The position numbers and the translations under genes are program-made. DNA of 34,379 nt from the IMG/VR virus record IMGVR_UViG_3300006879_000010, positions 1-34,379 of that record, one strand, 5' to 3'. This stretch comes from a virus (taxonomy: Duplodnaviria; Caudoviricetes). Within the stretch, counting starts at the first letter, position 1. The number at the start of each line of letters is the position of its first letter. Shown one piece after another: positions 1 to 34,379 of this stretch. A model generated the notes under the pieces. That model was not told where the DNA came from. It searched no databases and saw only the letters and a list, made by a program, of their open reading frames with translations.

Positions 1-1022
1 TAAACGTACAAAATGGCTACATCGATCTTAAAACAGGTAATTTGCATGATCACGATAAAAGTAAGTTTTTTTCTAAAATATCATCCATCGAATATACAGA
101 CAAAATAGATTATCCATTGTGGTTGGATTTTCTAAATCAAATATTCGATGGAGATCAGGACTTAATTAATTATATGCAGCGAGCAGTGGGATATTCCTTA
201 TCCGGTTCAATTCAAGAGCAAATGTTATTTATTTTGCATGGTAATGGTCGTAATGGCAAGTCGGTATTTTTGGACATTATTACAGAAATGTTGGGTAATT
301 ACACGGTTAATATTCAGCCCCAAACAATTATGGTTAAACCGCAGTCTAGTGGAGCGAGTAGTGATATCGCTAGATTGCAAGGTGCTAGATTAGTTACTTC
401 CACTGAACCTAACGATGGCATGAGGTTCGATGAAGGACTTGTTAAGCAGCTTACTGGTGGTGATAGGGTAACTGCCAGATTCCTTTACGGTGATGAGTTC
501 GACTTTGATCCGGAGTTTAAATTGTGGATGGCTACAAATCACAAACCAATTATTAGAGGTACGGATGACGGGATATGGCGCAGATTGGCAGTAATACCAT
601 TTACTGTGCAGATACCAGAAAACAAGGTGGATAAGCAACTTAAATACAAATTGCGCAGAGAAATGAAAGGTATTTTAAATTGGGCTGTTGAGGGTTACCA
701 GGAGTGGCAACGCGTTGGATTGAAAGAGCCACAGGTTATTAAAAATCAGCGAACCACTTACCGTACTGAAATGGATGCCGTAGAACTTTTTATTGAAGAG
801 TGTTGCATCCGCAAGAATGGCGAGAGAGAGAAAGCTAAAGATTTGTATCGCGCCTATAGAGAATGGGCTAAAGAAAACAATCAATATATGATGAACAGCA
901 CGAAATTCGGAAAAGATATGAGCAATAAATTTCAAAAAATAAGAAGCAACGGCAGTTGGTATGTTGGTTTGGAATTAAGAGGTGAATATTCCGGTCATGG
1001 TTTTCAATTGAATCTTAATTAA
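1..1022 (+). CDS. P4/D5-family primase-helicase, C-terminal SF3 helicase part (5' truncated)
   Basis: Frame is open from the window start (NVQNGYIDLKTGNL); Walker A GNGRNGKS; ARLQGARLV..TE, KQLTGGD, ATNHKP, DDGIWRR motifs. Confidence 0.93.
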   Translation, partial: NVQNGYIDLKTGNLHDHDKSKFFSKISSIEYTDKIDYPLWLDFLNQIFDGDQDLINYMQRAVGYSLSGSIQEQMLFILHGNGRNGKSVFLDIITEMLGNYTVNIQPQTIMVKPQSSGASSDIARLQGARLVTSTEPNDGMRFDEGLVKQLTGGDRVTARFLYGDEFDFDPEFKLWMATNHKPIIRGTDDGIWRRLAVIPFTVQIPENKVDKQLKYKLRREMKGILNWAVEGYQEWQRVGLKEPQVIKNQRTTYRTEMDAVELFIEECCIRKNGEREKAKDLYRAYREWAKENNQYMMNSTKFGKDMSNKFQKIRSNGSWYVGLELRGEYSGHGFQLNLN

Positions 1023-1104
1023 TACCAAGCTAAACACTTTTACATCAAGAATATTCAGAAACAGAGACTATAGACCCAAGAGTGAAGTTGTATTAAAAAT
1101 AAAA

Positions 1105-1377
1105 CGGACAGCACTTTGGATAGGTTTGGACATCACTTTTATAAAACCTGTCCAATTTCAAAACATTGATATATCAGCCTTTTCAATACTCTTTATTACT
1201 ATTATTCTTCTTTTGGACAAGTTGGACAAGAAGAAATAAAGAAAAGGGAGTAAAGAATAAAAGATAAATACTAGGGAGACTTTTTAGCTTTTAGATAAAC
1301 TTGTCCAAAGTTGATTAAAAAAGTAAGGTTCAGGCCATGTCCGGCTAGGGATTGGACAGGTTGAGAGTGTTGTCCGA
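1105..1377. repeat. Iteron-like TTGGACA/TGTCCAA repeats, putative replication origin
   Basis: About 9 GGACA-core copies in both orientations in an AT-rich intergenic region just after the helicase. Confidence 0.65.
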
Positions 1378-1407
1378 ACTTGCTTGATAAAAGGAGAGGT
1401 TAAAAAA

Positions 1408-1596
1408 ATGAATGTAGTTTATGACCTTTACCAAGGAAAAAGGTTTATTAGAAGAGATACTTTAAGATTATTGTCGCAATATACAACTCTAAGTCCAAGT
1501 ACGTTGACTGGGTTTAGTCAACCGGCATATTTAGAAAAAACAAAGGATAGTGAAACGGCCACGCGATTGATAAAAGTCGGTGATAACAATGCGTGA
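1408..1596 (+). CDS. Hypothetical phage protein
   Basis: SD AAGGAGAGG before ATG 1408; overlaps the next gene. Confidence 0.65.
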   Translation: MNVVYDLYQGKRFIRRDTLRLLSQYTTLSPSTLTGFSQPAYLEKTKDSETATRLIKVGDNNA

Positions 1597-2161
1597 ATCA
1601 GACGTACAAAACTCTATCAGGCTAGCATTAAATCCATATGCAGTTATATTCCGAGCGAACGTAGGCACGGTTAAAACAGCGGATGGCAGATATTTTAATA
1701 CTGGATTACCAAAAGGTTATTCCGACTTGTCTGGTTACCGAAAATCAGATGGCAAAGCAGTTTTCATTGAAGTTAAAAATGAAAAAGGAAAGTTAAGAAA
1801 AGACCAGGAACATTTCTTGAATGCTATGAAACAATACCCGGTCATTGTGGGTGTTGCTCGCAGTCCAGAGGACGCAATAAGAATTGTGGAGGAAAATCAC
1901 GATTCGAATAGACGTGTGGAGGAATTGGAAGAACGAGTAAGAATATTTGAAATGAAATACGAAAACACAGGTTCAATTTTTAACCGTAGTCATCAAATTA
2001 ATCGGATTGAAGCGTTGCAGGAGGAAAATAATCGCTACAAACAGGCTTTGGAAGAGGTAAAAAACAATGCAAGTAGTTATATGGGTAATTCGGCAGCCCG
2101 ACGACTATATGACATAGCCGACGAAGCACTCCAAAAGGACAACCCAAATGAAAATATATAA
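1589..2161 (+). CDS. VRR-NUC domain nuclease with C-terminal coiled-coil extension
   Basis: MRESDVQ..I, FRANVG, GLPKGYSDL, VFIEVK..KGKL..DQ..F, VARS.EDA motifs (PD-(D/E)XK VRR-NUC). Confidence 0.88.
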   Translation: MRESDVQNSIRLALNPYAVIFRANVGTVKTADGRYFNTGLPKGYSDLSGYRKSDGKAVFIEVKNEKGKLRKDQEHFLNAMKQYPVIVGVARSPEDAIRIVEENHDSNRRVEELEERVRIFEMKYENTGSIFNRSHQINRIEALQEENNRYKQALEEVKNNASSYMGNSAARRLYDIADEALQKDNPNENI

Positions 2162-2276
2162 AGCACTCCGACAACGGCTGTTAAATGATGGTTATCCAGT
2201 ATATCAAGTGGCTATGATGACGGACGAAGAAGTTGTGGCGGAGTGTGAGGAAATCAAGGAGGAATATCATGACTAA
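2148..2276 (+). CDS. Small hypothetical protein, 42 aa (MKIYKALRQRLL...), not in ORF track
   Basis: AAGGA before the ATG; fills the gap and overlaps both neighbours. Confidence 0.5.
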   Translation: MKIYKALRQRLLNDGYPVYQVAMMTDEEVVAECEEIKEEYHD

Positions 2277-2556
2277 ACAAACCCTATTACAAATAGATAA
2301 CGTCCGCATACGCGAACATGACTCTTATAATCTGGTAATCGAACGCTATGAAACATATAAAAATGCAATCACGAAGGAAGAACTAACAGACTATCGTTTT
2401 AAAGCGTACGCATCTACAATCACGGTCGCGATAAAGATAATAATGATCAAAGACCTTCTAATTGATTATGAAGCTCTGTCGGACGTTAAAACGCTTGTTT
2501 TACAGGTGCAGGAATCGGAACGGAAAATATTAGATAAATTGGAGGAATTGAAATGA
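2269..2556 (+). CDS. Hypothetical phage protein
   Basis: SD AAGGAGGA before ATG 2269; ATGA coupling to next gene. Confidence 0.75.
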   Translation: MTKQTLLQIDNVRIREHDSYNLVIERYETYKNAITKEELTDYRFKAYASTITVAIKIIMIKDLLIDYEALSDVKTLVLQVQESERKILDKLEELK

Positions 2557-3128
2557 CTGAAAAAGTAATCATTAATCAAAGACAAGCCGATGCGATTGAA
2601 AGATATAAAAAAGAACAGAGAGAACAACTTGAATCACTTAATGAAAATTCAACACGACATGAATCGTGGGCGCAGCCATTAGTCGGAATGGATGTAGATA
2701 AAATAATTGCCTCTATACATGACGGCTATGAAGTAGAACCGGAGTTTAAAGTTGGGCAATTTGTAATAGACGTAACAACCAATGTTACAAGAGAAGTGAA
2801 AGGTGAGGATATGGCTAGATTTCTAAATTGGGAATACATCCGAAAACAACACGTAAGACACGCCACCGAATCAGAAATAGCTGCTGAAAAAGAGCGAAGA
2901 TGGTGGGGTAAGCATGGGAGAGGGATTTGGGAGTTACGCAAGGGAGATGCGCTTGTTCATGCGAGGAATGGAAAAGACTGGCGGATTGTAAAGGAGGTCG
3001 GTGAGCACGTAGTTGATAACTATTCATTTTTAGAGCACAAAACTGTAACTAGCACAATTAGGTATGTAACGGAAAACTTTACGATTATCTGTTTCGCAGA
3101 ATCCCGCCTGGACGGTGATACCAATTAA
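2553..3128 (+). CDS. Hypothetical phage protein
   Basis: SD GGAGG; 191-aa ORF in the early operon. Confidence 0.75.
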   Translation: MTEKVIINQRQADAIERYKKEQREQLESLNENSTRHESWAQPLVGMDVDKIIASIHDGYEVEPEFKVGQFVIDVTTNVTREVKGEDMARFLNWEYIRKQHVRHATESEIAAEKERRWWGKHGRGIWELRKGDALVHARNGKDWRIVKEVGEHVVDNYSFLEHKTVTSTIRYVTENFTIICFAESRLDGDTN

Positions 3129-3573
3129 ACTCTACCTAACCGATGAAGATTACGAGATAGCAGAATTAAACGGAATCAACCCTAGCACACTTAGAGGTCG
3201 CATAGATCGAGGTTGGGATAAACAACGCGCAATCACAGAATCAACAATAGGAAAACGCGCTAAATGGCTGAGAGTTGCTAAAGTAAATGGAATCAAAGAA
3301 GGCACATTTAATAATCGTGTATACACTTACGGATATACACACGAGGAAGCAGCGACTAAACAACTATTTAACGGATATTATACTGAACTACTAAAGAAAG
3401 CACGTGAGCGTGGCAATCCAGTCGCCTATTCCACAATACAGCAAAGGATATCTAAAGGCATGTCGGAGGAAGAAGCTATCTCTAAGTTTCCGCAAACGAC
3501 TAATAAACGGAAATCAGATATTGACAGGATATTGGATGTGGAGGTTAAAAGTCCGCATAGCCAATGGTTCTAA
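3115..3573 (+). CDS. PVL ORF50-like repeat protein, probably DNA-binding
   Basis: Three repeats of A..NGI...T...R....W..E.A.T. Confidence 0.7.
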   Translation: MIPIKLYLTDEDYEIAELNGINPSTLRGRIDRGWDKQRAITESTIGKRAKWLRVAKVNGIKEGTFNNRVYTYGYTHEEAATKQLFNGYYTELLKKARERGNPVAYSTIQQRISKGMSEEEAISKFPQTTNKRKSDIDRILDVEVKSPHSQWF

Positions 3574-3592
3574 AATAAAGGAGGTACGGAAT

Positions 3593-3808
3593 ATGGGATT
3601 ATTCGAGGTGTTAACGATTGTATTTGTAGTTTTAAAGCTAACGAGCGTTATTGATTGGAGTTGGTGGTTAGTATTGCTGCCGGAAATTATAGCGGTGGGA
3701 ACATATGTAGTTGTTCTGATTCTTTGGTTGGTATTCGGGATATTTGGCTTTAGGAAGGCGAAGAAAGAAATCAAGAAGTTTGATGATGACTTTTTCAATG
3801 AGTGGTAG
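3593..3808 (+). CDS. Small two-TM membrane protein
   Basis: SD AAGGAGG; LTIVFVVLKLTSVIDWSWWLVLLP motif common in phage membrane proteins. Confidence 0.75.
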   Translation: MGLFEVLTIVFVVLKLTSVIDWSWWLVLLPEIIAVGTYVVVLILWLVFGIFGFRKAKKEIKKFDDDFFNEW

Positions 3809-3838
3809 TAGACATAAAGTGCGAAGGAGTGGAAATCA

Positions 3839-4228
3839 ATGATAAAAATTTATCGAATTGAACATGAGGACACAGAACGTAGTTTGTGGTACAGACCAGA
3901 CGGAACGTTTGACCCTTTTATAGAAAAGCTTACAGAAGGTAAATCGCGTATATTACCGATGGATTTCGACAGCAAGTTTTATGACTTCGACACTAAGTGG
4001 TATAGCGCATGTTATAGCGTCGAGAACATGCAACAATGGTTTAGCGATCTGGATGCTTATGAGTTAATGCGAAGCGATTATAAGTTATACGAAATAACTG
4101 CAAAGGATTGCCGAAAGCAGGAGCACGAAATTATGTTTACTCAACAAGGAATATTGTTCAAGGAAGAAATACCGATAGAAACGATATGGAACATCAACAG
4201 ATTCGACAAGGAAAACATAAAAATTTAA
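3839..4228 (+). CDS. Hypothetical protein, possible ADP-ribosyltransferase-like fold
   Basis: SD AAGGAG; IYRIE, WYSAC and HEIMF segments resemble an R-S-E layout. Confidence 0.6.
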   Translation: MIKIYRIEHEDTERSLWYRPDGTFDPFIEKLTEGKSRILPMDFDSKFYDFDTKWYSACYSVENMQQWFSDLDAYELMRSDYKLYEITAKDCRKQEHEIMFTQQGILFKEEIPIETIWNINRFDKENIKI

Positions 4229-4368
4229 ATAACAGTTCGATTATAAAGCGCACAAACAAACACAGCCCGCTCACAAACTATCATAACTAGACAACTAGAC
4301 AAATACATACAGCAGGATTTATAACGCTTGTGGGTGGGTTAAATTGATTATTTGGAGGTAGTGCTTCC

Positions 4369-4557
4369 TTGAATAAGTGGGATGAATTGTATAAATTAGT
4401 CGAATTAAATAAAGAGAAAATGAAGGAGTTAGAACTCACAGAAGCTATCCAAAGTACTAAGAGCACCAAAAAAATAGACACATATAATGGTGCTCGCCAA
4501 GCGTTCGGAACGGTTATGGAGATAATGGAACAGATGGAAGTTGAATACGGAAATTAA
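4369..4557 (+). CDS. Hypothetical protein
   Basis: SD GGAGG before a TTG start. Confidence 0.6.
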   Translation: MNKWDELYKLVELNKEKMKELELTEAIQSTKSTKKIDTYNGARQAFGTVMEIMEQMEVEYGN

Positions 4558-4575
4558 ACCACAGGAGGTAATCAC

Positions 4576-4743
4576 ATGAATGATGGATGGATTATCAATT
4601 ATACGGATGGTACTAGCATCATATATTCTAGGAAAAAATATCATGAGTTGAAAATAGAAAATCACGAAATCGAATCATATCAGCATTGGTTCGATATTAA
4701 ACAAGCCATAGAAAAACATCCTTGGTTGGAAGTGATTGAATGA
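4576..4743 (+). CDS. Small hypothetical protein, 55 aa (MNDGWIINY...)
   Basis: SD AGGAGG; ATGA overlap with next ORF. Confidence 0.65.
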   Translation: MNDGWIINYTDGTSIIYSRKKYHELKIENHEIESYQHWFDIKQAIEKHPWLEVIE

Positions 4744-4904
4744 CTCCGCGCTGGATGATTGAACGAAAATACGTAAACAGCAATCATGAACTCCTGCAAG
4801 TCATAGAAGTGTACGCAGAAAACGAAAACAAGGAATTAGTTAAGTCGGAAAATAAGCAGTGGACGTATAAGCGAGAGTTATTACTAGTGGAGGTAACACT
4901 ATGA
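4740..4904 (+). CDS. Small hypothetical protein, 54 aa (MTPRWMIER...)
   Basis: ATGA overlaps at both ends. Confidence 0.55.
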   Translation: MTPRWMIERKYVNSNHELLQVIEVYAENENKELVKSENKQWTYKRELLLVEVTL

Positions 4905-5062
4905 AACTATCACACCTAATAAATATGGCAAGACAAGCGTTGAATAATCGTAATGCGGACGAAGCTAATAGGTTGCTAGACGAGATAGATAATCATTTGA
5001 AAGGAGTCATTAATAATGTGGTACATGTTACGGAGAAACGGACAGGAAATTATGACGGATAG
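4901..5062 (+). CDS. Small hypothetical protein, 53 aa (MKLSHLINM...)
   Basis: SD GGAGG; ATGA coupling. Confidence 0.55.
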   Translation: MKLSHLINMARQALNNRNADEANRLLDEIDNHLKGVINNVVHVTEKRTGNYDG

Positions 5063-5159
5063 CGCTGTTAGGTTAGCGGAATTGCAAAACGAAGGCTTTA
5101 AATTAATGCAGGTTGTGGATATAAACGATGTAAGCAAATGTAAGGAGGAAAAGGAATGA
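5016..5159 (+). CDS. Small hypothetical protein, 47 aa (MWYMLRRNG...)
   Basis: SD AAAGGAG; stop overlaps the MazG ATG. Confidence 0.5.
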   Translation: MWYMLRRNGQEIMTDSAVRLAELQNEGFKLMQVVDINDVSKCKEEKE

Positions 5160-5518
5160 AACTGAATGAATTTCAAAATATATCAAAAAGAACAATGCCA
5201 TTTATTGAAGATGTTACGGATGTAGACCAAGTAAACAAAGTAAGAGTAAACTATGCGCTTGGTGTCGCGGGCGAAGGCGGAGAAGTAGCTGACCAAATAA
5301 AAAAAGAAGTATTTCACGGTCATGAAACTAATCAGAAAGAAGTCAAAAAAGAACTTGGTGATGTCATGCATTATGTGGCTGGGTTGGCGACACTTTACGG
5401 ATTGACTTTAGAAGAAGTAGCGATTGCAAACAATGATAAGTTGAGGGAAAGATACCCAAGCGGCTTTAATAGTGCTGATTCTATCAAGCGAGCTGATGTA
5501 AATGCCGATCAGCATTGA
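5156..5518 (+). CDS. MazG-like nucleoside triphosphate pyrophosphohydrolase
   Basis: ALGVAGEGGEVADQIKK...KELGDV.HY...N.DKL.ERYP.GF signature. Confidence 0.9.
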   Translation: MKLNEFQNISKRTMPFIEDVTDVDQVNKVRVNYALGVAGEGGEVADQIKKEVFHGHETNQKEVKKELGDVMHYVAGLATLYGLTLEEVAIANNDKLRERYPSGFNSADSIKRADVNADQH

Positions 5519-5777
5519 TGGAAAGATATATAGAGTAAAACAGAAAGTGAAGTATGGTGAGGACTTTCCAAAACCAAATAGTAGTAGGAATATCATTCAA
5601 CCCGAATTTGGGCGCTGCTTAATTTATATCATATCTGCTGGCACACCGAAATGGTCAAATGACATGTCTGTATTTGTGCCGATTCGATTTTATATTACAC
5701 AAATAATCGAGCCTAACAAAAAGTATCTGGCAGATAAAAAGCGGGAAGAAAGCAAACTTAAATTGGTTAAGGGGTGA
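5502..5777 (+). CDS. Hypothetical protein
   Basis: 91-aa ORF overlapping the MazG end and filling the gap. Confidence 0.55.
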   Translation: MPISIDGKIYRVKQKVKYGEDFPKPNSSRNIIQPEFGRCLIYIISAGTPKWSNDMSVFVPIRFYITQIIEPNKKYLADKKREESKLKLVKG

Positions 5778-5781
5778 ACAC

Positions 5782-6000
5782 ATGAAAGACAAACTACTCT
5801 GGATAGCATTGATCGCTATCGTTATTATCGCAGGCATATACACTTACACGTCACATAGCAAAGCAACCGATGTGATGGAGCAACAGCAGGATAAAATCGA
5901 GTGGCAACAAAATAAAATTAGTGTGCTGCAGGAAGAAAATGCTTACTTGCATGATGCCGTGGCTAATTTGAGCAATGATCTTATGAAAATTAATAAGTAA
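5782..6000 (+). CDS. Membrane-anchored coiled-coil protein
   Basis: SD AAGGGGTG; N-terminal hydrophobic helix followed by heptad repeats. Confidence 0.7.
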   Translation: MKDKLLWIALIAIVIIAGIYTYTSHSKATDVMEQQQDKIEWQQNKISVLQEENAYLHDAVANLSNDLMKINK

Positions 6001-6011
6001 AGGGTGATCCG

Positions 6012-6446
6012 ATGCAGATCATGAATAGTTATTCAGACCTTATGATTGAAATTGAATTAGTTAAAGACCAGATAGAGTATACGAAAAAGGAAATCAAGTA
6101 TTGGTTTGGTGTGGATGTAGATAAAGAGAGCGGCATTCCTTTAATGGGGTCAGGAGATCATGAATTCGGACTGAACGCTGCTTTAATTCAATCAGAAAAG
6201 AAACTAACTTCTTATTACAACCTTAACGAAAGGCTAAAAGAATTAGATTATGCCAAGGTTCGCATGGATATATTGCTAGAACAACTCGAAGGACTGGATT
6301 ACAAAATAGCATTCAAGCGCATTGTAGAATTTAAAACACATCAAGAAATAGCAGATGAATTAGGTTATTCACATCAGTATATACGAGAAGTGTGGACGAG
6401 GATAAGAACCTACAAAGAGCATACAGACTCTATTGAAGATGTGTGA
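6012..6446 (+). CDS. ArpU/RinA-like late transcription regulator (sigma region 4-type HTH)
   Basis: C-terminal KTHQEIADELGYSHQYIR HTH; last early gene before packaging. Confidence 0.8.
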   Translation: MQIMNSYSDLMIEIELVKDQIEYTKKEIKYWFGVDVDKESGIPLMGSGDHEFGLNAALIQSEKKLTSYYNLNERLKELDYAKVRMDILLEQLEGLDYKIAFKRIVEFKTHQEIADELGYSHQYIREVWTRIRTYKEHTDSIEDV

Positions 6447-6496
6447 TATTGTATTAGTATAGAAAATTTATACAGTATTATTTATCAAACATCTTA

Positions 6497-6528
6497 GGTG
6501 CTGGGTGTGGAAGCTCGGCACTACTTAT
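6497..6528 (+). terminator. Hairpin after regulator gene, possible weak terminator
   Basis: GTGCTGGG-loop-CTCGGCAC stem with G-U pairs and a poor U-tract. Confidence 0.35.
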
Positions 6529-6556
6529 TGCATAAATTATCCAAGTCCATCATAAT
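6528..6556 (+). promoter_or_regulatory. Sigma-A-type promoter of the lipoprotein moron
   Basis: TTGCAT-17 bp-CATAAT. Confidence 0.6.
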
Positions 6557-6586
6557 TAATCTATATAAGACTATAGGAGGATGGAC

Positions 6587-7255
6587 ATGAAAAAGGTAAT
6601 GGGTATTGGAATTATGTTAATGGTCATGTTGGTTGGTTGTGGTAACGATGAAGAAGTAGTACAACCAGAAGAGGAACCTATTGAACAAGAAGAAGCACAA
6701 GACACTTCTACAGATGATCCATTAGAGTTTGTTAATAAAGATAGTGAGTATGATACATTAATTGATGCAGCTAATGAATATGAGATATTAAATTATTACG
6801 TAAGTGATGATACAAATGAGCAAGGTTTTAATATATATGAAGATGGCGATTTTACAATGAGGTATGCATTGGTTGAAACAGAGAACATAGCTGATGTGGA
6901 TGCGAAAGGAAATAAAGAGATTCAAATACTAGGCGAAATTATTAACGATACTGACCAAGATTACAACTTTGACGAGAATAGAATGTTCATCAAAACCGAT
7001 GATAATGAAGAGTCGAGCCTGAATTTTGGATTGAATGGTGCTTGGAAGGCAGATCAAAAATCGAAGTTTATTGACAGCTTTCCGTTAGATTATGACATTC
7101 CAGATAGCTTCACATTGACATTAATTGATCCATCATTAGAAGGTGATGGAGACGATGCTGTTTTCGGGGATGATTGGGACAGGAAATTCGATGAAGCGTT
7201 CGAGGAATTTAAGGAAGAACATACTGTTAAAGAATTAGAGTTTACCAAAGAATAA
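6587..7255 (+). CDS. Highly acidic lipoprotein (moron)
   Basis: MKK, hydrophobic stretch and LVGC lipobox; SD GGAGG; D/E-rich mature part. Confidence 0.85.
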   Translation: MKKVMGIGIMLMVMLVGCGNDEEVVQPEEEPIEQEEAQDTSTDDPLEFVNKDSEYDTLIDAANEYEILNYYVSDDTNEQGFNIYEDGDFTMRYALVETENIADVDAKGNKEIQILGEIINDTDQDYNFDENRMFIKTDDNEESSLNFGLNGAWKADQKSKFIDSFPLDYDIPDSFTLTLIDPSLEGDGDDAVFGDDWDRKFDEAFEEFKEEHTVKELEFTKE

Positions 7256-7268
7256 ACTTAATACGAAC

Positions 7269-7307
7269 GCACGAAGGCATCTGCATAGCAGGTGTCTTTT
7301 TTCGTGC
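7269..7307 (+). terminator. Rho-independent terminator
   Basis: AAGGCATCTGC-ATA-GCAGGTGTCTT followed by a T-tract. Confidence 0.8.
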
Positions 7308-7340
7308 TCATACATAATACAAAAAGGAGATGGTCAACCA

Positions 7341-7571
7341 ATGATTACAATAGACGACATAACATTCGATCATGCGTTAGCACGTGGTGACGGAGAGGTA
7401 CAAGAAATCAGTGTTACTGGTGCAGACATAAGATACACAGTATACCAAGGAAGCAATAAGATCGATGGAGAGGTTAGCTTTTCCTTCCGCGATTATAAGG
7501 ACAAGACATATAGTGAATTGATTACACTGATCAAGCAACATTTCAATAACGCTGTGGACAAGGTGGGGTGA
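7341..7571 (+). CDS. Hypothetical protein
   Basis: SD AAAGGAG; 76 aa. Confidence 0.7.
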   Translation: MITIDDITFDHALARGDGEVQEISVTGADIRYTVYQGSNKIDGEVSFSFRDYKDKTYSELITLIKQHFNNAVDKVG

Positions 7572-7574
7572 CCA

Positions 7575-7727
7575 ATGGTAACTACATTCCAAGTAATATT
7601 ATTCATTATAATGATTGTATCTTGTATGGGAGCAGTATCAGATGAACAGATGAAAAGGGTTGCGTCTCTTGCCTCTATATGTATAGCGAGTATGCTTGCG
7701 TTCGTTGCTAGTGTGATGTGGTTATAG
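7575..7727 (+). CDS. Small two-TM protein, 50 aa (MVTTFQVILF...), not in ORF track
   Basis: SD GGGGTG; two hydrophobic helices; abuts the HNH start. Confidence 0.65.
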   Translation: MVTTFQVILFIIMIVSCMGAVSDEQMKRVASLASICIASMLAFVASVMWL

Positions 7728-8054
7728 ATGGAGTATGAGACGTACGAACAGAAGCGAACCTTCTACAGGTCTACTGCATGGAGGAAGCTAAGACAGCAAG
7801 CATTGGAGCGTGACAACTGGGAGTGCCAAGAGTGTAAGCGTAATGGTTATGTTCATGTGGATTCAATCAAGGTTGAAGGACAACGCAAGAGCATTGAGCT
7901 TAACGTCCATCATAAGTATGAGATTGAATACCATCCGAAGCTGGCATTAGTGTTGGAAAACCTAGAGTGTGTATGTCTCAATTGTCATAATAAGATACAT
8001 GGAAGGGTATTCGGTAGGACAAAACAACCTAAGTGGGATGACGAACGTTGGTAA
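7728..8054 (+). CDS. Terminase-associated HNH endonuclease (HK97 gp74-like)
   Basis: FYRS.AW..LR..AL.RD..ECQEC, VHHK, NLECVCLNCHNKIH; directly upstream of TerS. Confidence 0.92.
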   Translation: MEYETYEQKRTFYRSTAWRKLRQQALERDNWECQECKRNGYVHVDSIKVEGQRKSIELNVHHKYEIEYHPKLALVLENLECVCLNCHNKIHGRVFGRTKQPKWDDERW

Positions 8055-8059
8055 CGGAT

Positions 8060-8180
8060 AAAAAAATTCTCAAAAAATAATTTAAAAAAGTTTTTCAAAA
8101 TAATTTTCAAAAAAATAATCCCCCCCGCCAAATAATTTCAGTTTTATTTTTCGGTCGGGGAACCGGGCAGGGGGATCGAC
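8060..8180. other. Putative cos region
   Basis: Between HNH and TerS; periodic A-tracts, C7G, then GC-rich GGGAACCGGGCAGGGGG, as in 3'-cos phages. Confidence 0.55.
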
Positions 8181-8226
8181 TCTACAGAAATATTGAAAAA
8201 TACACGCATATAGGGGGGTGGGTACA

Positions 8227-8535
8227 ATGGTAAGCATTGAAGAATTGAGAGAACAACTAATGAGCAGGATTGATACAAGCAGTTTAATAGAGGTTGAAAA
8301 AGTTGAACGGTATATAGATCATGTGGAATCATATCGTCGGATGGAAAAAACAATAATTGAAGAAGGCGAATCCGTAACAACAGTTAACGCTTCACAAACT
8401 TTTGTAAAGGCTCACCCTCTGTTAACCGAAAAAAACAAAGTGAATGCAGCAATACTTAATATCGAGCGCACATTCAATTTTATGGGTGGCAGCGAAGATA
8501 ACAAACCAAAGTATACAGCAGAAGATTTGATGTAA
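8227..8535 (+). CDS. terS: Terminase small subunit, P27 family
   Basis: EKVERY...I.EEG......N.SQ.F.KAHP motif; abuts TerL. Confidence 0.88.
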   Translation: MVSIEELREQLMSRIDTSSLIEVEKVERYIDHVESYRRMEKTIIEEGESVTTVNASQTFVKAHPLLTEKNKVNAAILNIERTFNFMGGSEDNKPKYTAEDLM

Positions 8536-10176
8536 ATGAAAATAAATAAGCACGTCAATTATTATATGAACCAATACGAAACTGGCAAAATAAAAGTCAG
8601 TAAGTATTTGGTTCTTTTGTTTTCTTATTTGAAAAAACATGTTTTAAATCGTGACGACATTTACTTTGATGAAGTTACGCACGAAAAATATATCGCATTC
8701 ACAGAAAAAAATTACTTTGAATTGATGCCGTTCCAGAAATTCATAACAGCTTTTGTTTTCTTTTATTATAAAGAAGGTAATTATCCGTTTTTTGAACAGT
8801 TCTTTTTATACAAGGCTCGTGGAGCGGGTAAGAATGGTTTAATATCATCGCTAACAAACTTCTTTATTAGCGATCTCCACGGGATTGATAACTACAACGT
8901 ATCCATCGTTGCGAATAGCGAGGAACAGGCTAAGACGTCATTTAATGAGATATTTGATGTCATTGAACAAGATGGTAAGGGTGGGGCTTTACAAACAAAC
9001 TTCCATCATAAGAAGGCGGAAATTAAAAGCAGGACAAACGGCAGTGTTCTTAAGTATCATACATCAAACGCTAAAACGAAGGACTCACTCCGGGATGGTT
9101 GTGTTATTTATGATGAAGTACATGAATATGATGATTCGGCTATAGTTGATGTTTTTTCCTCCGGTCTAGGTAAAGTAAAACATTCACGCGAATTCTTTAT
9201 CACGACAGATGGATTTATTCGTGGTGGTTATCTTGATGACCTCAAAGAGCGCGCAATGCGTGTTTTGGAAGGCGAGTCTCCAAATGATCCGTTATTCGTA
9301 TTCATGGCTACCCTTGATGATGATGAGGAAATGGATGATCCTTCTAATTGGCAAAAGGCTAATCCGATGTTTCATGAACCAATGAACGAATATGGTAAAG
9401 AGTTATTTAGGAAAGTAAGAACACAATATATTTCACTAGGTAACTCCAAACCGTCTGCCAGAATTAGGTTCATGACCAAACGCATGAATCGACCAGCGAC
9501 TGATTTAGAAACGTCCGTTGCTACGTGGGAAGAAATTGAGGAAACAAGCCGTAAAATGGTTGATTTAAAACACAAAAGTTGCGTTGGTGGTTTAGACTTT
9601 GCGTCCGTCCGTGACTTTGTAGCGGTTGGATTGTTATTTAAAGATGGAGATGACTATATTTGGAAAAGCCATTCGTTTGTTAATAGGAACTTCTTGAATC
9701 GTGTGGAATTAAAAGCACCTATTGAAGATTGGGAAGCAGAGGGGCACTTAACAATAGTAAATGAACCCGTTATAAACATAAAACACGTTGTTAATTGGTT
9801 TGTTAAAATGCGTGAAATTTACGGACTTACAACCATAGTGGCAGATACATTCAGATTAGATTTAGTAAAAACAGCATTAGAGGCAGAAGGCTTTGAAATT
9901 ATGTATGTGAGAACAAAGGGTATTGAAGCTTTGCTTGCTCCGAGGGTAGAAACGATATTCGCTGAAAGGCGTGTTGTTTATGGAAATAATCCATTAATGA
10001 GATGGTACACCAATAACGTTAAAGTTATTACTGATGCCAAGGGTAATAGGACGTACGGGAAGAAAGATGAAGTGAGAAGGAAGACAGATGGATTCCAAGC
10101 CTTCATACACGCTTTGTATCGTGATGATCTGATAGAGGAGGAAATGGACTTCATGCTTGCTGATATTAATTTTTAG
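8536..10176 (+). CDS. terL: Terminase large subunit
   Basis: Walker A ARGAGKN, Walker B IYDEVH, W.KANP, nuclease GGLDFAS..D and KTDG. Confidence 0.96.
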   Translation: MKINKHVNYYMNQYETGKIKVSKYLVLLFSYLKKHVLNRDDIYFDEVTHEKYIAFTEKNYFELMPFQKFITAFVFFYYKEGNYPFFEQFFLYKARGAGKNGLISSLTNFFISDLHGIDNYNVSIVANSEEQAKTSFNEIFDVIEQDGKGGALQTNFHHKKAEIKSRTNGSVLKYHTSNAKTKDSLRDGCVIYDEVHEYDDSAIVDVFSSGLGKVKHSREFFITTDGFIRGGYLDDLKERAMRVLEGESPNDPLFVFMATLDDDEEMDDPSNWQKANPMFHEPMNEYGKELFRKVRTQYISLGNSKPSARIRFMTKRMNRPATDLETSVATWEEIEETSRKMVDLKHKSCVGGLDFASVRDFVAVGLLFKDGDDYIWKSHSFVNRNFLNRVELKAPIEDWEAEGHLTIVNEPVINIKHVVNWFVKMREIYGLTTIVADTFRLDLVKTALEAEGFEIMYVRTKGIEALLAPRVETIFAERRVVYGNNPLMRWYTNNVKVITDAKGNRTYGKKDEVRRKTDGFQAFIHALYRDDLIEEEMDFMLADINF

Positions 10177-10190
10177 GGAGGTGATGATAT

Positions 10191-11315
10191 TTGGGATTTT
10201 TGAAGAATCCGTTCAGTAGAAATAAAGAAATCATAATCGTTGATGATACCGACCTGTATGATGAATCGACTAGTACGGTGTCAAAAAGATTAGCAATTGA
10301 ATCCGTCATCGGCTTTATTGCCAGGATAATTATCCAGTCTGAATTTCGTATTAAGAAAAATAAAAAATACGTCAAAGATATTACTTATTATAAATTCAAT
10401 GTAAAACCTAACAAAAATCAAACCGCTGCAAAGTTTTGGCACGACATTGTCCACAAAGTTATTTATGACGGTGAGTGCTTGGTCATCAAGAGTCGCACAG
10501 ATGATTTATTGATAGCAGAAGATTACAACCGTAAAGAATTCGCTGTAAAGGAGGATGTGTTTTCAAACGTTTATGTTAAAGGACTAATGATGTCTGGAAC
10601 ATTTACTAGAAGCGAAGTCATGTTTTTTGAATATGGAAATGAACAACTATCGAAATTAGTCGATAGTCTTTTTTATGACTACGGGGAATTGATTTCCCGT
10701 ATGTTCGAAACGCATAAAATGAAGAATCAATTAAGGTCAACTGTTGATGTGGAGTCCAGTTTCTTGAAAACAGAAAAAGGACAAAGGGACTTGCAAAACT
10801 TTATCGACAGGACTTATAAGGCAATCAAAGAAAAAGCAATCGCTATTGTTCCGCAACAAAAAGGAATGGAATACAAGGAACACTCTAAGCAAACCACGAG
10901 CGGGCAAAGCGTCGATGAGATCAACAAGGCAACTGACGGATTTTTAGATCAAGTTTGCCATGCAGTAGGTTTACCGCCGAGTTTATTAAAAGGTGATATG
11001 GCGAACATTGAAAACATGACCAGAAACGGAATGAAGTTTTGCGTAGATCCTATTATAAGGATTATTCATGATGAATTGAATATGCAGTTCGTGGAACAAT
11101 CAGACTATTTAAAAGGTGAAAGGATTCAAATTAAACGAATTTCTTATAGAGATATGTTTGATATAGCGGTCGCTGTTGATAAATTACGCTCGTCCAGTGT
11201 TGCGAACGGTCATGAATTGCGTGATGAAATTGGACTTGAGCACTCGGAAGATCCGATTCACGACAAATATATTAGGACTAAAAACTATGAAGATGCCGAA
11301 GGAGGTGATGAATAA
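10191..11315 (+). CDS. HK97-family portal protein
   Basis: Position after TerL; PN.NQTA..FW, GECL, GLPPSLL motifs; SD GGAGGTG with TTG start. Confidence 0.93.
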   Translation: MGFLKNPFSRNKEIIIVDDTDLYDESTSTVSKRLAIESVIGFIARIIIQSEFRIKKNKKYVKDITYYKFNVKPNKNQTAAKFWHDIVHKVIYDGECLVIKSRTDDLLIAEDYNRKEFAVKEDVFSNVYVKGLMMSGTFTRSEVMFFEYGNEQLSKLVDSLFYDYGELISRMFETHKMKNQLRSTVDVESSFLKTEKGQRDLQNFIDRTYKAIKEKAIAIVPQQKGMEYKEHSKQTTSGQSVDEINKATDGFLDQVCHAVGLPPSLLKGDMANIENMTRNGMKFCVDPIIRIIHDELNMQFVEQSDYLKGERIQIKRISYRDMFDIAVAVDKLRSSSVANGHELRDEIGLEHSEDPIHDKYIRTKNYEDAEGGDE

Positions 11316-12037
11316 TGAAGAAGATAGACATTAAAGGATCAATTGTATCTAATGATGATGCTTGGATCTATGAGCTGTTCGGCATTAGTCATACGTCCCC
11401 AAAATCTGTGGAAGATGCATTAACAGATTTAAAAGATGGTGAGGATGTGACGGTTGAAATTAATTCTGGTGGGGGTTCAGTATTTGCAGGAAGTGAAATT
11501 TACACCAAATTAAGAAAGGTGAATCCTAAAATTGAAATTGTCGGATTAGCAGGTAGCGCGGCTAGCTTTATAGCTATGGCGTCTGATGATGTTTCTATTA
11601 GCCCGGTTGCCTCTGTAATGATACACAGAGCCCAAACAATAGGAATAGGCAATAAGGACGACTTTGATGACACAAGTGATTTTCTTGATTCTATAGATAA
11701 AAACATTGCATATGCATATGAGTTGAAAACAGGATTGACGCAAAGTGAATTGCTTTCTATGATGTCAAAAGAAACTTGGTTAAATGCACAAACGGCGGTA
11801 GAGAAAGGATTTGCCGACAGCGTCATGTTTGAGACAAAAGATGCGGTTGCAAGCACAGGCGTTGTGTTGCCACAGCAGGTAATTGATAAGATCCGCACAG
11901 ATGGACTCAAGCAACCAAACGCATTAACTGTTGATGATGTCAAAGATGTTATGGAAGATATGAAACAAGAAATCATCAATGAATTAAAAAATGATAAAGA
12001 AGAAAACAAACCAGTTGAAAACAGCTGGTTATTTTAA
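11315..12037 (+). CDS. ClpP-like head maturation protease
   Basis: INSGGGSVF.G, GLAGSAASFIAMA, MIHR, ETWL.A..AVEKGFAD. Confidence 0.95.
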   Translation: MKKIDIKGSIVSNDDAWIYELFGISHTSPKSVEDALTDLKDGEDVTVEINSGGGSVFAGSEIYTKLRKVNPKIEIVGLAGSAASFIAMASDDVSISPVASVMIHRAQTIGIGNKDDFDDTSDFLDSIDKNIAYAYELKTGLTQSELLSMMSKETWLNAQTAVEKGFADSVMFETKDAVASTGVVLPQQVIDKIRTDGLKQPNALTVDDVKDVMEDMKQEIINELKNDKEENKPVENSWLF

Positions 12038-12056
12038 TTTTAGGAGGAATAAATAA

Positions 12057-13232
12057 ATGAAATTTACAGATGTATTAGAAGCTAAAAACAATTTCGCTGA
12101 GGTGTCTCAAAGCGCAGAAGCCACAGCAGAAGAAAAGACGCAAGCACTTGCCGATTACATGGAAGCGGTGCAGAAAGATGCCGAGAATCGCATTTTAGAA
12201 GAAGCGCAAACATTCGCGAGTGATAACAATGTTCTGCAATCACGGGGTCAGAATGTACTAACATCGGAAGAACGGAAATTCTTTAATGCAGTTATTGAAG
12301 AGGGTGGATTTACAGATCACGATATTTTGCCAAAAACAACACAAGAACGAGTGTTTGAAGATGTTGTACAAGAGCATCCGTTATTACAAGCTATCGGTAT
12401 TCAAAATCTAGGAGCTGTTACTGAATTTATTTTCAGTGATCCGGAATTTGCATACGCATGGGGTCCTTTATTTGGTAAGATTGATGGACAACTAAATGCC
12501 GCATTTAGAAAAGAAAAAATTGAACAACTCAAATTAACAGCATTTATCGCAATTGCTAAAGACATGTTGAAACTTGGACCAGCATGGGTAGAACGTTATG
12601 TTCGTACGATCATTGCGGAAGCTATGAAAATAGGTTTGGAATATGGTTATGTTGCTGGTCGTGGTCCAAACCAAAACGAACCTATTGGACTGCTAAAAGA
12701 AGTGGATTCCGAATCTGGCGCAGTATCTGATAAGAAATCAGTAGGAGAACTTACTTTCAAGCCTGGTCGCATTACTATTAATGAATTAAAAGGTGTGGTT
12801 AAGAAGCTAGCAGAAAAGCTTGATAAAGACGGCAGTGTAAGCGAAAAACCACGGAAGGTAGAAAATAGAATTGTCATGGTTACGAATCCATTTGACACTT
12901 TTGACATTAAGGCAAATGCAACAGTCCAAAACTCAAATGGTGCTTATGTAACTAATTTGCCGTTTAACCCTACACAAACAGAATCTTCTTTTGTACCACA
13001 GGGGAAAGTGGCTTTCTTTGTCCGTGGCGAATATATTGCGGCTGTTGGTGGTGCGATGGATGTTCAACGTTATAAAGAAACATTAGCAATGGAAGATGCA
13101 GATCTATATATCGCAAAGCAATTTGCGACTGGTAAGCCAAGAGATAATAATGCTGCACAAGTTTATGACTTGAATGTAGATATTTCCGATGACGGTAATG
13201 TTGAAGACGGAAGTGCTCCGGAAGGCGCATAA
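12057..13232 (+). CDS. Major capsid protein, HK97 fold
   Basis: Position; N-terminal delta domain; KLTAFIAI..DML.LGP.WVERYVR, G.GP.QNEPIGLL. Confidence 0.95.
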   Translation: MKFTDVLEAKNNFAEVSQSAEATAEEKTQALADYMEAVQKDAENRILEEAQTFASDNNVLQSRGQNVLTSEERKFFNAVIEEGGFTDHDILPKTTQERVFEDVVQEHPLLQAIGIQNLGAVTEFIFSDPEFAYAWGPLFGKIDGQLNAAFRKEKIEQLKLTAFIAIAKDMLKLGPAWVERYVRTIIAEAMKIGLEYGYVAGRGPNQNEPIGLLKEVDSESGAVSDKKSVGELTFKPGRITINELKGVVKKLAEKLDKDGSVSEKPRKVENRIVMVTNPFDTFDIKANATVQNSNGAYVTNLPFNPTQTESSFVPQGKVAFFVRGEYIAAVGGAMDVQRYKETLAMEDADLYIAKQFATGKPRDNNAAQVYDLNVDISDDGNVEDGSAPEGA

Positions 13233-13247
13233 TCGGAGGTGGGCTGA

Positions 13248-13541
13248 TTGGTTACACAAACGATTGTAGAAGAATTCAAAGGCAGGATGCACATAACTCA
13301 CAGTGGAGAGGACGACAATTTGAAACGATTGTTGTCCTTTTCTGTTGCTTATATAAAAAGCAAGTGCGGTGACTTCGATATTGAAGGTAACTCTGAAAAT
13401 GATTTGGCAGCAACTGAATTAGTATTAGAAAGAACTAGGTATTCTTACAATGACGCAGTCGAATACTTTGAGGACAATTTCTTGAGTGAAATATTTTCCC
13501 TTGGAATTGAAATGGCGGGTGATGAAAATGCGGAAGTTTGA
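13248..13541 (+). CDS. Head-tail connector (gp6-like)
   Basis: FK.RMHI.H..EDDNLKRLL, ELVLER.RY.YND..EYF. Confidence 0.85.
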   Translation: MVTQTIVEEFKGRMHITHSGEDDNLKRLLSFSVAYIKSKCGDFDIEGNSENDLAATELVLERTRYSYNDAVEYFEDNFLSEIFSLGIEMAGDENAEV

Positions 13542-13896
13542 ATATAAGTCACCACGCGTTCACAGTGGAGAATTACGCACACCTGTCATCTTTTATGAAT
13601 ATGCACCAAATGATGGACCCGAACCAGGAGAATCAGAAAAAAAGGTACTGTTTAAATCTTGGGCCAAGATAGATGAAATGTGGTTAAAGGATATGGAACT
13701 TGCTAAGTCACAAGGTACGGAATCTGATGTAACTATCATCATCCGCGATCCGTTAGATGATTATATTCCATCTAATAAACACTATATATCTATTGACGAT
13801 AGAATGTATCGAAATTGCCGTTACAACATCAAGCATGTACAACCCGATGTGCAGGATCGTAATTTCATTAATGTGGTTGCGGGGTTGTCGAAATGA
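13528..13896 (+). CDS. Head closure / head-tail adaptor
   Basis: GELRTPV.FY...GPEPG; YNIK.V.PD; position. Confidence 0.8.
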   Translation: MRKFEYKSPRVHSGELRTPVIFYEYAPNDGPEPGESEKKVLFKSWAKIDEMWLKDMELAKSQGTESDVTIIIRDPLDDYIPSNKHYISIDDRMYRNCRYNIKHVQPDVQDRNFINVVAGLSK

Positions 13897-14297
13897 GTGT
13901 AAAAGTTACAGGGGAAAAGCAGCTACTTGCTGAATTGGAAAAGCGTTTCGGTAAGGCTAAGATGCAACAGGTTACTGATAAGGCGCTAGACCGTGGCGCG
14001 GATGTGTTTATCAAAGAATTAAAAAGCCAAATTAAATCCGTCAAAGACAAGGGATATTCTAAAGGATATACGGCAGAAGAAATATATAAGTCTGAACCAA
14101 TGACAATGGCTGGTGTCCGCACCATTAAAATACATTGGAACGGACCGCATGGCCGTTATCGCATCATTCATTTAAACGAATTTGGAACTGTTAAGAATCC
14201 TAATCCACCACTAAAAGGTGCAATCGCCCGAGCGATGCGTAACGCCGAATCCGCGTACCGTGAAGCTATTAAAAAGGCTATACAGGAGGGCGTCTGA
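13893..14297 (+). CDS. HK97 gp10-like tail completion protein
   Basis: MSVKVTG, RYRIIHLNEFG; position. Confidence 0.8.
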   Translation: MSVKVTGEKQLLAELEKRFGKAKMQQVTDKALDRGADVFIKELKSQIKSVKDKGYSKGYTAEEIYKSEPMTMAGVRTIKIHWNGPHGRYRIIHLNEFGTVKNPNPPLKGAIARAMRNAESAYREAIKKAIQEGV

Positions 14298-14677
14298 TGC
14301 TAGAAAAAATATATGATGCGCTGGTTTCTGATGATTACATCAAAGAACAGGCAATGGGTAGAATCAAATACTACGAGTATCCGGCAACTGGCGATGTTAA
14401 AAAACCGTATATAATAATTGATCCATTAGATGTTCCTTTGCCTAGTGATTATGCGGACGATACCTGGTTAACAGATGATTATATGTATCAGATTGAAGTG
14501 TGGTCGAAAGACAGGCGTACAACGAATAAAATTTCTAGCAGAATACGCCACACGTTATGGAATATAGGGTTTAGTCAAGGAACTGGTGTGGACGAATGGG
14601 ACAAAGATGTAAATATATTTCGTGACGCAAGGCGTTACCGAGGAAAAGCATATAGAGATGATTTTGACAGCTTATAG
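14297..14677 (+). CDS. Tail terminator protein
   Basis: RIKYYEYP, PYIIIDP, YQIEVWS, DARRYRG; position before MTP. Confidence 0.78.
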   Translation: MLEKIYDALVSDDYIKEQAMGRIKYYEYPATGDVKKPYIIIDPLDVPLPSDYADDTWLTDDYMYQIEVWSKDRRTTNKISSRIRHTLWNIGFSQGTGVDEWDKDVNIFRDARRYRGKAYRDDFDSL

Positions 14678-14682
14678 GAGGT

Positions 14683-14898
14683 GTGAATATGGGAGTTAGT
14701 ACACAAAAGAAGGTGACTGCCCACGTGGAGTTAATCGATCATGAAAGTGATTGCCGTAACTATAAAGATGGCATTACACGCCTAGGGTGTAGTTTTGAAA
14801 TACAAACAGAACCAGGTAATGAATTATCAGTTCAACAATCATTAGTTAATGATTTTAATGATTTATTAAATAAAAAATATAATGCTGAAAAACAATGA
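14683..14898 (+). CDS. Small inserted hypothetical protein
   Basis: SD AGGAGGTG (start may be ATG 14689); bounded by a 14-bp direct repeat. Confidence 0.65.
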   Translation: MNMGVSTQKKVTAHVELIDHESDCRNYKDGITRLGCSFEIQTEPGNELSVQQSLVNDFNDLLNKKYNAEKQ

Positions 14899-14920
14899 CA
14901 GCTTATAGGCTGTCTTTTTT
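14897..14920 (+). terminator. Rho-independent terminator before MTP
   Basis: GACAGCT-TATA-GGCTGTC-TTTTTT. Confidence 0.75.
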
Positions 14921-14947
14921 AATATCAAAAATTAGGAGTGATTTTGA

Positions 14948-15574
14948 ATGGCTGAAAGCAAAAAGAATTATCGTTCTTTTACCGGATTAAAAGAATTTTA
15001 TTATGGTGAATTGGACGAAGCGACTAATGCGATTGTAGGAAGTGAAGCAGAACGGATTAAATTTATACAAAATATTGCAATTGAAACACCGCAAGAAATT
15101 GTGAAAGCACCTGGCGATAACGTAATTGCGGAAATGGCAATCTCGACAGATGCCACAACGCTAACAACAACTTTTCACACATTGCCTATCGAGGACAAGA
15201 AACGACTATACGGGCTAAAGGATATCAAGGGACTAACTGCTGTAACTGGCAACCCACAACCACCATATGTCGCCTGTATGTTTGCGCGTACTAATGAAAA
15301 GGGTGGTATGGAATGGATCGGATTTACAAAAGGAATGTTTATGATGCCTGGTATCGATGGGCAAACAAAAGAACCTGGTAGTGTCGAATTTGGCACCGCT
15401 GAAACAGAAGGTGAGTTTATGTCTCGTGAAGTTGATGGACTGGACGAAGAAGTAACTTATTTGATCGGATTTGACGAAAAAGGAGAAACAAAACAGCGTG
15501 ATGCATTGTATAAAGCTATCTTTGGAGTAGCACACCCGGATGCAGGAAAAGAAACCGAACCAGAGGGTGCATAA
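14948..15574 (+). CDS. Major tail protein (phi13-like)
   Basis: FTGLKEFYYG, APGDN, PPYVACMF, W.GF.KG.F; position. Confidence 0.9.
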   Translation: MAESKKNYRSFTGLKEFYYGELDEATNAIVGSEAERIKFIQNIAIETPQEIVKAPGDNVIAEMAISTDATTLTTTFHTLPIEDKKRLYGLKDIKGLTAVTGNPQPPYVACMFARTNEKGGMEWIGFTKGMFMMPGIDGQTKEPGSVEFGTAETEGEFMSREVDGLDEEVTYLIGFDEKGETKQRDALYKAIFGVAHPDAGKETEPEGA

Positions 15575-15576
15575 GC

Positions 15577-15846
15577 ATGACTGTAAAACAGATTAAAGAG
15601 GAATTGGATGCACAAGGAATTGGATATGATAGCAAGGCTCGTAAGGATGAATTACTTGCTTTGCTTTATCCCTTAAAATACGTTGTCGTTCATGATTTTA
15701 AAGATTTAAATGATGGTGGCGTGATTTATATAAAAGGCGATCCTTATCCAAGAGAAGAAAATAAGCATGTGTCGCAAGATCGTATTGATGAATTATTATC
15801 AAATAAAAACAAAATTGGAAAGCAATTGATTAGAGAGCAGGAATAG
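15577..15846 (+). CDS. HeH/LEM-like domain protein
   Basis: TVKQIKEELDAQGI.Y.SKARK.ELLALL fused to YVV..DF.D....Y.KGD.YPR..RI.EL...N..G. Confidence 0.7.
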   Translation: MTVKQIKEELDAQGIGYDSKARKDELLALLYPLKYVVVHDFKDLNDGGVIYIKGDPYPREENKHVSQDRIDELLSNKNKIGKQLIREQE

Positions 15847-15861
15847 TCCTGTTCTCTTTTT
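15833..15861 (+). terminator. Rho-independent terminator
   Basis: GAGAGCAGGA-ATAG-TCCTGTTCTC-TTTTT. Confidence 0.75.
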
Positions 15862-15882
15862 ATTTATTAGGAGGAATTATAA

Positions 15883-16245
15883 ATGGCTAATTTAAAAAGA
15901 AATATGATCGAACTTGTGAAAAATCCAGAGGAAGTATTAAAGGGTGGGGAACCGGAATTTGAAAAGTATTGGACACCTGCTTTTATTCCATTCAAAAAAG
16001 TTAGGGAAGGACTTCAGTTATCAAAGGAGTTTGAAAAAGATGACGCATCTGAATTAGAAGCAATGGACAAGTTAGCAGACTTTACAGTTGATGTATACGG
16101 TAAACAATTTACAAAGGATTATCTACTCGATCACTTACACGGTCCAGATGCATTAAGAACCATGCAAGAAAACCTAATGTTCATTTCACAAGGGGCGCAA
16201 AATGACGAGACCAAGGCTTTTCTGAACAACAAGAAAAGAGGTTGA
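15883..16245 (+). CDS. Tail assembly chaperone G
   Basis: Between MTP and TMP; TP.FIPF, YGKQFT.D.L.D.LH.PDA. Confidence 0.82.
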   Translation: MANLKRNMIELVKNPEEVLKGGEPEFEKYWTPAFIPFKKVREGLQLSKEFEKDDASELEAMDKLADFTVDVYGKQFTKDYLLDHLHGPDALRTMQENLMFISQGAQNDETKAFLNNKKRG

Positions 16246-16427
16246 TAGACGAGGATTTCAAGTTCGAAAAACAAGCTGAATACGCAGACAAGTTGGTGGA
16301 TGATCTTATTAAAAATGGTATGCCTATCCAAGAAATTATGAATATGCCATATAATTACTTGCTTCAAATTATGGAAGATAAGCATAAACCAAAAGAATCC
16401 ACCTCTTTCTTTGATTTATTAGGTTAA
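16242..16427 (+). CDS. Tail assembly chaperone T segment (gpGT-like)
   Basis: In the -1 frame relative to G, just before TMP; G..I.EI.NMP motif. Confidence 0.7.
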   Translation: MIDEDFKFEKQAEYADKLVDDLIKNGMPIQEIMNMPYNYLLQIMEDKHKPKESTSFFDLLG

Positions 16428-16458
16428 TGATATTTTTCGGGGAGAAAGGAGGTAAATA

Positions 16459-19400
16459 ATGGCTGAAAAAATAGAAGGTTTGTCGATTGGACTTGATTTA
16501 GATTCAGCCCAAATGGAACGTGGTTTAACTGGCTTGAAAGATCGTTTGCGAACCGTAAATAGTGAAATGAAATCGAATATGAGTGCATTTGACCGATCTG
16601 ACCAATCCGTTGGTAAATACGAGAAAAGGCTTGAAGGACTTAATAAAAAGCTTGATGCACAAAAACAAGTCACTCAAGCATCAAAAGAAGAGTATGAAAA
16701 AATGGTTTCCGAACATGGTCGGGGCAGCGTTGAAGCAGAACGTGCAGAACGTGCATACAACAACCAAGCGGCCGCATTAAACAATCTCGAGCGGTATGTG
16801 GAAGGCGCTACAAAAGAACTTGAGGAAATGCAGAAACAACAACGTATCGCTGATTCTGGTTGGACTAAAACGGGGAATAAGCTGCAAGAAACAGGCAGCA
16901 AGATTACAAGTATGGGTACAGGTTTGCAAAACTTCGGAAAGAAATGGACTAAAGTAACTTCTATTGCCGCAGGAGCCGCCGTTGGTTTGGGTGCTTCTTT
17001 GTTCGCGTTAACCAACAAAATTACGGAAAACGCTGACGAGATCGCCAAAGGTGCTACTAAAATGGGCGTTTCCACTGACTTTTATCAAGAAATGGACTAT
17101 TGGGCGGGTCAGAATGGAATATCCTCAGATAATATGACAAAAGCACTCGAAAGACTTAACCAGCGGATGGGTAGAGCGGCAGATGGAAATGAGAAATATT
17201 CTAATGCATTGGAAGCTTTAGGCATTGATATGGGCGAGGTTAGAGAAGGAACACTGTCTACCGAAGATGCTATGGCTCAATCCATTCAATCGTTGTCCGA
17301 AATGGAAAGTGAACAACAAAAATCAGCTATAGCTTCTGAGTTATTTGGCACTAAACTTTCTAGGAACCTCATGCCCGCATTACAAGGTGGTTCGCTTACG
17401 ATAGAAGAAGCAAAGGAGAAGGCAAAAGAACTAGGCATTGTTATGTCGGAAGATCAATTAAGTGCAGCAGAAGATTTTCAAGATTCATATGACGACATAA
17501 AAAGATCTCTAACAGCCGTAACACAACAAATCGGACTATCTCTCATGCCTTATATGCAAAAAGCCATGGACTGGACGATGTCTAACATGCCTAAGATTCA
17601 AGAAACGATTTCTGGTGCTTTTGAGACTGCTAGCAACTCTATTAAAAGTGTTTGGCTATGGCTTAACAATTTAAGTCCTGAAATCAAAAAGGCGGCTGGA
17701 TTGTTTGCGGGAATAGCGACGGCGATCGGACCAGTATCATTTGCATTGGGTGGTTTACTGAAAATATTCGGTCCGTTTGTTGGAGTAATTGGAACAGCCT
17801 TCAAAGCGGTCGGAAGATTTGGCGGGTTGTTGCCTGCGTTAAAAGTCGGATTTACTGCCTTGACTGGACCAATCGGAATAACAGTCGGAATCATAACCGC
17901 ATTAACGACAGGATTCGCGCTAGCTTACAAAAAATCAGATACATTCCGAGGTATTATAAACAAGTTAAAAGATGCTTTTCTGAATGCTGTATCAGGTATC
18001 AAGGAATTCTTGACAACTAACGAAACAATACTTGCTATGGTTGACGGTATCAAGTCGGCATTTAACACATTACGCGAAAAGGTAAACCAAGCCATCGGAG
18101 CAATTGTTGGCTTTTTCCAAGAAAAAATAGCGGTCATGACATCATTCTGGGATAGTGAAGGTTCAAGTTTTCTACAGGCATTTTCAAATATTTTTTCTGG
18201 TATCTGGTTTGTTACAAAACCTGTACTAGATGGCATTCTAGCAGCAGTGAAATTTACGCTACCGATTATTCAATCGATATTCGAATTAACCTTTAAAGCG
18301 GCTTTGGCGGTTGTGAAAATGGTGTGGCAAAATATCCAAGGCGTTATCGATGGCGGACTAAAAATAATACGCGGATTAGTACAAGTTTTCTCTGGTTTAT
18401 TTACCGGCGACTTTTCAAAAATGTGGTCTGGTATTAAGGAAATATTTTCAGGTGCCGTTCAGTTTTTGTGGAATTTTATACAGCTGTCCTTTTTTGGGAA
18501 ACTACTTAAAGGTGTAGCTGGTTTTGCTAAGTTATTTAGTAAAGCCTTTTCCTCATTGTGGACTGGCATACGGAACATATTTTCTAATGTAATAAAATTT
18601 TTAGTTGAGTTTGTGAAAAATAGATTTACCTCCATGCGAAATACAACGACCTCAATTTTTACTGGAATACGAAACATGACGAAAAAAGTTTGGAATAAAA
18701 CGAAGGATTTTATAGTTAATCCGATAAAAAATGGTGTCAATTGGGCGATAAAAAAATTTACCAATTTTAAAAATAGCGTTACTGAAACCTTCAAAAATAT
18801 AAAAGATAACGTGTTTGGCTATGTATCGGATATGGTTCAGAAGGTCAAGGAAATGCCAGGGAACATGAAATCTAAAATCGTCGAAGGTGCACACAAAGTT
18901 AAGGACGGCATGCTAGCAATTGGTCGGAAAATGGTTGACGGTATAGCCTCTGGTGTTAATGGCGTTATCAACGCTGTTAAGTGGGTTCTGAAAAAATTCG
19001 GAATTGATAAGAGTTGGAGTTGGGACCCTGCTACTAGTTTAAATTGGTATGCCAAGGGGACGAAAGGGAAACACCCTGGTGGTCCAGCTGTTGTTGGTGA
19101 TGGAACTGGTAGTAATGCAGGACCCGAACTCATGCGAGATCATAAAGGTAATTTCTCATTAAGTCCAGATAGGCCAACGTTAATACCTAATATGTCTAAA
19201 GGATCGCAAGTATGGTCTGCCACAGAAACAAGAGAAGCATTAGCTCCAAAATATGAATGGGGTATTAACTTCAAAGACGTTGCTAAAGCCTTGAATTTGG
19301 GCGGAGAAGCATTGAAGTATTCCGATTCTAAGAAAAACAAAGCAATAGGAAAAGCAGCATCAGGCGTTGGTACAGCGTTTGATGTTTATAATGAGACTCC

Positions 19401-20295
19401 TAAAGCCTTATTAAATACAGGACTAAAAGCAATGGGTGTAGAAGTTCCTGTCCTTCCTGCTGCACTTGGTGAAATGGCTAAGGGTGGATTTGATTACGTC
19501 AAAGGCAAAGCGGTAGACTTTATTAAAAAGACACAAGATGACGAGTTAGAAAGTGTTTCTGGTCCTGCATCAGGCGGAGCCAAGGCATGGAGTTCTCACA
19601 TCAGAAAAGCCGCAGCTAGGATGAACGAATCTATCACTAATACTCATGTTAACGGTATTATCGCTCAAATTAATAGAGAATCAGGCGGTAATGAGAAGAT
19701 CATCCAATCTCCTAATGTTGTAGATATCAATACAATGATGGGAAATCCTGCACGCGGATTGCTCCAGTACATCCCGCAAAGTTTTGCAGCTTATCGCATG
19801 AAGGGTCATAACAACATCATGTCCGGTTATGATCAATTACTAGCATTTTTTAACAACAAAAACTGGCGTAAGGATTTACCATACGGTACACGCGGTTGGG
19901 GTCCTACTGGTGGTCGTAAGTTTGCAAGTGGTGGATTGGTTAAAAATAGCGGATTGTACGAGTTGGCAGAAGGTGGATTTCCTGAATGGGTTATCCCGAC
20001 TGATCCTAAACGTAGGACGGATGCTATGAAACTATTAGCGCTCGCCGGCAAGGATATTGAGAGTGGAAATAAGCGACCACGGCAGTTGCCTAATGTTAGT
20101 GGTGGTGGCGATAATGATAGTAACAACAAGCACTTAGAAGCTGTGGTCGATAAACTCACACAACAAGTGCAATTGCTTACTGAATTAGTTGTATCAAGCC
20201 GTAACATTGAACGAAAGCCAATCCTAACAGACGATGATGTTACGAACGCTGTTAACAACAAAAATGCATTTAATGCAATAGGAAACTATTTCTAG
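16459..20295 (+). CDS. Tape measure protein with C-terminal lytic transglycosylase domain
   Basis: 1278 aa, helical with W/F periodicity; QINRESGGN...DIN..GNPARGLLQYIP..F SLT motif. Confidence 0.95.
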   Translation: MAEKIEGLSIGLDLDSAQMERGLTGLKDRLRTVNSEMKSNMSAFDRSDQSVGKYEKRLEGLNKKLDAQKQVTQASKEEYEKMVSEHGRGSVEAERAERAYNNQAAALNNLERYVEGATKELEEMQKQQRIADSGWTKTGNKLQETGSKITSMGTGLQNFGKKWTKVTSIAAGAAVGLGASLFALTNKITENADEIAKGATKMGVSTDFYQEMDYWAGQNGISSDNMTKALERLNQRMGRAADGNEKYSNALEALGIDMGEVREGTLSTEDAMAQSIQSLSEMESEQQKSAIASELFGTKLSRNLMPALQGGSLTIEEAKEKAKELGIVMSEDQLSAAEDFQDSYDDIKRSLTAVTQQIGLSLMPYMQKAMDWTMSNMPKIQETISGAFETASNSIKSVWLWLNNLSPEIKKAAGLFAGIATAIGPVSFALGGLLKIFGPFVGVIGTAFKAVGRFGGLLPALKVGFTALTGPIGITVGIITALTTGFALAYKKSDTFRGIINKLKDAFLNAVSGIKEFLTTNETILAMVDGIKSAFNTLREKVNQAIGAIVGFFQEKIAVMTSFWDSEGSSFLQAFSNIFSGIWFVTKPVLDGILAAVKFTLPIIQSIFELTFKAALAVVKMVWQNIQGVIDGGLKIIRGLVQVFSGLFTGDFSKMWSGIKEIFSGAVQFLWNFIQLSFFGKLLKGVAGFAKLFSKAFSSLWTGIRNIFSNVIKFLVEFVKNRFTSMRNTTTSIFTGIRNMTKKVWNKTKDFIVNPIKNGVNWAIKKFTNFKNSVTETFKNIKDNVFGYVSDMVQKVKEMPGNMKSKIVEGAHKVKDGMLAIGRKMVDGIASGVNGVINAVKWVLKKFGIDKSWSWDPATSLNWYAKGTKGKHPGGPAVVGDGTGSNAGPELMRDHKGNFSLSPDRPTLIPNMSKGSQVWSATETREALAPKYEWGINFKDVAKALNLGGEALKYSDSKKNKAIGKAASGVGTAFDVYNETPKALLNTGLKAMGVEVPVLPAALGEMAKGGFDYVKGKAVDFIKKTQDDELESVSGPASGGAKAWSSHIRKAAARMNESITNTHVNGIIAQINRESGGNEKIIQSPNVVDINTMMGNPARGLLQYIPQSFAAYRMKGHNNIMSGYDQLLAFFNNKNWRKDLPYGTRGWGPTGGRKFASGGLVKNSGLYELAEGGFPEWVIPTDPKRRTDAMKLLALAGKDIESGNKRPRQLPNVSGGGDNDSNNKHLEAVVDKLTQQVQLLTELVVSSRNIERKPILTDDDVTNAVNNKNAFNAIGNYF

Positions 20296-20305
20296 GAGGC
20301 TTTAC

Positions 20306-21154
20306 GTGTTTATTTTATATGATGAAAATATGAATCTCATCCCTTTTCCAGTTGGCGTAAAGCCTCTGGATATTTTTATATCAAGTATACAAAAAGAAAG
20401 AGAAACAGAAACATTAGAAGGTATGGACGGTAAGATTGATTACGGGGCAACGTATAGCGATCGTGAACCCATTGAATTAAAGATGCTTTTAAAAGCGCAC
20501 GACACGAGAGACTACAGGTTATTACGCAATGTTGTATATGCCATGATTGATAAGATCGCTTACGTGTCAGAAGAGTATGAGCGTGGGAAACGATATCGGG
20601 TCACTGTGGATGAATCGTTTATCCCTGAAAGAATACCTAATAATCAACGTTTTGCAACTGCTGATGTAAATTGCAGTATGCCTGGTTTGCCGTTTGCCGA
20701 ATCCATAGGAACAACACAAGACATACAACGGGATGGAATTAATACCAACAGTGAGCTGTGGGGATTCGGCATGGGTCTTATATCAGATGACGACTCACAA
20801 AAATACACTCACAAAGCCGAACAAAGGAAAACATTTGCGGTATACAATGCCGGTAATGTTCTAATACATCCATTTGAACAAAAATTGCGAATTGAAATTT
20901 CCGATGTTTACAGATCAAGCAGTTTTTTCGAATTGAATAATGAGACAAACGGATCAACATTTAAAGTGACTGAAAAAGTAGACAGCACAGATAAAATTGT
21001 ACTGGATGGAGCGAATATACAAATTAACAATTTAGAAGCACTTAGGCGGACAAATAGAAAGTATATTCAGCTTGATCCTGGCTGGAATATATTTTCAATT
21101 GAGGGCGCATTGAGTGCGGATATTAAATTTGATTTTCCATTTTATTATAAATAG
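20306..21154 (+). CDS. Distal tail protein (Dit)
   Basis: Follows TMP; LPFAESIG, YNAGNV.I.PF, L.PGWN.F, FDFPFYY. Confidence 0.88.
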   Translation: MFILYDENMNLIPFPVGVKPLDIFISSIQKERETETLEGMDGKIDYGATYSDREPIELKMLLKAHDTRDYRLLRNVVYAMIDKIAYVSEEYERGKRYRVTVDESFIPERIPNNQRFATADVNCSMPGLPFAESIGTTQDIQRDGINTNSELWGFGMGLISDDDSQKYTHKAEQRKTFAVYNAGNVLIHPFEQKLRIEISDVYRSSSFFELNNETNGSTFKVTEKVDSTDKIVLDGANIQINNLEALRRTNRKYIQLDPGWNIFSIEGALSADIKFDFPFYYK

Positions 21155-21169
21155 GAAGGAGGATATTCA

Positions 21170-21946
21170 TTGAGAAAGATGGTAGGTACATTGTGGGATA
21201 GAATTACCCGCAATGACATTAATAGTAATTTCGAGCAATTATATAACGACGTCGGCAACATATCCGGCAAGATAACAGATGATATGTACGAAGAAATAAA
21301 GAATAATGTCGATCTCAATTGGGATGATCACGTCAATTCTGTTTCTGATCTTCCGAGTGATCCAACCGTAGGAACAACAATTCTCATAAGTAGTGATGGT
21401 GATGATTACGGAAAGGTTTTTCGTTATGATGGTTCCAACTGGAAAGAAATATTCCAAATGAATCCCGATGCAATATTTTCGTTAGAAGAACGCCTGCAAA
21501 AAGAAATAGATAAAAAGGAAACTCCTGAAGGTGCACAGGAAAAAGCGGATAAAGCGGAAACAAACGCTAAACAGACCGTGACTGATCTCGAACAGGAGAT
21601 TTACGGTGATGACAGCGATATTGTAAAGGTTGTGGAAAGCGGAAGCAATGCTAATGGTGAGTACATCCGTTATTCAGATGGGATGCAGTATTGCTGGGGA
21701 GACCTAAAATTGACGGCAAATGTTAGTCTTAATTCCTTATATCGCTCGGAATCCGAAGAATGGACATACCCTAAGGCATTTAAAGAAAAACCTTATTTCG
21801 TTTCTGCATCAGCACAGGCATACACACGATGGGCTGATATTGCAAGTTTCCCAAGTAAAGACAGTTGCTCCATAGTTCAATTTGCCACATCAGAAAAATC
21901 AAACTCGATAACCACGTTGACGTATGCCGTTGGTAGGTGGAAATAA
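21170..21946 (+). CDS. Tail fibre-like protein with gp53-like C-terminal domain
   Basis: RN.IN.NF..LY N-terminus, FRYDGSNW, KETPEGAQ.KAD, ESGSNANGEYIRYSDG.Q.CWG...AVGRWK. Confidence 0.75.
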   Translation: MRKMVGTLWDRITRNDINSNFEQLYNDVGNISGKITDDMYEEIKNNVDLNWDDHVNSVSDLPSDPTVGTTILISSDGDDYGKVFRYDGSNWKEIFQMNPDAIFSLEERLQKEIDKKETPEGAQEKADKAETNAKQTVTDLEQEIYGDDSDIVKVVESGSNANGEYIRYSDGMQYCWGDLKLTANVSLNSLYRSESEEWTYPKAFKEKPYFVSASAQAYTRWADIASFPSKDSCSIVQFATSEKSNSITTLTYAVGRWK

Positions 21947-22575
21947 TGATAAATATTCCGTATGATTTTATTGGCACTGTGGAATACGAAAGATACTCAG
22001 AGGTAATCGAAAGGATAAAAAAATTCGATAACCATTACACTATCGGGAAAGATCAAAGCGGCGAGTTTGATATGTATGTAATCCGTTTGGGGAATAAAAC
22101 CAAACCAACATTATTGATCACAGCCGGAATGCACGGTACTGAATGGCAGGGTACACAATACAGTTTAATCTTTATGGAACAATTAAGAGATAACCTTTTC
22201 CCGGATATTAGCTTCCGGGATTTTTTATTGAGTAATTTCCAGATTATTTATATTCCAGTGATGAATCCGTGGGGTTATGACAGGACTACTCCGCATGAGC
22301 CGAAATCAAGGAACAGAGGTAGAAGGAATTCAAATGATGTTGATTTAAACTCTGATTTCAAAAGTTTCACGCAAGCCGAATCGATCAACACTAAAAAAGT
22401 AATGGATGAATTTAAACCATTTGCTTACCTTGACTTACACCTTCAAACTCATGATATGGGAGGTAATGAAGATAATAACATTATCGTTGGTAATGGTCAG
22501 TACGAAACGGATTACGTCAAAGAAGAATGGATAGATTCTCTTGAAAATTACACCGGTCAATCCGTGACAAACTAG
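21946..22575 (+). CDS. M14 zinc carboxypeptidase domain, 5' part of an M14-Tal fusion cut by in-frame TAG
   Basis: AGMHGTE, PVMNPWG, RRN...DLN.DF, QAES, YLDLH; the same frame stays open after TAG 22573-22575. Confidence 0.82.
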   Translation: MINIPYDFIGTVEYERYSEVIERIKKFDNHYTIGKDQSGEFDMYVIRLGNKTKPTLLITAGMHGTEWQGTQYSLIFMEQLRDNLFPDISFRDFLLSNFQIIYIPVMNPWGYDRTTPHEPKSRNRGRRNSNDVDLNSDFKSFTQAESINTKKVMDEFKPFAYLDLHLQTHDMGGNEDNNIIVGNGQYETDYVKEEWIDSLENYTGQSVTN

Positions 22576-22617
22576 CAAGGGTATACGAATTTAAAAAACG
22601 GACTTTCAAGGACATAT

Positions 22618-25311
22618 ATGCGTGATTATATTAATCCGTATACGCCTCACACTCTTTCCTATATTGTTGAGTTGATGCGGCCCGAGGAACGAGACGGGGA
22701 ATTGATTGCCCCTTTAAGCGATGAACAAATATTTAAATTCGGTAGTGCTAGTCTCTATCTCTTTTTTAAAACGTCTATGAAATATTTCATGGAAACATTC
22801 CAAGTGCAAGAATATAAAAGCCAGACAATGTTTGTGCGTGATTTAATTGGCAAGGAATACCACTTGCAAGCCACTACAACGCATGAGTTTGATTTAAATG
22901 GTAATCAGTCGATTTCCTTTTCTGTCCTACCTACAAAGGTGAATAAGGAATTTATAGATGATATATCCGAAATGTGGGAAGTTATAGACGATAAGGGTGT
23001 TTTGCATAAGATTATCTACTGTAAAAAGCAAGGTGTCGGTCAGCATTCTACAAAGATGGAATATAGAGAATCCGATCATCATTTCTTAACTCCGGCACAG
23101 GTTGTAAATGGAGAATCAAAAGGGAATCCTGTAAAAGAAAAGCGTTTAAAAGTTGAAATTAAAGCCATTCCATTGTTCTTTGATGTAATGGATAATTCCC
23201 GCATCTATGAAGAATATAACGAACACATGCCAGCACAACGAGCATTTGCAAGAATATTTGAAGGCGTTCCGTTTGAATTTATTATCGTAGGGCAATTTGA
23301 TGCGGTCGAATGGGAGGGTTTTGGAGCAGGTGAATCACGGCTAGAAACGTTTAAACGTGCACTAGAACGATATAAAATGGAGTTCCGCATTGTTGGAAAT
23401 ATTGTCTACTTGGAACGACAAGTGGGCCGGGATACATCATTTCAATACAGGCATAAATTGAACGCTTCCAACATCGTAAAAGAAATAGATGCCAGGGAGT
23501 TCTGGACGTATGCAAAGGGTTACGGCAACTTTGGTAACGAAGGTGAAGGAGAAGGCGAGAGTAGCGATTGGCAAGATGCGAAACTAACTCGAGAATATAC
23601 ATCTCCACTTGCGAAAGTAATCGGAAAACGTGACGCACCACCTGTTAAAGACGGGCGTATTACCGATGAGACCACAATGGATAGAGGATTAAAAGAATTA
23701 GTGGAAGACTCGTTAAAAATAAGCATTACCACAGATATACACGATTTACGAAAACAGGGATATGCATTAGCACAACCTGAGATCGGAGATCGTGTTTTTA
23801 TTATCGATGAACGTATCGGACTAGATGAAGAAGTTAGAGTAATCGACATGTCTGTCACGAAAGATTGGCGTGGTAACGTAACTGCATTGTCATTAACAAT
23901 CGGTTCGGAAGGTTTATCCAAGCGCCACCAGACTAATATAAGTACTGCAGCCAAACAGATCAATGAACTGATAGAAGGGCGCAGAGAGTTGCCTTTTAGC
24001 GTACTTGATGAAGCTGTCAAAAACGCAACCAAGGCCCTACAGAGTGCTCAGACAGAGTTAATCTTTGGTAATGGGATTATTGGAAAAGATAAAAAGAATC
24101 CTAACTATTTAACGGTGTTTAATAGTAGAGGGTTAGGTGTTTCAAATGATGGAGGAAACACTTTTACAGAAGCAATCATTGCTGGATTAGGTATTAATGC
24201 CAGCGCGGTTGTAACCGGAACGATGCTTGCTGATTTTATTGCGGGCGGTACGTTGGCATCTTTAAACGGAAACCTAAACTTTGACATGAACAATGGCGAC
24301 TTTGACATGAAAAGAGCCAACTTTACGCTTGGCAGTGGTGCAAGAATCGATTTCACTTCCGTTGGAAACCGGATCACTTATGAAAGAACAGATAAAGAAG
24401 ATAACCAAAAACGTACTGCTGGTTACGGTGTAGGACGCGCTTATAACGAACGGTTCCCTTATGTTTTCATGGGGGCAACCGGAACAAGTAAACACAGTCT
24501 TGATCCATCTGACGAAAACTATTTCAGCGGTTTTATTGCCAACACAACCAAACGTGAATCAGAGGACGAAATAGGAAACAGTGTTGTTGGTTATCGTTTC
24601 CACATCAGGGATTTGCCAGTCAGTTATACAAAAGGCTTTGAGTTTAATATAAATGGAAGTACCAACGTTTTTAGAGGTATGAACACGGGGTCTGTTGATT
24701 ATAACCTGGGTGACGAAAACAGTTTATTTAATCAGTTATTCGTCCGTAGGGTTAAAACTTCTGGCGGTTTTGAAGTAAGAAACAACAGTGCGACAGACAT
24801 TGGGTACTTGTTTGAAACTTCTAGCGGATTACATTTTCGGGGTCTTAATGGAGATCGGTACCAATATGATTTAGGTTCTAAGGAAAGCAGGAATCATTGG
24901 AACAGGGGGTATATAAATTATCTCCAGGGTGCAGCAAGCGATAGCGGTGTAGGAAACAGTGACAATCCTTATCGTTATGGACATATTCAAGAATTGACCG
25001 TGCAAACCATTCATGACAGCAGTAGGAAAGATGTTAAGTTGAATATTGAGCCATTAGAACCTTACGTGGCGAATGATTTTATCGATATGTCGAAAGTTAA
25101 TTCATTTAACTACCGTGATTCAGACTTAACTAATAAGTTTTCTTTGCGAGCAGGATTAGTAATCGAGCAGTTAGACCCAACGAACGATAAACTGTACAAA
25201 GCAGATGAGGATTCGCTTGACGTATCTAGCATTATTTATCTACTTCTTCTGTCGTTGCAGGATACTAGAAAAGACTTAAAAGAATTGGAGGAATACGTTT
25301 ATGAACAGTGA
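22618..25311 (+). CDS. Tal / prophage tail endopeptidase with C-terminal S74 chaperone; first ~70 aa are the end of the M14 domain
   Basis: Tal-like from 22828 (MFVRDL..KEY, LNGNQS, YAKGYG, EYTSPLA, GDRV.IIDE.IGL); SSRKDVK.NIE..GLVIE..coiled coil. Confidence 0.88.
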   Translation: MRDYINPYTPHTLSYIVELMRPEERDGELIAPLSDEQIFKFGSASLYLFFKTSMKYFMETFQVQEYKSQTMFVRDLIGKEYHLQATTTHEFDLNGNQSISFSVLPTKVNKEFIDDISEMWEVIDDKGVLHKIIYCKKQGVGQHSTKMEYRESDHHFLTPAQVVNGESKGNPVKEKRLKVEIKAIPLFFDVMDNSRIYEEYNEHMPAQRAFARIFEGVPFEFIIVGQFDAVEWEGFGAGESRLETFKRALERYKMEFRIVGNIVYLERQVGRDTSFQYRHKLNASNIVKEIDAREFWTYAKGYGNFGNEGEGEGESSDWQDAKLTREYTSPLAKVIGKRDAPPVKDGRITDETTMDRGLKELVEDSLKISITTDIHDLRKQGYALAQPEIGDRVFIIDERIGLDEEVRVIDMSVTKDWRGNVTALSLTIGSEGLSKRHQTNISTAAKQINELIEGRRELPFSVLDEAVKNATKALQSAQTELIFGNGIIGKDKKNPNYLTVFNSRGLGVSNDGGNTFTEAIIAGLGINASAVVTGTMLADFIAGGTLASLNGNLNFDMNNGDFDMKRANFTLGSGARIDFTSVGNRITYERTDKEDNQKRTAGYGVGRAYNERFPYVFMGATGTSKHSLDPSDENYFSGFIANTTKRESEDEIGNSVVGYRFHIRDLPVSYTKGFEFNINGSTNVFRGMNTGSVDYNLGDENSLFNQLFVRRVKTSGGFEVRNNSATDIGYLFETSSGLHFRGLNGDRYQYDLGSKESRNHWNRGYINYLQGAASDSGVGNSDNPYRYGHIQELTVQTIHDSSRKDVKLNIEPLEPYVANDFIDMSKVNSFNYRDSDLTNKFSLRAGLVIEQLDPTNDKLYKADEDSLDVSSIIYLLLLSLQDTRKDLKELEEYVYEQ

Positions 25312-25498
25312 TATTACCAAGGAGCAATTACAAGAACAATTACAACGACAAAATAAGATGATACAAGGGTTGCAAAGTGAAGTTGGCGTGTTAACAGGTG
25401 AAAGAATAGCTGCTAGTGTGGCTTATCAGGAAGCGCAACAAGAGTTGGATAGATTACACCAAGAGCAGGTAAAGGAAATGGATGAAGCAGATGAATAA
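25301..25498 (+). CDS. Small coiled-coil tail protein
   Basis: SD GGAGG; heptad pattern. Confidence 0.7.
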   Translation: MNSDITKEQLQEQLQRQNKMIQGLQSEVGVLTGERIAASVAYQEAQQELDRLHQEQVKEMDEADE

Positions 25499-25643
25499 AG
25501 TCACGATAGAACCACAAAACAGAAGTGTAACCATTCATCCGCGAGGGAACAGCGTGACACTAAAGGCCGTCCGAATCGAATCACACTATCATTTCCTCAC
25601 TCCGGTTCAGGTAGTCGATACACCAAAGGAGCGTGAGCAATGA
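25491..25643 (+). CDS. 50-aa protein (MNKVTIEPQ...ESHYHFLTPVQVVD...), not in ORF track
   Basis: Overlaps both neighbours; shares a motif with Tal. Confidence 0.6.
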   Translation: MNKVTIEPQNRSVTIHPRGNSVTLKAVRIESHYHFLTPVQVVDTPKEREQ

Positions 25644-25942
25644 ATACGATATATCTATATCAAGGTGACACGGGAACAGGCGCGGATGCCATAATAGAAA
25701 ACAAGGACGGGCCAGTTGACTTAACTGATGCTGACGTTCTTTTTTTATTTGGTGATCATGTGATCTATCCGATCAAGCAAAAGGAAAAAGGGAATGTCCG
25801 GCTTGTGTTCGAGGATATGCATATGGAAGTAGCCTGCATATTCAATGCCTATTTTAGAGTGATTTGGAGCGACACAAGGAAAGAAACGTTCCCCGGCCCG
25901 CAGTTAGAACCAATTAAAGTACACATAAAGGAGATGAAATAA
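25640..25942 (+). CDS. BppU N-terminal-like baseplate adaptor
   Basis: QGDT...GPVDLTDA.V...G.V...AYFRV.W..TRKETFP. Confidence 0.75.
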   Translation: MNTIYLYQGDTGTGADAIIENKDGPVDLTDADVLFLFGDHVIYPIKQKEKGNVRLVFEDMHMEVACIFNAYFRVIWSDTRKETFPGPQLEPIKVHIKEMK

Positions 25943-26433
25943 TGGCAGATATAAACGATAAGTTAAAGCGCGCAATAGATGGGCCTGCACCACAACATAA
26001 GTTACCGGGAAGAGATGTATTTGAACCGAGTGAGGGTTCAGATGGCGCACTGCACACAAAAGTGACGGATGTAGAAGGGAATCCGATTGATCCTAGGGAT
26101 GTAAAACTACCGTCCAATTATCCCGATAGTGCAACATTAGCAGAATTACAGGCAATAAAGGAAGAAAACACCGAGATTAAGAAAACTCAGGGGAAAATAA
26201 TTGAAGCGCTGCAAGCTAACAACGAAAATCTAATGAACACGAATCAAGTATTAGAAAGTGTAATTAAGGATAATCGCATACAGTCCGATGCTCAAGTAAC
26301 TGGGAGTATAGTGGGGTACTCAACGGAAGATAAGACGGTTATTTTCCCCAATGCAAAACGCAACGACCAGTTTTTAGAATTGGATACAAAGGATGTTTAT
26401 TTTCATGATGGTAAGGGGTGGGTCAAATGGTGA
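25942..26433 (+). CDS. Tail fibre stem/adaptor; last ~43 aa come from the putative cassette
   Basis: Coiled coil, DAQVTGS junction, then FLELDT..VYF.DG..W. Confidence 0.7.
   Translation: MADINDKLKRAIDGPAPQHKLPGRDVFEPSEGSDGALHTKVTDVEGNPIDPRDVKLPSNYPDSATLAELQAIKEENTEIKKTQGKIIEALQANNENLMNTNQVLESVIKDNRIQSDAQVTGSIVGYSTEDKTVIFPNAKRNDQFLELDTKDVYFHDGKGWVKW
26285..26312. repeat. Putative recombination site, left
   Basis: CCGATGCTCAA-GTAACT-GGGAGTATAGT; related in direct orientation to 27291-27318. Confidence 0.55.
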
Positions 26434-27124
26434 TGTTTGACCCAATAGCCAATAAAAAAGCGGATGAATTGATAAGCAGGTATAACAAAGGAAAGCTTCC
26501 ACCGCAAATGGGGGCTCAGTTATGGCATCCAAGTCAGCTCATCGCATACGATGTGTTTGACCGAACAACAGAATATGCCGAGGGTTTTGGAATATCAGAT
26601 AGTGGGCAAAAGTGGGCAGTTTTACAAGGTTCAGGGCGAGTCAGAGCACCGGGCTTTGCAGAAACGACCTCCAGTGGTTCCATTCAAAAACTTGATATTG
26701 GAGCAACGCAAAAAGATTATAGTGTTTATGCATTAAGTAGATCGAACAGGGGAAGCGGCCGAAACCATGCGATCCTCATATCTTATGTAGACGATAGAAA
26801 CTATTTATACGGCGGTTATTATTCGGGTTCTATACGAGTAACGAAAGTTGTTGATGGAGTGGAAACAATGGTTGCATCCGGGGATTCCGGAATCTTTTCT
26901 GTTGGAAAAACTTGGGAATGGTTAATAGCTAGAGTTGTAAGTGTTTGGGAGCCATATGATTGCATCGTGGTCGGAGATGGTGTGGGAGGTGTGAGGTATA
27001 ATCTGAACAGTGATGTAGATGCATCTTTATTATTGCTAACCTTACTACTGGAATAATGCTTAATCATGGCGTATCTTACCTATCACGTTTTTTTGTTGTG
27101 GATGAAGGGGGCGATTGGTCATGA
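26427..27124 (+). pseudogene. Putative receptor-binding protein with a -1 frameshift near 27026
   Basis: Beta-rich ORF ends in LLLLTLLLE*; the -1 frame continues FIIANLTTGIML...DWS* to an ATGA overlap with the next gene. Confidence 0.6.
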
Positions 27125-27282
27125 GAGTAGCAATGACTACAGATGAACAGGGCGTGCGGAGACCCGATCTTCCTGACTACGCATCGTTTACGATTACAAT
27201 GTGGCATGATGATGGAAAGGTAACAGTGGAGCTTGATGAACGCACGGAGCTTAGAATGCTAATTGAGGAAATGAAACAATAA
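27121..27282 (+). CDS. 53-aa protein (MRVAMTTDEQG...), not in ORF track
   Basis: SD GAAGGGGG; last gene of the putative cassette. Confidence 0.6.
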   Translation: MRVAMTTDEQGVRRPDLPDYASFTITMWHDDGKVTVELDERTELRMLIEEMKQ

Positions 27283-27290
27283 AAATAATA

Positions 27291-27318
27291 ACCATACTCA
27301 ACTAACTGTGGAATAAAG
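27291..27318. repeat. Putative recombination site, right
   Basis: ACCATACTCAA-CTAACT-GTGGAATAAAG. Confidence 0.55.
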
Positions 27319-27324
27319 GTATAT

Positions 27325-27350
27325 AAAAAAAGAGCCTTTATTTAGGCTCT
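27325..27350 (-). terminator. Terminator at the HTH gene end, possibly bidirectional
   Basis: A7 followed by AGAGCCT-TTATTT-AGGCTCT. Confidence 0.65.
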
Positions 27351-27553
27351 AACTCCAGAATATCTGGTATATCACATTCAAGAACCTCACAAATTTTAGC
27401 GAGGTTATCAAGTGGCAATCGCTTAGTTTTGTTGTTGCACATTTCACTTATGGATGGGTGACGGATTCCGGTTAACCTGGATAATTCACGATGGGATATA
27501 TTTTTTTCGATTAATAAATTATTTAATTTTACAGTCACAATAATTTTGATCAT
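27338..27553 (-). CDS. XRE/Cro-C1 HTH regulator (YozG-like)
   Basis: LL.EKNIS.RELSRLTGIR.PSISEMCNN..KR..LDNL.KICEVL.C.I.DIL. Confidence 0.9.
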   Translation of the reverse strand: MIKIIVTVKLNNLLIEKNISHRELSRLTGIRHPSISEMCNNKTKRLPLDNLAKICEVLECDIPDILELEPK

Positions 27554-27577
27554 CTCCTTTTTTATTACTATACCATA

Positions 27578-27628
27578 TTGACACGCAAAACGTAACGTGT
27601 TATATTATTTTGTAACGCTAAGTGTAAC
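27578..27628 (+). promoter_or_regulatory. Sigma-A promoter of the recombinase with two operator-like 18-mers
   Basis: TTGACA-17-TATATT with extended TG; TGACACGCAAAACGTAAC (27579) and TGTAACGCTAAGTGTAAC (27611). Confidence 0.7.
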
Positions 27629-27650
27629 AAAGATATAGGAGATGATCATT

Positions 27651-28511
27651 ATGTTACTGTCTACTATTTGGGAAAGATATAAGAAAGAAAAGCAATTAAG
27701 TGGTCGCAACGTTCCTAGTACATTGGATCAATATGGTATGTATTCAAGACTTTTTATAGAGCATGTTGGAGATATGGAAATAGAAGATGTCACATTAAAA
27801 ATAATGAAGGAATATCTGCACATCCATACAGAAAGATTAAAACCTGGCAGTCTTGCTCAACGCATGAAATACTTTAGATCAATATGGAGATGGGCGCATG
27901 AGGAAGGCTATATTACTGAAAACCCTGCTGCTAGATTAGAAATTCCAGTAGAGGGAAAACGAGCGCCGAAATATGAAAGTGAAGAAACAATCGAAATGAT
28001 GAGGGTCGCCTGTAAGTCACCACTCGAAAATTCTATTTTAGAAGTGTTTTTTGCGACCGGTTGCCGGATAGCAGAGATACAAGGTGCTAATAAAAATATA
28101 GTTGACTGGACTGATCGGTCGATGCTTATCCTTGGGAAAAATGACAAAGAAAGAGACGTTTATTTTGGTGTTAGGTGTGCCATATGGCTGAAAAAATATT
28201 TAAACGCTAGGACAGATACCGATGTGGCTTTATTTGTCACAGAAAGAAAATTCAAATCTAATGGCGGACAATCTAGGAGACTATCAATAGCGCAATTAAG
28301 GGCGATAATTAAGCGGATCGCAAAACGTGCAGGTGTCGGAAATGTGTACCCACATAAATTGAGACATTCATTTGCTATGCATATGTTAAGAAATGGCGCA
28401 CCACTTGAAGCGATCCAGGTTTTCCTGGGACACGCGGATATTGCAACAACAAAAATTTATGCAGACTACGACACAGAAATGAAGAGACAATTATATAAAA
28501 AATATTTTTAA
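27651..28511 (+). CDS. XerC/D-like tyrosine recombinase
   Basis: SAM-like N-domain, NPA, ATGCRIAE, GKNDKER, HKLRHSFA, LGH..IATT.IY; all catalytic residues present, no arm-binding domain. Confidence 0.95.
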   Translation: MLLSTIWERYKKEKQLSGRNVPSTLDQYGMYSRLFIEHVGDMEIEDVTLKIMKEYLHIHTERLKPGSLAQRMKYFRSIWRWAHEEGYITENPAARLEIPVEGKRAPKYESEETIEMMRVACKSPLENSILEVFFATGCRIAEIQGANKNIVDWTDRSMLILGKNDKERDVYFGVRCAIWLKKYLNARTDTDVALFVTERKFKSNGGQSRRLSIAQLRAIIKRIAKRAGVGNVYPHKLRHSFAMHMLRNGAPLEAIQVFLGHADIATTKIYADYDTEMKRQLYKKYF

Positions 28512-28538
28512 GCATCCCACCACCGGGGGTGCTTTTTT
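28510..28538 (+). terminator. Rho-independent terminator
   Basis: AAGCATCCC-loop-GGGGTGCTT-TTTT. Confidence 0.8.
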
Positions 28539-28573
28539 CATGCGATGAAACAGAGAGAGAGAGGGGGCTCAAA

Positions 28574-28888
28574 ATGTCTATAGAGATCGGTATTGCACTT
28601 ACAATATTGTCAGTTGTCATCGCATTTATGGGATATCAACTAAAGAGACAAAGTTATCAATCCGAGCAACATGATGGTATAAAAAAAGATGCCACTCGGG
28701 ACGCGGTGATTGAAACAAAACTAGATAATATTAGTAATGGTGTAGACAATATAAGGATTGATTTGAGATCAAACGAGAAAAAAGTGAGCGAAAATAGTCA
28801 AAGGCTTACCAGGGTAGAGGAATCAACAAAACAGGCGCATAAACGTATAGACGCTTTAGATAATAACAGGAAATCAGGAGGGGACTAA
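28574..28888 (+). CDS. Holin-associated membrane/coiled-coil protein
   Basis: N-terminal TM; RLTRVEESTKQAHKRID; first gene of lysis cassette. Confidence 0.75.
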   Translation: MSIEIGIALTILSVVIAFMGYQLKRQSYQSEQHDGIKKDATRDAVIETKLDNISNGVDNIRIDLRSNEKKVSENSQRLTRVEESTKQAHKRIDALDNNRKSGGD

Positions 28889-28889
28889 A

Positions 28890-29147
28890 ATGCAAGGACT
28901 ATTAAATGAATACATCGTAGAGCAAGCACTGGTAGTGATTCCGGTGCTTTTAATTTTGGGTAAAATCATCAAGGACACGCCACGATTTAAAGATTGGTTG
29001 ATACCATATGCGTTGTTAATCATAGGTGTGGTCATTACTGTCGCAATGCTAGGCTTTAATGTGGATGCGGTTGTACAAGGGATATTAGTAAGTGGTGCGG
29101 CAGTATTTGGACATGAGTTATTTAAACAAGGAAAAAAGCGCGATTAA
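28890..29147 (+). CDS. Holin
   Basis: TM helices; IPVL.ILGKIIK.TP..KDW.IP, QGILV.GAAV. Confidence 0.88.
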   Translation: MQGLLNEYIVEQALVVIPVLLILGKIIKDTPRFKDWLIPYALLIIGVVITVAMLGFNVDAVVQGILVSGAAVFGHELFKQGKKRD

Positions 29148-29187
29148 TTTCGTTGTTCTTTTTTAATTATGAAAAGGAGATGTAAAG

Positions 29188-30228
29188 ATGGTTAAGACAA
29201 GTAAAAGTTTAGTGGCAAGTCGTGCTTTAACCTATAGTGGAAGGAACGGTAAAACTCACATCACTATTCACGAGACTGCAAATACCGATCCGGGAACAGG
29301 CGCAGAAACACACGCTAGATTGCAACAGAATGGCTTTACAGCTTCATGGCATTGGCAAGTGGATGATAAGGAAGCTATACAGTCCTTTCCACATGACGTA
29401 AGGTGCTGGCATGCAGGTGATGGGGATACAGCCAATGGCGGTAACTTTAACTCAATTGGAATTGAAATTTGCGTTAACTCTGATGGAGATTTTACAAAGG
29501 CTGTCAAAAACGCTGCTGAATTGGTTAAGAAGATTATGAAGGATGAAGGTATTCCGTTGTCACATGTGGTACAGCACAACCATTGGTCGGGGAAGCATTG
29601 TCCTACTAATTTACGAAATGGAAGCAAAGGTATCACTTGGAATCAATTCAAAAACATGATTAGTGGTTCCGGCGGTAAGACTACCTACACTCCACCAAAA
29701 AAGCAGACAGGCTCAACAAGCACACCTGCAAGCGGTAGAGTAGAATCTAAGGTAAACGGTCTACGTTTTTATAATAAGCCTTCATGGGCTGACAAGGACG
29801 TTGTGGGGCGTGTGGATAAGGGTATTGGATTCCCTACTATTGTTAAAAAGGTAAAGGTCGGCAAAGGATATCAGTACCAAGTTAAAAATAGTAAGGGCGC
29901 AACGTATTATATTACTGCTGCCGATAAGTATGTAAAGGTCGTTGGTGGATCAGCGCCTAAAGCAAGCAAGCCTGCCAGTAAGCCTAAGCCATCCAATGGA
30001 AAATCCGGCAAAGCAGGTAAATTAAAAATAGTCGGAGTTTCTAATGCAGCCATTGTCATGAGCAAGCCTGACCGTAATAGCTCAAGCAATTTAGGTACAG
30101 TTAATAAAGGTAGTACGCTGCCTTTAAATGGTTCTGTTCGTGGCAAGAATAGCAGTAGCGGTTACTGGGAAGTTAAATACAAAGGTAAGCTAGGATATAT
30201 TACGGGTAAGTTTGGTAAGCAAGTATAA
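29188..30228 (+). CDS. Endolysin, Amidase_2 N-acetylmuramoyl-L-alanine amidase with SH3b-like domains
   Basis: ITIHETAN, ASWHWQVDD, WHAGDG, SIGIEIC, QHNHWSGK.CP. Confidence 0.95.
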   Translation: MVKTSKSLVASRALTYSGRNGKTHITIHETANTDPGTGAETHARLQQNGFTASWHWQVDDKEAIQSFPHDVRCWHAGDGDTANGGNFNSIGIEICVNSDGDFTKAVKNAAELVKKIMKDEGIPLSHVVQHNHWSGKHCPTNLRNGSKGITWNQFKNMISGSGGKTTYTPPKKQTGSTSTPASGRVESKVNGLRFYNKPSWADKDVVGRVDKGIGFPTIVKKVKVGKGYQYQVKNSKGATYYITAADKYVKVVGGSAPKASKPASKPKPSNGKSGKAGKLKIVGVSNAAIVMSKPDRNSSSNLGTVNKGSTLPLNGSVRGKNSSSGYWEVKYKGKLGYITGKFGKQV

Positions 30229-30255
30229 AAAAAGAGCCGTCACAATGTGGCGGCT
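30227..30255 (-). terminator. Terminator between convergent genes
   Basis: A7 followed by AGCCGTCAC-AAT-GTGGCGGCT. Confidence 0.7.
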
Positions 30256-30315
30256 AAATGTCTGAAAGCTATTATGACCTTTAATATTATTTCCAATTAC
30301 GATTTAAATATACTA

Positions 30316-30432
30316 TTACGGGGCCCATTCATATTTAATTTTCCCGTTAATCCTTTTAGAAGCACTAACAGCATCCTCTCTTTTTCTGTATGCGCCGTAA
30401 AAATTCCCGAAGCGATCATAAACTCTGTACAT
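30316..30432 (-). CDS. 38-aa protein (MYRVYDRFGNFYGAYRKREDA...), not in ORF track
   Basis: SD AAAGGA; ATG directly follows the HNH stop in the same frame. Confidence 0.4.
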   Translation of the reverse strand: MYRVYDRFGNFYGAYRKREDAVSASKRINGKIKYEWAP

Positions 30433-31134
30433 TTAATCAATCCTTTCGTAGAGGTCGGCGTTATTGACTTTCCTTCCTGGACTTTCATGAAATGCATTTA
30501 GCGCTTTTTCGGTATCCCATCCTCTATGCAATCTGCTTATAAATAAAGATGGCGATAAACCATGTTCTTTTGCTAAACTGCTTAATGTATATTTTTTTCC
30601 TTTATAATAAATGCGTCTATTGTTAGTTCTGTTATTTCCTTGAATTTCCCAAGTGGCCCATCTGCAATTTTCTGGATTGTATCCTTTATTGACATCCTTT
30701 CGATCAATACTTGTATTTTCTTCTCCGTATTTTCTTGCGTGCTCTAAATAATTATCATACATATCAGCTTTAAAATTTAGGAACTCTTTCCAACGTTCGC
30801 AAACTTCAATGCCACGACCAGCGTATATTTTATATTCTGGTGAATCACGGTTTAAGGTGTCAGAACATCTTCGTTTCATAGATATCCAAATGCGATGAAA
30901 CCTTGTCCCTGTCATGCCGTGCGTTGTGGCTTTTCTGGATTTTAACTTGGAATCTTTACGTAAACAACCGCATGACTTTTTGTTTCCTGAATGCAGGTTC
31001 CCTTGACACGAGACTGTGGATTTTCCGCATTCACACTTACACTTCCAATATATTTTACCGTTTTTCCTTTCGTAGAATTGAACAATTGTCAGCTTCCCAT
31101 AAACTTCTCCAGTCCTGTCCTTTAACCGACTCAT
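30433..31134 (-). CDS. Free-standing HNH-type homing endonuclease-like protein
   Basis: WKCKCECG, SCGC, HG..TR..RIW..MK.RC, Y.GRGI.VCERW, SIDR.D.NKGY.PENCRWAT..Q.NN. Confidence 0.85.
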   Translation of the reverse strand: MSRLKDRTGEVYGKLTIVQFYERKNGKIYWKCKCECGKSTVSCQGNLHSGNKKSCGCLRKDSKLKSRKATTHGMTGTRFHRIWISMKRRCSDTLNRDSPEYKIYAGRGIEVCERWKEFLNFKADMYDNYLEHARKYGEENTSIDRKDVNKGYNPENCRWATWEIQGNNRTNNRRIYYKGKKYTLSSLAKEHGLSPSLFISRLHRGWDTEKALNAFHESPGRKVNNADLYERID

Positions 31135-31152
31135 TCCATCACCCCTGCTTTG

Positions 31153-31350
31153 TTATTTAAGTTCATAAAAATCATTTATTGTACATCCCAGTACTTCAGA
31201 CATTCTAATTAATGTTTCCATCCTCGGTATCGTCCTGCCACTTATCCAGTTATTGGCTTGTTGAGGTGAAACCCCTAGTCTTTCCGCAAATTCTTTTTGA
31301 GTAATATCTTTTTGTACTAAGATTATTTTTATTTTGCATTTTATTGCCAC
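31153..31350 (-). CDS. XRE-family HTH regulator
   Basis: ITQKEFAERLGVSPQQANNWISGRT.P; SD GGGGTG with GTG start. Confidence 0.88.
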   Translation of the reverse strand: MAIKCKIKIILVQKDITQKEFAERLGVSPQQANNWISGRTIPRMETLIRMSEVLGCTINDFYELK

Positions 31351-31689
31351 GTCCAACACCCCTAAACTAATAGTATATTCACCTACCTTCCATAATATCA
31401 CCATAATTTCATTATACAACATAATGATTTAAAAGTACACTATTAGGATTTAAAAATACATTATTTAAGGACATAATTGTATAAACAATTCATATGATTA
31501 AGTATAGGCAAGTGAATATGCGATTCTGTACCTGTATTTCCGATTTAACATTACTCACTATTTAACTTCTTTCTGTTCGTAATATGTGCTATATTTTTAT
31601 TCTTGTCCACATTGTTCATTTCATTGATATAACAACATTGGCACATACAATTGCATATTCATTGCTAGATTATACGAATGAAGGGGCGA

Positions 31690-31896
31690 ATGAATATGAA
31701 TTTTGATTCAGAAAATGCGTTTGATCCACTCATGAATTTTGTAGAAAATGAGGATTATGATTTCGATAAAACAATGGGGCAATTCATGTACATGTACGAT
31801 GAGGATGACGTTTATTATTACAAAGATATTAATACCCGTGACTATTTAAAGTTAGACGGCAGCGGTAAACGTGTAGGTGGTAAATGGAATGGTTAG
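31690..31896 (+). CDS. Small acidic hypothetical protein
   Basis: SD AAGGGG; FMYMY..YYYKDINTRDYL. Confidence 0.65.
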   Translation: MNMNFDSENAFDPLMNFVENEDYDFDKTMGQFMYMYDEDDVYYYKDINTRDYLKLDGSGKRVGGKWNG

Positions 31897-32071
31897 TTGG
31901 GATTGTCCGCAGTGTGGAGGTTCGGGTAAGGAAGAGGTTACTATCATGCGTGGTGGTAAAGTTACTCAATTCAGAGATGATTGCAGCAGATGTTATGGGG
32001 CGGGTACGTTCAGAAACGGAATACCAGAACTTGATACGTTTGATCATTCTAATTTTACACCAGATTGGTAA
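31889..32071 (+). CDS. Small DnaJ-type zinc-finger protein
   Basis: CPQCGGSG and CSRCYGAG (two CxxCxGxG); SD AGGTGG. Confidence 0.7.
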   Translation: MVSWDCPQCGGSGKEEVTIMRGGKVTQFRDDCSRCYGAGTFRNGIPELDTFDHSNFTPDW

Positions 32072-32083
32072 AGGAGGAATACA

Positions 32084-33226
32084 ATGCTTCTCGAATTCGG
32101 AGTGTGGGCAGGTTCAGCATATTTATTACACCGTTCATTGTTCGGTCCTGTCAGCGATCAAAAGAAAATAAAAAAGACATTTGAAAATGTTAAATTTGGT
32201 TTTGGTGATAAATTTCCGCAGCATTCATGGACAAATAAAACAGATCACTACACTATATACGGTTACAATTTGCCATACGGATTAATGGATAATCCAAAGC
32301 TGGAACTGATTCTTGAAAAAACATTGAATAAACCTGTAGCTGTGGAAATGGATAATCAATTGAAAATTAGAGTATATAAGGAGGATTTAAAAATGAGATA
32401 TGATTATGATTTTAGTCGTAATTATTCGGGTGGATGGACTGCACCCATTGGTAAAACATTGAATGGAATAGCGATGCACGATTTTGATAAAATACCACAC
32501 ATGACAATTGCCGGTATGACCAGGCAAGGGAAAACAGTACTGCTTAAACTTATTATGACCCACTTAATATCATATCATGCAGATGATGTGGAGTTTTATA
32601 TTATTGATTTAAAAGGCGGCCTGGAATTTGATCAGTATAGAAATATAAAACAAGTTAAGCGAGTAGCAAGTGATGTGAACGAAGCGTATAAACTGCTCAC
32701 AGACGTTTCAGAGCAGATCAAAACAGATATGTCACACTTTAAACAGAATGGTTACACGAACATTTTAAATACTGATATTAAGAAACGTAAATTCATTATT
32801 ACAGATGAAGGCGCGGAACTTGCTCCTGCCACTCACCAAACTAAAGAACAGAAAGATATGTTTAAGTTTTGCCAACATACGCTATCAGAAATTGCACGTG
32901 TTGCTGGCGCACTTGGTTACAGGAATATATTTTGCACTCAATATCCCACATCCGACACATTACCTCGACAAATTAAACAAAATAGCGATGCAAAGATAAG
33001 TTTTCGTTTACCGACCGAAGTAGCTTCTCGTGTGGCCATTGATGAACAAGGTGCGGAAACATTAGAAAATGCAGGTAGAGCCATTTATCGAACGCATGAA
33101 AGGCAGATTATACAAGTTCCTTATATATCTGATGAAGATATGAAAGAACATTTAAAGGAGTGGGAGCATGAACCAACAACAGAAAAAAATACAGCGACAA
33201 GAACAGATATTATCGAGATTGGATGA
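32084..33226 (+). CDS. FtsK/SpoIIIE-family ATPase
   Basis: PHMTIAGMTRQGKT, IIDLKGG, IITDE, CTQYP, GAETL..AGRAI. Confidence 0.93.
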   Translation: MLLEFGVWAGSAYLLHRSLFGPVSDQKKIKKTFENVKFGFGDKFPQHSWTNKTDHYTIYGYNLPYGLMDNPKLELILEKTLNKPVAVEMDNQLKIRVYKEDLKMRYDYDFSRNYSGGWTAPIGKTLNGIAMHDFDKIPHMTIAGMTRQGKTVLLKLIMTHLISYHADDVEFYIIDLKGGLEFDQYRNIKQVKRVASDVNEAYKLLTDVSEQIKTDMSHFKQNGYTNILNTDIKKRKFIITDEGAELAPATHQTKEQKDMFKFCQHTLSEIARVAGALGYRNIFCTQYPTSDTLPRQIKQNSDAKISFRLPTEVASRVAIDEQGAETLENAGRAIYRTHERQIIQVPYISDEDMKEHLKEWEHEPTTEKNTATRTDIIEIG

Positions 33227-33758
33227 CTTAGGTTATGCAACAAGGAAGCAGGTGCAGGTAATCGAAAGTTTGGGCGGGGATCGTAATGCCCACAGGATAT
33301 TGCACGAAATGGAAAAAGATAAACTAATATCTTCGGTGCGGCGGGAGCAGAAAATATATTTTTTATCTGGATCGGGTAAAAATATTATTGGTAGCACAAA
33401 AGAATTAAAACAGTCTCACATTGACCATACCCTTATGAAGAATGATATGTATATTAAGTTGGGTATGCCTAAAAGTTGGCAAACAGAAGTGCCGGTCAAA
33501 CTTAATGATCAAGAAAAGTATTTGATTTCTGATGCAATGTTTAATGTCGATAATAAAGTAAGCTTTATAGAGATAGATAACCTGCAAGCAATGCAAACTA
33601 ATGATGATAAAATTTTGAAGTACGGAAAGTTATTTAAGGCTATGTTTCGGCAGTATAAGGAACATCCGACATTAATATGGTACACATTGTCAGATGTGCG
33701 GAAAAAGAAGTTAGAAGAAGCGTGTAATAAGCATGGAATTAAATTTAAAATATATTAG
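33168..33758 (+). CDS. Replication-relaxation family protein (wHTH plus PD-(D/E)XK)
   Basis: ATRKQ, RNA.RIL, HTLM.ND.Y, ISDA.F, FIEID; overlaps FtsK. Confidence 0.85.
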   Translation: MNQQQKKIQRQEQILSRLDDLGYATRKQVQVIESLGGDRNAHRILHEMEKDKLISSVRREQKIYFLSGSGKNIIGSTKELKQSHIDHTLMKNDMYIKLGMPKSWQTEVPVKLNDQEKYLISDAMFNVDNKVSFIEIDNLQAMQTNDDKILKYGKLFKAMFRQYKEHPTLIWYTLSDVRKKKLEEACNKHGIKFKIY

Positions 33759-33768
33759 GAGGTATTCT

Positions 33769-33948
33769 ATGGAAGGCGAACACACTATTTGTTTTATACT
33801 TGATAATTTATCTGAAGGTATTTTGAGATGCCACAAAGAGTTAATTGAGATTGCGGAAGAGTTAGACGGAAAGCACGAAGATGAAGTTAAAAGTGTTTGT
33901 GGAGAAATCGTTAATCAACTTGAAAAAATAAAACCGCTGGATTATTAG
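33769..33948 (+). CDS. Hypothetical protein
   Basis: SD AGGAGG. Confidence 0.6.
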   Translation: MEGEHTICFILDNLSEGILRCHKELIEIAEELDGKHEDEVKSVCGEIVNQLEKIKPLDY

Positions 33949-33958
33949 GAGGGGTTTC

Positions 33959-34168
33959 ATGCAAAGATTTATACAAAATAATAACCTGTCTGATGACGAT
34001 TATATTTACTACAATTTTGAAGGTAGCGAATATACAATCCACAGGTTAGATTATCTGCATGTATTAGATTGGAAGGATATGTCCTTTAAGATTCGCACTA
34101 AACATGATCATGTATTTTGGTTGCATCTGCCGTATTTATCGTATGGATGTAAAATAAGCCTGCACTAA
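33959..34168 (+). CDS. Hypothetical protein
   Basis: SD AGGAGG. Confidence 0.5.
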   Translation: MQRFIQNNNLSDDDYIYYNFEGSEYTIHRLDYLHVLDWKDMSFKIRTKHDHVFWLHLPYLSYGCKISLH

Positions 34169-34176
34169 GGCATGCA

Positions 34177-34211
34177 TTTACACACAAAAAAATTTACACA
34201 AATTTTACACA
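34177..34211 (+). repeat. Three TTTACACA direct repeats, putative integrase arm sites
   Basis: Copies at 34177, 34193 and 34204, about 50 bp from the candidate att core. Confidence 0.6.
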
Positions 34212-34261
34212 TGAAAAACATAAACACCTATCATAACAATGTATAATCCACCCCGCTACAT

Positions 34262-34277
34262 CCCGGCCACTGGTATC
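34262..34277 (+). other. Putative attR core resembling a tRNA-Leu 3' end
   Basis: CCCGGCCACTGGTATC resembles, from recall, the Bacillus tRNA-Leu(CAA) end CCCGACCACCGGTATC. Confidence 0.55.
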
Positions 34278-34315
34278 GGCAGGAAAATATACGTTAAGTT
34301 TAAATATAAAAATAT

Positions 34316-34352
34316 AACCGCAAACGTTGTTAAATCAATGTTTGCGGTTTTC
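34316..34352. terminator. 14-bp inverted repeat downstream of att
   Basis: AACCGCAAACGTTG-TTAAAT-CAATGTTTGCGGTT. Confidence 0.6.
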
Positions 34353-34379
34353 TTATGCATAAAAGAGAATACGATTGAA

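Follow-up and report, generated by a model that had tools for sequence, protein, structure and literature searches.

A candidate recombinase-driven exchange of receptor-binding modules at an in-frame site in a predicted phage tail gene

In the phage genome analysed here, the 1006 bp between two directly repeated sites appear to be an exchangeable module, and the Xer-like tyrosine recombinase encoded behind it likely swaps this module by excision and re-insertion after a conserved ..TAAC, a reading that we hold with moderate confidence. Within the window (the whole stretch of 34,379 nucleotides that was analysed), the repeat alone is weak on sequence grounds, and it is the related loci that make the case.

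The window comes from a Bacillaceae-type soil phage. On its plus strand, a gene for a 163-aa fusion protein (ORF 25942-26433) begins with a constant N-terminal part consisting of a small head and a coiled coil (residues 1-120; 25942..26300), and runs in frame through site 1 (26289..26318; left arm 26289-26300, 6-nt spacer 26301-26306, right arm 26307-26318) into a cassette-borne C-terminal module of 43 aa (26301..26433). On the same strand follow a cargo gene for a ConA-like lectin beta-sandwich, as judged by AlphaFold and Foldseek (26427..27124), a 53-aa cargo gene (27121..27282), and the non-coding site 2 in direct orientation (27295..27325; left arm 27295-27306, 7-nt spacer 27307-27313, right arm 27314-27325). 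Between the cassette and the next gene lies a terminator-like hairpin (27331..27350), which is listed with no strand assigned, was predicted on the minus strand, and has an A-run on its plus side by sequence inspection. That gene encodes an XRE/Cro-type HTH regulator (minus strand, 27338..27553; PF13443, E 2.6e-20); XRE or other small regulators occupy the equivalent place in loci L104, L139, L001, and L091. It is divergent from the gene for the recombinase (plus strand, 27642..28511), a protein with a SAM-like and a catalytic domain (PF00589), ahead of which lies a strong sigma-A-type promoter match (plus strand, 27578..27606; 11/12 with a TG motif), the only one to stand out, as 11 matches in this region compare with 9.6 in shuffles.

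Much of this layout had been given in a preliminary description, and its two 28-mers at 26285 and 27291, 1006 bp apart on the same strand, were found again, as were the last 43 fusion codons and the two ORFs that they enclose, the 8/9 inverted repeat of the cassette-internal arms, and the regulator and intact recombinase genes directly after the cassette. The enclosed genes are thus present as claimed, with the exception that the lectin cargo gene is cut to 212 aa by the loss of 1 nt close to 27029. The missing base is present in a contig of run X1, which may be the source of the window itself, and protein P0154 (232 aa), which agrees with the window protein in all but 1 of the first 201 residues, continues to where the 53-aa gene begins.

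As a bare repeat, the two sites do not rise above chance: two other places in the window fit the 12-nt core better (1 mismatch vs 2), site 2 falls outside the ten best genome matches to the 28-mer, and a repeat search did not find the site repeat among the 20 largest repeat families of the window. A site model trained on 306 chromosomal sites only, which are Bacillaceae repeats beside relatives of the recombinase, ranked site 1 first (17.3) and site 2 second (13.0) over all positions on both strands, and with the next score at 10.5 no third site was found in the window. In 300 shuffles, a score of 17.3 arose 0.06 times per window, and a same-strand pair of at least 13 within 1.5 kb occurred in 6 of 300. 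The score of site 2 comes from its left arm (14.2), the right arm scoring -1.2 and agreeing in 6/11 positions with the consensus of 17 other terminal sites (their range being 3-11); its spacer ends in AA, compared to TC or GC in those 17, while the site 1 spacer is of the AG-ending 'start' type.

The preliminary description had placed an 11-6-11 register on (G/C)TAACT with nearly matching spacers, and neither part stands. Arm symmetry in that register was 2.18 of 10 against 2.49 in shuffled sequence, and it was 5.42 against 3.04 in a register after AAC, so the register was moved 6 nt to the right with the dyad centre after ..TAAC, where the spacers differ in both sequence and length (6 vs 7 nt). 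A TACTC/GAGTA symmetry was also rejected as the site register, being real in phage in-frame sites and missing from chromosomal ones. With two inverted arms about a 6-8 bp spacer, the sites agree with the definition of tyrosine recombinase sites in the available part of PMC4792948, and the RKHRHY catalytic set is present in the enzyme.

As the preliminary description had anticipated, identity between relatives breaks at the in-frame site, where dissimilar modules are fused in frame. The constant part is common to 31 homologues. One of them, P0121, carries another tail in place of the 43-aa module and differs at 2 of the first 122 residues only; it comes without a contig from a protein catalogue, presumably a protein-level assembly, and may be chimeric, so the counts were redone on contig-derived proteins only. 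In two homologue groups of 5 such proteins each, identity in 5-residue blocks was 68-88% and 86-100% up to the motif, and 2-18% from five residues past it, a drop to roughly 5-10%. Where N-terminal parts were at least 85% identical, 66 of 72 pairs (which are not independent) had no match between C-terminal parts, and 68 proteins fell into 18 N-terminal and 45 C-terminal families, L184 being left out of this count. Conversely, the 43-aa module recurs, with 82% identity over 28 aa, at the C-terminal end of P0140, the N-terminus of which is unrelated. At the DNA level, matches ended at the site in L190/L194 (-159..+15 relative to it) and L087/L088 (-200..+3), and began there in L104/L199 (-12..+317) and L083/L194 (-26..+214).

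In order to account for these joints, we propose that an enzyme of the adjacent family would bind the two arms (consensus TTCAACTAAC / GTTAGTTGAA) and would cut and rejoin the module directly after ..TAAC. Strand exchange would take place at the left edge of the spacer, so that sites could recombine although their spacers differ, the in-gene one having 6 nt and the end one 7-8 nt; replication, or a second exchange tolerant of mismatches, would then resolve the junction. Joining unlike spacers would be unusual for an enzyme of the tyrosine recombinase class, which counts against this proposal. The excised circle would join 27306 to 26301 with a 6-nt spacer and keep the frame open through the right arm (conserved G-S-N/I-V-E), while the empty allele, with its 7-nt spacer, would reach a stop after two codons, as the preliminary description had correctly read it. 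As the phage stores no spares, it would acquire new modules from prophages in the same cell or from co-infecting phages, and the enzyme would often be supplied in trans. A swap would give the predicted trimeric stalk a new tip together with a new, likely receptor-binding, partner protein; if the recombinase does the swapping, it therefore likely changes host range.

The crossover was mapped in chromosomal relatives. The same site family flanks single-gene cassettes in Bacillaceae chromosomal and plasmid arrays beside relatives of the recombinase; 57 of 79 chromosomal loci have at least 3 sites, and typed sites number 575 on one strand and 28 on the other. In 121 left-sharing pairs, positions -10..-1 were kept and identity was lost from +1, and 42 right-sharing pairs presented the reverse pattern; spacers were identical in 48% of right-sharing, 11% of left-sharing, and 9% of random pairs. 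In the arrays, the spacer stays linked, together with the right arm, to the DNA downstream, and the left arm to the DNA upstream. We infer a crossover at AAC|N from these chromosomal sites, not from phage sites, and at site 1 it would be placed at 26300|26301.

The spacers also bear on an alternative in which co-resident phages undergo a natural recombinase-mediated cassette exchange, like sites pairing with like (in-frame with in-frame, then end with end, or ordinary homology in the second step) and unlike spacers blocking lethal excision. In-frame spacers are indeed nearly uniform (TGGGAG in 14 and GGGGAG in 8 of 33) and unlike those of end sites; L184, L202 (two rows), L089, and L094 had been dropped before this count, because the site lay deep in a long or repetitive ORF or its right-arm score was negative. 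Also in keeping with it, all 31 homologues run on past the site by 20 aa or more, unlike an empty allele, and in one genome two prophages agree over 63 nt on the left of the crossover and 15 nt on its right before they part. In the contigs of one sequencing run, which drop rare variants, a single contig crossed both sites and no joint was seen there, be it of a circle, an empty allele, or an orientation variant, which weighs against excision and re-insertion. However, end spacers vary between phages, spacer identity seems not to be required because left-sharing array pairs hardly differ from random ones in this respect, and tandem units, found in L120 and numbering two or more in L112 and L187 where phages otherwise have one unit as a rule, suit insertion better. 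We thus consider such an exchange unlikely.

Excision and re-insertion must also be weighed against ordinary mosaicism, in which homologous or microhomology recombination at the linker TQLTGS would create the joints, and the sites would be relics on which the neighbouring recombinase no longer acts here. The degenerate site 2 of the window agrees with this, as do stalk regions that are mosaic upstream of the site as well (L087/L088, L190/L194) and the scarcity of the enzyme: among 13 loci that were located through the site or the constant protein and have 1.5 kb or more of downstream DNA, 3 had a recombinase next door, and many phages with both sites have none beside them. Also against the preferred reading, 3 of 5 host genomes tested, including G236, which holds both L190 and L194, had no member of the family at E 1e-60. 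Mere homology at a linker would, on the other hand, explain neither the fixed codon choice (xTA, GGG, and AGT in 6/7 each of the 7 loci found by protein N-terminus that reach the site, the window included) nor the recurrence of the motif in chromosomal arrays and as a non-coding second site in direct orientation; of 27 loci extending 1.5 kb or more downstream, 20 had such a second site and 7 lacked one at the threshold used. Additionally, the sites belong to a recombinase-linked family, as had been claimed: a site lay upstream of the recombinase in 24 and downstream in 0 of 40 viral loci with family members, and upstream in 1 of 15 loci with distant recombinases (the 40 and 15 being chosen from 80, without repeated loci, partial matches, or those with scant upstream DNA). 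Mosaicism of this kind is therefore improbable in our judgement, more so than the exchange of like sites. That the recombinase is a phage integrase or dimer resolvase, with one site as attP or resolution site and an incidental in-frame position, is very improbable, since a resolution site leaves in-frame module swaps unexplained and the sites of the chromosome-borne prophage loci L001, L208, L209, and L210 lie inside an intact tail region and so are not used as attP, even though the phage carries FtsK and Replic_Relax genes, a scan of 41 window proteins turned up no integrase besides it (on a contig that is probably incomplete, as no terminal repeat was found), and the available part of PMC11526630 reports Xer recombinases for the plasmid prophage B83.

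Under the preferred reading of excision and re-insertion, the fixed element would be the stalk. The constant part is a predicted homotrimeric coiled coil, modelled with a trimer score of 0.62 (0.01 for the best control), an interface within residues 2-108, agreement between runs in at least 79% of contacts, and pLDDT of at least 77, and it is probably a fibre stalk. Its tail location is predicted from the gene position downstream of Dit and Tal genes; no Pfam or PHROG match was found for the constant part, nor a family there for the fusion, lectin, and 53-aa proteins of the window. Two observations count against that location. The long variable domain of the homologue P0141 matched XepA best (Z 11.5, rmsd 2.2, 102 aligned residues; next 10.3; YomS 8.2), which is reported as lysis- or capsid-associated in the available part of PMC6834076, and in L089/L101 the gene comes after an apparent capsid gene, as judged by eye. 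B. subtilis PBSX XepA and SPbeta YomS resemble the system in their jelly-roll fold and their position between tail and lysis genes, but they are pentamers, no cassette is described for them in that part of the source, and the 43-aa variable part of the window is of another type. A Foldseek search with the low-confidence P0141 model gave generic jelly-roll matches only and was set aside.

The cargo gene product is probably a receptor-binding protein of ConA-like/CBM66 fold, although a shared fold shows no function. With the P0154 model (pLDDT 73.7), Foldseek found CBM66 (TM 0.70 by target) and lectin domains and, among named rows, phage tail fibre and minor tail proteins at E 4e-8 and weaker; the product thus looks like the carbohydrate-binding tail protein proposed earlier. 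Rows with toxin domains, here and in the searches with P0141, were common lectin or jelly-roll folds at 9-14% identity, with no sign of a toxin. Cargo in other loci includes GDPD, an FGE-sulfatase (C-type lectin) fold, LamG, and PHROG tail and tail-fibre families. The 53-aa gene has one other homologue (79% identity); most such cassettes close with a small acidic gene, and L083-type loci have last genes of similar size.

The recombinase has a complete catalytic set (R142, K166, H238, R241, H264, Y273) and is 57-60% identical to Halobacillus prophage enzymes that likewise lie behind an in-frame site. The cultured-phage collection yielded no model phage, because matches to the enzyme there reached 38% identity or less and the 163-aa protein had none. 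Viral contigs scanned with single proteins gave no matches, and alignments were needed as queries. A quick tree with an untested root, including 16 of 79 genome-contig enzymes, groups 15 array enzymes as a single clade nested among those of phages, and the window enzyme sits on a long branch (0.99); this and the degenerate right half of site 2 suggest that the present copy may be inactive. Well-conserved, consensus-like site pairs occur in L205 and L118. Relatives of the recombinase have site-like codons at YAQLSG, which the window enzyme lacks.

Among known systems, the Rin shufflon of Bifidobacterium (PMC6109161) and Eggerthella (PMC8778435) prophages is alike, as far as the available parts of these sources go, in its XerD-like tyrosine recombinase without an arm domain beside an RBP gene, its constant N-terminus and variable C-terminus, and its short site with CTAAC, one copy in the gene and one just behind in direct orientation. 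Rin, however, switches by inversion and stores several spare C-termini along with 2-3 inverted sites, whereas here whole extra genes lie in the modules, the sites are two-armed dyads with typed spacers, and the diversity is between genomes. The window does have its recombinase beside a tail or RBP gene whose reading frame contains a site, but inverted sites with stored alternative C-termini are absent: an inverted start-type site occurred in 0 of 27 loci, so the system is not a Rin or Gin shufflon, in agreement with the earlier proposal of excision and insertion. Mu Gin, P1 Cin, and p15B Min (PMC6109161) and phiCh1/phiH1 Int1 (PMC6210493) also change a tail-fibre C-terminus by a recombinase, and all of them, in the parts of these sources available, invert a segment between two or more stored alternatives. 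The enzyme shares its layout and size and the two inverted arms about a 6-8 bp spacer with XerC/D-dif, but it is a single enzyme, the partner sites have differing spacers and flank cargo instead of serving dimer resolution, and it scores below the equivalog cut-offs (XerC 166.5 vs 335.15, XerD 156.6 vs 329.6).

An integron-like swap of host-range modules, as proposed before, is supported as regards modules fused in frame and a recombinase-linked site family, while the enzyme and the sites are not those of an integron. By the available part of PMC4792948, integrons share the direct-repeat cassettes, the newest unit behind a fixed platform element, the crossover next to AAC/GTT with, as we infer, no need for a matching core, and chromosomal arrays in which each cassette holds a single gene and the recombinase gene lies on the other strand; direct cassettes differing between genomes were found in the chromosomal relatives. 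In contrast to integrons, the enzyme here lies far below the IntI cut-off (TIGR02249, 55 bits vs 265) and fits the C-terminal part alone (residues 184-274), while the XerC model aligns residues 26-288 in one stretch, and the IntI I2 insertion was not found, the distance from box I Arg to HxxR being 96 residues. The sites are 28-30 bp without a stable hairpin, and attC-like folding was rejected for both strands of both sites (z -0.23 to +0.54). The platform is a reading frame instead of a promoter, with two alternating spacer types. The bcr repeats of B. cereus, 100-400 bp and TTTAT-linked in the available part of PMC6542083, were judged different by size. A full-text literature search, with subscription papers and bioRxiv supplements outside its scope, gave no account of the site or system.

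More tentatively, and with doubts that outweigh our confidence, these loci may be one undescribed integron-like platform of Bacillota phages and their hosts, built on a Xer-like recombinase that would join sites of unlike spacers at one edge only. In phages it would plug foreign receptor-binding modules in frame onto a fixed stalk from a pool spread over many genomes in place of stored spares, with 6- or 7-nt spacers setting an open frame or a stop, a host-encoded or helper enzyme able to act in trans, and the Bacillaceae arrays derived from one branch of the phage enzymes. If this is true, the arrays would be a concrete example of an integron-like system that began in viruses. Since the same enzyme family and site occur in integron-like Bacillaceae arrays, the phage locus offers a minimal two-site substrate for asking how a tyrosine recombinase without an IntI domain joins unlike spacers, which bears on integron origins, and a 30-bp site that fuses domains in frame would be a useful tool in Gram-positive genetics. 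Described tail switches invert stored alternatives, whereas here whole receptor-binding modules seem to be swapped between genomes at a fixed in-frame joint, and we believe this would make the sharp tail mosaicism of Bacillota phages a programmed process.

Modules are exchanged at the site that occurs twice in the window, and the site family, its register and its tie to the recombinase family are established by the comparisons presented here. According to the preliminary description, two related direct sites 1006 bp apart enclose the last ~43 codons of a fibre gene, a putative RBP gene and a 53-aa gene, followed by an XRE regulator and a Xer-like recombinase. All of these were found as claimed: the two 28-mers enclose the 43-aa C-terminal tail of a 163-aa protein, a lectin-like cargo gene (26427..27124) and the 53-aa gene (27121..27282), and behind them come the XRE gene (27338..27553, minus strand) and the tyrosine recombinase (27642..28511, plus strand), with site 1 (26289..26318) in frame and site 2 (27295..27325) non-coding. 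As a plain repeat, the pair was not above chance within the window. A two-arm model trained on 306 chromosomal sites, none of them from our phage loci, placed the two sites at ranks 1 and 2, and shuffled controls gave a same-strand pair at the window's level in 6 of 300 cases. Site 2 lies at the degenerate end of the site family. In the window copy, a 1-nt loss near 27029, either an assembly error or a lesion, shortens the second cargo gene; the missing base is present in a contig of sequencing run X1, and the 232-aa homologue P0154 reads through to reach an ATGA overlap with the 53-aa gene.

The spacer register originally proposed was rejected. In 154 sites, seeded on the neutral centre only, that register showed no arm symmetry (2.18 versus 2.49 shuffled), whereas symmetry about a spacer of 6-7 nt after AAC reached 5.42 of 10, versus 3.04 shuffled. 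Chromosomal site pairs sharing one distant flank only locate the crossover at the step from -1 to +1: left-sharing pairs (n = 121) keep 82-100% identity through the left arm and fall to 42% at +1, and in right-sharing pairs (n = 42) the left arms are no more alike than chance, with 83% identity at +1. The spacer of these pairs travels with the right side.

A break of identity at the site in relatives, which had been suggested as a check, was indeed observed, with different modules joined behind it. The (Q/R)(L/V)TG-like motif, scored with a loose pattern, was present in 31 of 31 homologues of the 163-aa protein, with divergence behind it. For two sets of five proteins taken from contigs, blocks of 5 residues were 68-88% and 86-100% identical ahead of the motif, and 2-18% identical starting five residues past it. 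Among 68 proteins, C-part similarity was undetectable in 66 of 72 pairs, not independent of one another, whose N-parts were at least 85% identical. P0121, a catalogue protein that is possibly chimeric, agrees with the window protein at all but 2 of the first 122 residues before continuing into a different tail, while the 43-aa tail of the window reappears in P0140 (82% identity over 28 aa) behind an unrelated N-terminus. At the DNA level, four between-locus matches start or stop within 26 nt of the site. One of them joins L190 and L194, prophages in a single genome, whose identity spans 63 nt to the left of the crossover and 15 nt to its right, beyond which they are unrelated. Two prophages of host genome G236 (L209 and L210) match at 91% over the 175 nt leading to the in-frame site and carry different modules; no family recombinase was found in that genome at a threshold of E 1e-60.

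In viral loci with this recombinase family, the site lies within 4 kb upstream in 24 of 40 and downstream in none of the 40; where the recombinase is a distant one, 1 of 15 loci has the site. The in-frame site was collected from 33 phage or prophage loci (38 rows, 5 left out), and its spacer was called as 6 nt in 31, mostly TGGGAG or GGGGAG; of 22 end spacers, 20 are 7 or 8 nt long. With at least 1.5 kb downstream, 27 loci, about half of them found via the recombinase, could be compared: a direct non-coding site was present in 20, the recombinase in 16 and both in 10, and an inverted start-type site (spacer ending in AG) in none. For 14 of 22 loci, the predicted empty allele, lacking the module, would reach a stop codon in 5 codons or fewer (a raw count with no control). 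In L112, a second gene bears a second in-frame-type site, and there are two paralogous cargo genes; L187 has a small gene between two end sites. Ahead of its end site, the L112 tandem (3262-6832) comprises a pair of paralogous FGE-sulfatase-fold tail genes and two genes that each contain an in-frame site. A 360-aa ORF, reverse-transcriptase-like by eye, lies in the L139 cassette (3978-5061) behind an FGE-sulfatase-type tail gene, and this cassette possibly carries a diversity-generating retroelement as cargo. In L104 (4922-6158), a reversed 411-aa membrane-protein gene between tail cargo and end site may be a receptor-modifying moron carried by the cassette.

The fold predicted for P0154 is a ConA-like beta-sandwich (pLDDT 73.7) matching CBM66 and lectin domains, and also tail fibre and minor tail proteins of phages. 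Modelled as three copies, the 163-aa protein gave a predicted trimer score of 0.62 (best control 0.01). The mark, which 20 of 30 solved homo-pairs reached, as did 1 of 23 single chains, is roughly applicable to this trimer; contact agreement between runs was at least 79%, pLDDT at least 77, and the interface covers residues 2-108, the constant part. Other modules carry GDPD, FGE-sulfatase-fold, LamG, and PHROG tail or tail-fibre proteins. We regard receptor binding as the likely function of the module, and a tail tip as the probable identity of the exchanged part. The long variable domain of homologue P0141 (pLDDT 61.9) had the XepA N-domain as its top match (Z 11.5, rmsd 2.2, 102 aligned; next 10.3), and the Atlas placed P0127 near SPbeta YouA and XepA. 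Since XepA is discussed as a protein tied to lysis or the capsid (PMC6834076), the fusion protein may instead sit at the head or neck. In L089/L101 (5646-7513), the in-frame-site gene stands between an apparent capsid gene upstream and a LamG-like gene downstream, which suggests a head or neck appendage version.

The window runs from terminase, portal, Clp protease, capsid, tape measure, Dit and Tal through the module region to holin, amidase, FtsK and Replic_Relax. Among named sources, the closest relatives of these proteins are those of Halobacillus and Virgibacillus, so the host is probably a member of the Bacillaceae. No terminal repeat was found in the 34.4-kb record, which may therefore be incomplete. 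A tail-fibre-like gene and an M14 zinc carboxypeptidase gene sit between Dit and Tal (21170-22575), and the FtsK/SpoIIIE and Replic_Relax pair (32084-33758) is typical of Bacillus temperate phages; the record showed no second integrase. The recombinase retains R142, K166, H238, R241, H264 and Y273 and scores far under the XerC, XerD and IntI cut-offs. In a quick tree of 65 rows, just 16 of them from genome contigs and with the root untested, the enzyme grouped on a long branch with Halobacillus prophage enzymes (97), and 15 array enzymes formed a single clade (97) amid phage enzymes, a hint that array enzymes may have arisen among them. In many family recombinases, the YAQLSG codons at the catalytic tyrosine look like the exchange site on the plus strand (L027:4832, L053:10794, L058:10797, L077:10740 and others), a resemblance that the window enzyme no longer has.

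Relatives of the recombinase (44-49% identity) were found on 79 genome contigs, surrounded by arrays of a motif sharing the site's left half; 57 of the 79 chromosomal loci have at least 3 sites. Typed sites lie opposite the enzyme's strand in 575 cases versus 28 on it. AG-ending spacers occur before genes and GC-ending ones after them, with median intervals of 668 nt from AG to GC and 61 nt from GC to AG (150 each), besides 67 AG-AG and 94 GC-GC steps. The short intervals contain hairpins or, once per array, the recombinase in reverse, and a Sporosarcina plasmid has the identical layout. These loci (L002-L080, e.g. L075, L053 and L048, and plasmid locus L207) are integron-like arrays of single-gene cassettes for GNAT, NUDIX, methyltransferase and membrane proteins, in which AG- and GC-type sites alternate, with hairpin modules of 50-105 nt in between and the reversed recombinase placed between two sites.

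The closest known system is the Rin shufflon (PMC6109161; PMC8778435). It shares an RBP with a constant and a variable part, one site within the gene and another in direct orientation just after it, and a XerD-like enzyme, but works by inversion with inverted spares, which were looked for here in 27 loci and not found; Int1 of phiCh1/phiH1 likewise inverts (PMC6210493). The working is integron-like, yet tests for IntI and attC fail here (features from PMC4792948). We propose that strands would be exchanged at AAC|N with no need for matching spacers, that the module would be excised and then re-inserted, that spacer length would control the reading frame, and that modules, often with the enzyme, would come from other genomes. 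The main rival holds that two genomes exchange like with like, unlike spacers protecting against loss. Taken jointly, recombinase-driven swapping in either form, excision and re-insertion or like-with-like exchange, is likely in our judgement. The recombinase is next door in only 3 of 13 loci found otherwise than through it, and 2 of 5 host genomes tested have a family member elsewhere. Plain mosaicism with the sites as relics is less likely, and so is an attP or resolvase role.

Full-text literature searches found no description of this site or system. It is a real and widespread cassette-exchange site for a probable tail tip in Bacillota phages, to all appearance undescribed, of which the window copy may be a working or an inactive member. 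Enzyme and site together tie the phage modules to integron-like arrays of their hosts.
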